From contig CAZMGM010000002.1 of the NCBI GenBank assembly GCA_964565865.1, positions 16,828 to 80,827 of the forward strand: a stretch of 64,000 bases of DNA. The letters are read 5' to 3'. This DNA comes from an uncultured Acidobacteriota bacterium (GTDB lineage: Bacteria; Acidobacteriota; UBA6911; RPQK01; CBDAPI01). The translations under genes were made by a program, and so were the position numbers. Shown in pieces: positions 1 through 64,000 of the stretch. The notes beneath the pieces were generated by a model. That model had not been told where the DNA came from. It saw nothing but the letters and a program-made list of their open reading frames with translations, and ran no database searches. Positions within the stretch are counted from its first letter, which is position 1. Each line of letters starts with the position of its first letter.

Positions 1-230
1 GCCTTGAAATCACGTAAAAATTCCCCATCGTCGGGCACATATTTCCCGGTCACTTGACCCGACTGGGTAATGGTGGCCTCCTTGATGATTCCCTGGTCCA
101 TGAGCTTGGTGAACTCGGTGTAGCTCTTTTCGTCAGGACTTCCGTTCTGAACTGAGTCCAGGAAATTCCAGAGAAGGATCACCGCAACAAAAACGGCCAC
201 CATCAGAAAGATGTTCTTGGCGGTAGTCAA
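1..230 (-). CDS. ftsH: ATP-dependent zinc metalloprotease FtsH, N-terminal fragment (gene runs off the window start)
   Basis: Not in the ORF track because it is truncated. Reverse-strand translation from TTG at 230 (GGAGG 5 nt upstream) gives TTAKNIFLMVAVFVAVILLWNFLDSVQNGSPDEKSYTEFTKLMDQGIIKEATITQSGQVTGKYVPDDGEF. That is a TM helix followed by an FtsH extracellular-domain-like SYxEF...G.I pattern. Position directly downstream of tilS is a common arrangement. Confidence 0.65.
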   Translation of the reverse strand, partial: MTTAKNIFLMVAVFVAVILLWNFLDSVQNGSPDEKSYTEFTKLMDQGIIKEATITQSGQVTGKYVPDDGEFLRDFK

Positions 231-275
231 TTCAGCCTCCGAGTGGAGCGTGCTCTATTCAAGTCAGTCACCGAT

Positions 276-1670
276 TCAAGCATTATAGTCTACTAGTCGA
301 AGCGCGACAGTTGGAGCCTCATCATTGCTGTACTCAGGATGGGGCCAGAGTTTCTCGACCCAGACAATCGTCTCGCCCCAGAGCACTACGATTAATCTAT
401 CTCTCTGATCAAGCGGAATGTGCTTGTCATTGAACAACTTTTTTAGTTTCCTGCGGCGCCCGGAGCGCGTGCAAAAAACGTCTCCAGGCCGCCGGTTCCG
501 CACCACCAGTGCATCTGGGACAAATCCAAACTTCACAACCTCAGACGGTTTCGAACCATCGTCCCAGTTCTCGACACTGACGGTCCTGCGTAATGATTCG
601 ATATGGATTCTTCCGGGGACGGGGAGCAAGTACGAGAAAGACCGGTCTGATCCCTGAGCTCTTATCACGAGCTGGTCCCCCTGCCGCACCGCCACTGCCC
701 CCCGAGGCAGCTCCATTCGATGACCGTGTGGACTCTCTAGAAGATCGAGTATGGACTTGATCGGTTCAAAACCAAGCCCTCGAAGTCCCGGTTTGAAAAG
801 GAGGATGGCCTCGCGCAGGACCCGTCTTCTAACGGCCACCGGCCGGGAACGCAATTGGGGGATATCGAGTGCCACTTCTCGAGAGCTCCGAGTCACAACG
901 ACTTCATCAAGGACCGAAGCTGAAAGACTATTCATAAGAGTCTCGGCTTCCCTAGCTAGAGTGGCCGTGTGGCAAAGATGTTCCACTGCCCGTCGGTTGA
1001 GACGCTCCACGACCTGGGGCAGGAGTACCTGTCTGACCCAGTTGCGGTCGAGGTCTGCGGAAAGGTTACTCGAATCTGTTCGAAAGGACACATTCCGGCG
1101 CTTGAGGTAGTCGAGAATCTCAACCCTGCGAAAGCACAACAGTGGTCGTATCACTCGAACTCGCCCCCTTTCGTCGCGCACTCTGGGGTAGATTCCGGAC
1201 AAACCGGCCAGACCGGCGCCGCGGATCAGCTTCAGCAGGAGAGTCTCTGCCTGGTCGTCGGCATGGTGGGCTGTGGCTATCACCGCTCCCTCGGCCTCGG
1301 CCAGTTCGTAAAGTGAGCGATAGCGGCTAATCCGCATCTGCTCCTCAAGGTTTCCCTTCTCTCGGAGAGCCCCCAGCCTGCTCAGGTCCAGGTGGACGCC
1401 AAGCTTCCTGCACAGCTGTCCAACGAACGTCTGATCCGCGTCTGATTCTTCACCCCGAAGCCCGTGATTGACGTGTGCCACTCTGATTTCAATGCCCAAC
1501 CGATAAGAAAGTCGACATAGGCTGACCAGAAGCGCTACGGAATCCGGTCCCCCCGAGACAGCCACCATGAGGCTGCGGATTCTGTCAAAGCCATGCTCTC
1601 TCTCGAAAACCGTGATTAGCTTTCTTTCGAAAGGGTCCATTTCTGCTAACTCCCTGCAGAAAAACAGCAA
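276..1670 (-). CDS. tilS: tRNA(Ile)-lysidine synthetase TilS
   Basis: 464-aa ORF with the PP-loop motif VAVSGGPDSVALL and TilS-like substrate-binding and C-terminal regions. The track start is TTG at 1670. An in-frame ATG at 1640 (MDPFERKLITVF...) with GGGAG upstream is the more likely start. Confidence 0.9.
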   Translation of the reverse strand: MLFFCRELAEMDPFERKLITVFEREHGFDRIRSLMVAVSGGPDSVALLVSLCRLSYRLGIEIRVAHVNHGLRGEESDADQTFVGQLCRKLGVHLDLSRLGALREKGNLEEQMRISRYRSLYELAEAEGAVIATAHHADDQAETLLLKLIRGAGLAGLSGIYPRVRDERGRVRVIRPLLCFRRVEILDYLKRRNVSFRTDSSNLSADLDRNWVRQVLLPQVVERLNRRAVEHLCHTATLAREAETLMNSLSASVLDEVVVTRSSREVALDIPQLRSRPVAVRRRVLREAILLFKPGLRGLGFEPIKSILDLLESPHGHRMELPRGAVAVRQGDQLVIRAQGSDRSFSYLLPVPGRIHIESLRRTVSVENWDDGSKPSEVVKFGFVPDALVVRNRRPGDVFCTRSGRRRKLKKLFNDKHIPLDQRDRLIVVLWGETIVWVEKLWPHPEYSNDEAPTVALRLVDYNA

Positions 1671-1800
1671 TGTCTTACGGGCGTGTCTTGGAAGAGCGTG
1701 CCCCCCGTTGTCCTCCTATCGATCGCGACGGGCAGACCTGTCAGCGGCCCCGATGTTGCAGAGATCTCTCTTCCGCCGCCGCGGTGGCACACTCGATCAA

Positions 1801-1830
1801 TTGAAAAAGCCAGGATTGATCGGATATGAT
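1801..1830 (+). promoter_or_regulatory. Candidate sigma70-type promoter for the tRNA gene
   Basis: TTGAAA (1801-1806), 18-nt spacer, TATGAT (1825-1830). The predicted start lies about 10 nt upstream of the mature tRNA 5' end. Confidence 0.4.
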
Positions 1831-1847
1831 GGCCGTCTTTCTCGACT

Positions 1848-1920
1848 GGCGGTGTAGCTCAGAGGTTAGAGCAAGCGGCTCATATCCGCTGTGTCGGGGG
1901 TTCGAATCCCTCCACCGCCA
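1848..1920 (+). tRNA. tRNA with CAT anticodon: elongator tRNA-Met or lysidine-dependent tRNA-Ile2
   Basis: Hand-folded cloverleaf. Acceptor GGCGGTG/CACCGCC, D stem GCTC/GAGC, anticodon stem AGCGG/CCGCT with loop CTCATAT, T arm GGGGG-TTCGAAT-CCCTC, discriminator A. The G1-C72 pair argues against an initiator. No encoded CCA. Confidence 0.9.
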
Positions 1921-2068
1921 TTATTGAGGTTTGGTCCATCCCGGAGAAAGTGTTAACTATGTCTCCAGAATAAAATGTAAACCATGTGTCCGGAATAATC
2001 TGCAAGCGATCTCTCGATAAGAACACTTCGAGTTCCGATCTGCTCGACCGCTCAGGCCAATTTCGATC

Positions 2069-2094
2069 AAAAAAAAACCGCTCCGAAGAGCGGC
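2069..2094 (-). terminator. Rho-independent terminator downstream of carD
   Basis: On the minus strand: CCGCTC-TTCG-GAGCGG hairpin followed by T9. It lies 26 nt after the carD stop. Confidence 0.8.
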
Positions 2095-2119
2095 TTACAC
2101 AAAGCAGACATAACCTCCG

Positions 2120-2638
2120 TTAACCCACTGCCTGGGTCTCGGAATGGCGCTCATAAGCCCCGCTGAGCATGGTCTCAACCGATTGCTCGACGTCGCCCTC
2201 CGACTTTCCACGAACCGTGCTGATCTCCGAGATCACGAGTTGCCGAGCACGGTCGTACATTTTCTTTTCACGGAAGGAAAGCGGTTTTGTGAAACTGAGA
2301 AAATAGAGATTCTGAAGCACTCGCCCCACCTCGACAATGGAGCCTGTTTTCATTTTCTCGACATTTTCTTTGTAGCGGTTCTTCCAATCTTGTTCGGTTT
2401 CGTAGTCCCCCGATTCCAAAACCAGAAACAGTGTCTTCAGGTCTTTTTCCGAGGAGAGCCGTCGCAGCCCGACATTTTCTACATTCGTGACCGGAATCAT
2501 GACCGTGGAGTTATTGGCCAGGATTCGGAGCATGTAGAACTCCTCCTCACTTCCCATAATGTCCCGGCAACTGACATCTCGGATCTCTCCAACGCCTTGA
2601 TTCGGATACACAACCATATCACCGACTTTGAAGTCCAA
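2120..2638 (-). CDS. carD: CarD/CdnL-family RNA-polymerase-binding transcriptional regulator
   Basis: 172 aa. The N-terminal FKVGDMVVYPNQGVGEI...EFYMLRI pattern is typical of the CarD_CdnL_TRCF domain. TTG start with GGAGG 5 nt upstream. Confidence 0.85.
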   Translation of the reverse strand: MDFKVGDMVVYPNQGVGEIRDVSCRDIMGSEEEFYMLRILANNSTVMIPVTNVENVGLRRLSSEKDLKTLFLVLESGDYETEQDWKNRYKENVEKMKTGSIVEVGRVLQNLYFLSFTKPLSFREKKMYDRARQLVISEISTVRGKSEGDVEQSVETMLSGAYERHSETQAVG

Positions 2639-2674
2639 TTTGGCCTCCCCTACTTTTCATTCATGTTTCCTGTC

Positions 2675-2703
2675 ATTTTAAGCTAAGCCTCCACACTTGT
2701 CAA
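2675..2703 (-). promoter_or_regulatory. Candidate carD promoter (near-consensus sigma70)
   Basis: Minus strand reads TTGACA, 17-nt spacer, TAAAAT, about 35 nt upstream of the carD start. Confidence 0.5.
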
Positions 2704-3210
2704 AAATCGCAACTACCTGAGGACAAACGTTTTGAGCAGGGAGTTAAGCACGAAAAGGAAGGCTTGGTGGGCAGGTTCTTATACTGTTCACAAAAAAGCC
2801 CGAGGAATCACTTTCGGGACAACCTGCCTTAAGCCCTGACACGCAGCGAACCACGCTCAAGACCTAACCGAAACTCAAAATTCAGACAGCCAAAACTGTA
2901 TGAACTCCGGCGTTCCGGTTCGGCTTCACATCGATCCGAACTGATTCGAAAACCTGTTCGAACCTTATGAAGCGAAAGCACCTGAAAGGGTTTCGGGTTT
3001 TAAACCGATACGAACCAGCCTGAATCAAGGACTCTGACTGGCCCTCCTCAAGCTTTGACCAGATTTCTCTCGCCAACTCTTAAGGCCCGTCCTGGCTCGT
3101 TGTCCGTGGAAGCAACCCCTCGGGACAAGATAAAGCCTGGCAGGTGTGGTGACACTTTTCAAGAGACTTCAGAACAATAAAGAATTGCACGCAATAGGTG
3201 CATATATGAC

Positions 3211-3294
3211 CTTGGACCGGCGCCAGCTTTTGCCCGGTAGTTATCCCTAAAACATCAACAGATTTTTCACAGATTTTTCACACGCCGGTCCAAG
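3211..3294. repeat. 12-bp perfect inverted repeat enclosing a 2.3-copy 11-bp tandem repeat
   Basis: CTTGGACCGGCG (3211-3222) is the reverse complement of CGCCGGTCCAAG (3283-3294). ACAGATTTTTC is repeated in tandem over 3258-3282. Each unit contains TTTTTCACA, which fits the relaxed DnaA-box pattern TTWTNCACA. Confidence 0.7.
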
Positions 3295-3684
3295 CATCGC
3301 AGTTCAGCTGGAAAAACATGTGACGTGTAATCATCAAAACAGACGGTTTGATCGAATTAGACCATATTTGGGGAGAGCTTCGTGCTGCCCCTTTCCAATC
3401 GCTGCACACTAACGAGAGCAGTGCCATTGAGGACATGGTACCGGCCTCCCGCGGTCGGTTTGTTTGAAGAATATTCAGCGCGGCGCTAACGTCAAAGCTG
3501 CTATCATCTGGGATTACTGCGCACCTCGAAACTACAGGGGGTAACTTCTGATTCAGGAGATCTTACCGCCGGTTTCATCCCCGACTTTTTTCAGCTTTTC
3601 TTCAAGTTTGGATTCTTCCATTTCCCGAACGGGTCCGTTGAAAGGGACTGGCTGTGCTCGAGCCGTTACCGGTTAACTAGCAAC

Positions 3685-4704
3685 TTAAGCGCAGCGAAGC
3701 AGCCGATGGTACAGGTACGAACAGATCTGCCACCCGTCAAGGTAGTTGAAGGGAAAGGTGGCGGTAGTGTAGTGGCCGCAGGGCAGATCCACCCGATCGT
3801 ACTTGAGGCCATAGCGCTCATATTCCTGAAAGACGAGTTCGGAGAGATCCTTGGGAAAGCTCAGGTCGTACTTGGCTGTGATCAGGCGATGAGGTCTCGC
3901 GTCACTCACCAGGTACCGTACGTAATGGACGGGGCTGATGGGGGCCCAGCAATCACGCAGGTCCTCCAGTGTGATTTTGTCCTCCAGCCCGCGACGGACA
4001 TAGCGCGTCGAGAGCCCTCTCCAGACCACATCTGCAAAATGGGAGGACACGTGGTTAAAGACGCCACATGAAACCAGCGGATCGTGAACAAAGGCCAGAT
4101 ATGCAATACACGAGCCGATGCTGGTTCCTATGACGGCGACTTTTTCGTATCCCTGCTCTCTCAGCCAGGCGGCCAGCTGCATCGTTTCCAGGACCGCCTG
4201 ACGAGTTGCGTGGAGCGTTCTTCCCAGGTTGGGGCCGACCATGTAGTCCGCACGCTTCATCCTGGGAGGCCGCCGGTCATCGTGGTAGGGAAGGCTCAGA
4301 CGCATTGCACTGATACCCAACCACTGCAGAATCCTGCACAGAGAAACATGGCTTCGGAAGTCCGCATTCCACTGCGGTATGACAATCGCAGCAGCACGCC
4401 TGGGTTCGACGGGAAATAGCCTGCAGGTAACCTGATTGTTGAATTCGTAGCTCGTCGGGTGTGGAGTAGCAAAGGTCAGACATTTTCCTTTCACACTTAC
4501 ATCCCGTATGGGACCGGGAGCGAAGAAGTCGCTGTTGGCATCCATGGATCGTCGGGCAAAATCCTTGAAGGCTTGAAGCGGAGTCACTCCGGTTGATCGA
4601 TCGAGGAATTCAAGTCCCCACTCAAAAGGAAAAACACGACGGTTCTTGTCGCGTAGTGTCAGCGCCCTCTCCCGAGCATAGATGAGGCGGCCATAGAGGC
4701 TCAT
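3685..4704 (-). CDS. Alpha/beta-hydrolase fold protein (ABHD18-like), function unknown
   Basis: 339 aa. Nucleophile-elbow motif GTSIGS in VAVIGTSIGSCIAYLA. 4-nt overlap with the upstream AI-2E gene suggests co-transcription. Confidence 0.6.
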   Translation of the reverse strand: MSLYGRLIYARERALTLRDKNRRVFPFEWGLEFLDRSTGVTPLQAFKDFARRSMDANSDFFAPGPIRDVSVKGKCLTFATPHPTSYEFNNQVTCRLFPVEPRRAAAIVIPQWNADFRSHVSLCRILQWLGISAMRLSLPYHDDRRPPRMKRADYMVGPNLGRTLHATRQAVLETMQLAAWLREQGYEKVAVIGTSIGSCIAYLAFVHDPLVSCGVFNHVSSHFADVVWRGLSTRYVRRGLEDKITLEDLRDCWAPISPVHYVRYLVSDARPHRLITAKYDLSFPKDLSELVFQEYERYGLKYDRVDLPCGHYTTATFPFNYLDGWQICSYLYHRLLRCA

Positions 4705-5825
4705 TTGCGCCTGGGCTTGACAAGCTCTCGTTCAAACTCGATCCGGTAGAGCTCCAAAAAAGTCAGCCCGAGAGCCACCATGATGGGCCCCACTACCATC
4801 CCGGCAATGCCGAAATAAGAGATTCCACCCATAATGGAAAAAAAGACGAGCATGGTATGCATCCGAGTTTTGCCCTCGATCAGAGCCGGGCGCAACACAT
4901 TGTCGATGCCGCCTACAAATACGATCGAGAGCCCGATTAGAATGAGCGCCGTGACCGTCTTACCGATGGCCAACAAATAGAGGGCCCAGGGGAGCCACAC
5001 GATTGCCGTACCGACCAGGGGAACGAGTGAAAAAAGGGCTGTCAGGGTTCCCCAGAAAATAACGTTCGGTAGACCCACCAGAAAGAATGTGATCCCCCCC
5101 GCAACCCCCTGAGCCACTGCAGTGACCAGGCTGCCGATCACCGTCGCACTCGAGACCTCCTGAAACTTCTGAACGATCTGCCTCTCATACCTTTCCGAGA
5201 GGGGAGTCCACCTCCGGATCTGTTCAAAGAGGGCTGGTCCATCACGAAAGAAAAAAAACATGGTGACGATCATGATCAGGAAACTTGTCAACACATGCGC
5301 GATTCCAGAGAAAACAGCGGTGCTGTGGCGCAGGGCCCCCAGACTGATGCTCTGGAGCAAAGAAACCAGGGATTCCACTATGTCCACCCGGTCCAGGTCG
5401 ACCTGCTGGAGAGCCCAGCCTAAGTAAGGCTGCTCCCGAAGACTCATCATCTCCTGGATTTTGCCCTGTTCGATGGCCGTCTGAAGTTGCTGATAGGCTA
5501 GCGTTGCCTCAGATGCCAGCATGATGGCGAGGCCTGCAAAGGGAACAATGATCAATGCCGTAATCGCCAGGCAGGTGACCAGGGCAGCAAGATTGGTCCG
5601 GCCTCCCAAACGCCTATTGACCCAGTGGAAAGCCGGGAAGCACAAACAGGCCAGAATCGTTGCCATGAAAATGGACATGAGGAAGGGCTGAAAAATATGG
5701 AAGACGAAGTAGAGGACGAGCAGGGAAGGGGCAATCAGGAAAATCCGCAGGAATCGTCGTTCCTCCATTCTGAGTGGAAGTGTACCGACAAAGGATTGCA
5801 GGGTCCAGAAAACCGTGCGGCGCAA
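4701..5825 (-). CDS. AI-2E family transporter (PerM/UPF0118)
   Basis: 374 aa, multi-TM. The C-terminal half, with IFWGTLTALFSLVPLVGTAIVWLPWALYLL and GGIDNVLRP, is typical of the family. Confidence 0.8.
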   Translation of the reverse strand: MRRTVFWTLQSFVGTLPLRMEERRFLRIFLIAPSLLVLYFVFHIFQPFLMSIFMATILACLCFPAFHWVNRRLGGRTNLAALVTCLAITALIIVPFAGLAIMLASEATLAYQQLQTAIEQGKIQEMMSLREQPYLGWALQQVDLDRVDIVESLVSLLQSISLGALRHSTAVFSGIAHVLTSFLIMIVTMFFFFRDGPALFEQIRRWTPLSERYERQIVQKFQEVSSATVIGSLVTAVAQGVAGGITFFLVGLPNVIFWGTLTALFSLVPLVGTAIVWLPWALYLLAIGKTVTALILIGLSIVFVGGIDNVLRPALIEGKTRMHTMLVFFSIMGGISYFGIAGMVVGPIMVALGLTFLELYRIEFERELVKPRRK

Positions 5826-6080
5826 CGTGAGCCGGGCAATAAGGGTGAGCTTACGCTCTACCGTTCTGAGCCTTTCCTTGACACTGTGAACAACAGAACG
5901 ACAAGGCGTGAGGCCTGCCGTTTCCCCAAAGACCAGTAACCTTTTAAAATGATCTTATGAACGACTTGGCTGAAAGAAGAACCCCGGCCCGTACCTGCTT
6001 CCTGTGCTTTCCTTTGCTGGAACAGCTGACAGGAAGAGTCGGGACGATGACTATGGTTGCCCGCAACTTTTGATCCGTCC

Positions 6081-7412
6081 ATGAAAAAGCTCATTGTCAC
6101 ACTGCTAATCTTCGGTCTGGCCTTCTTCATTTACTCCTGGGACCGTACTCCTCCTGTCATTGAGTGGGGGTTCAAAGACGGGGTGGTGGTGGGTAATCAG
6201 GCTAGACTAAGATTCCAAGTGAGCGATGAGGGAAAGGGTCTGGCGTCCTGGACCTTGGTAGTTCAACAGGAAGCTACGAAAACCCAGGTCCTGGAAGAGT
6301 ATTTCCCCGCCGGTGAGGCACCGGCACAAAGAGAAGCTCACATCAATATGATGGATCTCGCAAGCAAGATTCAGCTTTCCGATGGAGAGTTTCGAGTTCA
6401 CGTCAAGGCCACCGACCAGACCAGCTTACGTTTCTTCAACAACACAACTCATTCCCAAAGAGTGCTGACACTGGACTCGCTCCCGCCCGTGCTCGAGCTT
6501 CGGTCCGGGAATCACTACATCAGGCAGGGTGGTGCGCAGATCATTCTCTATTCGACCATCAACGAGAAGGCGCACAGCAGCGGGGTCAGTGTTGGTGACC
6601 GTGACTTCCGCGGGTTTTCACAAAGCTCCGGGCCAAACCACTACGCGGCCCTCATTGGAGTCGATTACAATCACACTCCGGGCACTCCGATTCGAGCCTG
6701 GGCCCAGGATCTGGCCGGGAATCGGTCCGAATTTAATATACCCTCTACAATTCTCACTTCGAGGTTCCGCAAGCGTACTCTGACAGTGTCGGATACATTC
6801 ATCAGCCAAGTGTCCAGGGAGATTCTAGCCCGAAGCAGTCAGGTCTCCGCCGCCGCCACTCCAGCTGAAACTTTTATCCGAATCAACAACCACCTCAGAA
6901 AGATCAACCTCGAACAAATCAAGCGCTTGACTAGAGATTCCGCTAGTCAGCTGCTTTTCGAAGGCCCGTTCATGCAGATGGTCAACACGAAGGTAGAAGC
7001 TGCTTTTGCCGACGAAAGGGACTATGCCTATGCCGGAGAGGTAATCGACCGCCAAACACACCTGGGGTACGATCTGGCTTCATTTGCTCACAGCCCGGTC
7101 GATTGCGCAAATGACGGAGAAGTGATCTGGGCCGGCTACCTCGGAATCTATGGAAACTGTGTCATTGTTGACCATGGGCTCGGCTTATCTTCGCTGTACG
7201 GCCACATGAGCTCAATTGAGACGGCGGCCGGCGCGAAGGTAAAGAAGGGACAGTCACTAGGCCGCAGCGGGAAAACGGGGCTTGCCAGCGGCGTCCATGT
7301 TCACTTCACTACACTTGTTCAGGGAACCCCTGTCAATCCCCTTGAATGGTGGGACGCAAAGTGGGTCCAGCAACAGGTGTTCGACCGGTTGAATCCCAGG
7401 GACGACGATTAG
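6081..7412 (+). CDS. M23 family metallopeptidase (LytM/NlpD-like), N-terminal membrane anchor
   Basis: C-terminal HLGYDLAS...GNCVIVDHGLGLSSLYGHMSSI...GKTGLASGVHVHF matches the HxxxD / HxH M23 signature. The track ORF starts at TTG 6057. ATG 6081 (MKKLIVTLLIFGLAFF) is preferred. Confidence 0.85.
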   Translation: MKKLIVTLLIFGLAFFIYSWDRTPPVIEWGFKDGVVVGNQARLRFQVSDEGKGLASWTLVVQQEATKTQVLEEYFPAGEAPAQREAHINMMDLASKIQLSDGEFRVHVKATDQTSLRFFNNTTHSQRVLTLDSLPPVLELRSGNHYIRQGGAQIILYSTINEKAHSSGVSVGDRDFRGFSQSSGPNHYAALIGVDYNHTPGTPIRAWAQDLAGNRSEFNIPSTILTSRFRKRTLTVSDTFISQVSREILARSSQVSAAATPAETFIRINNHLRKINLEQIKRLTRDSASQLLFEGPFMQMVNTKVEAAFADERDYAYAGEVIDRQTHLGYDLASFAHSPVDCANDGEVIWAGYLGIYGNCVIVDHGLGLSSLYGHMSSIETAAGAKVKKGQSLGRSGKTGLASGVHVHFTTLVQGTPVNPLEWWDAKWVQQQVFDRLNPRDDD

Positions 7413-7463
7413 AATGCAGCGGTCCCTCGTTCCCTTCTCAGGTCCACTTCCAGAATCCTGTGA

Positions 7464-7510
7464 TTAACTGTTGTCCGTGCTCCGGGATTTTCAACCCTCA
7501 ACTTGAAAAA
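7464..7510. repeat. Copy of the GGTTGAA(A/G)-type intergenic repeat family, upstream of cstA
   Basis: TTAACTGTTGTCCGTGCTC (7464-7482) followed by ATTTTCAACCCTCAACTTGAAAAA (7487-7510). The reverse complement contains GTTGAGGGTTGAAAAT. Compare 9197-9279. Confidence 0.55.
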
Positions 7511-7530
7511 CCCCAGGGGGGTTCTATCTG

Positions 7531-7536
7531 TATAAT
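7531..7536 (+). promoter_or_regulatory. Possible -10 box (TATAAT) only 9 nt upstream of the cstA ATG; possibly a near-leaderless mRNA
   Basis: A perfect TATAAT at 7531-7536, with the cstA ATG at 7546. No well-spaced -35: TTGAAA at 7503-7508 lies 22 nt away. Confidence 0.3.
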
Positions 7537-7545
7537 CCACTCCTC

Positions 7546-9228
7546 ATGAGCCCCGTTCTGGCAGTTTTGATCTGCTTTGCTCTTTACTTCCTGGGTTACC
7601 GTTTCTACGCGGGTTATCTGGCTCGACAAATATTCCGCCTCGACCCGACCCGAAAGACCCCAGCGCACACCTTACGCGACGGTGTCGACTATGTCCCGGC
7701 CCAGCGCTTTGTCCTGTTCGGCCACCACTACGCCTCGATATCCGGGCTCTCACCAATGCTGGGCCCAGCGATCGCTGTGATCTGGGGGTGGCTGCCCGCA
7801 CTCCTGTGGGTGGTTCTGGGAACCCTTCTCATTGGGGCAGTCCACGATTTTAGTGCTCTGGTCATTTCCGTTCGGGCCAGGGGGATGTCGATCGGAAAGG
7901 TAGCTGAAGACATCATCGGGCCTCGGGCCAAAACCCTTTTCCATCTGATCATATTCTTCCTCATCGCTCTGGCAATGGGGGTGTTTGTCCACGTTACAGC
8001 AACGCTGCTGGGCCCCAAATACCACCCGGAGGCAAGCTACCCAAGTGGGATCCTTATGGTGGTGGCCCTGGTTGTGGGCTGGCTGGTTTACAAAAGGGGT
8101 TTTTCTCTGGCCAAGGTAACGATTGTGGCCTTTGCCGTAACCCTTGTCAGCATTTGGATAGGCCTTCAATTACCTTTGTTCGAGCTCGATCTGATCCGTT
8201 GGAGCATCCTGCTTCTGAGCTACAGCTTTGTGGCCTCGGTACTCCCAGTCTGGTTTTTGCTGCAACCCCGAGATTACATCAATTCGTTGTTGCTATATGT
8301 CGGCCTTATTTCTATTTTCGCGGGCTTTTTCGTATTGCGGCCACAGTTTGCTGCCCCGGCTCTGGAAATACACCCTGAGGGCGCTCCCCCGTTGTTCCCC
8401 TTCGTTTTTATTGTGATCGCCTGTGGCGCCATTTCGGGTTTCCATGGACTCGTTTCATCGGGCACGACGGCCAAGCAGATCAACAGCGAAAACGACGCCA
8501 GGTTAATCGGCTATGGGGGAATGATTGGTGAATCTCTTCTCGGTCTGGTTTCGGTCCTAGCCTGCACGGCGGGCTTCGCGAGCACCTCGCTGTGGCGTAG
8601 CCACTACCAGTCGTGGAGCCTGGCGCAAGGCCTGGGGCCGAACATGAAAGCCTTCATAGACGGGTCCGGCTATTTTCTCAGCCAACTGGGCGTTCCCCTG
8701 GCCTTGTCCAAAGCTTTTGTAGCCCTCGTGGCTATCTCTTTCGCACTCACGACTCTCGACTCAGCTGTTCGCCTTTTGCGCTTCAATATCACAGAGATGA
8801 GTGAGACCTTACGGGTTCCGATTTTGAAAAATCGTTATCTTGCCTCGGCACTTGCCGTGCTAACAATTGGATTCTTCGCCTTCTACAAAATCGGAGGCCG
8901 GGCGGCCGGCCTGGCTCTGTGGCAACTGTTCGGAACAACCAACCAGGTACTGGGAGCCCTGACCCTTCTGGCCGTCACCCTGTACCTTATGCAGAGAGGT
9001 CGCAACTACTGGTTCACGGCCGTCCCCATGTTTTTCATGATGGTCACGACCCTGGTTGCCATGACCATTAAGATGCGCGACTTCTGGAACCTGCAGAGCT
9101 ACGTGCTCCTGAGTGTGGGAGCAATCATCCTGGGCCTCAGCCTGTGGTTGGCCGTAGAATCCGTATTAAGGGTCGTGCAGGGTCGACGACCTGGTCGGTT
9201 GAAGGTTGAAAGGTTGGAGTGTGAATAA
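7546..9228 (+). CDS. cstA: Carbon starvation protein A family transporter (CstA/BtsT-like)
   Basis: 560 aa, polytopic. The N-terminus MSPVLAVLICFALYFLGYRFYAGYLA and the GHHYASISGLSPMLGPAIAV segment are CstA-like. Confidence 0.85.
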   Translation: MSPVLAVLICFALYFLGYRFYAGYLARQIFRLDPTRKTPAHTLRDGVDYVPAQRFVLFGHHYASISGLSPMLGPAIAVIWGWLPALLWVVLGTLLIGAVHDFSALVISVRARGMSIGKVAEDIIGPRAKTLFHLIIFFLIALAMGVFVHVTATLLGPKYHPEASYPSGILMVVALVVGWLVYKRGFSLAKVTIVAFAVTLVSIWIGLQLPLFELDLIRWSILLLSYSFVASVLPVWFLLQPRDYINSLLLYVGLISIFAGFFVLRPQFAAPALEIHPEGAPPLFPFVFIVIACGAISGFHGLVSSGTTAKQINSENDARLIGYGGMIGESLLGLVSVLACTAGFASTSLWRSHYQSWSLAQGLGPNMKAFIDGSGYFLSQLGVPLALSKAFVALVAISFALTTLDSAVRLLRFNITEMSETLRVPILKNRYLASALAVLTIGFFAFYKIGGRAAGLALWQLFGTTNQVLGALTLLAVTLYLMQRGRNYWFTAVPMFFMMVTTLVAMTIKMRDFWNLQSYVLLSVGAIILGLSLWLAVESVLRVVQGRRPGRLKVERLECE

Positions 9229-9279
9229 TTGGGGGGCTTCAACCTGCAATTTTCAACTCTTAACTGTTTCCGGGTGCTC
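9197..9279. repeat. Composite copy of the GGTTGAA(A/G) repeat family spanning the cstA stop
   Basis: GGTTGAAGGTTGAAAGGTTGG (9197-9217, encoding the last cstA codons), then the inverted copy CTTCAACCTGCAATTTTCAAC (9237-9257), then TTAACTGTTTCCGGGTGCTC (9260-9279). Confidence 0.6.
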
Positions 9280-9288
9280 ACGTCGGCC

Positions 9289-10986
9289 TTACATGTTCTT
9301 GTATTCGGGCCCACCGCCGCCTTCCGGAGGAGTCCAGAGAATGATCTGGTACGGGTCCATAATTTCGCAGATTTTGCAGTGCACACAATTAGTAAAGTTG
9401 ATTTGCAGCCGCCTTTCCGTTTCTGCTGAAAACATTTCGTAAACGCCGGCTGGGCAAAAATGTTGGCAGGGGTTCCCGTATTCGAGGGAACAACGGTTGT
9501 GGCAAATGTCCAGATCCTTAACCTTGAGATGGCAGGGCTGATCTTCTTCATGAGCTGTGTCGGATAGGAACACATCACTCAGCTTATCGAACGTAAGCTC
9601 GCCATCAAACGGCGACGACGGCAACCTCTGAGGGTCCGGCTGGAACTTCCCCAGCCTCTTCATCAACGTATGGCCTGAGAGGGCGGGGAGTGGATCGCGC
9701 AGGCCACGACCGTTGGTCACATACTGCAGAGCCGCGTTAACCAGGGCCCCCATTGTACCGCGCTGAAACGACTGGCGAAAATTCCTCACTTTCCAGAGTT
9801 CGTCTCGCGCCCAACTGGATTCGAAGCGTGTCTGGTAGCTGCTCAAAACAGTGCTACTGTTGTCGGTGTCAACTAGTACCTCTAGTATGGACTCGGCAGC
9901 TATCATGCCAGATTTGACGGCAAGGTGGATCCCTTTGAGCCGCTGAGAGTTGAGGAATCCCGCCGAGTCTCCAACGATGAGTAACCCGTCCGCGAAGAGC
10001 TGGGGAAGGGAATAGTATCCCCCTTCAGGAACTGCTTTGGCCCCATACGAGAGGGCCTTCCCTCCCTTCAGAAGACCGCGGACCAGGGGATGGGTTTTGA
10101 GCTGTTGAAAAATCGAGTGCGGATCAAGTTGCGGATCCTTGTAATCCAATCCCATCACAAAGCCGAGATCCACCAGATTGTCCTTCATGGTGTAGATAAA
10201 GGCGCCTCCGAATTGAGAAAGCTCGAGTGGATAGCCGAAGGTGTGGTACACGAGTCCCGGTTCGAGGGTTCCCGGAACCTCCCAGATCTCTTTCACACCC
10301 ACTCCGTAAATCTGTGGTTGACTCTCTTTCCTCAAACCCAGTCGCTCGAAAGCCTGTCCGGCTAGCGTCCCGTGAGGGCCCTCCCCCAGGACCGTCACCC
10401 TGGCGTGCACGTCTATCCCTGGTTCAAAGTTAGGTTTAGGCTCGCCGAGACTGTTTCTTCCTTTATCCCCGATTCGGGCTCCCACCACTCTTTCGCCCTC
10501 GAAAAGGAGCTTCACCGCCGGGAATTCGGGATAGACTTCCACCCCGTGTTCTTCACACAGGCCAGCCAGCCATTTAACGAGTCTCCCAAGAGAAGCCACA
10601 TAATAACCATCGTTGTTGAATGGTGCCGGTGTGATAGGAGACCGAATCGCCCTGGTCCTCGTCAGCAGGTAAAGGGCGTCGTTGGAAACAGGACAGTCAT
10701 AGGGCGGGTGCGCGTCCGGAAAGGCCCCCAGCAGTTCGTCGAAGGCCCGGGGATCTACCACAGCGCCGCTGAGAATATGGGATCCGATCTCCCGTCCTTT
10801 TTCAATCACCAGCAGGGTTGGCTTCTCTAGCTTCGAGCCCTCCCGACTCCCGCTGGCAACGGCTTTGTTGTGTTGCTTGATCAGGGTCGACAGATGAAGC
10901 GCACCGGCCAGGCAGGCAGGCCCCGCCCCGACAAAAAGGACATCCACCTCTAGTCGCTCTCTTTTCACAGTCCACAGATTATACAT
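9289..10986 (-). CDS. Electron-transfer flavoprotein:ubiquinone oxidoreductase (ETF-QO)
   Basis: 565 aa. N-terminal FAD fold VDVLFVGAGPACLAGA. The C-terminal ferredoxin-like Cys cluster (CHLKV...ICHNRC...NPCQHFCPAGVYE...NCVHCKIC) is typical of ETF-QO. Confidence 0.85.
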   Translation of the reverse strand: MYNLWTVKRERLEVDVLFVGAGPACLAGALHLSTLIKQHNKAVASGSREGSKLEKPTLLVIEKGREIGSHILSGAVVDPRAFDELLGAFPDAHPPYDCPVSNDALYLLTRTRAIRSPITPAPFNNDGYYVASLGRLVKWLAGLCEEHGVEVYPEFPAVKLLFEGERVVGARIGDKGRNSLGEPKPNFEPGIDVHARVTVLGEGPHGTLAGQAFERLGLRKESQPQIYGVGVKEIWEVPGTLEPGLVYHTFGYPLELSQFGGAFIYTMKDNLVDLGFVMGLDYKDPQLDPHSIFQQLKTHPLVRGLLKGGKALSYGAKAVPEGGYYSLPQLFADGLLIVGDSAGFLNSQRLKGIHLAVKSGMIAAESILEVLVDTDNSSTVLSSYQTRFESSWARDELWKVRNFRQSFQRGTMGALVNAALQYVTNGRGLRDPLPALSGHTLMKRLGKFQPDPQRLPSSPFDGELTFDKLSDVFLSDTAHEEDQPCHLKVKDLDICHNRCSLEYGNPCQHFCPAGVYEMFSAETERRLQINFTNCVHCKICEIMDPYQIILWTPPEGGGGPEYKNM

Positions 10987-11013
10987 TTGGTAGGCAGGCT
11001 AGTACTCTGGCGC

Positions 11014-11057
11014 TTACCGGTTGCTGGTCACAGCCTATTCGTTGAAAGTTGAAGGTT
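11014..11057. repeat. Copy of the GGTTGAA(A/G) repeat family
   Basis: TTACCGGTTGCTGGTCAC (11014-11031) matches 16 of 18 positions at 44325-44342. It is followed by GTTGAAAGTTGAAGGTT (11041-11057). Confidence 0.6.
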
Positions 11058-11120
11058 TGCCGGGTTCGAGTTGCCCGACACCAGAGCCCTAACAGTCCGT
11101 GGGAAAAGTCCCACAGGCTG

Positions 11121-14100
11121 CTAAGATGCCCCCGGGCACAGCCCCTGCTGTTTGAATCCGCAATCGCAGCACAAGGCAGCCCGGGTAGTAAGCGGGAACT
11201 CTTCTTCATGGATAATGACTGGAAGTTTCCCGATCGACTCCTCAACGGTTTCGTTCAGTTGGGCTGACCAGTCGACTTCAACAGAATCGCCGGAAGCGGT
11301 AAACACTATGAAGCCCTTCAAAGCTGGCGACCCCAGGATCCGGCTGGCCGCCCAGAGATACAGCTCCACCTGGAGCCTGAACCCACGATCGGCTGCCGTT
11401 GCGGAAGCAGGCCGGCCGCCGAGCTCGACGGTCTTGAAATCAACCACTACCCATCCGTCGCCCGCCCGTTTGTAGAGCCCATCAAAGACTCCGGAAAGCT
11501 CCCGTCGACCCAGCTTTACCCGAAATTCCCGTTCCCGATAGGAGGGTCTAGCCCGCGACATCTCGTGATAGATTCGATTTCCCGCAACGGTTTTCAGATG
11601 ATCCCTCACTCGGCGTTCAAAACCTGCCTTCGAGTCGACCAGTCTGGATCTCAAGGTCCTGTCCCATCTCCTCAGGTGAGCGTCTACCTCATCAACATCT
11701 CCGACATCTCGAGCCTTCTCAATCACATCGTGTATCACTTCTCCAAACAGGGACGGGATCGGGTCGGTTGCGGTGGCGTCGAAGGGACCGACTTCAGGAT
11801 AGTTCAAGAGCTCTCCCAGCAAGAAGCGCCGCGGACAGAGGTGAAAGCCGGCCAGCTCAGTCGGCGACCAGATGCGCTTTCGAAGGAACCCTCCGGCGGA
11901 AGGCCGGGAGGATCCAGGGATTTCTCCAACCCGGGATGGACTGGGCTTCCATGGAGAAGTCCCCTGAGACGGGCTGCCGGCCGCCGAATCCAACGGAAAC
12001 TTTCCCTCCAGCCAGTTCTGAGCCTGGCTCTCTAGCTCACTGGAGGACTCTGCCAGATCAGCAGCTCCGGAATCCAGCAACCAACGGGCATACGACTCAT
12101 CAGCGGTTTTCTGCCCGATCAGAATGAGGTGATCCTCGGCTCGGGTCAGGGCGACGTACAGCAGCCGTTTTTCCTCGGCCAGTTGCCGTTGACGACGCAG
12201 CCGGCAAAGCATCTGGTAGGTAGGATGTCTCAGGCTTTTGTACCGGTCGGAGGGATTCCTTAGTCTGAAGCCCAGGTAGCTGATGCGTCCGGAACCACTA
12301 CCAAAACTCTCTGCAACAAAGCGGTCTTTTCGAATGTCGGACAGCCTCCGACCGAGTTCCGGAAAAACCACAGCTCTGAACTGAAGTCCTTTAGCCCCAT
12401 GGATGGTGAGGATTCTGACAGCTTCCTGCCCCGGTCTGAGCACCTCGGCTTCGGACTCGTTGGGATCGGATCGTGTCAGACTCTCGAGGGACCGAACTAC
12501 CTGGCGCAGATAGATCCCTCCTCTCGCCTCGATATCAACCACCATAGCCAGCAGCTTCCTTACATTTTGCTGAGCCTGCTCTCCCCGCTGGGAGGCCTGC
12601 AGAATAGTCAGAAAACCCGTCTCCGTCAGCACCTTCTGGAGCAAGTCCGAGGCCAGCATCGCCGGGTCTCTCTGCAGCCATGAGTTCAAGCTTTCCCGGG
12701 CGAAGCGCCAGTGTCTGGGAGCTCCACTCTCATCATTTATCGAGTTTTGCAGCTTCTCCCAGTAGCCTTCACCCGGAATTCGGGAAAGAGCCAGGAGGTC
12801 GTCATCGGACAGGCTGAAGATCGGGCTTCGAAGGACTCCGACTAAAGCAGTATCGTTACCGGTACGGCCCAGGAAGCGCAGAAGATTCAAGAGATCAAGA
12901 ATCTCCTGACGCTGATAAAATCCGGTGCCGCCAACCGTCTGAAATGGAATCCCTCGAAGACGCAGGGCTTCTTCGTAAGACTTTAGCCTGGTCCTGGCTC
13001 TGAGCAGGATGGCGATGTCCGAGTATGCATACCCCCTCCGCTTCAGTCGTTGCACCGCAGTAGCCACCAGCTCTGGCTCCGGGGTGCTGGCCGAATGTTC
13101 CTCCGGGGTCAGTCCGAAGAGACAGGATTCAACTTTTCCAGACGGGGAATCAGGCCTGGCTGGCACCATCTCCTGATGGTCTGCCTCATATTCGAGGTCC
13201 CCGGAGAACAGATTCCGAAAGACATGGTTACAGAAACGAACCAGTTCCCGGGCAGCCCGGTAATTTTCCGGCATTTCCACGATTCGACCATCTCTTCTGA
13301 GCCAGTCCTGCACTCGACGAAAAACAGAGACATCAGCGTTTCGAAACCGATAGATTGACTGCTTGGCGTCTCCAACCACGAGCAGATTCGAGGAGCTACC
13401 CATCAGCGGCCGGAGGACCTGCCACTGTAACTCGTTGGTGTCCTGGAACTCGTCGATCAGGAAAAATCGAAAACGCTCCTGAATCAAATCCACGACCTCA
13501 CGTTTTCTGACGAGTCTGGCTGACTCCACGACGAGATCTTCAAAGTCGAGTCCACCCGCCGCCCTCTTTTTTCGCTCATAGCAGCGTACGATGTCAGCGT
13601 GCAATTCCTGGACGCACTTTAAGGCCAGCCTGAAATGGCGAGTCGCGTCGCCTGCGCAGGGGTCCAGGCGGGTCCTGTCCCTGATAAGTCTCTTCAATTG
13701 TTTCCACGTCGAAACGATCCTGGGGTGAGAGTTGTGACGTTTCCACTCCGGAGTTGGGACGGCCCTTGACTCCAGCGTGAGCTGAAAACTCTCAATAAAG
13801 CTTCTGGGATCCAGACTTGAACGGTTTTGAAGGAGCTCGATCTGCCTCCTGCAGCGCATGCTGAATGAATTCGGATGACTCAAGAAATTCTCAGGCAAAG
13901 AACGTAATAATCTCAGAAGCTCTTCCCAGTCAGGGGCGCGCAACAATACAGTAGCGGCTTCCTGCAAATAGAGGTCTCTCAGCCAGTTTTCATCGGGCTC
14001 CGTTCTCACCGACAAATGATGCCTTTTATCGAGCATCTGTTTGAAAAATTCTTCTAGACGAGACTGGGGAAAATAGTGAAGCAACCTCTTCAAACTCGCA

Positions 14101-14618
14101 TTCCCCCTCCGGGACGAGTCCCGGAGGGACTGCCTAACCGCCTCAACGGCCAGCAACTGCTGCCTGGAAGGTTTCAGCAGGTCGAGTTCCGAATCCAGAT
14201 GCCGGTTCAAAGAATCGTCTCGAAGCAGGCGGTAACAGAAGCCATGAATAGTCGTAATTGGAGAACGTGGGAGGTGCCTCAGCGCCCGGTTCCACAGGTC
14301 GGCGGATGGGTCCTCCGAAGCGCTCGATATCCGGCTCTCAATGGCCCCGCGAATCCTTTCGCGCATCTGGCGGGCCGCCTCGTCGGCAAAAGTGATGGCA
14401 ACGATTTCTTCCGGTCGGTAATCATTGTGCGCCAGGATTCGAAGAAAGCGTTCGATCAAAACGGTCGTTTTCCCGGAGCCTGCAGCAGCCGTCAGCAGGA
14501 TGTCGGAGGACAGATCAAGCGCGTCCTTCTGGGCCTGACTAAACTGGAGGCGGAAGTCCTCTACATCAGGCACCGGATGCCTCCCGTTCAGGGGCTTCCG
14601 GAACGCTCCAGTTCCCAT
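11121..14618 (-). CDS. addA: UvrD/Rep-type helicase fused to a PD-(D/E)XK nuclease (AddA/RecB-like subunit)
   Basis: 1165 aa. Walker A in LLTAAAGSGKTTVLIERF, UvrD helicase motifs (FLIDEFQDTN, TIHGAKGLQF), and a C-terminal nuclease region. Confidence 0.75.
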   Translation of the reverse strand: MGTGAFRKPLNGRHPVPDVEDFRLQFSQAQKDALDLSSDILLTAAAGSGKTTVLIERFLRILAHNDYRPEEIVAITFADEAARQMRERIRGAIESRISSASEDPSADLWNRALRHLPRSPITTIHGFCYRLLRDDSLNRHLDSELDLLKPSRQQLLAVEAVRQSLRDSSRRGNASLKRLLHYFPQSRLEEFFKQMLDKRHHLSVRTEPDENWLRDLYLQEAATVLLRAPDWEELLRLLRSLPENFLSHPNSFSMRCRRQIELLQNRSSLDPRSFIESFQLTLESRAVPTPEWKRHNSHPRIVSTWKQLKRLIRDRTRLDPCAGDATRHFRLALKCVQELHADIVRCYERKKRAAGGLDFEDLVVESARLVRKREVVDLIQERFRFFLIDEFQDTNELQWQVLRPLMGSSSNLLVVGDAKQSIYRFRNADVSVFRRVQDWLRRDGRIVEMPENYRAARELVRFCNHVFRNLFSGDLEYEADHQEMVPARPDSPSGKVESCLFGLTPEEHSASTPEPELVATAVQRLKRRGYAYSDIAILLRARTRLKSYEEALRLRGIPFQTVGGTGFYQRQEILDLLNLLRFLGRTGNDTALVGVLRSPIFSLSDDDLLALSRIPGEGYWEKLQNSINDESGAPRHWRFARESLNSWLQRDPAMLASDLLQKVLTETGFLTILQASQRGEQAQQNVRKLLAMVVDIEARGGIYLRQVVRSLESLTRSDPNESEAEVLRPGQEAVRILTIHGAKGLQFRAVVFPELGRRLSDIRKDRFVAESFGSGSGRISYLGFRLRNPSDRYKSLRHPTYQMLCRLRRQRQLAEEKRLLYVALTRAEDHLILIGQKTADESYARWLLDSGAADLAESSSELESQAQNWLEGKFPLDSAAGSPSQGTSPWKPSPSRVGEIPGSSRPSAGGFLRKRIWSPTELAGFHLCPRRFLLGELLNYPEVGPFDATATDPIPSLFGEVIHDVIEKARDVGDVDEVDAHLRRWDRTLRSRLVDSKAGFERRVRDHLKTVAGNRIYHEMSRARPSYREREFRVKLGRRELSGVFDGLYKRAGDGWVVVDFKTVELGGRPASATAADRGFRLQVELYLWAASRILGSPALKGFIVFTASGDSVEVDWSAQLNETVEESIGKLPVIIHEEEFPLTTRAALCCDCGFKQQGLCPGAS

Positions 14619-17574
14619 GGTTCATCACCCGGCGGGCAACAGGAAATCGACCGGAGCTTCTGAGACTGGCCGTTTTCCTGGCGTCCCTTCGGCAAATGTC
14701 CCGAAAACCGCACTCCCGGCATCCAGCCTGGGTGGCACCTACCAGGGTGACTGGAAACTTGCCCGAGAGAAGAGCTTGGACCACTTCCAGCGCCTTCTCC
14801 CGATAGTGACGAGCCAGAACGGACCAGCCTTTGTGCTTCCGGTCCGGAAAGGCGACTGTTCGCAAGCGAGCCTCCAGCGGCGGCTGCACCTGGAAAAAAA
14901 AGGCGTTTTCAACCTCTTTCCCGTAGTGATTTCGGACTAGAAGATAATAGAGTGGTAATTGAAATCCCCATCCCTGGTAGAGGCGCCGCAAAGGCGCTGT
15001 GCCGGTCTTGTAGTCAATGAGCACCAACCCGTCCGGGTTTCGATCAACCCGGTCCACAGTCCCGTTGAGGACAACCTCAACCTGACCGCCGCTTTCAGTT
15101 TTGATCCTGCCCAGAGATACAGGGTCCAACTTTTTCTCCAGGTCCTCAACCCGGTTGCGCCGCAGCCACTTTGCCTGGTGAGTGAGGAAGTCCCGCAGAA
15201 CTCCCCTGCCCGGCTCATCCGGATGGAGACCAGAGCGAAGAAGCTCCTCCTGCGTCGACCAGGTCGAGTCGTGGCGCAGCAGTTCTCGATAAGGTAAGGA
15301 TCCGAGCTCCTCTTCCAAGATATCCAGCAGACGCTGCCCGGCCGGGTCATTCCAGTTGCTCAGGTTGCGAAGGCTGGACAACTCGAGTTGGCCCATGAAT
15401 CGATGCAGCACACGGTGAAGAAGGCCACCCAATGTGGTGCCCGTCAACTCCAGTTGCTGGGACTCCTGCTGGAGGCCGAGGTGACGTTCAGCTAGGAAGC
15501 GGAATCCGCAGCGCATGTATTCTTCGAGCACACTGGGAGTGATTGAGACCGCTTGTTTCCCTGGCTTCCTGCGGGAGTTTCCAAGTCGGCTGGCGGAGGA
15601 CACGATCCCGTCGAAAGCCGACGCTTCCAAACCCTCTCTCATTTGCACAACTTGCCTGCCCCGCTGGACATTCCGTAGGGCAGCGGCACCGAAGACGGAA
15701 GGACTTTCCTTCCAGTCTTGCTTCTCGATCGCCAGGCCACGCAGCAGCGGGCTCAGAAGAGTCGGGGTCCCAGAGGCTCTTTCCGGACAGGTGTAAATGA
15801 CAGACTTCGAAGCCTGCCCACTGATCCAGCGAAAATGATTCTCTCGGTTCCTGACCTGGGTCTCCCAAATCTCAGACGTCCTCCCTCCCGTCAGCACATT
15901 TGGCGGGGGAGCGGACACGGCAGTGAATTCACTCTCGCTCAGTCCCATCCAGATCAGAACATCCACTTCCAAGTGGGCTACTTCGCCCGGGGTGGCGAGA
16001 ATAACTGCCGGAGGGTCAAGATTAATTTCCTGCGCCACTGAGTCAGACAAAGATGAGACGAGACGAGTAAACTGACTCAGCTTCAGCGGCATGTGGCGAT
16101 AATCCTGGAGCTGGTGGATGTGCCGGACCATTCTCTCGAGTATCTGGTTTGACGCTTTCTGCGTCCCAAGATCGGCCCAGGGAGCAGGTCTGAGAAAAGG
16201 ACCGAGCCGACGGTCCAACACACTCAACCACTCACGCGGAGACCCTTCCTCAAGATCCAAATTGAGACGGGGCATCAAACCAGTGAAACTCTCCATGAGC
16301 GGAAGCATGTCCGGCTGGCCTCCGGGATCAGTTTCCTGTGACCCGGCCCCCATGATCTGAAGCGTCCTGGGGAAATTGATTACCCAATCGTTAAATCCCT
16401 TCTGGACATCACAGATTCTTGCCCACCTTTCAAGGTGATGTAGATCCTCTGCAGTGAGGCCTGGATCAAATCTGGGGTGATGAAGAAGATCGAAAAGCCT
16501 CTGTCGGGGAAAGCCCTCAACGATCAACTCCAGGTAGCTCCTCACCAGGTCGAGCATCATCCTGGAGCCCGGAGGGACTCCTCTGGCCTCCGCCACCTGG
16601 ATTCCTCTTTGCGAGAGTGCAGTGTTCAAATGCTTGCCGTAACTATCTGGCCGGCCGGATACCAGGGCCACGGTCAGACCCTCAAGTTGTAATCGTTCTA
16701 CTTTGTCGACGATCCATGAAACCTCGTTCTCAAGCGTAGACAGAGACACGACCCTTGGTGATACCGCGGCTCTCTTGGATTTGAAGGATCGCCATTCTAA
16801 GGAGGGATCAGTCAGCAACCGCCGCATCTCGGCAAAACTTCCACCCTCGTTTTGACCGTTTGCCAGCGGCAGCAAATCGCTACTCACCACAAACTCACGG
16901 ACCTTGTCTCGGAGAAGCCTGAAGAGAGCATGTTCCAGTGGGAGTAAGTCACTGAGACCTTCCACGAACAGGGAACGCACGTCACAGAATTGTTTCTCAA
17001 ATTCGAGTGTCCCCGTAAGAAGACCTCGGTAGACCATCGCCAGCTGTCCCGGCCAATCTTCCATACCGAGTTCTTCAAGCCTGGCCTGATAGCGAGAAAA
17101 ACACCAGGCCAGTTCCTCGGTCAAAGGAGCCCCGGTGTTTTTCACACCGGAGAGGGTTATCAGTTCCGGTTCGAGAACGTCCTGCTGTTTCAGATTGGAG
17201 ATGCCCTGGAATATTTTGCTCAAAAGCCTGTTGCCCGCGATCGGGTTGCCTGGGAAGGGAGAATCTCCGGACCCGATGATCTTTTCGAGGACAAATAGAC
17301 TTTCCGTTTCAGAAAGACGTGGGCGATGCTCCGAACCTTCCAACAAGCGATTGACCAGTCCCCCTAGGGTCAGAACCGGAATCTCGAAACTCGAGGCATG
17401 ATTTTGGAGGTACCTAATTTCGAGCTGGCGCCGACGGAGACGATTCCTGACCAGGTAAATAAAATCCAACGTGGGGTGGGAATGCCCTTGCAGTGCCCGC
17501 CTGAAAACGAAGCGGTTTCGCTCAAAGCGCCTACCACCGTGATAAACGATTCTCCTGGCCATGGCAACCTGCAA
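14566..17574 (-). CDS. addB: PD-(D/E)XK nuclease family protein (AddB-like subunit)
   Basis: 1002 aa, immediately upstream of the addA-like gene with a 53-nt overlap. C-terminal nuclease region LIDYKTG plus a terminal Cys cluster (GCRECGFRDIC), as in AddB Fe-S nucleases. The track start is TTG at 17574; ATG at 17562 (MARRIVYHGG) is plausible. Confidence 0.65.
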   Translation of the reverse strand: MQVAMARRIVYHGGRRFERNRFVFRRALQGHSHPTLDFIYLVRNRLRRRQLEIRYLQNHASSFEIPVLTLGGLVNRLLEGSEHRPRLSETESLFVLEKIIGSGDSPFPGNPIAGNRLLSKIFQGISNLKQQDVLEPELITLSGVKNTGAPLTEELAWCFSRYQARLEELGMEDWPGQLAMVYRGLLTGTLEFEKQFCDVRSLFVEGLSDLLPLEHALFRLLRDKVREFVVSSDLLPLANGQNEGGSFAEMRRLLTDPSLEWRSFKSKRAAVSPRVVSLSTLENEVSWIVDKVERLQLEGLTVALVSGRPDSYGKHLNTALSQRGIQVAEARGVPPGSRMMLDLVRSYLELIVEGFPRQRLFDLLHHPRFDPGLTAEDLHHLERWARICDVQKGFNDWVINFPRTLQIMGAGSQETDPGGQPDMLPLMESFTGLMPRLNLDLEEGSPREWLSVLDRRLGPFLRPAPWADLGTQKASNQILERMVRHIHQLQDYRHMPLKLSQFTRLVSSLSDSVAQEINLDPPAVILATPGEVAHLEVDVLIWMGLSESEFTAVSAPPPNVLTGGRTSEIWETQVRNRENHFRWISGQASKSVIYTCPERASGTPTLLSPLLRGLAIEKQDWKESPSVFGAAALRNVQRGRQVVQMREGLEASAFDGIVSSASRLGNSRRKPGKQAVSITPSVLEEYMRCGFRFLAERHLGLQQESQQLELTGTTLGGLLHRVLHRFMGQLELSSLRNLSNWNDPAGQRLLDILEEELGSLPYRELLRHDSTWSTQEELLRSGLHPDEPGRGVLRDFLTHQAKWLRRNRVEDLEKKLDPVSLGRIKTESGGQVEVVLNGTVDRVDRNPDGLVLIDYKTGTAPLRRLYQGWGFQLPLYYLLVRNHYGKEVENAFFFQVQPPLEARLRTVAFPDRKHKGWSVLARHYREKALEVVQALLSGKFPVTLVGATQAGCRECGFRDICRRDARKTASLRSSGRFPVARRVMNHGNWSVPEAPEREASGA

Positions 17575-17591
17575 GTTTAGCTCGCGACTGT
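17565..17591. repeat. Partial copy of the intergenic repeat family
   Basis: CAACCTGCAAGTTTAGCTCGCGACTGT matches CAACCTGCAATTTTCAACTCTTAACTGT (9240-9267) at 21 of 27 positions. Confidence 0.45.
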
Positions 17592-17931
17592 GAACCTTCA
17601 GGATTCGAGATTACTGTCACAGGGACGATGGAGAGAAGAGAACACCAGAGTTTAAACTCGCCCCTTAGCAGTAGCCGATATTGGAGATTACGAGAAACGC
17701 AGGCAGCGCCTGCAAACTCCTGGAGTACTGTGGGTTACGGACGGCAGCAGCTTTGTCTGTCCCGTTGCCCCTCCCGGCCGATGTTTGCCATGTCTTGCGT
17801 CAGCTCACCTTGGAATTGAACCCCGCGGTCGCCCGCAACGCTATCCTTTGAACTTCCACAACAGGCTGTTGGCGTTCTGTTGTGGGCTCGTAGAGACGCA
17901 ACTTCGAAAAAGGCGCAGGTGCCAATGCCCG

Positions 17932-18252
17932 CTAGTCTGTGGGGGGAGCGACAGCCCCGGCTCTGGCACCCATCTCCTCGGCCTTGGCGATCATGCCTTT
18001 GGCATTGTAAAACATGGAGAGGGCCGTGTAGGCGAGCGTATTGTCCGGCTCGGCCTTCCTCAAACGCTCACCGTATTTAACAGCTTCGTTCAGCTTTCCT
18101 AGATGGTAACAACACATGGCAATAGCATGAAGCGCATCTCCGTAGCTCTCATCTATAACGAGTGCCCTCTGCAATTCGGAGATCGCTCCGTCCAGATCGT
18201 CTTCCCCAAACAACTCCATTCCGCGGAGGTAATGATTCTCTTTATCTGCCAT
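17932..18252 (-). CDS. Small tetratricopeptide-repeat (TPR) protein
   Basis: 106 aa with TPR-like helices (GDLDGAISELQRALVIDESYGDALHAIAMCCYHLGKLNEAVKYGERLRKAEPDN). Confidence 0.65.
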   Translation of the reverse strand: MADKENHYLRGMELFGEDDLDGAISELQRALVIDESYGDALHAIAMCCYHLGKLNEAVKYGERLRKAEPDNTLAYTALSMFYNAKGMIAKAEEMGARAGAVAPPTD

Positions 18253-18409
18253 TTCCTAATCCTCTTTTCTTGCAGGGTAAGAATCCTACAACAATCGAAC
18301 GGCATCCCCGACGCATCGTGGCTAGCCGATTCGATTGCCCCGGGGAAAACGAAACGCTCCCGCTCTACCGTTCTGTTCTTGCTCTTCCAGACCTCGGAAC
18401 CTGCGGTAG

Positions 18410-19993
18410 TTACCGTAACGGAAAAAAAGCACTAAGAATGAGCACCTCGACGAGACCCACCACGCCCATTATGGCCAGCAGTGGGGTCCAGGTCTTGAGG
18501 GTTTCTTTTTCGCTGAAGCCGCTCATCTTGCCCACTACCCAGAAGCCGCTGTCATTCATCCAGGAAAAAACCAACGAACCGAACCCAATGGCGGCAAACA
18601 GGTAGATCGGGTGGCACGGCAGCTGGGTTTCGCTTCCCAGAATTGCAGCCATCATTCCAGATGCTGTAATCATGGCCACTGTTCCGGACCCCTGGGCGAT
18701 TTTCATAATTGCGGCCAACAGCCAGGCCAGTAAAAGAACTCCCGATACTGCGAATCCCCCATCACCCATCCATCCCTGCAAAGCGTCGCTGATTCCGCAG
18801 CGCGACAACATCTTTCCAAAGGCGCCACCGGCTGCGGTAATCAGAATGATGACGCCGGCACTGAGCATCGCCGGCTCCAGCTTATCGCGAAAGGCAGCGA
18901 GTGAAAGCTGCTGTTGCCGAATCAGCAAAAAGGCTGCGAAGCCCGTTCCCAGTAACAGCGCCATGTTTTTGTTACCCAGAAACGCAGCGGTCGCCAGTAT
19001 CCAGTCAGGACAAGAAGAAGCCGGGCCCTCCACCAGGGCCTTGAGAACCGTATTGCCCGCTATGAGCAGGACAGGTAAGACAACTGGCAGAATCGAAGGC
19101 AAGAATCCGGGCAACTGCGACTCGTGCCTCTGCACGATTTCCTGGAGCTGCTGATCATCGACACCCATTGTCTTTCCGGGCACGATATCCATTCGGCGAT
19201 TGGCTATCCGGGCAAACCAGATGCCTGCCGCTGAAGGCAGGAGTCCGAGCAGGAAGCCAAGCCCGATGGCGGAGCCGAGAGTCAGCCCCTGTTCGGAGAG
19301 ATTCTCGACCATGATGAGCGGACCAGGAGTCGGAGGGACCAGCGAATGAGTGATCGTGCCTCCGGCACAGACGGCAAGCACAAAAAGCAGGAAGTTTTTT
19401 CCGGTACGGAGGTGCAACGCCCGAGCCAAAGGGATCAGCAGAAAGAAAACGGTGTCAAAAAACACCGGTATAGACAGGAAATATCCGCTGCTCAATAAGG
19501 CAGAGGGAGCTCGTTTTTCGCCCAGAAATGCAAGCAGTCTTCTCGTAATCTTGTCGGCCGCTCCACTCTCCATCAGACATTGACCGATGATGGCTGCAAG
19601 GACGATCACGAGCCCGATGCTGGCAGCGGTGGAGCCAAATTCCCAGGTCGTTAATTCGAGTGCCTGAACTACGTGTGCTCCCGGTTCTCCCGGTGTGGCC
19701 CTCAGCTGTTTCTCAACGCGGCTTCGGGCCGTGAGACTCAGTTCTCGGTATTTACTCGGGGTTATCTCGCCATTGTCCAGGCGCGATTTCAGTCCAACCT
19801 GCTCAAACTTAACCTCTTCCTTCATTCCCAGGGGCAGCGGAGACAGAAGCCCGACCAGAAGCGCCGCCAGAATAAGCGCCAGGAAAGGGTGGATTTTCAA
19901 GACGGTAATAGCGACGACGACGAAGACAATACCGCACAGTAAAACCAGAAATGCCATAACCATCCAGTGTGAACGATGAAATAGAAAAATCAA
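18410..19993 (-). CDS. GntP-family (gluconate/organic-anion:H+) permease with an extra hydrophilic insertion
   Basis: 527 aa. GntP-like segments KIHPFLALILAALLVGL, IGLVIVLAAIIGQCLMESGAADKI, SIPVFFDTVFFLLIPLA and HSLVPPTPGPL. Confidence 0.75.
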   Translation of the reverse strand: MIFLFHRSHWMVMAFLVLLCGIVFVVVAITVLKIHPFLALILAALLVGLLSPLPLGMKEEVKFEQVGLKSRLDNGEITPSKYRELSLTARSRVEKQLRATPGEPGAHVVQALELTTWEFGSTAASIGLVIVLAAIIGQCLMESGAADKITRRLLAFLGEKRAPSALLSSGYFLSIPVFFDTVFFLLIPLARALHLRTGKNFLLFVLAVCAGGTITHSLVPPTPGPLIMVENLSEQGLTLGSAIGLGFLLGLLPSAAGIWFARIANRRMDIVPGKTMGVDDQQLQEIVQRHESQLPGFLPSILPVVLPVLLIAGNTVLKALVEGPASSCPDWILATAAFLGNKNMALLLGTGFAAFLLIRQQQLSLAAFRDKLEPAMLSAGVIILITAAGGAFGKMLSRCGISDALQGWMGDGGFAVSGVLLLAWLLAAIMKIAQGSGTVAMITASGMMAAILGSETQLPCHPIYLFAAIGFGSLVFSWMNDSGFWVVGKMSGFSEKETLKTWTPLLAIMGVVGLVEVLILSAFFPLR

Positions 19994-20527
19994 GTGGGAA
20001 GAACCGGAGCAACGTAACCTTGACCGTCTCTTGCGTTAATATTGCATCGGGCCGAGGACCTTCGTTAACTGATTCTGAACCACACCGTAATCTTCGTCCT
20101 TTACGCGGTGTTGCTGCTCCTGGTGGGACCGCACCGGCTGCTCTGGGGACAAGTGTCGGCACTGATCTTGGTAGCCCTCCTCCGCTGGTATCTGTTTTGC
20201 TCTCAAGACACACGAAGGATTCTCGACTGGTGCAGCTGCAACTCGCTCCCACGACTACTAGGTCACCTGATGTACTGGTTCCCCCTAGGGTTGTCGCTGC
20301 ACCGAGTGCATCATTTCAGACCGGGATTGAGCTGGATTGAACTCCACCGGTACGTGAAGCCTTCACCCGGTCCCGGCTTGCTTCCCCCGCCACGCAATAA
20401 TTACAAAGAAGTGCGAGAACTCCCCGCCCTGACTGCGTTAAACTCGCTCGGCCTTCCTAGACGTACAGCGTTAGTATGCCTGCGGAAACCTCTCTCGCAA
20501 TCCTGGTCAGGACAAGTCTTCTCGCGC

Positions 20528-21295
20528 TCAGGCCGGAAGGAGGTTTCGGACGAACTCGCCCACCCTAAAGGGCAAATCGTTCGACCCCAGATTCTCCTCA
20601 ATAAATTGTACGATTGCCGATCCAACGACGGCACCTTCGGCCCACTGCCACACCAGCTCGACGTCTTCTTGCCTGGTAATCCCAAAGCCCACTGCAACTG
20701 GAAGCTCAGTGTATTGCCGGATTCGTTCAACCGTGGCCGGAACCGACTCCGCCAGATCCGTCTGGTGCCCTGTCACCCCGGTCCGCGCCACCAGATAAAG
20801 GAACCCGCGGCTGCTTTCGGCAATTGCCTGCAGCCTGGCATCGGATGAAGTCGGAGCGGCCATAAAGATGGTGTCGAGGCGTTGGAAGGGCTTCAGCCTC
20901 AGGTGCTCTTCGGGTGTCAGGTCAGAGATAAGAATTCCGTCCAGTCCAACCTGCAGAGCTCGCCTTTCCAGCTTTTCCAGTCCATATTGATAAACTGGAT
21001 TCAAATAGGTCATCAGTATGATGCCGGTGTCCGATTGTGACCGGAACTCACCCACGACTTCCAAGAAGTCGTCCAGAGAGTACCCGTGGCGCAGCGCCGC
21101 AAAGGAAGACCGTTGAATAATTGGGCCGTCGGCAATCGGATCCGAGAACGGTATCCCCAGTTCAATGATGTCGGATCCGGCGTCAGATAGTTCCAGGAGT
21201 ATCTGACGCGTTGTTTCCAGGTCCGGGTAACCGCCGGTCACAAACGGGAGAAAGCACTTATTTTTCCTGGCGAAAATCTCTGACAGTCTCGACAT
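20528..21295 (-). CDS. trpA: Tryptophan synthase alpha chain
   Basis: 255 aa. Contains [15 protein letters not shown] and [17 protein letters not shown]. It is the last gene of the trp operon and overlaps trpB by 38 nt. Confidence 0.92.
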
Positions 21296-22505
21296 CCTTA
21301 TCTCCGCGTCCCGAGAGGTTCACGATCACCAGCGGGTTTTCGCCCAACCTGTCCAGCGCACCATTCTTCTCCATCTCAAAAAGGCTGGCGATGGCATGGG
21401 CGGATTCCAGGGCCGGTATGATACCTTCCAGCCGGCTCAGTTTGTCAAAAGCATCCAGAGCCTCCTGGTCGGACACAGCAGTGTACCTGACCCGTCCCAG
21501 ATCGTGTAGCAGCGCGTGCTCCGGCCCGATCGATGGATAGTCGAGTCCAGCGGAAACGCTATGCGTGGAAGCGATTTGCCCACCGGCGTCTTGAAGAACG
21601 TAGCTGAAGGTGCCGTGGAGAACTCCCTGCCTTCCACCTTTGAAACGGGCTGCGTGTTCCCCCAGCTCCCTTCCAAACCCTCCGGCTTCCACACCCATCA
21701 TCTGGATGTCCGGGTGTTTCAAGAATTCGTAGAATAGCCCAATCGAGTTGCTCCCTCCTCCGACGCAGGCAACAAGAAGATCGGGCAACCGGCTTTCCTG
21801 CTCCAGAATCTGCTTCTCTGCTTCCCGTCCGATCACGGATTGGAAGTCCCGAACCATCATCGGATAGGGATGGGCTCCTAGGACGGAACCGAGCAGATAG
21901 TGAGTCGTCTCAACATTTGTCACCCAGTCTCTCATCGCTTCATTGATCGCATCCTTGAGGGTACGAGAACCGGACTCTACAGGTATGACGCGTGCACCCA
22001 GCAATCCCATGCGAAAGACATTCAGGGCCTGGCGTCGCATGTCTTCGGTCCCCATGTAGACCTCGCAGTCGATTCCCAGCAGGGAACAGACTGTGGCCGT
22101 GGCAACTCCGTGCTGGCCAGCCCCTGTTTCCGCAATAATGCGCTGCTTCTTCATCCGGCTGGCCAGGAGAGCCTGACCCATTGCGTTGTTGATTTTATGT
22201 GCTCCTGTGTGGGCCAGGTCCTCTCGCTTCAGGTAGATGGTGGCACCCAGCATTCGAGACAGCCTTTTGGCCCGATACAGGGGCGTAGGTCGTCCTACGT
22301 AATGTTCCAGCAGGGCATCCAGTTCGGCCTGGAAGGAGTCATCGGAAACTGCCCGTCGGTAGGCGTCCTCCAGTTCCTCCAGTGGAGACATGAGCGTCTC
22401 CGGAACGAACTTGCCTCCGTAAACACCGAAGTGTCCGTCAGAATCGGGCCGTGGGTCAGAACCGGGTCCTAGGCTCGGGGAGCCATCCTCATCGATATCT
22501 GACAT
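21258..22505 (-). CDS. trpB: Tryptophan synthase beta chain
   Basis: 415 aa. PLP-site region [16 protein letters not shown], plus GGGSNSIG and NLSGRGDKD. Confidence 0.95.
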
Positions 22506-22507
22506 AG

Positions 22508-23089
22508 TTAATCCTCTCTCTCTAAATCAGATCCACTTGCTGCTCTTGCATTGTGCAGGAACTCTCGAATCTTGTCCGGATCCTTCAAGCCTGGAGACAG
22601 CTCGACCCCGGAACTAATATCAACTCCCAACGGATGGAGAAGTTGAATCGCTTCGAAGACATTGGTGGGTGTCAATCCGCCCGACAGAATGAAGGGGCGC
22701 TGAACCGACCTCAAGCTCTCCCAGTCAGACACGATTCCTCGCCCCCAGGAAGTGTCGATGAGCAAATCGTTATGGGGAAACGAATCAATTTCGCCTGGCC
22801 CGACCGCAATCCAGACTTCTCTTCCAAAAGCGCAAATCTCAGCTTCACTCTTTAATCCATGCAACTGAAGAACGTCGATGCCGGCCGGTGGAGACACCGC
22901 TGGCGATCCTACATACACACCGACTCGGAGACAATCTCCGGAGAGTGAGTGCAGGATCTCTATAGCCTTCGAAGGTGCAAGATAGCGTGGGCTCCCGGAA
23001 TGAAAGACAAAACCCAGGGCCGTGGCCCCACAACGTAGAGCCCAGCGGGCATCTTCGATTGATGTGATCCCACAAATCTTGAGCAGCAT
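22508..23089 (-). CDS. trpF: Phosphoribosylanthranilate isomerase
   Basis: 193 aa. [14 protein letters not shown] start and a GGLTPTNV region. Position between trpC and trpB. Confidence 0.88.
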
Positions 23090-23244
23090 TCTTTTGTCTC
23101 GGTCGCTTGAGCGTGTCTAAAAAGGGTAGAACTTCGGAACAGGGCCTTGCGAATACACCACAGAAGATCCAACGACCTGAGTTCCGTTCTCTTCTCTTGG
23201 CACGCTGTTATTCAGGTGTCTCCTGGTCATCTCCCATTTTCGTT

Positions 23245-24024
23245 TTACTGGGCCAGTAATTCTGCCAGGCGCTCCCCCGGGTTCTGGTTGTTCATGAAAT
23301 GGCCCCCGATCAGAAAGCCCCTGAAACCCGCGTCCTGCAGCTCCAGCAGCTGGGTACGCTCGGAAAGTCCGGATTCGGAAATCAAAAGATAATCCTGCTC
23401 TCCCTCCAGGCGGCGAGCGACCTCAAACGAGGTGTTGATGTCAACGCTGAAATCTCTCAGGTTCCGATTATTTACTCCGATGATCGTAGCTCCACTTTCC
23501 ACCGCTGTTTCGAGTTCCTGCAGGTCGTGGACTTCGACCACCACGTCGAGCAGGAACTCTCGTGCTGAAGCGAGCAGCCCGATGAGTTGTGAAGGTTGCA
23601 GGCAGGCCACGATAGCCAGTATGGCGGAAGCTCCCCAGATCCTGGACTCCAGAACCTGATACGAGTCGAACAGGAAATCTTTGCGCAGTACCGGAATCTC
23701 GGGAAACTCTTTTCGGACGGCTCTGAGATGCTCGGGGGCTCCGGCAAAGTAGTTCTTCTCGGTCAGAATGGAAAGCCCAACTGCTCCGCCCCCACGGTAC
23801 TGCCCAGCAATCTCCACCGGCTCCAGCAAACATGGGAATGGGCCTCTACTGGGGCTCCGATACTTGATTTCGGCAAGAACGTTGAGCGTCCCTGCCGGAA
23901 AGGCGGCAGCAAAGAGCGGAGGGTTGCCCTTGGTGATCTCCTCGACCAGAACCTCTTCCGGAAACTCTTGCTTTACATCCTGCAATTCCTCCCGCTTGGC
24001 GGCCACGATTTCATCCAAAATCAT
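23245..24024 (-). CDS. trpC: Indole-3-glycerol phosphate synthase
   Basis: 259 aa. Contains [26 protein letters not shown] and GVNNRNL motifs. Confidence 0.92.
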   Translation of the reverse strand: MILDEIVAAKREELQDVKQEFPEEVLVEEITKGNPPLFAAAFPAGTLNVLAEIKYRSPSRGPFPCLLEPVEIAGQYRGGGAVGLSILTEKNYFAGAPEHLRAVRKEFPEIPVLRKDFLFDSYQVLESRIWGASAILAIVACLQPSQLIGLLASAREFLLDVVVEVHDLQELETAVESGATIIGVNNRNLRDFSVDINTSFEVARRLEGEQDYLLISESGLSERTQLLELQDAGFRGFLIGGHFMNNQNPGERLAELLAQ

Positions 24025-25040
24025 GGTGAAATGCTTGTGGTTTCGATCAATTCCTGAAGCTTTCTGTAGGCCGTCCCTCTCGAGATCGACTTTTGCGCCT
24101 GCGTCAAACTGTCCTCAAAGGTGCTGTCGGTGGCCAAATGAATGGCTGCAGCCGCGTTGATCAGAACTAGATCCCGCAAGGAATCCCGTCGTTCTCCCTG
24201 AAGGATTTCGAGGCAGATGCGGGCGTTGGCGACGGAATCCCCTCCCTTCATTTCCGGTTCGGATTCCGCGGAATATGAAAAGCCGTACTCTGCCGGATTG
24301 AGTTCAAACTCACGGAGCTTGTCGGATGTTACCTCAATGATTGCGGTGGGGGCGCGCACCGAGATTTCATCCAGGCCGTCGCGGCTGTGAATTATCCAGG
24401 AACGTCCCGTTCCCAAGAGGTTAAGAGCCTGGGCTACACTGGACGCAAGCTCCGGGTCAAAAACACCGATTAGCTGAAAAGAGGCTCCTGCTGGATTGGT
24501 GAGAGGGCCCAACATATTAAAGATTGTTCGGTGGGAAATCTGTTTTCGGATAGCGGCTACCCGCTTCATTGCCGGGTGAAAAGCAGGGGCAAACAGGAAG
24601 GCCATCCCGTTCTGATCCAGACAAAATTGAACGGTTTGCAGAGGAGCATCGATCCGAACTCCCAGTGCCTCCAGCATATCGGCGCTCCCGCAGCGCGAAG
24701 TGGCGGCGCGGTTTCCGTGCTTAGCCACCGCAATTCCAGCACCTGCGATCACAAAAGCAGCCGTGGTCGATACATTGAAAGAGGGGGAGCCCCCGCCTGT
24801 TCCCGCCGTGTCCACTAGATCAGCCCTGTCGCTTTGAAGTCGGATGGCATGTTGGCGCATCGTCTGTGCAAAGCCGGCGATTTCCTCTGCAGTCTCTCCC
24901 TTCACGAAGAGCGCGGTCAGGAAAGCAGAAATGGCGCTATCAGTCGCCTCCCCGTCAAAAAGGCTTTCCAGTGCATGCTCTGCTTCCTCTTTCGACAGGT
25001 CCCAGCCGGAAATGAGCTTGTGCGTCAGTTTGTCGAGCAT
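24021..25040 (-). CDS. trpD: Anthranilate phosphoribosyltransferase
   Basis: 339 aa. Contains [14 protein letters not shown] and GPLTNPA motifs. Confidence 0.93.
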
Positions 25041-25597
25041 AGGAAGTTCTCTAGAAGATCCTTGCCTGAGGGTGTGAGAATCGATTCAGGATGGAATTGC
25101 ACTCCGTGAACGGGTAGTTCTTCATGCTGCAGTCCCATGATCGTGCCGTCCTTGGTCCAGGCGGTAACTGTCAGGCAGGAAGGCAGGTCTTCTTTTGCCA
25201 CGATCAGGGAGTGGTAGCGGGTCGCAGTGAAAGGACTTGGAATTCTCTTGAAGAGCTCACCTCCGGCGTGGTGGATGCTCGAGGTCTTGCCATGCTTTAA
25301 CTCCGGCGCAGCCGTGACCAACCCTCCAAAAGCCTGACCGATCACCTGGTGACCCAGGCAAACGCCCAGAATCGGAATTCGAGTTCCCAGCCTCTCGACT
25401 ACTTCCAGAGAGATCCCGGCATCGTTCGGAGTTCCCGGACCCGGCGAAATTATAATCCGATCCGGTTGCAGAGTGAGGATTCGATCAGGGGTAGTCAGGT
25501 CGTTACGAAACACTTTCAGATCGCAGCCCAGCTCCCCCAGATACTGAACAAGGTTGTAGGTAAAGCTATCGTAGTTGTCTACAACGACTACCTTCAT
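25025..25597 (-). CDS. trpG: Anthranilate synthase component II (glutamine amidotransferase)
   Basis: [20 protein letters not shown]..., GVCLGHQ (catalytic Cys) and HPES. The track ORF extends to 25687, but the ATG at 25597 overlaps the trpE stop (TAATG) and matches the canonical TrpG N-terminus. Confidence 0.9.
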
Positions 25598-27003
25598 TAA
25601 TTTTCTCCAGCCGACTCCTCGATAGTGCGTTCCAGATGGTTGGAGAGCTCCAGAGCTTTGACCAAAGCAGCAGCCTTGTTTCGGCATTCGTTGTACTCTC
25701 TGAGAGGAATCGAATCGGCCACAATTCCGGCACCGGCTTGAATAACCACCTTTTCGTCTTTAAACACCATGGTTCGGATTGCAATACAGGTGTCCAGATT
25801 GCCACAGAAATCAACGTATCCTACAGCTCCGGCATAGACACCTCGATTGGAGGGTTCCAGCTCGTCAATAATCTCCATGGCCCTAATCTTTGGGGCCCCT
25901 GTAACGGTCCCCGCTGGGAAGCAGGCACCCAGGGCGTCAAATCGGTCGCATTCCTTCCTGAGGCTTCCCTTCAAAGCGCTCACCAGATGCATCACGTGGG
26001 AGTACTTTTCAACAAGCATCAGGTCTTTTACCTTCACAGAGCCGAAGTCGCTGACCCGGCCGAGGTCGTTTCGGCCCAGATCCACAAGCATGACGTGCTC
26101 TGCTCTTTCCTTCTCGTCCCGGCGCAACTCCTCCTCCATCTCCAGTTCTTCTGCGGGAGTGCGGCCCCTCCGTCGGGTGCCAGCGATGGGTCTATACTCG
26201 AGTTGCGAACCATTTACCTTGATAAGCATCTCGGGGGAGGAACCGGCTACAGAAAGCTCTCCCATCCTCAAAAAGAAAAGGTAGGGGGACGGATTAATGT
26301 AGCGCAGCGCCCTGTAGACATTGAAAGGTTCGCCAGTGAAGTCCGTCGTGAAGCACTGGGAAAGCACGACCTGGAGAATATCTCCTGCCCGAATGTACTG
26401 TTTAGCTGTCTCTACAGCAGCGCAGAATCTTTCTCGTGTGAAATTGGATTGGAGATCGACACCCTGCTGCCCTCCCTCCTCCGGCGCAGTCGAAAAAACG
26501 CCTGGGTTCTGAAGCGACCCGCTGTCCAGGAGACGGTTCTCCATTTCATCCAGTTTCTCTCTGCCCTGGTGGGAAAGGATCACGATTTGGTGTTTAACGT
26601 GATCAAAGGCGAGAATTGTTGAGTAATAGTCCATCAGGACGGGAGATCCTCTCCAGCTGGAAGAGCCTTTCGACGGCAGGTTCTCGAGTTCCCTTATCAC
26701 ATCGTAGGAGAGAATCCCGACTGCTCCGCCGGTAAAGGGTGGTAGATCAGGGTGGATGGGAAGCAGTGGCGGAAAATTGTCCCGGAAATCCTTCCAGGTA
26801 CCCTGAAAGGTCTTTTCTGGAGACACGCCGAGGAAGGAGTAGCGTCCGATTCTCTCGCCCCCTTCAACCGATTCGAGAAGAAAAGCCCGATTCTCGTTTT
26901 TGGCAATTCTCAGAAACGCCGAAACAGGAGTCAACCAGTCAGCCAAAAGACAACGGTAGAAAACCTCGCCCTGACCGTCTGTCGCGATTCCCTCATTCTT
27001 CAT
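25597..27003 (-). CDS. trpE: Anthranilate synthase component I
   Basis: 468 aa. Contains [24 protein letters not shown] and the GAGIVADS chorismate-binding signature. Confidence 0.93.
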
Positions 27004-27017
27004 TCACGTATCCGCGC

Positions 27018-27055
27018 AAAAAAAAAGCCGTGGGGGGGAGCCCCACGGCTTTTTT
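27018..27055 (-). terminator. Symmetric intrinsic terminator hairpin between rho and trpE (rho terminator and/or trp attenuator)
   Basis: GCCGTGGGG (27027-27035) pairs with CCCCACGGC (27041-27049), loop GGGAG. It is flanked by A9 (27018-26) and T6 (27050-55). On the minus strand the U-tract ends 14 nt before the trpE ATG. Confidence 0.8.
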
Positions 27056-27056
27056 C

Positions 27057-27196
27057 ACTGATCTAAACCTATCTCAGCCTTTGAAAATAACTCCCCCTTG
27101 CGTTTCCCGGTTTGTTTCAGTTTCGCCAGAGGGTCTTGTTGTTCATCCTGTCATTTCTCAGCGTAAAGAATAGAGACGCGGCAGGAGGAAAGTCAA
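27057..27196 (-). promoter_or_regulatory. Candidate trp promoter plus leader region with a 9-codon Trp-containing mini-ORF
   Basis: Minus strand: TTGACT (27196-27191), 18-nt spacer, TATTCT (27172-27167). Then ATG AAC AAC AAG ACC CTC TGG CGA AAC TGA (27146-27117; MNNKTLWRN). GGGGGAG downstream of the mini-ORF can pair with CTCCCCC in the terminator. Confidence 0.35.
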
Positions 27197-27202
27197 GCCC
27201 TT

Positions 27203-28480
27203 TTACCCTCCCGACATTGCATTTAGAAAGTCGGCGTTACTATTGGTCTTGCTGAGTTTTTCAAGCAGGAGTTCCATCGACTCGGTAACGGACAGTGGAT
27301 TGAGCACCTTGCGCAGGACCCAGACTCTGTTGAGTTCCTCCTTGCTCAGCAGCAGGTCTTCTTTGCGCGTTCCTGAACGATTGATATCGATAGCAGGGAA
27401 GACTCTTTTGTCGACAAGTTTTCGATCCAGATGGAGCTCCATGTTCCCGGTGCCCTTGAACTCCTCGAAAATCACGTCATCCATGCGGCTGCCGGTATCG
27501 ATGAGAGCCGTGGCCATGATGGTGAGACTTCCGCCTTCTTCGATGTTCCTCGCTGCCCCGAAAAAACGCTTGGGTCGCTGCAAAGCATTCGAATCGACAC
27601 CGCCTGAAAGCACCTTTCCGGACGGCGGAACTATTGTGTTGTAGGCTCGAGCAAGTCGAGTAATAGAGTCGAGGAGGATCACCACATCCTTCTGATGTTC
27701 GATCAGGCGTTTGGCCTTCTCTAGGACCATCTCGGCGACCTGGACGTGGCGGGTGGCCGGCTCGTCAAAGGTCGAACTAATGACCTCCCCCCGGACGGAG
27801 CGCTGCATGTCCGTCACTTCTTCCGGGCGCTCGTCGATGAGCAGGACAATAAGGACCATTTCGGGATGGTTGGAAGTCACGGAATTGGCGATACTCTGGA
27901 GAATCATCGTCTTTCCTGCCCGGGGTGGAGAGACGATTAGACCCCTCTGACCCATCCCAATCGGAGTCAGGAGATCCATGACGCGACCGCTTAAGTTTTC
28001 TCTGGCCGTTTCTAGGCCTATCTTCTGGTCGGGATAGATGGGCGTCAGGTTCTCGAAGAATGTCCTGTCACGGGCTACATCTGGATGTTCGAAATTGATG
28101 GCTTCTACCTTAATCAAGGCAAAGTAGCGCTCCCCCTCTTTGGGAGGGCGAACCTGTCCGGACACCGTATCTCCAGTGTGGAGGTCGAACTTCCGGATCT
28201 GAGAAGGCGATACATAGATGTCATCGGGTCCTGGGAGGTAGTTGTACTCTGGGGCTCGAAGAAAGCCAAACCCATCGGGAAGCGTCTCCAGGACTCCTTC
28301 GGAAAAGATGAGGCCGCTTCGCTCAGTTTGGGCCTTGAGGATCTGAAAAATCAGTTCCTGCTTGCGCATCCCTGTAGCTCCCTCGATCTCCAACTCCTGG
28401 GCAATCTGGTTCAGGGCCTTGATATTCAGATCTTTGAGTTCCTTGATATTCAGTGATTCAGCTGTCTTGGTATTACTCAT
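27203..28480 (-). CDS. rho: Transcription termination factor Rho
   Basis: 425 aa. N-terminal [21 protein letters not shown] (Rho_N), an RNA-binding domain, and Walker [13 protein letters not shown]. Confidence 0.95.
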
Positions 28481-28483
28481 GAT

Positions 28484-29053
28484 TCAACCCTCTTTGATGA
28501 TTCTCCAGAGCGCCTTCTTGCCTTCTCCGGTGCGAGAGGAATAAGCAACGAGGCCGTCGATTCCCAGGGAGCGCTCGATCTGTCGCAACGACCGGAGTCG
28601 TTGACTCGATCTGACGCGGTCGATCTTGGTCGCAACAACCTGTGTCTGAATCTGGTAGGCATTCAGGAAGTCCTGCATGACCCTGTCCAGAGGGCCCGGA
28701 TCGTGGCGTGAGTCGACGATCAGAATCGCAAGCCTGATTCTGCCGTCTGATTTCAAGAAACCTTCGATGAGGCTCTGCCAGCCTGATCGTATCTTCCGGG
28801 GTGCCCGCGCGTAGCCATAGCCGGGCAGATCGGCAAAAATCCATTGGCTGTTGATGTTGAATATGTTGATCGTTCTCGTCCGACCCGGGACCGAACTGGT
28901 CCGGGCCAGTTTCTTATTCCCGACCAGGTTGTTGAGCAGGCTCGATTTACCCACATTGGATCGGCCAGCAAAAACAATCCTGGGAAGCTTGGGAACGTGC
29001 CCAGCCTCCATTTCCTCCGCTCTGGTTAGCGAAGTCAAAAAAGTGCACTCCAC
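28484..29053 (-). CDS. engB: Ribosome-biogenesis GTPase EngB/YsxC/YihA
   Basis: 189 aa. G1 motif FAGRSNVGKSSLLN, DLPGYGYA and ATKIDR. Confidence 0.88.
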   Translation of the reverse strand: MECTFLTSLTRAEEMEAGHVPKLPRIVFAGRSNVGKSSLLNNLVGNKKLARTSSVPGRTRTINIFNINSQWIFADLPGYGYARAPRKIRSGWQSLIEGFLKSDGRIRLAILIVDSRHDPGPLDRVMQDFLNAYQIQTQVVATKIDRVRSSQRLRSLRQIERSLGIDGLVAYSSRTGEGKKALWRIIKEG

Positions 29054-29188
29054 AGTTCCTGATCAAGGATTACGGCATAGAAATCCGAAGGTTTCAAACC
29101 GATGGTTGTTGTTATTACCTAGTGTCTGTATCGCTTTAGGGCGTTGGATGAATTCTGGTCGGCGAGAGGCGTGGCGGCTCTCTATGGA

Positions 29189-31615
29189 TCAATGATGAAT
29201 TCTTGGACGGTCACCGCCTTCGATTTTCGGTGGCAGCTTGCTTACATAGTCATCCCTGTTCCTGGCTGAGGCCGGAGAAGTCACGAGGGCGTTTTCGAGC
29301 ACTTCGTCCATTTGCTCAACAAACACGAACTCGAGATCCTCCTGCACTGACTCGGGGATGTCTTGCATGTCCTTGCGGTTTTCCTCCGGAAGCAGAACTT
29401 TCTTGATTCCGGCCCGGTGGGCAGCCAGAACTTTCTCTTTGACGCCTCCAACTGGCATTATGCGCCCCCTCAGAGTGATTTCTCCGGTCATGGCAACGTC
29501 ATGGTCGACTGGGATGCCTGTCAGGGAAGATGTCATTGCCGCGGCCAGCGTGATACCAGCAGAAGGACCATCTTTGGGAATCGCACCTTCTGGGACGTGC
29601 ACGTGGATGTCAAACGCCTTGTGGAAATCATTGCTCAAACCGTACTGCTCCGCCCGGGAGCGAACGTAGGAAAGAGCGGCCTTGGCAGATTCCTGCATCA
29701 CTTCACCAAGCTTGCCGGTCAGTAGAAGGTCGCCCTTCCCTTCCATACTGGAGCACTCCGTCATCAAGACTTCGCCGCCCATTTCGGTCCACGCCAGCCC
29801 CGTCGCTAGTCCTACTTCATCGGTTTCAGAAGCCATCTGGTTTCGGTACTTGGCCGGGCCTAGAAAGTCAGCGACCGCAGCTTTGTCAACATCGAACTCG
29901 AAAGAGGCAGTTGCTTTCGTACCACTTTCGACCACCCTGCGGGCGATCTTGCGATAGATTCGACCGATTTCACGTTCCAGGTTCCGTACTCCCGACTCAC
30001 GAGTGTACTCCTTGATGATTGCCAGAATGGACTCGTCCTTGAAGTCGATCTTGGACTTCTTTAAGCCTTTCAATTCTTTTTGCTTGGGCACCAGAAAGTT
30101 CTTGGCAATCTGTGTCTTATCGTAGTCCGTATAGCCAGACAGGTCGACGATCTCCATCCGATCCTGCAGGGGCCTCGGCACGGTGTGAAGGACGTTGCCT
30201 GTGCAAATGAACAGAACCTGCGACAAATCCAGTTCGGTGTCCAGATAGTGATCGGCGAAGGTGGCGTTGTGTTCCGGGTCGAGAACCTCCATCAGAGCCG
30301 CGGAAGGATCTCCCCGAAAATCCATACTCATTTTGTCGATCTCATCCAGGAGCATCACCGGGTTCTTGGTACCGGCCCTTTTCATCATTTGCACGATCTG
30401 GCCTGGAAGGGCTCCAATGTATGTCCTCCGGTGTCCTCGGATCTCAGCCTCATCACGGACTCCACCCAGTGACAGTCTGACGAATTTGCGCCCTGTTGCG
30501 CGGGCAATGGAGCGGCCAAGAGAGGTCTTTCCTACTCCTGGAGGCCCCACGAAGCAGAGAATCGAACCCTGGTGTTTCTTGGTGTAAAGCTGACGTACCG
30601 CCAGAAACTCAAGAATGCGTTCCTTGACATCCTGCAGTCCGTAGTGGTCGTCATGGAGAATTTTCTCGGCCTTCTTGATGTTCCGGATCTCGCGGCTTCT
30701 CTTGTTCCAGGGAAGGGCAAGCAGCCAGTCAAGATAGGTGCGACTCACCGTAGTTTCAGCGCTCAGGGGAGGCATCTGTTCGAGCCGTTTGATCTCGGCC
30801 TCCGCTTTCTGTAGAGCATCGGGCGGCAATTGCGCCGCTTCGATTCTCTCCTTGAGTTCCTCGATCTCGTCTTTGTCGCTGCGACCCAACTCTTTTTGAA
30901 TTGCCTTGATCTTTTCGTTCAGATAGTACTCCCGCTGGGCCTTTTCCATCTGTTTGCGGACCCGCCCCTGAATAGACTTGTCCATCGTGATCTTCTCGAT
31001 CTCGACCTCGATCAAATCGCAGATTCTTTCCATCCTCTCGAGGGGATCGGCAATCTCGAGCAGCGACTGTTTTTCTTCCACGGCAACCGGAAGATTCGCT
31101 GCCACGCTGTCAGCCAGGCGCTCGTCCTCCGAGTTCTGAACCGCCTGTACAACGGCTTCATAGTTGACATTCTGATCGAGCTTGGAGAACTGCTCAAACA
31201 GGTTCTGCAGCCTCTTGTTGAGAACGCTTAGCTTGGCTTCCGAGACCGCCACAACCGGCAGAGTCTTGACCTCGGCAACCAGGTAGCCCTCCTGGCTGCT
31301 CACTCGGACCGTGCGGGCCCTTTTCAAGCCCTCCACCAGGACCCGGATGTTTCCATCGGGGAGCTTCAGGCTCTGCACAATCGCAGCGACTGTTCCGACA
31401 CGAAAGATCCGGTCCGGTTGTGGATCATCTTCAGTCGCATCCATCTGGGTCGCCAGATAGATTCTTTTATCACCCTGCAGGGCCTCTTCGAGTGCCAGGA
31501 CAGACGAAGGCCGTCCGATGACAAATGGCACCATCATGTGCGGAAAGACCACTACATCCCGAATCGGCACCATCGGGCAGATGTATTTAGTTTGTTCGTC
31601 CTGGGTCTTGTCCAT
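29189..31615 (-). CDS. lon: ATP-dependent Lon protease
   Basis: 808 aa. LON N-domain, AAA+ Walker [12 protein letters not shown], and a protease domain with [12 protein letters not shown]. Confidence 0.95.
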
Positions 31616-31763
31616 TCCGACTCAACGCCCCCCTGTACTGTTTCAACTGATAACTTAGACTTCGATCGCACACAACCGTTTCAAAAATCTTGCTGCCATG
31701 AGTTTCTACGGTGGAAGTCTTGAACTCAGAAAGAGCGAATAGGCAAGAGATGTAATTCGGGGA

Positions 31764-33005
31764 TTACCCGGCCTTTTCCAAGAGCTTGAAAACAACCTCC
31801 TTGTTCTCAACCATCTCTCGAGTGACTACGAACTCCTTGACGCCCTTCGAACTCGGCAGCTCGTACATCAAATCTAACATAAGATCTTCAGTAATCAGGC
31901 GCAAGCCACGTGCTCCGATTTTCCGTTCCATGGCCAGCCCCGCAATTGCCTCCAGGGCATCGTCAGTGAATTTAAGGGCAACGTTCTCAAACTCGAACAT
32001 CCGTTGGTACTGCTTGGTCAGGGCATTGGCCGGCTTGGTCAGGATCTCCACCAGTGCTCCCTTGTCGAGATGATGAAGCGTGCATACGACAGGCAGCCGT
32101 CCAACGAACTCAGGAATCAGTCCATATTTGATGAGATCTTCCGGAAGGACGTGAGACAACAGGTCGGACTTTATCGCCTTTAGCCAGCGGCTCTCAGACT
32201 TACGGGATCTGAACCCCAGCGTAGAACGTCCCAGGCGCTTTCGAATGCCTTTGTCGAGACCTATAAAGGCTCCGCCGCAGACAAAGAGAATATTGGTAGT
32301 GTCAATCTGAACGAACTCCTGGTGGGGATGCTTGCGGCCACCTTGAGGGGGGACGTTGGCCACTGTTCCCTCCAGGATTTTGAGCAGTGCCTGTTGTACT
32401 CCCTCACCTGAGACATCCCGGGTAATGGACGGATTCTCATCCTTTCGAGAGATCTTATCGATCTCATCGATGTAGATGATGCCCTGCATGCACCGGTCTC
32501 GCTCGCCACCGGCTGCCTGCAGGAGCTTGAGAATGATGTTTTCCACATCTTCCCCCACGTAGCCTGCTTCGGTGAGGGTTGTTGCGTCGACAATGGCAAA
32601 GGGAACGGAGAGCATTCTGGCGAGCGTCTGCGCCAACAGCGTCTTCCCCGTTCCAGTGGGACCAATCAGCAAAACATTGCTTTTCGCCAGCTCCACGTCT
32701 TGATGGCGGCGAGCCCCCATTCTAAGTCGCTTGTAGTGGTTATAAACGGCGACCGCCAGCTTTCTCTTGGCCAGCTTCTGACCGATCACGTACTGGTCGA
32801 GAAACTCTCTAATCTCTGCAGGTTTGGGAAGTTTTTCCTGCAAGCCCGACGCTTCCGAAGCGAGATCATCCGAGATGATCTCATTGCACACGTCGACGCA
32901 TTCATCGCAGATGAAAACAGTGGGCCCGGCTATGAGCTTCTTTACGTCATTCTGGCTCTTGTTACAGAAGGAGCAACGAAGAACCTCTTCAGTCTCTTTT
33001 TTCAC
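31764..33005 (-). CDS. clpX: ATP-dependent Clp protease ATP-binding subunit ClpX
   Basis: 413 aa. N-terminal zinc finger CSFCNKSQ...ICDECV, Walker A GPTGTGKT, and IYIDEIDKI. Confidence 0.95.
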
Positions 33006-33121
33006 TCAGAATTACCCCTGTCCGCTCAAGCACGCCCACTATCGAGCCCAAGCTTTGGCTGCCGCCCCCCAGGATACGGGATCAACCCTGGAACTGAAGA
33101 AAACAAGCAGGGACCGATCAC

Positions 33122-33709
33122 CTATGTGTGCTTCTCGATGATCAGGTCGATAATACCATACTCCTTGGCCTGTTCCGCGTTCATGATGTAGTCACGCTCG
33201 ACGTCTTGTTCAATCTTTTCGAGGTCCTGCTGGGTATGTCTGGAAAGGATCAGATTCGTCATTTCACGCATCCGAAGAATTTCTTTGGCATGGATATCAA
33301 TGTCTGTAGCCTGCCCGGACAGTCCAGCTATGGCTGGCTGGTGAATCAGGATCCGGCTGTTGGGTAAAGCAAATCGCTTACCGGAGGTTCCTGCGGCCAG
33401 AAGCAGAGCGCCCATGGAAGCTGCCTGGCCTATGCAAATGGTCGTCACATCGTTCTTGACGAACTGCACGGTATCGTAAATCGCCAGCCCGGCAGTAATG
33501 GATCCTCCAGGGGAATTGATGTACAGCGAAATATCCCGATCCGGGTCTTCAGCCTCTAGAAACAACAGTTGAGCAGTCACCAGATTGGCAACGTTGTCAT
33601 CAATCGGAGTTCCTAGAAAGATGATGTTGTCCTTCAGAAGCCGCGAGTAGATGTCGAAGGCACGTTCTCCTCGGTTGGTCTGTTCGACAACCATTGGAAT
33701 CAATGTCAT
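33122..33709 (-). CDS. clpP: ATP-dependent Clp protease proteolytic subunit ClpP
   Basis: 195 aa. Contains [23 protein letters not shown] (catalytic Ser) and LIHQP. Confidence 0.95.
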
Positions 33710-33779
33710 TGTTTCACCTCTCCAGAGACGCGGCGCAGCTCGGTGTCTGTTCGCCGAAGATCTCGATCAGCATTTTGGA

Positions 33780-35081
33780 TTATCCCTCGACGGTCCCTTT
33801 TTCGACGAGGATGCCGATCACTTTTTTTCGTTTCAATGTTTCGAGCAGTTCCTCACGACGCTCCTTCTCGGCAAAGTGGTGCCTGACTTTGTTGAGGCTC
33901 TGATCAGTTGACTCCGCCAGCCTCTCGATCTCGAGATCGACTTCCACATCCGTGACTGCGATTTCTTCTTGGCTGGCCACTGCTTCGAGTACAAAGTGGG
34001 CTTGGACCTCTTTCTGCGCAGAAGAACGGAACTCATTCCTCATCTTGGGCCAGTCCAATCCTGCCTTGGCCGGATCCACTCCGCGCGACGCCAGCCTGAA
34101 AGCAAAGTCGCGCAGTTTACTGTCCACGGCTTCCTCGACCAGGACCTCCGGGACGTCAAACGATGTGAGATTGACAAGGGCCTCGACAGTCTTGTTTCGT
34201 ATCGCTTCCTCCCGGGCAGTCTCTGCGTACTGCGAAATCTCCTCGAGGAGACTCCTTCTGAGCGCTTCCAGGTTCTCAAAGTCACCGATACCCCTGGAAA
34301 AATCGTCGTCCAAAGTAGGAACCTGCTTGTCTTTGATCTGGTTGACCCGGACCGTGAACTCGACCCGCTGTCCCGCAAGCTTTCGTTCTGGATAGTCCTC
34401 CGGATAGGAAACCTGAAAAACTTTTTCTTCACCTGCGCGCAGGCCCAGCAGCGCTCTGGTGAAAGCTTCGTATGTCTGCTCGCCGCCAACTTCCAGAACC
34501 ACGTTCTCATCCTCTATAGGATCGAGACCGACGAGAGGCAACCCTTCTTCGGAAACAAACCTCCCGTGGAGATCAATGACCGCATAGTCACCCAGATCGA
34601 TTCCGCGATCCTCAATGGTCGCCAGCGTCGAGTGTTGCTCGAGGAGGGCATCGAGTCGTTTTTCCAACAATTCTTCAGGATCCGGCGGCGGATCGAGGCT
34701 CGCTTGAAGACCCTCGTAATTGGGCAGCTCGAAAACGGGTGGTACTTCAAACTTGGCCACATATTTGAGCGGTTGTCCCTCTTCGAAGTCGAGTTCTTCA
34801 ACGCTCGGAGAACGAACCGGGGCGACGTCCTTGTCCTGAATCGCCTGGTGATAGGATTCAGGAACCAGGCGTTTAATAACCTCTTCGCGGATATCTTTCC
34901 CAAATCTGCGTTTCACCAATCCAAAGGGTGCCCGGCCCTTTCGAAAGCCCGGTAGGCTGGCCTGTTGCCTGAACTCGTTCGCTATACGGTTGAACTCCTC
35001 GGAGGTCACCTGGGCGGAGACTTCTATAGAGATCTTCTTCTTAACTCCGCCGAGGTCTTCGAGAAGCGACTGAATCTCCAT
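33780..35081 (-). CDS. tig: Trigger factor
   Basis: Contains the ribosome-binding signature GFRKGRAP, a central FKBP-like PPIase region and a C-terminal helical arm. The track ORF starts at TTG 35090; ATG 35081 (MEIQSLLEDLGG) is preferred. Confidence 0.9.
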   Translation of the reverse strand: MEIQSLLEDLGGVKKKISIEVSAQVTSEEFNRIANEFRQQASLPGFRKGRAPFGLVKRRFGKDIREEVIKRLVPESYHQAIQDKDVAPVRSPSVEELDFEEGQPLKYVAKFEVPPVFELPNYEGLQASLDPPPDPEELLEKRLDALLEQHSTLATIEDRGIDLGDYAVIDLHGRFVSEEGLPLVGLDPIEDENVVLEVGGEQTYEAFTRALLGLRAGEEKVFQVSYPEDYPERKLAGQRVEFTVRVNQIKDKQVPTLDDDFSRGIGDFENLEALRRSLLEEISQYAETAREEAIRNKTVEALVNLTSFDVPEVLVEEAVDSKLRDFAFRLASRGVDPAKAGLDWPKMRNEFRSSAQKEVQAHFVLEAVASQEEIAVTDVEVDLEIERLAESTDQSLNKVRHHFAEKERREELLETLKRKKVIGILVEKGTVEG

Positions 35082-35154
35082 AACTCCCAATCTCTTAACG
35101 CAAGCGTACGCTCTATATTATGATGATCCAAGACGGCTTGCGTGGCAAAAACTT

Positions 35155-35373
35155 GTGGATTATAGTCCTGGCTATATGCGTCGACAAGCACCGCTGGCCT
35201 GGAAACTCAAGTCCGAAGCGTTTGAACGGCTGGTAAAGAAATACCGGAGCCTTGAGAACCACGACGGCTTCTACTCTCGAAACTGGCTCGAGCTCACCGA
35301 ATTTCTCGAAGCGGAGCTGAAAGAACTGAAATGGGTTCTTCTGTCTGATGGGGAATCGCCGGAACCTTCTTAA
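35155..35373 (+). CDS. Hypothetical small protein (72 aa; possibly starts at ATG 35176)
   Basis: The only ORF in the tig/cysQ-like gap. Charged, helix-like composition (FERLVKKYRSLENHDGFYSRNWLELTEFLEAELKELKW) and GC-rich third codon positions. No family recognised. Confidence 0.4.
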   Translation: MDYSPGYMRRQAPLAWKLKSEAFERLVKKYRSLENHDGFYSRNWLELTEFLEAELKELKWVLLSDGESPEPS

Positions 35374-35404
35374 TGGTGCTGGTGGTCTTACGAAAAAGGT
35401 CTAC

Positions 35405-36460
35405 TCACCCCCCTAGTTTTCGGACAACCGACAGAGCCATCTCGTGAAGCATCCCATTGGAGGCAACGATTCCCCGATTGCGAGCCAGGGTAGAACCCCG
35501 AGAAAAATCCAAGTCCTTTCCATCTAGATCTGTAACCTTCCCTCCGGCCTCCTCCACCACTAAAGATCCAGCCGCGTGATCCCAGATCCTCTCCTTGTAG
35601 TTACGTCGCGCGGAGGAGATCAGGCGAAGCATTAACTCGCCCCGACCGGAGGCCAGGAGACCATACTTGGCCTGACTGTCCATCAGTACCGGTTCTACCC
35701 TAGATCCCAGTTGATGAAGGACCTGTTCGAAAAGCGTAGTATTTGTGTGACCAGCCTCCACGGAGCGAACCAGCCTCGCCTGTACGGGGTCAGAAAGAGC
35801 AGACACCCGGAGTGACTGGAAATCCCTTGCCCCCTGCAGAGACCGAGCCCAGGAGCCATGGCCCCGAACAGCCACGAAGAGAGCTCCCAGTCGGGCTGAT
35901 GGGTTGCCGGGAAACGGCAGGTTCGGACAGGCAAGAACACCAATCCGAACCTGGCCGGCTTCGATGTGGGCCAGTGCTGTGGCATATTGCTCCTGTCTCA
36001 GGAACCCCTTCGTTCCGTCAATGGGGTCGAGGGTCCAGTATCGTCCCCGGGGTGTACTTGATCCTCGGTCAATCCATTGACAGACAGACTCGGGATCGGC
36101 AGGCAGGCCCGCCTCGGAGAGGAACTCGGTCACCTGCTCCAAGGTCGTCTCGCCTTCCTCACACTGGAGCAATCGTGAGTCCTCCTCAGCGACCAGAGCG
36201 TCTTCGCCGGGTTGCTGCTGCTGGAGCAACCAACCAACCAAGCCCTGGATTGCGAAATCAGCCACTGTGACAGGTGACCGGTCTTTCTTCGACAGAGCTG
36301 GTTCTGTCAGGCGCTTCTGAATGCTTTGGGCCAGAATTCCGGCTCGCTCTGCCACGTCGATGGCGAACTGTACTTCAGGAGGCACCTCGTTGAGATTCAT
36401 CGTGCCCATTCTAGCAGTCTGCGGTGGGAGTCGCGCATGGTCGCCCGCGACTTTTACCAT
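35405..36460 (-). CDS. Inositol-monophosphatase-superfamily 3'(2'),5'-bisphosphate nucleotidase (CysQ/HAL2-like)
   Basis: Contains WTLDPIDGTKGF and WDHAAG motifs. The true start may be an internal ATG at 36409 or 36400 (MNLNEVPPEVQFAIDVAERAG). Confidence 0.8.
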   Translation of the reverse strand: MVKVAGDHARLPPQTARMGTMNLNEVPPEVQFAIDVAERAGILAQSIQKRLTEPALSKKDRSPVTVADFAIQGLVGWLLQQQQPGEDALVAEEDSRLLQCEEGETTLEQVTEFLSEAGLPADPESVCQWIDRGSSTPRGRYWTLDPIDGTKGFLRQEQYATALAHIEAGQVRIGVLACPNLPFPGNPSARLGALFVAVRGHGSWARSLQGARDFQSLRVSALSDPVQARLVRSVEAGHTNTTLFEQVLHQLGSRVEPVLMDSQAKYGLLASGRGELMLRLISSARRNYKERIWDHAAGSLVVEEAGGKVTDLDGKDLDFSRGSTLARNRGIVASNGMLHEMALSVVRKLGG

Positions 36461-36601
36461 GGAGTGCTAGACGCGGAGGGCCGCGTCTTCCCAGTGCGAG
36501 GAGGTTAAAGGAGACGTGGGCTGGAGTACATCTGTGCGGGAGAGACGGTCGGAACACATCTTGCAAGCCCTGGAACAGGAGCCCTCAACGCTCGCAGCCA
36601 G

Positions 36602-37618
36602 CTAAAGCACTTTCTCAGCGATCTGAACGGCATTCAGAGCTGCCCCTTTTCTCAGCTGATCGCCGGCCAGAAACAGGGCCAGCCCCCTGCCGTCTGAGCG
36701 AGAGAGATCCTGTCGGAGTCGCCCAACCAGAACAGCGTCGCCATGACTGGCCAGAAGAGGTTCCGGATGCCGATTCTTCTCTCGATCATCCAACAGTTCT
36801 ACTCCCTCTGCCCGTGCCAGGGTCAACCGGGCTTCCTCGACGGAAAGAGAATTCTCAAACGTGAGATAGACCGCTTCGCAGTGTGCTCGAAAGACAGGAA
36901 CCCGCACACAAGTAGCCGCGATCTGCAGGGTATCGTCACCGAGAATCTTGTGTGTTTCCTCGGCCATCTTAAGCTCTTCGGTGTTGTAACCGGACTCTAT
37001 ATCCATCTTCGACTCATGACAAAAGACGTTGAAGATGTACTGCCGATCGAAGAATTCCTGGGTGATGGGATCTCCTGCAATCCAGTCACGCGCCTGCTGC
37101 TCCAGCTCGGCCATCGCAGTGGCTCCGGCTCCCGAAGCTGCCTGATATGTGCTGACTATAATTCGCCTGATCCTAGCCTGTTGATGAAGAGGCCAGATTG
37201 CAACGCACAGCAGGATCGTTGAGCAGTTGGGAACGGAAATAAGCCCTGAATGGTCAGCCAGATGGTGCGGATTCACTTCGGGTACTATCAGAGGAGTTCC
37301 TGGATCCATCCGAAAAGCGGAGGAGTTGTCCACGACCAGACAGCCCCGTGAGGTGGCAACCGGAGCGAATTTCCGACTGGTGGAAGCGCCCGCTGAAAAA
37401 AAAGCAATATCGACTCCTTCAAAGGAGTTCTCAGTCAGCACCTCAACTTCATAAGTCTTGCCCTCAAAAACAACTTTCGTCCCCGCCGATCGATGGCTGG
37501 CCAACAGGCGCAGACCGCTCATCGGGAACTGGCGCTGGGACAGGACTTTTATGATCTCTCGGCCCACCACTCCAGTTGCTCCGGCTATTGCGACAAAAGG
37601 TTCTTCCGACATGCTCAT
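36602..37618 (-). CDS. asd: Aspartate-semialdehyde dehydrogenase
   Basis: 338 aa. Contains VAIAGATGVVG, the active-site region VPNCSTI, and the C-terminal QLRKGAALNAVQIAE. Confidence 0.92.
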   Translation of the reverse strand: MSMSEEPFVAIAGATGVVGREIIKVLSQRQFPMSGLRLLASHRSAGTKVVFEGKTYEVEVLTENSFEGVDIAFFSAGASTSRKFAPVATSRGCLVVDNSSAFRMDPGTPLIVPEVNPHHLADHSGLISVPNCSTILLCVAIWPLHQQARIRRIIVSTYQAASGAGATAMAELEQQARDWIAGDPITQEFFDRQYIFNVFCHESKMDIESGYNTEELKMAEETHKILGDDTLQIAATCVRVPVFRAHCEAVYLTFENSLSVEEARLTLARAEGVELLDDREKNRHPEPLLASHGDAVLVGRLRQDLSRSDGRGLALFLAGDQLRKGAALNAVQIAEKVL

Positions 37619-37815
37619 GGGCTCGGTTGAAGTATTTCTAGTCTCATGCCATAAGAATGTGTGGGCCTAGCAGCCTGTGGTGGAAGAGACTGAAGCCAGA
37701 CTTTTCTGGGGCCTCTTGAAGTTGAGAAAAAGGGTCCTTCCCCTCCCCACTTTCTGGATGTCGAAGTCCAGGGCCCGACCTGGTCGTTGTCATAGCTGAA
37801 GTACCACTGTGCCAT
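37615..37815 (-). CDS. Possible small GYF_2 (DUF4339)-like protein
   Basis: MAQWYFSYDNDQVGPW resembles the start of the GYF_2 domain (WYY..g.q.GP). AGGA lies 8 nt upstream of ATG 37815. The C-terminal half is poorly domain-like, so this may be degenerate or spurious. Confidence 0.3.
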   Translation of the reverse strand: MAQWYFSYDNDQVGPWTSTSRKWGGEGPFFSTSRGPRKVWLQSLPPQAARPTHSYGMRLEILQPSP

Positions 37816-37958
37816 ATCTGGAATCCTCTCAGACGATTTCAATCCAGATGGGTGCAAATGTCCTACGCGATGGCAGGAGGAAAGATCGAATGCTGACCAG
37901 TGCGGTTCCAGACTTCAAATTTCGACAACTCGAAACCAACGGAACCGGCCAAAGATGC

Positions 37959-38285
37959 TCAGGCTACTTCGTCAATCTTGGCAGCCAGAATGAAGTCGCT
38001 CTCTGTCAGGCCGTCGATCTTGTGAGTCCAGATCTTGACTCCGGCCTTTCCCCAGCTCAGGAAAATATCGGGGTGATGACCTTGTTGCTCAGCAATTTCC
38101 CCAGCCTCGTTTACGAAATTGAGTGCAGTCCGAAAATCGGGGAAGAGGTATTCCTTTTCCAGATGATGTTCATCAACTACGCTCCATCCCATAACCTGGG
38201 CCAGAAGGGATCCAATTTCCTTTCCCCGAAGGGGAGGCACTCCCCCTCGGCAGGGAACGCAATTCTTTCCGCTTAGATGAGACAT
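37959..38285 (-). CDS. Pterin-4-alpha-carbinolamine dehydratase (PCD/DCoH family)
   Basis: 108 aa. Contains EAGEIAEQQGHHPDIFLSWGKAGVKIWTHKIDGLTESDFILAAKID, the PCD HHP signature. It lies 21 nt downstream of the radical SAM gene. Confidence 0.88.
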   Translation of the reverse strand: MSHLSGKNCVPCRGGVPPLRGKEIGSLLAQVMGWSVVDEHHLEKEYLFPDFRTALNFVNEAGEIAEQQGHHPDIFLSWGKAGVKIWTHKIDGLTESDFILAAKIDEVA

Positions 38286-38306
38286 CTTGTCAAGCGAACG
38301 GACGAG

Positions 38307-40313
38307 TCAGGTCGTTGAGATCCGAACCAGAGCATCCTTCTGCTCCTTCTTGCCCATCACCTGTTCTTCATAATACTTCTTTACCTGGGCGGCCTGCCTG
38401 GCTGCCTTGCGGCGCGCCATCTTCTCGTCGCGGGCTGTCTGCGGCAAGGAGCTCTTCTTGCGCTGAGATGCGACATCACTCGCGTTGAGGTTCAGAGAGT
38501 GTTCGTAGCTCTGCAGGTCAACGTTCTTTCCCCCGGCAAAGATTTCGTGTCTCCCGTGTTCCTCGTACCATTTCGCGACTGTGGCATTCTGGTGCATATG
38601 CTCAATGATATTGCGCCATCCGTGTCCGGTGTTATAGGCACAGAAAGAGATCTCGCCTTCCTGAGTAGCATAGGGGATGATACACATCTCAGTGCGGCGG
38701 AAGTCGTAGTTGAAGAGATCTTGAAACCACATCCCGGCAACAAAGAGGAAGTTCCAGCGATCGTCTCTCCGTTTCTTGCCGTCTCCATAGCTGCGGCCGG
38801 TCAGTCCAAAACTTTTGTCGAACTTCTTGAGAACCTCCCACAGAGTCAACTTTGAAGGAGCCGCGAAGGGTCGATAGTTCTTGAGTAAGGCCAGACCCAT
38901 CATAAAGTTGGAAAAGTTCTTGCCACGCCCTGCGTCCGTGATGGCCTGCATGTCTCGGACCAGACCTGGAATACTGAGGAACTCGGGTACAGCAGCGTAC
39001 TCCTTAGTTTCTTTGTCAACCATCACGGCGGTTCCCACACCGCAATTGGGATGGCATCCGCAGCTAACCTGACCCCAGTCGGCCTCGGGACCATGGACAA
39101 GATCAGCAAAATCGGAAAAGGCTCCCATCAGGGAGAGGGGAAACCAATCTCGCGTAGGCTCTGTCATCCCGGTTTGTTTTTTTACATCGTGGGCGAGATG
39201 CGAGAGAGTATAGCGCTGGCGCAGCCGCCGTTCGTCAGTGACGGCTTCATCCCTGCCAGTGAAGGAAACCGGCTGGAAAGCAATGAAGGCGACTTTTTTC
39301 GGGTTGTCCATGGCAAACCGGATGATCGGCCCCACCTGATCGTTGTTAACGTCGTTCACCAGCGTCGTGACAAGAACAATCTCAATTCCAGCCGCATGAG
39401 CGTTCTCAATCCCCCGCAGCTTAATGTCGAAAAGGTTGCCGATGTGGCGATGGCTGTTGGCTTCGTTACCCACTCCATCGAACTGATAGTAAAGAAAGCG
39501 CAAGCCCGCCTCGGCAGCCCTGCGGCTGAACTCTTTGCTCTGGGCGAATTCGATCCCGTTGGTGGCCGCCTGAACGCTGTTGTACCCGATCTTACGGGCA
39601 TACTTCACCGCCCGGAAAAAGTGAGGTGAGATGGTCGGCTCTCCGCCCGAAAACTGGACCGACATTTGGCGACGAGGCTTGATTTTCAGGGCATTATCGA
39701 GAATTTCCTTGATCTCCTGCCACACCAGCTCGTGCACGAAACCAACCTGGTTGGCGTCCATGAAGCAAGGGTCGCACATCATGTTGCAACGATTCGTCAG
39801 ATCCACAGTCAGCACTGAGCCTCGGCCGTGGCGGATTGTGCTCGAACCATGGTTGTGGAGATCCTCATCGTTATGAGCCCGGATGTCACGACCAGGAAAA
39901 TTGCCCTCGATCCAACGCAGGAAGTTGGCATCAATTGACATGAGGTCTTCGATCTTGCCATGAATCGGGCATTCTTTGACCATCCAGATCTCGTTGTTCT
40001 TCTCAACGACACTGGCTTTGATCTCACCTACTTTCTCGTCAATGAGAACGTGATAGTCCTCTTCGCCATTGATGATCTTTTCCCGAGCTTCCACTACACA
40101 CTTGGGACACAGAGAATCGGTTTCGCGGGGCCAGCCTAGGTTTGGTTTCGTTTTTTGCCAGGATTTCAGTAGTGGCTTCTCGGACCAGTTAGGAGTAAAA
40201 GAAGGCCTCTTGCGATACTTGTTAAAAAACTGGATAAAATCAAATGCCTTGCCCGCGGTAAAGCAGAGGGCACTGTCGCCGTACTTCCATGCGGTTGAAC
40301 TTGCTCTTGACAT
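38307..40313 (-). CDS. Large radical SAM enzyme, COG1964-type architecture (MJ0619 / tetraether lipid synthase Tes/GDGT-MAS-like)
   Basis: 668 aa.
- Radical SAM core: CNMMCDPC (CxxxCxxC) and FSGGEPT.
- N-terminal zinc-ribbon-like CPKC...(40 aa)...CPIHG ahead of the core.
- C-terminal Cys motifs CGCHPNCG and MCIIPY...ISFCAYN.
- Lys/Arg-rich C-terminal tail.
The radical SAM call is secure. The Tes-like subfamily assignment rests on remembered architecture, not a search. Confidence 0.85.
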   Translation of the reverse strand: MSRASSTAWKYGDSALCFTAGKAFDFIQFFNKYRKRPSFTPNWSEKPLLKSWQKTKPNLGWPRETDSLCPKCVVEAREKIINGEEDYHVLIDEKVGEIKASVVEKNNEIWMVKECPIHGKIEDLMSIDANFLRWIEGNFPGRDIRAHNDEDLHNHGSSTIRHGRGSVLTVDLTNRCNMMCDPCFMDANQVGFVHELVWQEIKEILDNALKIKPRRQMSVQFSGGEPTISPHFFRAVKYARKIGYNSVQAATNGIEFAQSKEFSRRAAEAGLRFLYYQFDGVGNEANSHRHIGNLFDIKLRGIENAHAAGIEIVLVTTLVNDVNNDQVGPIIRFAMDNPKKVAFIAFQPVSFTGRDEAVTDERRLRQRYTLSHLAHDVKKQTGMTEPTRDWFPLSLMGAFSDFADLVHGPEADWGQVSCGCHPNCGVGTAVMVDKETKEYAAVPEFLSIPGLVRDMQAITDAGRGKNFSNFMMGLALLKNYRPFAAPSKLTLWEVLKKFDKSFGLTGRSYGDGKKRRDDRWNFLFVAGMWFQDLFNYDFRRTEMCIIPYATQEGEISFCAYNTGHGWRNIIEHMHQNATVAKWYEEHGRHEIFAGGKNVDLQSYEHSLNLNASDVASQRKKSSLPQTARDEKMARRKAARQAAQVKKYYEEQVMGKKEQKDALVRISTT

Positions 40314-40592
40314 GAGTGTAAACCTTCCTCTTCAGTACTTTACGAAAACAACAACGCTACCTTGGACACTCAGTTGGCCACGCCTACTCAGGCACAGCCA
40401 GCGGGTACAATGAGGCACCGGAAACTTGCAATGTCGCTTAATTTCAAACCTATAAGTATCGGTATCCCCTCCCCGTTCGTCAATAGAGGATCGACTGCCT
40501 CGATGGCACAGTTTCGTTTTTCCTGAGTAATTGATCCGTCCTGTCCGAGTCTAAATTTGATAAGATTTGATCGTGGATTGAGAACTGTAAAG

Positions 40593-41198
40593 ATGCCCAA
40601 CTTAAGAATCACGAACGGAGCCCGCACACAAATTTTGGCTGCCCTCGAGCAGCAACAGCCCCAAAAGACCGCTTTGCGACTTGAGGCGACGACCAACGGG
40701 ACAGCCGAGTTCGCCTATGGCATGCGACTGGTTGGTGCAGATGATCAGCGCGAGGATGACGAGATCGTCGAAAGCAACGGGGTGAAGGTGCTGGTTGATC
40801 CCGCAAGTGCGCGCCACCTGGAGGGTGCAACGGTTGACTATGAAGAAGGAATCCTGAACAGCGGATTCCGTTTTGACAACCCGAATCAGCCAAATATCCC
40901 GGAGCTGGGAGAAGGCCCGCGGGCGGATTTGAGTGGACCGACGGCCGAAAAGGTGGAACAGCTGATCAACACGGAGATCAATAGTGCCGTGGCTGCCCAT
41001 GGTGGCCAGGTCAATTTTCTTGGCGTCAAGGAGAATCGGGCTTACCTCACTTTTGGAGGTGGTTGCCACGGTTGCGGAATGGTTGATGTCACTCTCAAGC
41101 AGGGAATCGAAGCCCGAATCAAAGAGCTTGTCCCTGAGATTGAGGAGGTGGTCGATGTAACCGACCACTCGGCCGGGGAAAATCCATTCTATCGATAG
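40593..41198 (+). CDS. nfuA: NfuA-type Fe-S cluster carrier (Cys-less IscA-like N-domain plus NifU C-terminal domain)
   Basis: The N-terminal HesB/IscA-like fold lacks the cluster cysteines. The C-terminal Nfu domain carries GGGCHGCG. The track ORF starts at TTG 40557; ATG 40593 (MPNLRITNGA) is preferred. Confidence 0.8.
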   Translation: MPNLRITNGARTQILAALEQQQPQKTALRLEATTNGTAEFAYGMRLVGADDQREDDEIVESNGVKVLVDPASARHLEGATVDYEEGILNSGFRFDNPNQPNIPELGEGPRADLSGPTAEKVEQLINTEINSAVAAHGGQVNFLGVKENRAYLTFGGGCHGCGMVDVTLKQGIEARIKELVPEIEEVVDVTDHSAGENPFYR

Positions 41199-41217
41199 GG
41201 ACAAGAAACACGAACCA

Positions 41218-41228
41218 TTTCAACCTTG
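41218..41228. repeat. Short copy of the repeat core (TTTCAACCTTG, reverse complement of CAAGGTTGAAA)
   Basis: The same 11-mer occurs, reverse-complemented, at 44348-44358. It lies in the gap after nfuA. Confidence 0.35.
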
Positions 41229-41307
41229 CCAAAAAACGGCCTGGAGTTCTATTTTTAGGCTGGATGGCTACCGAAGGCGGTCTCGAAGAGGCCCGTCAAC
41301 GAGTTGA

Positions 41308-42540
41308 GTGACTTCTACATCGCCGGAAAATCTACATGGAATCCTGGGTTTCATAAGTTTGAGTACATCGATTTTGAATAGGTCCGGAAAAAAAGTCTGT
41401 TTGCTCCTGGTGCTGGCAGTGAAAATCAGCACCGGATGTAACGAGACCGAGCACCCGGACACACTGCGACAGGTGGAAAAGGAGGGCTATACCTATTTCG
41501 GAGTTGCACCCTTTGAAGCACCTCTCCTCCACCAGGTTGAAACCGTGTTCGTGGGACCAGAGCCTGCACTGGCCAAGCAGATTTCCCAGAGAATTGGAGA
41601 AGAGTTGAAACTTCCTGAAGTGGAACCCTTCTGGATCCAGCGGGGCCACAGCGGACTCATCTCGGCCCTGCTCAATGATGAAGTGGACCTGGTGATCTCC
41701 GTCTTAGGAAAGACCCCTGCGCGTGAGCGTCAGGTAGACTTTTCAGAGACCTACTACACCTCTGAGCTGGTGGCTGTGATCAACCCGGTTCGCAACGACA
41801 AAATCCGCAGCAACAACCTGGCCCAGGCCAGGATCGGCGTCCGCGAGGGGACAGCGGGAGAGGAAATCGTCCGGGCCAAGTACCCCGAAGCCAAGATAGT
41901 CTCTATTGGGACTCTAGATGAAAGCATTCTTCAGCTTCGCAGCGGGGATGTCGACGTCGTGATCGACGACCGCATCATGGCGGCGTACTCTTTGGCGACA
42001 ATGACCGGAGTGTCTCACCTCGAAATCCTGCCCGATTTCATTGTCGCAAGCGTCGAGTGCGGTGTCGCTCTCAGAAAAGGGCAAGATCAACTGCTGCAAC
42101 TCGTCAACGAGGCGATCCGGGAGTCCAGCCGTAAATACCAGGGCTGGATCGACGAGCAATTCAACCCAAAATTATTGCGCAAGGTGATGGCCCGATACCA
42201 GACACGCCAGGACGAATTGAGACGGGCCAAGAGGCCCCGGCGCGTCTCGATCCGGATTTCCAAGAGCCGGTCCTCTGATTTTGACATCTATCGCGTGGCC
42301 AATCTCACCTATGTGCTTCGCAATACCAATGGCAAAACTTTCACGAGTTCCAAGATTGATTTCCAGGGCCGCACCGGAGTCAGTTCGGTGACCATTCCAC
42401 CCGGGACCTATAGCGTAACTATCACCAAATTCAATACTACTTTTGGAACGCTCGTGATCCGGCCCGAGGATCCGACGCGCATCACTGTAAACATCAGACT
42501 GCAGGCCAGTGGTCAGTTCACGATGAAACGTGATTCATAG
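41308..42540 (+). CDS. Family-3 solute-binding protein (amino-acid-binding type), putative lipoprotein with a C-terminal beta-rich extension
   Basis: SBP_bac_3-like core (DLVISVLGKTPARERQVDFSETYY...RSGDVDVVIDD). Signal and lipobox KKVCLLLVLAVKISTGC. The likely start is TTG 41374. The C-terminal 130 aa or so (ISKSRSSDFDIYRVANLTY...TYSVTITKF...) is unrelated to the SBP fold. Confidence 0.7.
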   Translation: MTSTSPENLHGILGFISLSTSILNRSGKKVCLLLVLAVKISTGCNETEHPDTLRQVEKEGYTYFGVAPFEAPLLHQVETVFVGPEPALAKQISQRIGEELKLPEVEPFWIQRGHSGLISALLNDEVDLVISVLGKTPARERQVDFSETYYTSELVAVINPVRNDKIRSNNLAQARIGVREGTAGEEIVRAKYPEAKIVSIGTLDESILQLRSGDVDVVIDDRIMAAYSLATMTGVSHLEILPDFIVASVECGVALRKGQDQLLQLVNEAIRESSRKYQGWIDEQFNPKLLRKVMARYQTRQDELRRAKRPRRVSIRISKSRSSDFDIYRVANLTYVLRNTNGKTFTSSKIDFQGRTGVSSVTIPPGTYSVTITKFNTTFGTLVIRPEDPTRITVNIRLQASGQFTMKRDS

Positions 42541-42853
42541 CTGCATCTTCCCGCCCCGTTAAAGCAGTGAGACCAGAACCGAATAGCCGCTTTCAGGACG
42601 GCGCTCAGCGGCGTGGGTGCCCAATTCTCCCTCGTCCCTTTTCGGCTTGGAACTTCGGCGGAGTATTTTCTGTGGGGTGCTGCCCACCAGATATTTACTG
42701 ACACCGCCTCGTAGGCCTCAAGGTGGGCGGAAAGACATTGCCTGGCCCGCAAGGCCCCAGGAAATCAGTCAAGGAATCCCCGTCCAGCCCCCAAAGGGCG
42801 ACAGAGAGAGCCAGTTTGACAACCATTATCTGGATTCTGGAGAGAAAACACAT

Positions 42854-42882
42854 GGAACTTAAACGGCCCAAAATCAATCTAA
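42854..42882 (+). promoter_or_regulatory. Possible autoregulated ECF-type promoter
   Basis: GGAAC (42854-58), about 17 nt, then AATCTAA (42876-82). This resembles the ECF GGAAC-N16/17-CGTCT pattern and lies about 30 nt upstream of ATG 42914. Confidence 0.25.
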
Positions 42883-42913
42883 TGAAGTGATCGCTAGAAT
42901 AGAGTCGGCCAAA

Positions 42914-43567
42914 ATGACCCAGCTAATGACCTCGATCCATTCCGAGATACAAGTGTCCCAGGGCGAGGCCCTGGTGGTGCGTCTAAAAGAACGCGAAGAA
43001 AACGCTTTCGAGGAGGCATTCGAACTCTACAAGGATATGGTCTATTCGCTGGCCCTTAAACTCTTGAGTGACAAATCGGAGGCCTACGACGTCACCCAGG
43101 ACGTTTTTTTAACTCTCTACAAACAGATCAGGCGTTTTCGCGGTGAATCCAGTCTCAAGACCTGGCTTTACCGGGTCACGTTGAATCAGGCAGCCAATCG
43201 CAATCGCTGGTGGCGGAGGCGTTTCAACAGCCGCTTCAGCTCCGTAAGCATAACCGGTGGTTTTGAGGAGCGGGCATCCATAGAGCCGATCAGCCAGGAT
43301 CCCTCGTTGGATCGACAAATCCTGTCAATTGAAGCACGAAAATCCATCCAGGACGGTCTGGATGCTCTGCCTTTTGACCAGAGGGCTGCTGTAATCCTGA
43401 GAGATGTACAGCAGCTCACTTACGAGGAGATTGCTGCAACGATCGGGGTGTCCATGGGAACCGTCAAGTCACGTATTTCCAGAGGGAGAGAGAGGCTGCG
43501 CCGTGTTCTCCAACGTTACAAGCCCGGAGGTCAGACGTGTACTGTGAACAAATGTGCCACAAGCTGA
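42914..43567 (+). CDS. ECF (group 4) RNA polymerase sigma-70 factor
   Basis: Region 2 (DVTQDVFLTLYKQIRRFRGESSLKTWLYRVTLNQAANR) and region 4 (LTYEEIAATIGVSMGTVKSRISRGRERL). The track ORF begins at GTG 42887. Confidence 0.88.
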   Translation: MTQLMTSIHSEIQVSQGEALVVRLKEREENAFEEAFELYKDMVYSLALKLLSDKSEAYDVTQDVFLTLYKQIRRFRGESSLKTWLYRVTLNQAANRNRWWRRRFNSRFSSVSITGGFEERASIEPISQDPSLDRQILSIEARKSIQDGLDALPFDQRAAVILRDVQQLTYEEIAATIGVSMGTVKSRISRGRERLRRVLQRYKPGGQTCTVNKCATS

Positions 43568-44253
43568 ACGAGTTTATCGATACCGAGCTTTCGGATTTTG
43601 AGAGGCAGGTCGTCCAGCGTCACCTCGACCACTGCCCAAAGTGCCGCCTGCGCCTGGGCGAGCTTGGACTTGTACGCAATGCTCTTTCCATTCCTGTTCG
43701 CTTACCCGAGCGAAGCCGGCGAAGGATGCGACTCGCTTTGCTCTCGCAGGCTCACAGAAAGTGGTCGGACTACCCGCTGGAGGTGTTGAACGGGTTCAGA
43801 AGTTTTCTAAGGGACCTGGATCGCAATGCAGCCTTGTTCCGACTCTCTGCATTGCCTCTCTCACTGGCAATGATGGTACTGCTGGCTTCTCAGTTACCAC
43901 AGCTTCATTCTCAAACCTGGACTTTTCAGGTCTATGCCAGCCAGCAGCCAGCTCCCTCGACTGCGAACCGACCACCCGTACTCGTCCAAGGGCAGCAATC
44001 AGCCCAGAGTGTCAGCAAACTGGTCAACACGGCCTGGAGGATTCCCTACGAAGACTCGTTCTCCCTGATAGCTGAAGTTCGACCGGAGGGTAACGCCCGG
44101 ATCGAGAATGTTCTGGAGTATCCTAAGACTATGGAGCTCCTGGAGGCTGTGGATCTCACGCTTCAGGAGAGCCATTTCGAGAGGCCCTCCGGGATGTCGA
44201 ATGCCTTTCTCATATACTCCTTTCAGAAGGTGGATGTTTACGGGGGGCTGTAG
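43537..44253 (+). CDS. Anti-sigma factor (zf-HC2 type) with one TM helix and a periplasmic domain
   Basis: N-terminal C..x..H(x3)C(x2)C: MCHKLNEFIDTELSDFERQVVQRHLDHCPKCR. TM helix LSALPLSLAMMVLLASQL. Overlaps the sigma gene; the alternative start is ATG 43552. Confidence 0.8.
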   Translation: MYCEQMCHKLNEFIDTELSDFERQVVQRHLDHCPKCRLRLGELGLVRNALSIPVRLPERSRRRMRLALLSQAHRKWSDYPLEVLNGFRSFLRDLDRNAALFRLSALPLSLAMMVLLASQLPQLHSQTWTFQVYASQQPAPSTANRPPVLVQGQQSAQSVSKLVNTAWRIPYEDSFSLIAEVRPEGNARIENVLEYPKTMELLEAVDLTLQESHFERPSGMSNAFLIYSFQKVDVYGGL

Positions 44254-44324
44254 GCGCCCCTAGATTCAGGGTTCCAGCACCTCGGACCTTCCTGGAAAGT
44301 GGATCCTTTCAAACACCAAAGGGT

Positions 44325-44402
44325 TTACCGGTTGCCGGTTACTGGTTCAAGGTTGAAAGTTCGTAGGACGTGAGGGAACAGGAAACAAGAAACCAGTAAC
44401 CG
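44325..44402. repeat. Copy of the GGTTGAA(A/G) repeat family with a 12-bp inverted repeat
   Basis: TTACCGGTTGCCGGTTAC (44325-42), CAAGGTTGAAAGTT (44348-61), and the inverted repeat CGGTTACTGGTT (44336-47) / AACCAGTAACCG (44391-402). It sits in a convergent gene gap. Confidence 0.6.
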
Positions 44403-44491
44403 TGGGAGCGGAGGCGAGAGCTCATGTGAAATGTGGAGCCTGGCTCACGGTTGACGGGCTGACATTCTACTCGGAACCTAGAATCCAGAAC

Positions 44492-46690
44492 CTATTGAAT
44501 CGTGAGCTCGACGCTACCCGTTCCCAGATTCCCGACCGAGTCAACCACTCGTATCAACAGGCTGTGCCGGCCTTGGGCTAGGCCCTTGAGCTGGAACTCA
44601 TAGGTCTCGGTCTCGCTGTCGGCCAGACCGTCTCTGGGATGGACAATCGACCAGCTGCCTCCGTCCACCGAGTACTCGAGTTGATAGACGTCACTGGTGC
44701 GAGTCCTTGCCTCAATGTGGAGGCTGGCGGAATCGCTGGAGATTCGGGGCTCTCGAATTTCTACCACGGGAAGGTGATTGGCCACTGTGAAGGGCTTACT
44801 AACCATAGAATCTTCAAGAGACTGCGCGGTTGGATTGCTGATGCGATCCGAGGCCACGATCTTAAACGTGTACACACCGTCCGGCAAACTGGCTCCGTCC
44901 AGCGTGTAGTAGTTCTCTTCCCAACTCTTCCTTAACGCCCTCCAGGCCATCTCCCCCCGGGCCCGCAAATACACATCGAAAACCAGGTCATCACCGTTCA
45001 GGTCGGTAGCCTTCCAGGAGACGCTCCTCGAAGCCGGCGTATAGACCTTTCGAGGCGGCACCGTGGGAGCTTGCTTCAAATTACGGATGCTCGGAGGAAG
45101 AGAGCGAAAATGAGAGTTGTCCGGGCCGCCCAAGGCGGCGTTCAGCTGATTGGACAGCAGGGGTTTCAGGAAGGCACTGCCCGGCGCATGAATCGAGATT
45201 TCGCTGATCTGCGGCGCTAGGTTCTTCTGCAGATAGCTCACTTCCACAGCATCGATGGCGTTGCGGTCTGAAAGAAGAGCGGTGGAAGCACTCGGGCTCG
45301 AGAAATCGACCCTCCACTGGAGATACCGGGCTGGTGGGCTCTGCACGGTGCTCCCAGTCGCATCACCTGCAGCTCCGGCCCAATCACTCCATGTGTTGTC
45401 CGGTCTCTCTGTGTTCCCTGATCGGGTTGAAAGTCTAATCCCCTCACCGGTCGATTTGGTCACCTGCCACCGGATTCGCCCCCATATCGATGTCACACCT
45501 GCATCCAAAGCCTCTGACTCAAACGACCCCGAGCTGCCGGGATCGCGATCCAGCCGGTACAGCTTGCCGAGATTACTGGTAGCCAGGATGATCCGATTGC
45601 GGGAAGCCAGGATCCGAGTAATCTGTTCGTCAGCCGTTTGCCCCAGCACCTTCTTCAGCCGTGCCGGTGTCAGGGAGAGCAGTCGTCCCTGGTGGCCGGT
45701 TCCCATTAGTACCTCTCCGTTCTGCCGAACCAGCAGGTCAAATACAGTCTGCTTATCCTGGCTGTAGAGCTTTTCAACCAGGCCCTCCCGGTTCACGCGA
45801 TAGAGCTCAAGCTTCGCCCCCTTCCTAGTCCCTTCGATCCGTAGGGTTTCTTCGGCCTTATTGCTCATACTCTCGGGAGCAGTGGTCTTGGCTTGGACTT
45901 CGGTCGAGGCTTTAGCCGTAGTGGGGCTGCTGGAGATGCCCACGGCATAGACGTTGCCGTAGCGATCCGTATTGACGGCTCGGATCTCTTCGAGTTGCGA
46001 ATCCAGGACAACAAACGGCTTCCCACTGCGACTGAGCTTCGTGAGCAAGCCTCCCGGAGAAGAACCAGCCAAAAGATTCCCTTCAGCATCCCAGGCAAGA
46101 TCCACGATGTGTTGCTCGCGGCTGTCGTAAAAGACAGAGTGCCGTCCTCCCGCCCCTACTTTGAAGATTCGCCCCTCGGGCCCGGTGGCAACGAACAAGT
46201 TTCCTTCAGAATCGAGGATCAGGTCCCAGATATACTTCTCCTCGGGATCGAAAAACGTACTAACCGTGCCATCCGACCCAATCCGATAGACCTTTCCGTT
46301 GGGGGCGCTGGCAGCCAGAATCTCTCCGTTCGGTCGAACCGCCAGGCCGTGGACGCCGGGCTCTTCGAAGTCGGCAACCTCCATACCCTCGCCGTCTACG
46401 GTCATTCGAAACAGCTTTCCCTCACTTCCGGTCCCGGCCAACACGTTGCCCTGATGATCGACCGTCGCCGAATAAATAAAGGCCTGGCCGGTATCGTACG
46501 CCAGGTTGATTTCGGGGGCCCTGACCAGCCGGCCATCGCTAGTGAGGCCGACGCTTCTGAAGGTTCCCTTCAAGAAGTCGTTCTGGGTTGAGGATCTCCA
46601 AAATAGGGGCTTGGATCCCAGCAACAGGGGTGGGCTAAACGCCAGGAGGAGGGTACAACAGGAAAGGAGGCGCATGAGATCTGGAATCAA
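44492..46690 (-). CDS. Secreted beta-propeller repeat protein with C-terminal Ig/Fn3-like domains
   Basis: 732 aa. Signal-like N-terminus. Repeated D..GN(L/V)..(A/G)TG..G.(L/I)(F/Y)(R/K) blades (e.g. DHQGNVLAGTGSEGKLFR, DSEGNLFVATGPEGRIFK, DAEGNLLAGSSPGGLLTK). Beta-rich C-terminus. Confidence 0.6.
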   Translation of the reverse strand: MIPDLMRLLSCCTLLLAFSPPLLLGSKPLFWRSSTQNDFLKGTFRSVGLTSDGRLVRAPEINLAYDTGQAFIYSATVDHQGNVLAGTGSEGKLFRMTVDGEGMEVADFEEPGVHGLAVRPNGEILAASAPNGKVYRIGSDGTVSTFFDPEEKYIWDLILDSEGNLFVATGPEGRIFKVGAGGRHSVFYDSREQHIVDLAWDAEGNLLAGSSPGGLLTKLSRSGKPFVVLDSQLEEIRAVNTDRYGNVYAVGISSSPTTAKASTEVQAKTTAPESMSNKAEETLRIEGTRKGAKLELYRVNREGLVEKLYSQDKQTVFDLLVRQNGEVLMGTGHQGRLLSLTPARLKKVLGQTADEQITRILASRNRIILATSNLGKLYRLDRDPGSSGSFESEALDAGVTSIWGRIRWQVTKSTGEGIRLSTRSGNTERPDNTWSDWAGAAGDATGSTVQSPPARYLQWRVDFSSPSASTALLSDRNAIDAVEVSYLQKNLAPQISEISIHAPGSAFLKPLLSNQLNAALGGPDNSHFRSLPPSIRNLKQAPTVPPRKVYTPASRSVSWKATDLNGDDLVFDVYLRARGEMAWRALRKSWEENYYTLDGASLPDGVYTFKIVASDRISNPTAQSLEDSMVSKPFTVANHLPVVEIREPRISSDSASLHIEARTRTSDVYQLEYSVDGGSWSIVHPRDGLADSETETYEFQLKGLAQGRHSLLIRVVDSVGNLGTGSVELTIQ

Positions 46691-48492
46691 CCTTTCACCA
46701 TCAGTTGAATGGTCTTGACCCCCTCCAGCACCAGATCGGTGGCGGCGAGCTCCCTTTCGAGAAAAACTACGTTCTCAAGGGGACGAGAGGCCCCACTGGT
46801 TCGTTCTGAACGATGGATCTCCAGCATCGAAGGGGGAAGTAGCGGCATTCCTTCTCCCGCAACCACCGACCCCGGCCGCCCTCTAAGAAGGCGCACGTAG
46901 ATGCGATCGTTTCTCTTTAGGTTGTTGATCGCCCGAACCAGTTGATAAACCGTCTGTGGGATGGGCTGAGCCGCCTCCTTGGCAGCCGCAGTCCGGGTCA
47001 GTGAGATGCCCTCGCCCACCAGAACCTGCACCGGACCTTCTCTCAAATCCCGAGGGATCTTGAGGGAATAGTTCTGCAGCATCTGTCGACCGTTGTCTCG
47101 GCGCAGGACCAGTGTCAGCTTCACTTCTTCGCCAGGTTTCACTTTCTGTTTGTCTACCCAGACTTGCTCCAGCGTCGCGACCAGCTTCTCCTCAACTGCC
47201 TGGATGTCCACCTGTACCATTTCTACAGGCACATCATCGAAACCACTGTTTATAAGGAGATCCAGCAGTCCTCCGACAGTGAGGGCCGCTTCGGCCATCG
47301 CGCCTGTGTTTCGCGAGTATCTCACTGCCGGCTGTCCCTCAATCGCGATACGAGTGTCGACCCGGAATGTTTGCAGCCCTATTGATCTCTCCGAGCTGAC
47401 CAGGGAGTTAAAAACGGCAAGATTGGCGAGTAGCGGAGTCAAGAAAGGGTCCCGGACTACCTCGACATTGATTTCTCGAACGCCCTGCCGACTGGTGTGC
47501 AGGCGAACGGAAATGGGGAGCATCCTGGCCTTCTCTCCTCTCAAGCCCAGAATACCGGTATCCCGGTCCTGTTTAATGCTTCCCACCAGGTTACCAACAG
47601 CCGTTACCTTTAAACCGGTCGAGAGGCTCGAAATGACGGTCAAAACAGCGCCCGTAGCCATGGGCATGTCGGTAAAGCCGGTCCCCAGAAATGGATGCCC
47701 AAAAGCATAGACCCGGGCACCGTCAACGTGGGTAATGGTTCCGGCTGCGCCAACTTGAAGATCACCCCGCACGAGCTGAGCGACCAGACTCGCCCCTGGA
47801 GCCACCGGGGCCTCTTCAAAATCATTACCGGAAGACCACAGGCCCAATGCCGGGAGGAATCCCAGGGAGCGCACAGCCTTTTCAAAAAATCTGATAGTGG
47901 AAGGATCAAATCCAGAGAGGCTCAGTGGCGTGAGAATTGGCTCCAGGTCACCGCGGACGCCGCGCTGGCCCAGCTCCACAGGTATTCGTGGCGCGAAGTT
48001 CGAGACTCGCTGGATTTCCCCCAGCTCGCGCGAACGGTCGGAAAAGCTTTTTGGAGAAGACCACTGGGAGGGAGCCGACATTTGCTCGAATATCTCTACC
48101 ATTTCGTGGATCGGGGTAATCCCGGCGATCGGTTCCTTTGAAAACGGGAAGGAAAACGCGATGGCACCAATTAGCTTTCCTTCGATGTAGACAGGACTTC
48201 CGCTCATGCCCGAAAAAACGCCTGTTGTCTCGACCTTCTCCCCCCGGAGTCGGCACAGGATCAGGTTTCTGCCGGGCCGGACATTCTCCAGAACTCCTAA
48301 GATCTCAACTTGGAATTCCTCGATGGCAACCTTCTCGAAAGTGGTCTTGCCCGTTCCAGTCATCCCTGGCTTTATCTGCTCGAGGGGAAGAAAGTCCAGC
48401 CGCTGTCCCCAGACATTGACCCAGAGCAGAGTCCCCATCAGGACTCCAGTCATAAAACCCTCGTGAGTTCGGAAAATCATTGCTCTCAGCAC
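46687..48492 (-). CDS. SpoIVB/S55-like serine peptidase domain protein
   Basis: 601 aa. N-terminal region GMTGTGKTTFEKVAIEEFQVEILGVLENV...GVFSGMSGSPVYIEGKLIGAIAF, with the GMSGSP serine motif. 4-nt overlap with the downstream propeller gene. Confidence 0.55.
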   Translation of the reverse strand: MLRAMIFRTHEGFMTGVLMGTLLWVNVWGQRLDFLPLEQIKPGMTGTGKTTFEKVAIEEFQVEILGVLENVRPGRNLILCRLRGEKVETTGVFSGMSGSPVYIEGKLIGAIAFSFPFSKEPIAGITPIHEMVEIFEQMSAPSQWSSPKSFSDRSRELGEIQRVSNFAPRIPVELGQRGVRGDLEPILTPLSLSGFDPSTIRFFEKAVRSLGFLPALGLWSSGNDFEEAPVAPGASLVAQLVRGDLQVGAAGTITHVDGARVYAFGHPFLGTGFTDMPMATGAVLTVISSLSTGLKVTAVGNLVGSIKQDRDTGILGLRGEKARMLPISVRLHTSRQGVREINVEVVRDPFLTPLLANLAVFNSLVSSERSIGLQTFRVDTRIAIEGQPAVRYSRNTGAMAEAALTVGGLLDLLINSGFDDVPVEMVQVDIQAVEEKLVATLEQVWVDKQKVKPGEEVKLTLVLRRDNGRQMLQNYSLKIPRDLREGPVQVLVGEGISLTRTAAAKEAAQPIPQTVYQLVRAINNLKRNDRIYVRLLRGRPGSVVAGEGMPLLPPSMLEIHRSERTSGASRPLENVVFLERELAATDLVLEGVKTIQLMVKG

Positions 48493-48628
48493 TTTGTAGG
48501 GCTCCAGGGCTTTACACTATACAGAAGGTCCCGAGTTTCGAGCAACTCCTGCAACGATCCCCGTGTCAGTCTTCATTGTCATCATAAGAACGGTAGTTCG
48601 GGGGAGGAGTTTATCCCCATGGTCCACG

Positions 48629-51600
48629 ATGAGATTCAATTCTCTGAGCCTGGTCGGTTTCAAGTCATTCGCTAACAAGACCCAGGTCTCGTTTGACGAT
48701 CAGGTTACCGCAATCGTGGGGCCAAACGGATGCGGAAAATCCAATCTTTTTGATGCTCTGGCCTGGGTTCTTGGTGCCCAGAATGCCCGTGAGATGCGGG
48801 GCCGGAAGATGGAGGACTTCATCTTCGGGGGAACCCGGAAACGCAAGCGCTCGGGCATGGCCCAGGCTAGCCTTGGTATCAGCCTCAACGGCCCTTTGGA
48901 CCTGGAAATCCAGGGAAAACCGATTATCGATGATCGGCTGGAAATCTGTCGCAAGCTTTACCGTTCCGGCGAGAGCGCGTACCTCGTCAATGGACGACGC
49001 TGCCGTCTGAAGGACATCCATAGAATCCTTGAGGAAGTTGGACTCGATTGCGCTTCCTACGCGTTGATCGCCCAGGGACAGATTGATGCCTTCATAACCG
49101 CCAAACCGCTCGAACGAAGAGCGGTGATCGAGGAAGCCGCTCGGATTACAGGTTACAAGAGTCAACGCCGGAGTGCGGAACTGAAGCTGGATATGGCCCA
49201 GCAGAACTTGCTCCGGGTCAACGACATTGTTCTTGAAGTTGAACGGCGGCTGAGGTCACTGAAGCGACAGGCTGCCAAAGCCCGACGATACAAACGCTTC
49301 AAGGAAGAATTTCGTGACCTCCAGAGGATACGCTTTGTAGTAGAGGCGCGGGGGCTTCAGGATGAGCTTCAGGCCCAGACTTGCCGGCTGGACCAGTTCA
49401 ACGCAGATTTCAGTCGGGTCGATGAAACGTTGCGGGGTGCTCTGACCCTGCACCAGGAACGAACGGAACTACGAAACCATCTGGAGAGCGAGCTTTCCGA
49501 ACTCAGCGAGCGAAGCTCTAGTTTGCTCCTAGAGATCGATCGCACTACGAACGCGATCCGCAACGATCAAGAGCAGATTGAGACAACTGGAAAGTACGTT
49601 GAGAAATTGGACGCGGAACGGGATTCAATTGAGCAGACCATTAGCCGTGTCGAAGCGGAAAAAGGCCGGTTCCAGAAAGAGATCGAAGGTCTTTGCGAGG
49701 AAGAAGGTCGAAACCTAGGGATCATAGAGAAGCACCGGAATCTTGTGCAGGAGAGTTCCCTCAAGGTTGAGGAAGTCGAAATGGCTGTCGAAGAAGGCCG
49801 TAGCCGGATTCTTGAGCTCTCCTCTCGCACGGGCTCGCTGAACGGATTGCTCGAACAGATTGACAGGCGTCTGGAAGAGCTGCAGAGCCGGGAAGGCAGG
49901 CTGGCCGAAGGCCATGCCAGATCAGCCCTAGACGTAGAGCACTTGGAAGGGGAGTTCGAGCTGAACGGGGAAAAAGTCAAAAAGCTGGGGACCGAGCGCC
50001 GAAAAATCAAGGGGAAATTAAGGGGTCTGAAAATAGAGCAGGATGAACTCGAAACGACCGTACAGGATCTGCAGTGTTCTGAGGCTGAAATCAACAACCA
50101 ACTCATCGCGCTGGCCGAACGGCTCCAATCGCTGCGCGAGATTGATGTTGGGCGTTCCCAGTACAGCGGCGGAGTTCAGAAACTACTCAAGGCGCTGACC
50201 GACAACGGCTCCGTGGCGACGGGTGGAACACTGGCAGATCGGATTGAGGCAAAGCCTGAATTCGAACAACTAGTTGAAAACTTTCTGGACAACAAACTGG
50301 AATACGTTCTTGTCGATTCAATGAGGGACGCTCGAGCGGGCCTGGAGGAGGCCTTGAGCTTGAACGGCGGACGATGTTCCTTTTTGGCTATTCGCTCGGA
50401 CAACGGCTTCGGAAAAGGGGTGCCGTCAACACAACTAAACCGGTCCGTTTCCGAAGGAGTCGTGGGAAGGCTCTCGGAACTCTTGCGAATGGATAAAGAC
50501 GTCGAGTCGGCTTTTCTGAGAGTCCTGCCGGAAACGGCAAATGCAGTTGTTGTCTCGGATCTGGAAAAAGCTTTCGAGCTGGCCCACTCCCATTCCGACT
50601 CTACCTTTCTCACACTGGACGGAGCGACTCTGGCACCCCGCGGTCTGCTGACCGCCAATCTTTCCGATACGCGAAAGCTCGGACTTCTTTCGCTCAAAAG
50701 GAGAACCAAGGACACTGAGGAAAAGGTAGCCCGCTCCCAGCGCCGGCAGAAACGCCTGAAGAATCGGTTGAAATCTGAAACTCGGAAGCTCGCGTCTCTG
50801 AAGTTGAGGACCCAGAACACCAGGAAGGACCTCACAGAAACGGAGCGCAGCCTTTGGCAATCTGAGGTCAACAACGAACAACTGAAATTGAACTTGGATC
50901 GGGAAAAGACAAGCATCACGGATCTGAATCAGGAGCTAAAAAAAACCCGGGCGGCCATCGAATCCTCACATGCACAGACGAGTCACAAACAGAAACAGCT
51001 GGCCACCGTGAACAAAGACAATCTGCAGGCTGAGAAGCGCCTCAATGCGGCCAGGAAGCAGCTCGCAGAATTACGGGGGGAACTTGACCGCGTTCAGCAG
51101 CAATACAACTCTGCTGCTTCCAACCACAAGATTCTGCAGGAGCGAAAGCAAGCGGTGAACGACACTCTGGCTAGAATCGGGGAACAGCAAGAGGGTTTCG
51201 AGGACCGCGAGGAGTCAGTTTCTCAGGCGATCGAGCAAAATCGGCAACGAGTTTCGGAAATGGCTAACCGGATTCAATGCATGTCGGACAAGCTCTCAAA
51301 ACTCAGCCAACAGGAAGATGAGGTGAGCAGTTCACTGTCGAAAAAGCGTTCTCAATACCAGGACTGGAAAGCCGAATCTCCCCGCCTGGAAGAAGATCTG
51401 GATCAATTGAGAAGAGAGAAGGAACGGACTCAACGGTCAGGAACCGAAGTACAGGTCGAAGTTGCCAGAATTGAAACTCAGATTCAGGGGATTGAAGATC
51501 AATGCCGCGAGCAACTCGAGGAATCAATCCGGGACCTTCTCGAGAGCGTCGCACTGACCGGCGTCAACACAGGAGAGACTTTGAAACGTCATGTCGACCT

Positions 51601-52210
51601 CAAAGATCGCCTGGAGAAATTCGGACCCATTAATATGACCGCTCTCGAGGAGTATCAGGAGAACGAGGAACGGTACAACTTCCTGATCGACCAGCGGCGC
51701 GACCTGGAAGCCTCCATCGCGGACACTCACAAAGCCATTCAGGACCTCAACCGCCGGAGCCGCCAGCAGTTCAAGAAAGCCTTTGAGGCTGTGAATCGAA
51801 ACTTCAGAGAAGTCTTCCAGACTCTGTTCGGGGGAGGGGACTGTGGAATGAGGCTGCTGGATGAGGATGACCTTCTGGAGAGTGGTCTGGAGGTTTTCGC
51901 ACAGCCTCCCGGCAAACGTCTCCAGAATGTCATGCTGCTCTCCGGGGGAGAAAAGGCCCTCACTGTTTTTGCCCTTCTGGTGGGTCTTTTCGAGTATCGG
52001 CCCAGCCAATTCTGCATACTGGACGAAGTCGATGCCCCCCTGGACGACGCCAATGTAACGCGCTTCACGAAGCTGTTGCGAAAAATGAGCGATAAGACTC
52101 AGATTATCGTAGTCACACACAACAAACAGACGATGGAAATGGCCGATGCTCTTTTCGGGGTGACTATGGAAGAGCCGGGCGTATCAGAAATCGTCTCGGT
52201 CAGGATGTAG
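48629..52210 (+). CDS. smc: Chromosome partition protein Smc
   Basis: Walker A GPNGCGKSN, long coiled coils with a central hinge (GTLADRIEAKPEFEQLVENFL), C-terminal LSGGEKALTVFALL and ILDEVDAPLD. The track ORF begins at 48563; ATG 48629 (MRFNSLSLVGFKSF) is the canonical start. Confidence 0.93.
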   Translation: MRFNSLSLVGFKSFANKTQVSFDDQVTAIVGPNGCGKSNLFDALAWVLGAQNAREMRGRKMEDFIFGGTRKRKRSGMAQASLGISLNGPLDLEIQGKPIIDDRLEICRKLYRSGESAYLVNGRRCRLKDIHRILEEVGLDCASYALIAQGQIDAFITAKPLERRAVIEEAARITGYKSQRRSAELKLDMAQQNLLRVNDIVLEVERRLRSLKRQAAKARRYKRFKEEFRDLQRIRFVVEARGLQDELQAQTCRLDQFNADFSRVDETLRGALTLHQERTELRNHLESELSELSERSSSLLLEIDRTTNAIRNDQEQIETTGKYVEKLDAERDSIEQTISRVEAEKGRFQKEIEGLCEEEGRNLGIIEKHRNLVQESSLKVEEVEMAVEEGRSRILELSSRTGSLNGLLEQIDRRLEELQSREGRLAEGHARSALDVEHLEGEFELNGEKVKKLGTERRKIKGKLRGLKIEQDELETTVQDLQCSEAEINNQLIALAERLQSLREIDVGRSQYSGGVQKLLKALTDNGSVATGGTLADRIEAKPEFEQLVENFLDNKLEYVLVDSMRDARAGLEEALSLNGGRCSFLAIRSDNGFGKGVPSTQLNRSVSEGVVGRLSELLRMDKDVESAFLRVLPETANAVVVSDLEKAFELAHSHSDSTFLTLDGATLAPRGLLTANLSDTRKLGLLSLKRRTKDTEEKVARSQRRQKRLKNRLKSETRKLASLKLRTQNTRKDLTETERSLWQSEVNNEQLKLNLDREKTSITDLNQELKKTRAAIESSHAQTSHKQKQLATVNKDNLQAEKRLNAARKQLAELRGELDRVQQQYNSAASNHKILQERKQAVNDTLARIGEQQEGFEDREESVSQAIEQNRQRVSEMANRIQCMSDKLSKLSQQEDEVSSSLSKKRSQYQDWKAESPRLEEDLDQLRREKERTQRSGTEVQVEVARIETQIQGIEDQCREQLEESIRDLLESVALTGVNTGETLKRHVDLKDRLEKFGPINMTALEEYQENEERYNFLIDQRRDLEASIADTHKAIQDLNRRSRQQFKKAFEAVNRNFREVFQTLFGGGDCGMRLLDEDDLLESGLEVFAQPPGKRLQNVMLLSGGEKALTVFALLVGLFEYRPSQFCILDEVDAPLDDANVTRFTKLLRKMSDKTQIIVVTHNKQTMEMADALFGVTMEEPGVSEIVSVRM

Positions 52211-52229
52211 TGCCTCGTTCGCTGTCAGC

Positions 52230-52318
52230 GGCCGAAGACCCCAGGAACGGGGTTCTTCACCACCAGGCACAAAGTGGACAGAAGAAACTGTCTCTGTGGT
52301 TGAAGCTCATCTTCGGCC
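52230..52318 (+). other. Nested-hairpin (Y-shaped) element 20 nt after the smc stop; contains the GGTTGAAG repeat core
   Basis: - Outer stem: GGCCGAAGA (52230-38) / TCTTCGGCC (52310-18).
- Inner stem: CTTCACCAC (52255-63) / GTGGT(T)GAAG (52296-305).
- Apical stem: GACAG (52277-81) / CTGTC (52288-92).
- Side hairpin: CCCC (52239-42) / GGGG (52249-52). Confidence 0.45.
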
Positions 52319-52738
52319 TGCCCGAGTCGGACGAACCGCCCATAAGCAACACCTAAATGAGGAGGGGTGGAGCAAACACAGGTCGGTTCACGTGGAGCCC
52401 ATATTACGGCAACCGCAGGCTTTCTGACCGAGGGTCTTGACCAGGTTCCGAGCCGGTTTAGGGGACGAGGTGGTGTGCGTCAAATAGTACAAAAACATCA
52501 CGCCGTTGACCCCGGATCTACCTTGCCCACTGTGTGGTCTTCTTTTCAGAAGGGATCCGATAGAAAGTGTTATTGATCTCGGTAGTGTTGAGTCGCTTCG
52601 GGTAGAACTGGAGACATTCTTTCTGTGGAAGGATCTCCGGAGAAAAGCCCCGTTCCATTGCTTATAGGAGAATCCGGACCTACGCACCTAAAACCATTCC
52701 AGACACAGGCCTCCCCGGCTTGATCTGGCAGGGCTGGC

Positions 52739-54100
52739 TTACCCGGTCTTCTTCTGCACCAGGTCCCTTCTCTGGAGATGCACTTTGTCGAAACTGTCGG
52801 AGGAGATGACATAGTACCAGTTCGCAAATCTTCGATTGAGCTTCTCCGACGTCTCACGCCCCTCCTCTAAGTCCTCTTCCCAATCCTGGTACTTCCCGTG
52901 GAGTTCCTTGTTTCTCTTGTCTTCGTCCGTCAAATCTTCGTCGGGTTTTCCCTGAAAAGAAAGACTGCCGGCCTTTCTCGGTTCACTGAAATGGTCCGAG
53001 TTGAAAGAGGTTGTGATGAACAGGTAGCGATTCTCTCCCGGGCCAGCGGACTCATCATCACTAGCCGCAGTCCCAGCCGTCACGGCCTCGGCATCTCCAT
53101 ACAGCACTTCACCAAATCGAAGAATGTAGGTCATCCCTTTGGACGTTTTTACTTCGAGCTCGCCCTCGTTCGAGAGCAGGTTTCCATCCCGAGTAAAGTA
53201 ATACCCCTTACTCTGCAGGGAAAGCATGGCTTCTTGAGAGATCGGTATGTCGTCTCCGGAGCGCTGCAGTGACTGAGAGAGTCCTTTGGGCTTGGGCCGG
53301 ACTCCCACGATGGACAGCTCATCGATGCCCCGCAGTAAATCGTCCACCTTGGTGGAATTCAGCTCCTCGCTGGACCGCATCCCCTCGGCTTTCCACTCCC
53401 CGTCGTTGCCCAGAACGATTTCCCCCCGCTGGACCACTCGGCGAGTGCGCTCGTTAATGAAATAGTCCTTAATGATGATCTTCTCGATGTCGTCCTTTTC
53501 TACTTCGAGCAGGTCTGTTTCAATCCAGTCGGCAAAGGAGGTCGAAATGTCCAGATCGAGGTTCGAGACGTAGATCCGTTTCTGCTCCGGGATTCTCACA
53601 AAATGCAGGTTGTCTTCTTCTCCCGTAGCCTTGCCGATGATCAAATCCGCCAGGATTTGGCCAGAGGCGTTTTTGACTGTAACGCGTTCACCCCGACCGG
53701 TCAGACTGGTAGTCGTCTCGTCAAGGGGATCGACCACGCCGCTAGCTTCATGATCGGCAACGTTATTCGAGCGGAAGCCGTCTTTCTTGATGCCGATCAG
53801 GCCCGCCGCGGTCTTGGCTAGGCGGTCCTTGCCGTCGGCCGGATAGTCATGGTGCGAGGGTATGGTCCACACCTCACCGTCAAAAGTGACTTTGAAAGGC
53901 CTGGCGGTCCCGGTGTCCTCATTGAACTCTATGACTTCCAGAGTGGTAGCGGTATTGGGATCCTCAAAGTCTCCAAAGAAGGGCTCACCAACGTCCGTGA
54001 AGGCTTCCGGATTCACCCGACCCGGAGCCGTGATCAGGGCCAGCAGCAGCAGGCCCATAGCCACTCCAACATAAGTCAGTGTCTGCCTAGTTTCACTCAT
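52739..54100 (-). CDS. DUF4340-like protein (accessory component of GldG-type ABC systems)
   Basis: 453 aa with an N-terminal TM anchor (TLTYVGVAMGLLLLALI) and repeated beta-rich modules. Its position directly downstream of the GldF-GldG fusion is the usual context for DUF4340. Confidence 0.55.
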   Translation of the reverse strand: MSETRQTLTYVGVAMGLLLLALITAPGRVNPEAFTDVGEPFFGDFEDPNTATTLEVIEFNEDTGTARPFKVTFDGEVWTIPSHHDYPADGKDRLAKTAAGLIGIKKDGFRSNNVADHEASGVVDPLDETTTSLTGRGERVTVKNASGQILADLIIGKATGEEDNLHFVRIPEQKRIYVSNLDLDISTSFADWIETDLLEVEKDDIEKIIIKDYFINERTRRVVQRGEIVLGNDGEWKAEGMRSSEELNSTKVDDLLRGIDELSIVGVRPKPKGLSQSLQRSGDDIPISQEAMLSLQSKGYYFTRDGNLLSNEGELEVKTSKGMTYILRFGEVLYGDAEAVTAGTAASDDESAGPGENRYLFITTSFNSDHFSEPRKAGSLSFQGKPDEDLTDEDKRNKELHGKYQDWEEDLEEGRETSEKLNRRFANWYYVISSDSFDKVHLQRRDLVQKKTG

Positions 54101-54112
54101 GGCGTATCTCCT

Positions 54113-56830
54113 CTATCCTTGCAGCAAGCGGGTCGATGACTCTCCCTCCCGCTCTCTTCTCTGCCGGCGCATGAAAATGAGAATTCCGAGCACGAAGACC
54201 GGAATGGGAGGAAGCAGGACTGCAAAAGTCTTGATGTTGCTTTGAATCCGGCGCAACTGGGATTCCAGGTTTTCACGACTGGCATCGACTCTGGCTTCTT
54301 TTTCAGTTTCTATACTTGCCTTAAGGACTTCAAACTTACGGGACTCAACCTCCTGGATGTTGCGGGCCATGATCTGCTTGGTGCGCTCGTCCAGATCGGG
54401 CCGGCTCCGAACATCTTCCACGGCCCGGTCTAGGTTCTGTTGTGCTTCTGCCAGGGCCCGCTGGGCATAGGCTTCTGCTTCTCCTTCCTCCCGGATCCTG
54501 GTTTCAATGAACCGGCGTGTCTGCGCTTCGACGCGCTCTAGAGTTCGATGGCGGACTCGCTTGTTCCGAAGCGAGACGAAGCTCTCGTCGCCCACCAGAA
54601 CATCCATGACATTCAGGAAAAGCGTGACGTTGTCGAAATGCAGATTCTCCGGGCCGCGCTCCCGAATTTGGAAAAACTGCTCGGAAATGAAATCCAGGTC
54701 AGCGATCACGGCTAGTCTGAAGTCGTTCCCGGGTGGTTTCGGGGCGGACTCACTGGCGGTGTCTTTTTCGCCTCTTTCTTCCCCGTCAGGAGGAGGACTT
54801 ACTTTTCGGGTCACTAAGGCGGCCAGTACATAATCGGAGCCATCGGGGCGGTGTGGGAGATTGCGGTTAAGGCCTATGCCCATAAAACTGCGCTGAACCA
54901 GTTGCGAGTATCTCAGGCGCCCCGATACAAATCCAGACCTGATCAGAGACTGGAACTCAAATTCGCTTCCGACCGCAGGAGCCAGCGTTCCCGGGTACAG
55001 CATCACAATCTCCTGCAGCTCAGCCGAGGCGCTGTTGCCGGGATTGAAGGTGTTTTCGTTCTGGTTGCCCCGCCCGGAGAACACGACTTCGGGGGGTAGC
55101 TGCCCCAGATCGGGATGTGGATTGTAGGCATCCCAGATCACAATGGACTTGTCCCAGCTTACCCCCATTTCACTTAAAAACCCCTGAATATCTCCTTTCT
55201 GCTTGGGAGGCGGACCCTGGTTTCTCATAAAGGGATTCTGGTTTGCCCCTGCCTGCTCCGAGGGGGACAAGCCCAGGTTAATGACAGGCATGGGGTCGAC
55301 CAGCAGAAGTGTCGGAGTACCCCCGAGAACGTATCCTTTAAGAGTGTCGAGCTCCTCCTGGGAAAGCGATGAAGGAAGAGCGATCATCAGCCCGTCCAGA
55401 TCATCCGGCAATTCCCCCGTCGGGCTGACTTGCACGACTTCGTACTGTTTTTTCAGCTCGTCTACTACGGGCCAGCCGGGATTACTTCGGAAACTTTGAA
55501 AGTCGAAGCCTCCGAAGAGCTTGGCCTCCGTAGTTACCACCCCGATTTTCTTGCGCTCCGTATTGGCAACTACACGCATGCTCCGAGCCAGCTCGTACTC
55601 AACCGAGAGTCCTCGATCCAGGAATGGGATGACCTGTTCTTCAGCCCCGCAGGTGAACGCAAAGCCCAGGAAGACATCTGCAAAACCGGCCTGGGCGTTA
55701 CTCAGATTGGGGATCTTCCGGGGGGTGATGGCAAATTTCTCCCGGGCCTCGCGGGCTGCTTCCGAATAGGGAACCGTGTTCTCAATCCTTACCTGGACAG
55801 TTGCGCCACCGATAGAATCCAGCTGCTTGAGAGTACTCAGTAGGTTAGTGCGTGTCTGAACGTAAGCCTCTGGCACATCCGGACTTACAAAGGCCTGAAT
55901 GAACACGGGCCGCTCCGGGTCCAGTCCTCTTACCAGACTGCGAGTCTGCGAGCTCAAAGAATGGATCCTCTCCGAAGTAGCATCGACTCGTACACCCAGA
56001 CGCGCAACCAGGGTAGTGAGGGCAGCCAGCGCAACCACCAGGGCAACAATTCGCACAGCATAGTGGCTCCAAGTGGGGTAACCCTCGGTGGTGCGCGGCC
56101 AATGGCGACGGTCTACCAGCAGTACGTTGATGAAAAGACCAATGGCGGCAATGGAAGAGAAGTAAAGAATAGACGACAAGCTGATGACCCCAAAAGCGAA
56201 GTCCTGGAAATGAGGATCTACCCCCAGCGAGGCTACCACCGACCCCAACGTGCTGCTGAGCAGCGACACGACCTGCTTGAAGAACACCAGAAAGGCACAC
56301 AGCAGCGCCCCGAGAATAAAAGCAATGGTGGCGTTGGCTGTGAGCAGGGAGGCGATCATTCCCACTGCTATGAACGCACCGCCGGCAAACCAGTAACCGA
56401 CATAGTTGCTCAGCATCATTCCCAGATCCGGGCTACCCAGCCAGGCCAGGATCAGGACATGGCTGAAAGAAAGGACCAGCGAGGCCGTATAGATTCCGAG
56501 AACTGCCGAGTACTTCCCACAAACAACTTCCAGGCTGGTGGCCGGCAAAGTGAACAGCAGTTCGTCCGTGGCCTGCTTGCGTTCCTCAGACCAAACTCCC
56601 ATTGTCAGAGCTGGAATAAAGAAAACAAGCAGATAAGGGAACAGTGTATTCAGCTGATCCAGGTTGGCCAGGTTGTTCAGGAAGAAGCGATCCTGCCAGA
56701 AGGCCGCCACTGCGCTCAGGAAAATGAATAGTGTGATAAACACATAACCGGTTGGGTTCGTAAAGTACTTCCAAAGATCGCGCCTCACCAGGGCCCTGAT
56801 GAATCTCCAATTCACTTCTTTCAGCATCAC
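54113..56830 (-). CDS. ABC-2 permease fused to a GldG-like auxiliary domain (GldF-GldG fusion)
   Basis: 905 aa. The N-terminal 250 aa or so is a polytopic ABC-2-type permease. A large extracytoplasmic ABC_transp_aux-like region follows, then a coiled-coil segment and a C-terminal TM helix (FAVLLPPIPVFVLGILIF). Confidence 0.65.
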   Translation of the reverse strand: MMLKEVNWRFIRALVRRDLWKYFTNPTGYVFITLFIFLSAVAAFWQDRFFLNNLANLDQLNTLFPYLLVFFIPALTMGVWSEERKQATDELLFTLPATSLEVVCGKYSAVLGIYTASLVLSFSHVLILAWLGSPDLGMMLSNYVGYWFAGGAFIAVGMIASLLTANATIAFILGALLCAFLVFFKQVVSLLSSTLGSVVASLGVDPHFQDFAFGVISLSSILYFSSIAAIGLFINVLLVDRRHWPRTTEGYPTWSHYAVRIVALVVALAALTTLVARLGVRVDATSERIHSLSSQTRSLVRGLDPERPVFIQAFVSPDVPEAYVQTRTNLLSTLKQLDSIGGATVQVRIENTVPYSEAAREAREKFAITPRKIPNLSNAQAGFADVFLGFAFTCGAEEQVIPFLDRGLSVEYELARSMRVVANTERKKIGVVTTEAKLFGGFDFQSFRSNPGWPVVDELKKQYEVVQVSPTGELPDDLDGLMIALPSSLSQEELDTLKGYVLGGTPTLLLVDPMPVINLGLSPSEQAGANQNPFMRNQGPPPKQKGDIQGFLSEMGVSWDKSIVIWDAYNPHPDLGQLPPEVVFSGRGNQNENTFNPGNSASAELQEIVMLYPGTLAPAVGSEFEFQSLIRSGFVSGRLRYSQLVQRSFMGIGLNRNLPHRPDGSDYVLAALVTRKVSPPPDGEERGEKDTASESAPKPPGNDFRLAVIADLDFISEQFFQIRERGPENLHFDNVTLFLNVMDVLVGDESFVSLRNKRVRHRTLERVEAQTRRFIETRIREEGEAEAYAQRALAEAQQNLDRAVEDVRSRPDLDERTKQIMARNIQEVESRKFEVLKASIETEKEARVDASRENLESQLRRIQSNIKTFAVLLPPIPVFVLGILIFMRRQRREREGESSTRLLQG

Positions 56831-57618
56831 ACTTCCTCCCCCATCGTCTCGGACACTTCAAGCTCAACGGAAGGCGGGACTGACCCGGGGCTCGGGTACT
56901 GTGTGAGACGATAAAATGGCTGTTCCAGCGAACCATCCTCCTTAAGCTCACCGGGCGTTCCATCAAATACGAGCTTTCCTTCGTTGATCAACAGCACTCG
57001 ATCGGCCACGGCGTCCACCTCTTGCAGAATGTGGGTCGATATCAGGATTGTCTTGGTGCGACCCAGCTCCTGGATATTCGACCGGAACGTTCGGATCTGA
57101 TTCGGATCGAGCCCAGCTGTAGGCTCGTCCATGATCAACACCTCGGGGTCGTGTAAAAGAGCCTGTGCCAGTCCGACACGCTGCTGGTAGCCTCGTGACA
57201 GCTTGCTGATCGGCTTTTCCATGACTTCATCTAGACCACACAGTCGATTCACCCTGTCAACAGCGTCCTTTAATTCGGAATCAGCCAATCCACGAGCTTC
57301 ACCGAAAAACGTCAGAAGCTCCGCAGGAGTCATCTCCTGGTACAAGGGGCCGTTTTCCGGAAGATATCCAAGCGACCTGGATGCCTGGATCCGCTGGCGC
57401 TGAATGTCCAGACCTGCTATCGATGCTCGTCCCCGATTGGGAGACAAGAAGCCAGTGAGGATTTTCATGGTCGTAGATTTCCCGGCGCCGTTGGGCCCCA
57501 GGAAAGCCACAATCTGACCCTCGGGAATCGAAAAAGAAATGTTTTGGATGGCCACGAAGTCACCATAAAACTTCGACAAGCCTTTGGCCTCAATCATTGT
57601 TCTTGAGGAAGTCTCCAT
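56827..57618 (-). CDS. ABC transporter ATP-binding protein (GldA-like)
   Basis: 263 aa. Walker A GPNGAGKST, signature LSRGYQQRV, Walker B LIMDEPTAGLD. 4-nt overlap with the permease gene. Confidence 0.9.
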   Translation of the reverse strand: METSSRTMIEAKGLSKFYGDFVAIQNISFSIPEGQIVAFLGPNGAGKSTTMKILTGFLSPNRGRASIAGLDIQRQRIQASRSLGYLPENGPLYQEMTPAELLTFFGEARGLADSELKDAVDRVNRLCGLDEVMEKPISKLSRGYQQRVGLAQALLHDPEVLIMDEPTAGLDPNQIRTFRSNIQELGRTKTILISTHILQEVDAVADRVLLINEGKLVFDGTPGELKEDGSLEQPFYRLTQYPSPGSVPPSVELEVSETMGEEV

Positions 57619-57791
57619 ATGTCTTAACCTCCCGAATGGAACCTTAAGTTGTCGTGGTCCCAGCCTGCAACTGAACGATGTTTCTCCTGCACCGGGGCGG
57701 CACGGCTGGAAGCCTCAACCTTTCTCCTGACAACTACTTATACGATTGTCCTGGTCTAGGGCTCCGGAGAAGCTCCTCGGCTTCCCCTGGT

Positions 57792-57801
57792 CCCCCCCCC
57801 C
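57792..57801. repeat. Homopolymeric C10 tract in a divergent intergenic region
   Basis: CCCCCCCCCC at 57792-57801, between the ABC ATPase start (57618, minus strand) and the kinase start (about 58000, plus strand). Confidence 0.9.
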
Positions 57802-57999
57802 TCAATTCCAATTCTACATGGCAACGGGCAATGCGCTAATCGTTCTCTCTCTATCGTCAGAGCATGATTACTATAAACAACCAGGCACCGCAAGAGGAAG
57901 CCTCCCTCGCCCGTCCGGGTAGCCCACTGCACGAAACTATACACGAGCACCCAACGGCGACTACTCTGGGTGGTCAACCACACTATGAACGCCAACGAC

Positions 58000-59058
58000 A
58001 TGGCTACCCAATTCAAAATCCAGGGTGCACTGGAGTCGAGGAAGCCCGTCAACAGGGGCCACATCCATGACTCCCATATCAGCACTTGGAAAACAAGTCA
58101 CGGTCCAGTCCGCTACCTGCACCAGCGCATCAACCAAACCGTTTTCCCGGATGTTGCGGCACTTATGGGCAACCTTCGACGTATCACCAAACACCTCCGT
58201 GATCGCCCGGTCCCGGGAGAAAAAACCTTGACTCTGATCCCAGCCCGAAATGGACGGGACACCTGGATTGATTCCGCCGGCTCCCACTGGCGAACCTTCA
58301 AATATATCGAGAACACGGAAGTGTTCAACCTTTGTCCTGACCGCGAACACGCTTTCGAGGCAGCCAGAATGTTTGCCGGCTTCGTTGCTCGGCTCAGAGA
58401 CCTGGCACCGGCCTCTTTGGCCGTGACAATCCCTAACTTCTTCCACACGCCCACGAGGGTCCAGCAATTAGAGGCGTCCGCCGCTACCGACAAAGCCGGG
58501 AGGCTTAGAGCCGCTCGCAAGGAAGTCGACTTCGTTCTGAAAAGAGAATCCTTCTGGTCGATCATCTCGGAACCCCTCGAAAGAAACCTGCTTCCCCAAT
58601 GGGTGATCCACCATGATCCTAAAATCAACAACTTGCTCTTTGATCTCGACTCCGGCAAGGCCGTCTGCGTGGTGGATCTTGATACGTGCATGCCGGGCTC
58701 TGTTTTGTACGATTTCGGAGACCTGGTTCGGACGGCGGGAGTCGATACGGTTGAGGATGAACCGGATACGTCCCGAGTCCGCCTGAACCTGGGTTTGTTT
58801 GAGGCACTGGCGACAGGCTACCTGGACCACTTCAGGGACCTAATGACGGGCTTGGAGATTCGCCTCCTGCCCCGAGCTCCCCGTCTGGCAGCGCTGACCA
58901 TCGGGATCCGTTTTCTGGCCGACTACCTCAACGGAGACACCTATTTCAAAGTCGAACATGCGGAACACAACCTGCAGCGTACCCGAGCTCAGTTTGCACT
59001 GGTTAAGAGCATGGAAGAACTGGAAACGGAAATGGAAAGAATCGTCGCCAGTCTTTGA
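58000..59058 (+). CDS. APH/NahK-family sugar kinase-like phosphotransferase (N-acetylhexosamine 1-kinase-like)
   Basis: Contains RGHIHDSHIS (GHIN-like nucleotide loop), the Brenner-type HHDPKINNLLF, and VVDLDTCMPG (DxD). The size and layout resemble NahK-type kinases. The track ORF starts at 57970; ATG 58000 is preferred. Confidence 0.65.
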   Translation: MATQFKIQGALESRKPVNRGHIHDSHISTWKTSHGPVRYLHQRINQTVFPDVAALMGNLRRITKHLRDRPVPGEKTLTLIPARNGRDTWIDSAGSHWRTFKYIENTEVFNLCPDREHAFEAARMFAGFVARLRDLAPASLAVTIPNFFHTPTRVQQLEASAATDKAGRLRAARKEVDFVLKRESFWSIISEPLERNLLPQWVIHHDPKINNLLFDLDSGKAVCVVDLDTCMPGSVLYDFGDLVRTAGVDTVEDEPDTSRVRLNLGLFEALATGYLDHFRDLMTGLEIRLLPRAPRLAALTIGIRFLADYLNGDTYFKVEHAEHNLQRTRAQFALVKSMEELETEMERIVASL

Positions 59059-59061
59059 TCC

Positions 59062-60249
59062 ATGAAAACTGTTAGATGTCGGCTCAGCGCGATGATGTTT
59101 CTCCAGTATGGGGTGTGGGGGGCTTGGACAACGGTGGGAGCCGCTTATTTTCAGGCTCTTGGGTTTAGCGACCCGATGATCAGCTGGCTCTTTGCTGCCC
59201 TATGGCTGGCCTGCGTCGTATCCCCGTTCCTCGGAGGACAAATCGCGGATCGTTACTTCCCTACCCAGAACTTTCTGGCGGCTGCCCACCTGATAGGAGG
59301 CGTGCTATTAGTGCTCATGGCGGCAGAGCGGTCTTTCGGGTCGATGATGACCTGGATGGCGATCTATTGTTTCCTGTATGCGCCGACTCTGGCATTGACG
59401 AATTCCATCTGCTTTCATCATCTTCAGAACGCCAACCAAGAGTTTGCCCGCATTCGAGTTTGGGGGACGATTGGCTGGGTTGCCTCGGGCTGGGTCCTAA
59501 GTGGCTGGCGTGCGGTTTCCAATTTTCAGGTACTGGGTGATTTATTCTACGTCGCGGCCTTCTGTTCAGTGGCGCTCGGCTTGCTCTGTTTCTCACTTCC
59601 TCATACCCCTCCTCGCAGGGGAGCTGAGAGCCCACTGGCTTTCTTGGAAGCGTTTCGAATGCTCCGCGACCGTAACTTTGCCATTTTCATGGCAATCGCT
59701 TTCGTTGTTGCTACCGAGTTGCAGTTCTACTACATCCCGACATCCATCTTTCTCCAGGACCTGGGACTCTCGAGCCACTCGGTTCCTGCCGTCATGACGC
59801 TGGCGCAGATCGCTGAGGTGTTTGCAATGTGGTTTCTCTTACCACGCCTCCTGGGGAGCGTTGGCATTCGCGGATGTCTGGCCCTGGGAGTCGTCGCCTG
59901 GCCACTCCGCTACGTCATTTTCGCTGTTGGGGATCCCCTCTGGCTGGTCATCACTTCGCTCGCGTTTCACGGGATTGGTTTCACGTTTTTCTTTGTCACC
60001 TCTCAGATCTATGTTGACAGCGCGTCAAGCACAGACATTCGGGCCAGTGCTCAAAGTCTTCTCACCCTTGCCACCCTGGGAATCGGCAACTATCTGGGCA
60101 CCATGTTTTACGGGTACATCAAAGTTCTGTTGACTCATGACGGCGTCACGGATTGGACCCAGCTCTTCCTGGTCCCCTGCTTTCTGACGACCGCCAGTGC
60201 AATTGCATTCCTTCTTTTTTTTCGACCCGGTCGGGAAGAACTTACCTAA
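59062..60249 (+). CDS. MFS transporter, nucleoside/H+-symporter-like (NupG/YegT-type fold)
   Basis: 395 aa with about 12 TM helices. N-terminal RLSAMMFLQYGVWGAWTTVG and GGQIADRYF motifs are typical of the Nuc_H_symport / MFS_1_like group. Starts 4 nt after the kinase stop. Confidence 0.65.
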   Translation: MKTVRCRLSAMMFLQYGVWGAWTTVGAAYFQALGFSDPMISWLFAALWLACVVSPFLGGQIADRYFPTQNFLAAAHLIGGVLLVLMAAERSFGSMMTWMAIYCFLYAPTLALTNSICFHHLQNANQEFARIRVWGTIGWVASGWVLSGWRAVSNFQVLGDLFYVAAFCSVALGLLCFSLPHTPPRRGAESPLAFLEAFRMLRDRNFAIFMAIAFVVATELQFYYIPTSIFLQDLGLSSHSVPAVMTLAQIAEVFAMWFLLPRLLGSVGIRGCLALGVVAWPLRYVIFAVGDPLWLVITSLAFHGIGFTFFFVTSQIYVDSASSTDIRASAQSLLTLATLGIGNYLGTMFYGYIKVLLTHDGVTDWTQLFLVPCFLTTASAIAFLLFFRPGREELT

Positions 60250-60514
60250 CGTTACCCCACCGCAGTCCATGGTTGAATGACACCTGAACAGGCTTCTTAT
60301 GAAACTCTTCATCGCGAGGGGCATTGTTTATACCTATGCTTATCGTGGGGTGGGGTAGAGGAGCCTTTGGGAACTGCAGCTGGACACGTCCAACTTGTCC
60401 CTCTCCTTTATCGCTCGACTCTCGTCCACTTTCACTCACTTCCCTAACTCGCCAAGCAGCTGCTAACCATCCTGCTTGAACTGCACTTCTAGATGGTTGA
60501 TCATCGTCCCTGAC

Positions 60515-63202
60515 ATGGGATCCGAACACCGCCTTGAGACATTGGCTCGAATTCCTCTCCCCGGTGACAACTGTGCGATCGCCACACGTAGTCTCGATGC
60601 CGGAACCCGAGTCATTGCCGAAGGCAAAACTTTCCACATCTCTTCGACCGTTCTGGAGGGACACCGTTTTGCGCTCGAAAACATACCCGAGGGACAGCCC
60701 CTTCTTTCTTGGGGCTTGCCCTTCGGCTACGCTACTCGTCCCATCCGTTCCGGGGAATATGTCTTCAATAAAGGAATGGCCGAGGAGATGTTCTACCGAG
60801 AGTTTGAATTCGACCTCTCGGAGCCCAACTTTCGAAACGACATCAGAACGTTTCAATTGGATCCGTCGGCTTTTATCCCCGCGCAGCAAGTGAAACTTTA
60901 TCCTGAGCCTCGCTTCTTTCGGGGGTTTGAGCGATCGGACAACAGGGGCATTGGGACCCGCAACTACATTGTTATTCTGGCGGCCAATTCACGAAGTTCC
61001 AGCTTTGTCCGGCTTCTGGATCAGAAACTGAGACCCGAGCTGCGCGAGTACCCCAATGTGGATGGGATTGTGTCCGTTTCCCACACGGAGGGAGGATCCG
61101 ATCTGGAACCGAACAATCGAGAGCCACTCCTCCGGACCCTGGCCGGTTTTGTCGTTCACCCCAACGTGGGAGCCGTACTTCTCGTTGATTCGCCGGGAAG
61201 TCCCGTGAGTAACCTGATGCTCAAGCATTATCTGCAACAACACGGATACCCCGTCTCCGATCTACTCCATTGCTTCTACAGCCTGGAGAAGGATGTCGAG
61301 CGTGAAATAGATTCCTGTCGCAAGATCGTTCGGAAGTGGTTGCCACGGGTGAATCAGTTCGAGCGCTCCCTGCAGCCACTTTCAGCGATCAACCTGGCAC
61401 TGCAGTGCGGTGGGTCGGACGCATTTTCTGGAGTGTCAGCCAATCCCCTGGCTTCCTGGGTTGCGAGAGAGATTGTCCGAAACGGGGGAGCCGCCAACCA
61501 TGCTGAGACCGATGAGTTGATCGGGGCCGAGTCGTACATGCTATTGAAGGTTCGGAGCCTCGAAGTCGCCCATGGATTCCTACAATATATCGAGCGCTAC
61601 AAAGAGATGTCTTCGTGGCACGGAGTTACGGCCGAAGGGAATCCCTCCGGAGGAAACAAGCTGAGAGGGCTGTACAACATCTCTCTCAAATCGCTGGGTG
61701 CCGGAATGAAGCGTCATCCTGATGTGAGACTGGACGATGTCATCGACTACTCCGAAAGAATTACCCGTCCGGGTTTCTATTTCATGAACAGTCCAGGCAA
61801 CGATCTGGAAAGCATTGCAGGCCAGGTTGCTTCCGGTGCCAATCTAATTTTCTTCACCACAGGAAACGGATCAGTGACAAATTTTCCTTTTGTACCTACG
61901 ATCAAACTGGTCACGACCACTTCCCGCTATGAACTCTTGCAGGAGGAGATGGATGTCAACGCTGGGGAATACCTGGACGGCGTCTCTATGGATGACCTGG
62001 GTCAGTGTACTTTCGACCTGACCTGCTCGGTCGCCTCGGGCGAGCTGACCAAGGGTGAGAGGTCCGGACAACATCAGGTCTCCATCTGGCGCGACTGGAG
62101 GCAGCGGGATCAGTCAAGACTGGAGGTTATCCAGTCTCAGCCGTTTCCTGCCGGAAACCCGCTACCTTTTCGGTCAGGAGCCCCCGTTGAAAACCTCCAC
62201 TTCCAAGCCCTCGAGACGTCCAAAGGATATGCCGCCGATCAGGTTGGACTGGTCGTACCGACTAGCCTCTGTGCCAGTCAGGTTTCGCTGCTCATAGCGG
62301 GCCGGATCAATCAAAGGCTTCCGGATGGTCCCCTGTGTCGTATCGTCGCCATTCCTCATTCCGAGGGCTGCGGCTATGATTCCGGAGACACTCGAGATCT
62401 CTTTCTGGATACGCTGGTGGGGTACCTGATGCACCCTGCGGTCGGTGCAGCGCTGCTCCTCGAGCACGGCTGTGACAAAATTCACAATGGCGTGGTTCGT
62501 TCTCGACTTGCGGAAAATGGCATCGATCCGGCCAGATTTGGAACCGCCAGCATACAGCTCGACGGAGGACTGGAGCGCGTCTCTGAAAAGGTGATTGCCT
62601 GGTTCGAAATGCGGCAACGGAAGGCCCCGCGTGCAGGCCAGAGGGAAGTCGGAATCGGTCACTTAAGGATTGCTATGCTTTCTCAGCCTCCTGTCCAGGC
62701 AGTGGCTGCAGCCGCCCTCACAGGAGTGGTCAGCCGTCTGGCAGCGAACGGGACAACCCTAATCGTGCCGGAAGGTGACGCGCTTCTGGGTTTGCTGTCC
62801 AGCGATCAGATTGTGGAGTCAGGGCCCAAACCGACACTTGCCTACGGTGCCGACGCCCGGAAGACCGGATTCCATGTCATGGCCAACCCGGGTCAGCACT
62901 GGGCCGAAGCTCTGACCGGTTTAGCGGCCTGTGGGGCCAGTCTCATCCTCGGCTATCATGGGTCTCGGCCTCAGGCAGGGCACCCCCTCGTCCCAGTCCT
63001 GCGGATCAGTTCTGAGTCTGAGGTATATTCCGTTTTCGGGGCCGACCTGGACCTGGTTCTGGATGGGGACCCGAATGATTGGACGGAACAAATTTTGCGT
63101 CTGGTTGTCGCTACGGCCTCACAGGAGTATCAGGTCAGAGCTTTACAGCTGGGTCACACTGACGTCCAATTCACTCGTGGACTGCTCGGATTCTCCACCT
63201 GA
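60515..63202 (+). CDS. UxaA/GarD-family (altronate/galactarate dehydratase-like) protein with an internally duplicated catalytic core
   Basis: - N-terminus: SAF domain (PGDNCAIATRSLDAGTRV...GHRFALENIPEGQPL).
- Copy 1: full UxaA-like core (IGTRNYIV...SHTEGGS...HPNVGAVLLV...LQCGGSDAFSG...NPSGGNK...FFTTGNGS...PTIKLVTT).
- Copy 2: shorter core (VGLVVPTSLC...IPHSEGCG...HPAVGAALLLEHGCDK...GFHVMANPG...LILGYHGSRP...PVLRISSE).
The track ORF begins at TTG 60476. Confidence 0.8.
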   Translation: MGSEHRLETLARIPLPGDNCAIATRSLDAGTRVIAEGKTFHISSTVLEGHRFALENIPEGQPLLSWGLPFGYATRPIRSGEYVFNKGMAEEMFYREFEFDLSEPNFRNDIRTFQLDPSAFIPAQQVKLYPEPRFFRGFERSDNRGIGTRNYIVILAANSRSSSFVRLLDQKLRPELREYPNVDGIVSVSHTEGGSDLEPNNREPLLRTLAGFVVHPNVGAVLLVDSPGSPVSNLMLKHYLQQHGYPVSDLLHCFYSLEKDVEREIDSCRKIVRKWLPRVNQFERSLQPLSAINLALQCGGSDAFSGVSANPLASWVAREIVRNGGAANHAETDELIGAESYMLLKVRSLEVAHGFLQYIERYKEMSSWHGVTAEGNPSGGNKLRGLYNISLKSLGAGMKRHPDVRLDDVIDYSERITRPGFYFMNSPGNDLESIAGQVASGANLIFFTTGNGSVTNFPFVPTIKLVTTTSRYELLQEEMDVNAGEYLDGVSMDDLGQCTFDLTCSVASGELTKGERSGQHQVSIWRDWRQRDQSRLEVIQSQPFPAGNPLPFRSGAPVENLHFQALETSKGYAADQVGLVVPTSLCASQVSLLIAGRINQRLPDGPLCRIVAIPHSEGCGYDSGDTRDLFLDTLVGYLMHPAVGAALLLEHGCDKIHNGVVRSRLAENGIDPARFGTASIQLDGGLERVSEKVIAWFEMRQRKAPRAGQREVGIGHLRIAMLSQPPVQAVAAAALTGVVSRLAANGTTLIVPEGDALLGLLSSDQIVESGPKPTLAYGADARKTGFHVMANPGQHWAEALTGLAACGASLILGYHGSRPQAGHPLVPVLRISSESEVYSVFGADLDLVLDGDPNDWTEQILRLVVATASQEYQVRALQLGHTDVQFTRGLLGFST

Positions 63203-63204
63203 TG

Positions 63205-63956
63205 CCCCAACTGCAGCCGGAAGTTCCGATATTCCACGTAGCTCCCTTTGCCAGCGTGTGAGTCCTGTAGCCCCAGAAAACCCTGCAAGGGCTTCTGCCG
63301 CATCTCTTCTCTTTCCCCTTGGTCTACATCCAGATACCGGGTTCTGTCAGAGTAAATCGTAATATGGACTCCTTGGCATAGATCTCAAAAGTGTGGCAGG
63401 AATCGGTTGTTTCATCCGGGCGGGGATCGACAGTCGCCTAACCGTACAGTGCACAGGTGCAGTGGAGTTCATCGCGGCGCTCATTTTAAATCTGAACTTT
63501 GTAACCGGTCTCCCAGAGGTTGCCAGCCTCTTCGGCATGAATGAATACTCTGCTGTTGCCATTTTTCGATACTCTCCAATCCATCCTTAAGATGAAATCG
63601 CTCTGGGGCTCGCTAAGATGTGTCCAGGGGCCGGCTTTCATGACCCTCGGAGCGAATGGTCCCGTCCTCAACCGACCATCCTGCCGGGTCACCCATGACC
63701 GTCCAGCCATCAAGATTCTCGCCGTTGAAAAAGTCGAAGAAGCCGTCTGAGGGAGGCAGTTCCAACGCCAGCTCCATCTCTTTCTGCCGCCGCGTCCTGG
63801 GCTCGGGATCACACTTCGCCCCCTTTGGGGTTCGGCTTGAGGGCCGCGGAGTGGCCGACAGTGAATAGACGTGGGCAAGAAGCCCACGGAGAGTACCCCG
63901 TCCGAGATTCCCAGCCCTGAAAAGGAGACAGGGATTTGGGCAACAAGCGCCAACAC
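63205..63956 (-). pseudogene. Decayed DUF1080 (3-keto-disaccharide hydrolase-like) gene with at least 2 frameshifts and 2 in-frame stops
   Basis: DUF1080-like segments lie in three different minus-strand frames.
- FFDFFNGENLDGWTVMGDPAGWSVEDGTIRSEGHES, which ends at a TAG (63613-15).
- GPWTHLSEPQSDFILRMDWRVSKNGNSRVFIHAEEAGNLWETGYKVQI, then TAA (63486-88), then NERRDELHCTCALYG, then TAG (63438-40), then ATVDPRPDETTDSCHTFEIYAKESILRFTL.
- After a further frame change: KPLQGFLGLQDSHAGKGSYVEYRNFRLQLG. Confidence 0.7.
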
Positions 63957-64000
63957 CCGGAACCTGTTAACCTTGCGGTGTGCATTTCTTTTGCGGCCTC

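What the first reader, a model, noticed from the sequence alone, without database searches (positions are those of the whole stretch)
37959..41198. Tes/GDGT-MAS-like (COG1964-type) radical SAM enzyme co-transcribed with a pterin dehydratase and divergent from an Fe-S carrier
**Seen in sequence.** The 668-aa ORF (38307-40313, minus strand) has these features:
- a canonical CxxxCxxC radical SAM site (CNMMCDPC) and a GGE motif (FSGGEPT);
- an unusual N-terminal zinc-ribbon-like module (CPKC ... EIWMVKECPIHG);
- two further C-terminal Cys motifs (VSCGCHPNCG and MCIIPYATQEGEISFCAYN);
- a basic N-terminal extension of about 65 aa and a Lys/Arg-rich C-terminal tail, which suggests membrane-surface association.

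**From established knowledge (recalled, not searched).** This arrangement is what I remember for the archaeal MJ0619 / MA_1486 family. That family was first proposed to methylate a pterin in methanopterin synthesis. It was later shown to be the tetraether (GDGT / macrocyclic archaeol) lipid synthase. Bacterial homologues are suspected of making membrane-spanning branched lipids, but their products are not established.

**Inference.** A pterin-4a-carbinolamine dehydratase gene follows only 21 nt downstream on the same strand. An NfuA-type Fe-S carrier is divergently transcribed 243-280 bp upstream. The trio could form a functional unit: a multi-cluster radical SAM enzyme, its cluster donor, and a pterin-recycling enzyme. 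The pterin link revives the question of what this family does in bacteria.
Basis: partly seen in the sequence, partly recalled or inferred. Interest (0 to 1): 0.75.

Follow-up and report, generated by a model that had tools for sequence, protein, structure and literature searches.

The report
Long bacterial Tes-like radical SAM enzyme
This acidobacterial gene encodes a relative of the archaeal enzyme that joins two lipid tails into membrane-spanning lipids, but it is a distinct long bacterial form lacking one of that enzyme's iron-sulfur clusters, and its supposed link to a neighbouring pterin gene holds in only one lineage.

Summary
The 668-aa protein has the GDGT-MAS/Tes fold (model pLDDT 87.5; TM 0.87-0.88 to 7TOL/7TOM). 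It keeps the rubredoxin-like Fe site, the radical-SAM cluster and the C-terminal catalytic [4Fe-4S] site with its Met ligand.

It is not a Tes equivalog. It scores 320 bits against a 450-bit cutoff. It has no Cys where GDGT-MAS binds its N-terminal auxiliary cluster, and it carries conserved N- and C-terminal extensions. It belongs to a long bacterial paralogue group found in at least 596 species genomes, mostly Acidobacteriota. By length and similarity this matches Acid_2410 of Solibacter usitatus, not the short Acid_5929 type that the literature treats as the main brGDGT-synthase candidate.

The PCD gene lies downstream in only 8 of 86 loci, and these form one clade. NfuA or IscA-like carriers are adjacent in 16 of 86 loci, in three different arrangements. 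No other neighbour is shared widely, and the window has no hydroxylase, MoCo or ether-lipid genes.

The most likely function is Tes-type tail-to-tail C-C coupling of bacterial lipids, which is untested. The pterin link is probably inherited adjacency. Interest is moderate.

The parts
38307..40313 (-). Long Tes-like radical SAM enzyme, 668 aa (stop codon 38307-38309)
   Evidence: ORF. Pfam Radical_SAM and Zn_ribbon_HMPTM. NCBIfam Tes model 320 bits, below the 450-bit cutoff. 7TOL match 2.2e-60. AlphaFold2 pLDDT 87.5. Foldseek TM 0.87-0.88 to 7TOM/7TOL.
40122..40313 (-). N-terminal extension, residues 1-64: helix 2-31 followed by a basic linker. It lies outside the Tes model match, which begins at residue 65.
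   Evidence: The Tes HMM aligns from residue 65. Net charge +8, pI 10.2. Predicted helix 2-31. The linker 32-64 has 73% median identity across 84 orthologues.
39936..40130 (-). Rubredoxin-like Fe domain, residues 62-126 (C69, C72, C115, H118). The two knuckles are 42 residues apart, against 20 in MJ0619.
   Evidence: Pfam PF23545 matches residues 62-126. The ligands are invariant in 84 of 84 orthologues. The motif C9-X2-C12-X20-C33-X2-H36 of GDGT-MAS is given in PMC9433317.
39819..39875 (-). Degenerate N-terminal auxiliary-cluster segment, residues 147-165 (HNDEDLHNHGSSTIRHGRG). It has no Cys, and it is His-rich and conserved.
   Evidence: It aligns to CPYDCGLCPNH of 7TOL, i.e. native C73, C77, C80 and His. 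83 of 84 orthologues have no Cys here. It is the only internal stretch of the model with pLDDT below 50.
39765..39788 (-). Radical SAM cluster motif CNMMCDPC, residues 176-183
   Evidence: Invariant in 84 of 84 orthologues.
39039..39065 (-). First motif of the C-terminal cluster site, SCGCHPNCG, residues 417-425. C424 aligns to the Cys of MJ0619 'HQHCG'. C418 and C420 are additional invariant Cys.
38631..38732 (-). Second part of the C-terminal cluster site, residues 528-561. M528 corresponds to Met439 of GDGT-MAS, and C544 and C558 are the other ligands.
   Evidence: Alignment to 7TOL, allowing for the inferred 20-residue tag offset. Met439 as a ligand is described in PMC9433317. Invariant in 84 of 84 orthologues.
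38310..38588 (-). C-terminal extension, residues 576-668, with a charged helix at 627-651
   Evidence: It lies beyond the Tes HMM match, which ends at residue 575. Net charge +6, pI 9.7. Predicted helix. Present in all orthologues, at 44-55% median identity.
37959..38285 (-). Pterin-4a-carbinolamine dehydratase (PhhB/DCoH type), 108 aa, 21 nt downstream of the rSAM gene; probably co-transcribed
   Evidence: Pfam Pterin_4a 3e-29. The motif E-x3-H-H-P-x5-W-x9-H-x8-D starts at residue 66. No terminator-like site was predicted in the 21-nt gap. The adjacency is conserved only in the window's own clade.
40593..41198 (+). NfuA-like Fe-S carrier, 201 aa from ATG 40593 (an alternative TTG start lies at 40557), transcribed divergently from the rSAM gene
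   Evidence: Pfam Fe-S_biosyn and NifU. NCBIfam NfuA model 141.7 bits, below its 269-bit cutoff. The N-terminal domain has no Cys and the C-terminal domain has CHGC. Homologues are 199-201 aa.
40314..40592 (.). Divergent intergenic region. It holds a sigma-70-like site TTGACG-17-GATACT facing the rSAM gene (40483..40455, - strand) and a conserved GGATCAnTT box.
   Evidence: Promoter scan. TTGAC and GGATCA-TT are invariant across six loci of the clade (alignment A3). No Rfam element. No inverted repeat.

Best explanation
The 668-aa gene encodes a radical SAM enzyme with the Tes/GDGT-MAS fold. It belongs to a distinct 'long' bacterial paralogue group, about 660-725 aa, which by length and similarity matches Acid_2410 of Solibacter usitatus.

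Shown here:
- It keeps three of the four metal sites of GDGT-MAS: the rubredoxin-like Fe site, the SAM-cleaving [4Fe-4S] cluster, and the C-terminal [4Fe-4S] site with its Met ligand.
- It has lost the Cys ligands of the surface N-terminal auxiliary cluster.
- It has gained conserved N- and C-terminal extensions.

Inferred:
- It performs Tes-type chemistry on bacterial lipids. A 5'-deoxyadenosyl radical abstracts H from the terminal carbon of an alkyl or acyl tail. The carbon radical is held on a sulfide of the C-terminal cluster. A second SAM activates a second tail, and a C-C bond joins the two tails. The products would be membrane-spanning lipids of the iso-diabolic acid or brGDGT type.
- Electrons reach the active site by a route that no longer uses the N-terminal cluster.
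- The basic, partly amphipathic extensions help place a soluble enzyme at the membrane surface.

On the neighbours:
- The downstream PCD is an ordinary PhhB-type dehydratase. It has sat next to this gene since the ancestor of one acidobacterial lineage. It is probably co-transcribed but has no demonstrated functional tie.
- The NfuA-like carrier is a plausible donor or repairer of the enzyme's [4Fe-4S] clusters, but this association is also limited to certain lineages.
For: Identity and fold:
- The best NCBIfam model is Tes (2e-95, residues 65-575).
- The best PDB sequence match is GDGT-MAS 7TOL (2.2e-60).
- The AlphaFold2 model has pLDDT 87.5 and pTM 0.89.
- Foldseek gives TM 0.87-0.88 to 7TOM/7TOL, with the next hit, MoaA, near 0.5.

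Catalytic sites:
- C69, C72, C115, H118, C176, C180, C183, C424, M528, C544 and C558 are invariant in 84 of 84 orthologues.
- They align to the ligands described for GDGT-MAS.
- Lloyd et al. place the C-S intermediate on one of the [Fe4S4] clusters (PMC9433317). Assigning it to the retained C-terminal cluster follows a 2026 review figure that measures distances from the lipid's terminal carbon to 5'-dAH and [Fe4S4]C (PMC13459092), so this assignment is partly my inference.

Distinct paralogue group:
- The window protein scores 320 bits. Three of four motif-bearing representatives tested score 516-593 bits and the fourth, P0175, 432.5. Motif-less relatives score 204-414 bits.
- P0173 is a short, motif-bearing form in a bacterial context (MurB, sigma-54 activator, GroEL). 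It matches 7TOL at 4e-128.
- S. usitatus has both Acid_5929 (545 aa, 40% identity to MA_1486, 1e-139) and Acid_2410 (714 aa, 30%, 4e-62).
- Solibacteraceae-like orthologues of the window protein are 698-725 aa.

Biology:
- The family occurs in at least 596 species genomes, mainly Acidobacteriota.
- The literature reports that these Acidobacteria make iso-diabolic acid and brGDGTs and have no Mss homologue (PMC13159169).
- Choosing a strain by its Tes homologue led to the discovery of brGDGT production in S. usitatus.
- The window is a housekeeping region, and the gene has its own conserved promoter-like site.

Neighbours:
- PCD is adjacent in 8 of 86 loci, all in one clade.
- NfuA or IscA-like genes are adjacent in 16 of 86 loci in three arrangements.
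Against: - No bacterial Tes homologue of either type has a demonstrated activity (PMC11868695).
- S. usitatus also has the short, more Tes-like paralogue, which could be the real tetraether synthase. That would leave the long form with a different role.
- In M. acetivorans the second Tes homologue, MA_1114, made only traces of macrocyclic archaeol (PMC8941075). Paralogues can therefore diverge in function.
- The Terriglobus roseus relative P0131 lacks the C-terminal cluster Cys, although subdivision 1 acidobacteria make iso-diabolic acid. The match between this family and the lipid phenotype is therefore not clean.
- Losing the N-terminal cluster might change more than the electron route.
- No lipid-synthesis gene is a conserved neighbour.
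- Orthology to Acid_2410 itself is inferred from length and similarity statistics, not from its sequence.
Confidence: 0.55

Rival explanations
1. The long paralogue acts on lipids or another hydrophobic substrate, but it does something other than tail-to-tail coupling. Examples would be a different C-C or C-S bond, a cross-link, or a modification of lipids that are already membrane-spanning. The short Tes-like paralogue would then be the actual coupling enzyme in bacteria that have both.
For: - S. usitatus has two paralogues with very different similarity to archaeal Tes.
- The long form fails the curated Tes cutoff and lacks one cluster.
- It has extra invariant Cys, C418 and C420, and a conserved His-rich segment of unknown role.
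- Divergent relatives have lost the C-terminal cluster, or even the CxxxCxxC motif, which shows that this lineage is functionally plastic.
- MA_1114 is a precedent for a Tes paralogue with weak coupling activity.
Against: - The whole catalytic apparatus used by GDGT-MAS for coupling is invariant.
- The fold matches over nearly the full length of the template.
- The long form is far more widespread among the genomes sampled here than a mere accessory enzyme would suggest.
- Acidobacteria have no Mss homologue to do the coupling.
Confidence: 0.3
2. One reading: the radical SAM enzyme, the PCD and NfuA form one functional unit. A pterin cofactor, recycled by PCD, would take part in the enzyme's reaction or in its electron supply.
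For: - The gap between the rSAM and PCD genes is 21 nt, on the same strand, with no terminator-like site predicted in it.
- The pair persists in one clade down to about 69% rSAM identity, while the outer flanks change. L005 keeps PCD but not NfuA or the SBP gene.
- The PCD has the canonical catalytic motif.
- There is no aromatic amino-acid hydroxylase in the 64-kb window that would explain the PCD in the usual way.
- MoaA, a pterin-pathway radical SAM enzyme, lies 1.5-3.4 kb downstream in a few other loci.
Against: - PCD is absent from within 6 kb of the gene in 78 of 86 loci, and all PCD-linked loci form a single clade. One ancestral juxtaposition explains this.
- Nothing in the GDGT-MAS mechanism uses a pterin.
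- The old pterin-methylase assignment of MJ0619 was replaced by the lipid synthase function (PMC9433317).
- A hydroxylase could lie elsewhere in the genome.
Confidence: 0.08
3. It is a pterin C-methyltransferase, as in the legacy annotation '7,8-dihydro-6-hydroxymethylpterin dimethyltransferase' that some databases still use.
For: JGI gives this name to several family members. The adjacent PCD is pterin-related.
Against: - The name comes from MJ0619, which structure and enzymology showed to be GDGT-MAS (PMC9433317).
- No cobalamin-binding or other methyl-donor domain was detected.
- Acidobacteria are not known to make methanopterin (general knowledge).
- The PCD link is confined to one clade.
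Confidence: 0.02

Closest known systems
GDGT-MAS / tetraether synthase Tes (MJ0619, PDB 7TOL/7TOM; MA_1486; NCBIfam NF045702)
   Same: - Same overall fold (TM 0.87-0.88).
- Same rubredoxin-like C-X2-C...C-X2-H site.
- Same CX3CX2C radical SAM cluster.
- Same C-terminal site of three Cys plus Met, which is where I assign the substrate-sulfur intermediate.
- It is the best hit in every search.
   Different: - Only 28-35% identity, and 320 bits against a 450-bit equivalog cutoff.
- No Cys at the N-terminal auxiliary [4Fe-4S] site; a conserved His-rich segment sits there instead.
- 22 extra residues between the rubredoxin knuckles.
- A 64-aa N-terminal extension and a 93-aa C-terminal extension.
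- Two extra invariant Cys (C418, C420).
- A bacterial host, whose lipids are acyl or alkyl chains rather than isoprenoid.
Short bacterial Tes homologues (Acid_5929 of S. usitatus, 545 aa; P0173 found here)
   Same: Bacterial members of the same superfamily. They are proposed brGDGT synthases and are likewise untested.
   Different: The short type has the CPxxCGxCxxH motif. In the representatives tested here it passes or nearly reaches the Tes cutoff (432-593 bits), and P0173 matches GDGT-MAS at about 1e-128. The window protein is about 34% identical to P0173 and belongs to a separate clade.
Acid_2410 of S. usitatus (Q025C7, 714 aa), the 'second Tes homologue' in Halamka et al. 2022, Table S5
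   Same: - It is long.
- It is about 30% identical to archaeal Tes, at about E 1e-60.
- Solibacteraceae-like and Bryobacterales orthologues of the window protein have similar lengths and are 70-71% identical to it.
   Different: The window protein is shorter (668 aa) and comes from a different acidobacterial lineage, which also carries the PCD neighbour.
Mss, the membrane-spanning lipid synthase of Thermotoga and Clostridia (Sahonero-Canavesi et al. 2022)
   Same: A radical SAM enzyme that couples two fatty-acid tails. This is the reaction proposed here. A 2026 paper reports from model superposition that Mss has a Tes-like catalytic architecture (PMC13274423).
   Different: It is a different family. 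The literature reports no Mss homologues in Acidobacteria, and Mss is reported only from anaerobes. No sequence comparison was made here.
NfuA with lipoyl synthase LipA (recalled: McCarthy and Booker 2017)
   Same: A radical SAM enzyme whose auxiliary cluster takes part chemically in the reaction, paired with an NfuA carrier that can rebuild that cluster.
   Different: This is an analogy only. No evidence here shows that NfuA serves this enzyme. The adjacency is limited to a few clades.

Membership tests
Tes / GDGT-MAS (NF045702 equivalog) | Radical SAM CX3CX2C cluster and GGE SAM-binding motif | tested here: met
   CNMMCDPC at residues 176-183 and SGGEPT at 222-227. Pfam Radical_SAM 2.7e-18. 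Invariant in 84 of 84 orthologues.
Tes / GDGT-MAS (NF045702 equivalog) | Rubredoxin-like mononuclear Fe site, C-X2-C...C-X2-H | tested here: met
   C69, C72, C115 and H118. Pfam PF23545 2.5e-12. Invariant in 84 of 84. The spacing is 42 residues, against 20 in MJ0619.
Tes / GDGT-MAS (NF045702 equivalog) | N-terminal auxiliary [4Fe-4S] cluster (C73, C77, C80 and His in MJ0619; CPxxCGxCxxH) | tested here: not met
   The aligned segment is HNDEDLHNHGSSTIRHG, with no Cys. 83 of 84 orthologues have no Cys here. The model is of low confidence only in this stretch.
Tes / GDGT-MAS (NF045702 equivalog) | C-terminal [4Fe-4S] cluster with three Cys and a labile Met (Met439) | tested here: met
   C424, C544, C558 and M528 align to the MJ0619 ligands. 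Invariant in 84 of 84. This rests on alignment only; no metal analysis was possible.
Tes / GDGT-MAS (NF045702 equivalog) | Whole-protein score at or above the curated equivalog cutoff (450 bits) | tested here: not met
   320.2 bits. For comparison, three of four motif-bearing representatives score 516-593 bits and the fourth, P0175, 432.5 bits.
Tes / GDGT-MAS (NF045702 equivalog) | Overall four-domain fold | tested here: met
   Foldseek 7TOM/7TOL E 4e-35, TM 0.87-0.88 when normalised to the target. The model has pLDDT 87.5.
Tes / GDGT-MAS (NF045702 equivalog) | Catalyses tail-to-tail C-C coupling of lipid chains | not testable with these tools
   This needs expression and lipid LC-MS. The literature states that bacterial homologues are unconfirmed.
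Long bacterial Tes-like paralogue (Acid_2410 type) | 660-725 aa, about 30% identity and about E 1e-60 to archaeal Tes, with N- and C-terminal extensions | tested here: met
   668 aa. 2.2e-60 to 7TOL. 28% identity by Foldseek. The extensions lie outside the Tes HMM match. Acid_2410 is 714 aa, 30.1% identical, 4e-62.
Long bacterial Tes-like paralogue (Acid_2410 type) | Direct orthology to Acid_2410 (Q025C7) | tested here: inconclusive
   The sequence could not be retrieved, and searches returned no named Solibacter entries. The Solibacteraceae MAG orthologue L023 is 71% identical to the window protein.
Pterin-4a-carbinolamine dehydratase (PF01329 / COG2154) | Pfam domain above the gathering score, and the catalytic motif [EDKH]-x3-H-[HN]-[PCS]-x5,6-[YWF]-x9-[HW]-x8,15-D | tested here: met
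   101.4 bits against a cutoff of 26. The motif starts at residue 66. The motif is recalled from Naponelli et al. 2008, a paper that was not held. All NCBIfam equivalog cutoffs are missed; the best score is 107 against 133.
Pterin-4a-carbinolamine dehydratase (PF01329 / COG2154) | A partner aromatic amino-acid hydroxylase nearby (phhAB-type context) | tested here: not met
   No hydroxylase domain was found among about 40 window proteins scanned. The rest of the genome was not available.
NfuA Fe-S carrier | Degenerate A-type N-terminal domain without Cys, plus a C-terminal Nfu domain with CXXC | tested here: met
   Pfam Fe-S_biosyn at residues 16-110 and NifU at 133-199 of the 213-aa ORF. The N-terminal domain has no Cys, and CHGC is present. 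The NCBIfam NfuA equivalog scores 141.7 against a cutoff of 269, so that cutoff is not met.
HMPTM (7,8-dihydro-6-hydroxymethylpterin dimethyltransferase, legacy name) | Conserved pterin or methanopterin pathway context | tested here: not met
   PCD is adjacent in only 8 of 86 loci, all in one clade. There are no pterin-pathway genes in the window. The prototype, MJ0619, has been reassigned to GDGT-MAS.
Mss (bacterial membrane-spanning lipid synthase) | Sequence homology to the Mss proteins of T. maritima and T. ethanolicus | not tested
The literature reports no Mss homologues in Acidobacteria.

The most novel reading that the evidence does not exclude
The long paralogue that lacks the N-terminal cluster, rather than the short Tes-like one, is the general acidobacterial enzyme that couples iso-C15 chains into iso-diabolic acid and brGDGT skeletons. 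It would be the missing functional counterpart of Mss in Acidobacteria, many of which are aerobes. Published screens may have under-counted it because it sits at their usual 30% identity cutoff. It would also show that Tes-type coupling needs only the radical SAM cluster, the C-terminal cluster and the rubredoxin-like site.
Probability: 0.3. Interest if true: 0.75.

Novelty: new variant of a known kind. Interest (0 to 1): 0.45.

Why it matters
Branched GDGTs are among the most widely used temperature and pH proxies for past continental climates. Yet the bacterial enzyme that joins the two alkyl chains has not been shown in Acidobacteria, the classic source organisms.

This analysis gives three practical leads:
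- 'Bacterial Tes homologues' are at least two different proteins.
- The long form, found in this window, is very widespread. It keeps the catalytic cluster but lacks one auxiliary cluster.
- It lies right at the identity cutoffs used in published gene surveys, so it may be under-counted.

This yields a clear experiment: express the long and short forms side by side. It also warns against treating all 'Tes hits' in metagenomes as equivalent.

The PCD and NfuA neighbourhood, which prompted the original flag, is not a general feature of the family. It should not be used to argue for a pterin role.

Tried and rejected
- **The window's own contig.** An exact-protein look-up for pre-computed annotation found no record. 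I scanned the window's proteins against Pfam directly instead.
- **A named Solibacter orthologue.** A second large protein search with the Solibacteraceae orthologue L023, and two cluster look-ups, returned no organism names for S. usitatus. The link to Acid_2410 therefore rests on length and similarity statistics from a supplementary table.
- **Papers not held.** The Naponelli 2008 paper on COG2154 was not held, nor were the supplements of Sahonero-Canavesi 2022. A search for the locus tags in main texts found nothing.
- **A riboswitch in the rSAM/nfuA spacer or around the locus.** None was found at gathering scores or at E <= 1. There was no inverted repeat in the spacer either.
- **Short and long Tes types adjacent in L027 and L078.** I suspected this because of 543-548-aa rSAM neighbours. 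They proved to be SPASM-type, AhbD/NirJ-like proteins, so the idea was rejected.
- **First NfuA survey.** It used a mis-framed query and found nothing. I corrected this. tblastn alone also missed the divergent NfuA of L003 and L004, so profile searches on ORFs were used.
- **A widely conserved operon partner.** Clustering all neighbour ORFs showed that none is shared by more than 22 of 83 loci, and the shared ones follow lineage.

Full report
**Observation.**
- The minus-strand ORF 38307-40313 encodes 668 aa.
- It contains CNMMCDPC (residues 176-183), FSGGEPT (221-227), CPKC (69-72), CPIHG (115-119), SCGCHPNCG (417-425) and MCIIPY...FCAYN (543-561).
- A 108-aa ORF follows 21 nt downstream on the same strand.
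- An NfuA-like ORF is divergent, 243 nt away from TTG 40557 or 279 nt from ATG 40593. The ATG gives the 201-aa length seen in homologues.
- The N-terminal 64 residues carry net +8 (pI 10.2) and the last 93 residues net +6. No segment is hydrophobic enough to span a membrane.
- Pfam confirms Radical_SAM and Zn_ribbon_HMPTM for the rSAM protein, Pterin_4a for the PCD, and Fe-S_biosyn plus NifU for the carrier.

**What the protein is.**
- The best curated family is the tetraether synthase Tes model NF045702 (2e-95, residues 65-575). The score is 320 bits against a 450-bit equivalog cutoff.
- The best solved structure by sequence is GDGT-MAS from M. jannaschii (7TOL, 2.2e-60).
- An AlphaFold2 model built on a 29-sequence alignment is confident (mean pLDDT 87.5, pTM 0.89).
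- Foldseek returns 7TOM/7TOL first, with TM 0.87-0.88 normalised to the target. MoaA is next, near 0.5.
- Homology and fold are therefore secure.

**Metal sites.** Lloyd et al. (PMC9433317) describe four cofactors in GDGT-MAS:
- a rubredoxin-like Fe (C9-X2-C12-X20-C33-X2-H36);
- an N-terminal auxiliary [Fe4S4]N cluster (C73, C77, C80 and a His);
- the radical SAM cluster;
- a C-terminal [Fe4S4]C cluster with three Cys and the labile Met439.

I mapped these using the pairwise alignment to the 7TOL chain, allowing for what I infer to be a 20-residue tag offset between chain and paper numbering.
- The window protein keeps the rubredoxin site (C69, C72, C115, H118), the RS cluster (C176, C180, C183) and the C-terminal site (C424, C544, C558, M528).
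- Where GDGT-MAS has CPYDCGLCPNH, the window protein has HNDEDLHNHGSSTIRHG, with no Cys.
- Across 84 orthologues from species-representative genomes, every retained ligand is invariant. So are two extra Cys, C418 and C420.
- 83 of the 84 have no Cys in the N-cluster segment. That segment is itself conserved (77% median identity) and His-rich.
- It is also the only internal part of the model with pLDDT below 50.
- The rubredoxin knuckles are 42 residues apart, against 20 in MJ0619. The N-terminal extension (helix 2-31 plus a basic linker) and the C-terminal extension (charged helix 627-651) are present in all orthologues.

**Two bacterial paralogue groups.** A search of 1.84 billion representatives found few full-length relatives.
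- Three of the four CPxxCGxCxxH-bearing representatives I scored reach 516-593 bits on the Tes model and pass its cutoff. The fourth, P0175, scores 432.5 bits, just below it.
- All motif-less relatives score 204-414 bits.
- One motif-bearing form, P0173 (545 aa), lies in a plainly bacterial neighbourhood (MurB, sigma-54 activator, Fpg, GroEL). It matches GDGT-MAS at 4e-128.
- Table S5 of Halamka et al. lists two Tes homologues in Solibacter usitatus. Acid_5929 is 545 aa, 40.2% identical to MA_1486, at 1e-139. Acid_2410 is 714 aa, 30.1% identical, at 4e-62.
- The window protein fits the second, long type. It is 668 aa, 28% identical to 7TOL, at 2e-60. Its Solibacteraceae-like orthologues are 698-725 aa.
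- Zeng et al. and Chen et al. highlighted the short type.
- I could not retrieve Q025C7 itself, so this assignment is an inference.

**Distribution and context.**
- The best 80 are 67-88% identical. They come from Pyrinomonadaceae, Blastocatellia, Terriglobia, Acidiferrales, Bryobacterales, Solibacteraceae and MAGs labelled Gemmatimonadota.
- I called ORFs in all 86 loci held and searched them with profiles.
- PCD lies directly downstream, with gaps of 12-187 nt, in only 8 loci. On a neighbour-joining tree these form one clade together with the window.
- Within that clade the rSAM-PCD pair persists while the flanks change. L005 keeps PCD but has neither NfuA nor the SBP gene.
- NfuA is divergent upstream in 7 loci of the same clade and convergent downstream in 4 loci of the sister clade. 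A short IscA-like gene lies about 1.0-1.3 kb downstream in 5 loci of neighbouring clades.
- Clustering all neighbour ORFs showed that no family is shared by more than 22 of 83 loci. The shared sets are lineage-specific, for example SurE-PCMT-DedA in Pyrinomonadaceae.
- The 64-kb window is a housekeeping region: trp operon, rho, lon, clpXP, tig, asd, smc. It has no aromatic amino-acid hydroxylase, no MoCo genes, and no ether-lipid or ring-synthase genes.
- No Rfam element lies near the locus.
- The spacer holds a TTGACG-17-GATACT site facing the rSAM gene. Its TTGAC, and an adjacent GGATCAnTT box, are invariant in six loci of the clade. This fits back-to-back promoters.

**How it most likely works.**
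- Shown: the fold; the retained RS and C-terminal cluster ligands; the retained Met; the lost N-cluster ligands.
- Inferred: the enzyme uses the GDGT-MAS mechanism. H is abstracted from a terminal carbon, the radical is captured on a cluster sulfide, a second SAM is used, and a C-C bond forms. The substrates would be bacterial alkyl or acyl chains, giving iso-diabolic-acid or brGDGT-type lipids.
- Lloyd et al. place the C-S intermediate on one of the [Fe4S4] clusters. I assign it to the C-terminal cluster on the basis of a 2026 review figure (PMC13459092).
- The lost cluster lies on the surface in GDGT-MAS. Its loss more probably changes electron delivery than the chemistry itself. The new extensions may give a docking or membrane-contact surface.
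- NfuA as a donor or repairer of the clusters is reasonable by analogy with NfuA and LipA (recalled knowledge), but it is supported here only by patchy adjacency.
- The PCD has the canonical catalytic motif (the motif is recalled, and the source paper was not held). It looks like an ordinary PhhB-type enzyme. Its adjacency is best explained by a single ancestral juxtaposition.

**Caveats.**
- No bacterial Tes homologue has been shown to be active.
- The short paralogue might be the real synthase.
- The second Tes homologue of M. acetivorans had almost no coupling activity.
- The Terriglobus roseus relative lacks the C-terminal Cys, although subdivision 1 strains make iso-diabolic acid.
- Published screens use cutoffs near 30% identity. 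The long form sits right at that level, so reported absences of 'Tes homologues' in Acidobacteria may partly be a threshold effect. This last point is my inference.

**Verdict.**
- The family assignment is right at the level of superfamily and fold, but the protein is a distinct long variant that fails two defining tests of Tes.
- The proposed three-gene functional unit, and the pterin link in particular, is not supported beyond one lineage.
- Novelty: a new variant of a known kind.
- Interest: moderate, 0.45.

Noticed in passing
window 37615-37857 (-): An 80-aa ORF lies in the 340-nt gap between PCD and asd. It matches only the first 15 residues of the 75-aa GYF_2 protein of the related locus L001, then diverges, and it has no Pfam hit. 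It is probably a decayed gene. L001 has an amidohydrolase, the GYF_2 gene and an aspartokinase between PCD and asd, and the window lacks these.
   Followed up: partly
L001 about 5640-5740 (nfuA/rSAM spacer): About four tandem copies of a unit of roughly 23 nt (CATCGTGGCAACGATCCTGCCTT) are inserted in the divergent spacer. They are absent from the window and from L007 (alignment A3).
   Followed up: no
P0131 (Terriglobus roseus WP_014786616.1), P0139, P0172, P0143: More distant relatives of the long form have lost further sites. P0131, P0139 and P0172 lack Cys of the C-terminal cluster site. P0143 lacks the CxxxCxxC motif itself. This suggests non-catalytic or differently working offshoots, one of them in a cultured subdivision 1 acidobacterium.
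   Followed up: partly
L010-L012, L014, L019 (upstream of the long Tes-like gene); L027 4956-6587; L078 8208-9854: Other radical SAM genes sit next to the long Tes-like gene in some clades. An uncharacterised protein of about 390-425 aa lies directly upstream in the MAGs labelled Gemmatimonadota. A 543-548-aa SPASM-type, AhbD/NirJ-like protein lies downstream in two Terriglobia-type loci.
   Followed up: partly
L006 9370-11028; also L017, L024, L025, L078: MoaA lies 1.5-3.4 kb downstream of the long Tes-like gene in L006, L017, L024, L025 and L078, and an IscA-like carrier was detected in L006, L017 and L025. These loci fall in two neighbouring clades. This is another lineage-limited neighbourhood of Fe-S clients.
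   Followed up: partly
window residues 147-165 of the rSAM protein (39819-39875): The segment that replaces the N-cluster motif is a conserved His-rich stretch (HNDExLHxHG...HGRG). Its role is unknown. A different metal site cannot be excluded.
   Followed up: no
database names for P0092, P0341, P0349 and others: JGI names for members of this one family are split three ways: 'tetraether lipid synthase', '7,8-dihydro-6-hydroxymethylpterin dimethyltransferase' and 'uncharacterized radical SAM'.
   Followed up: no
window 41308-44253 (+): An SBP_bac_3 solute-binding protein with a long C-terminal extension (410 aa) follows nfuA. It is conserved beside nfuA in the window's clade. An ECF sigma factor and a zf-HC2 anti-sigma pair follow, and these are also present in L001 and L002.
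   Followed up: no
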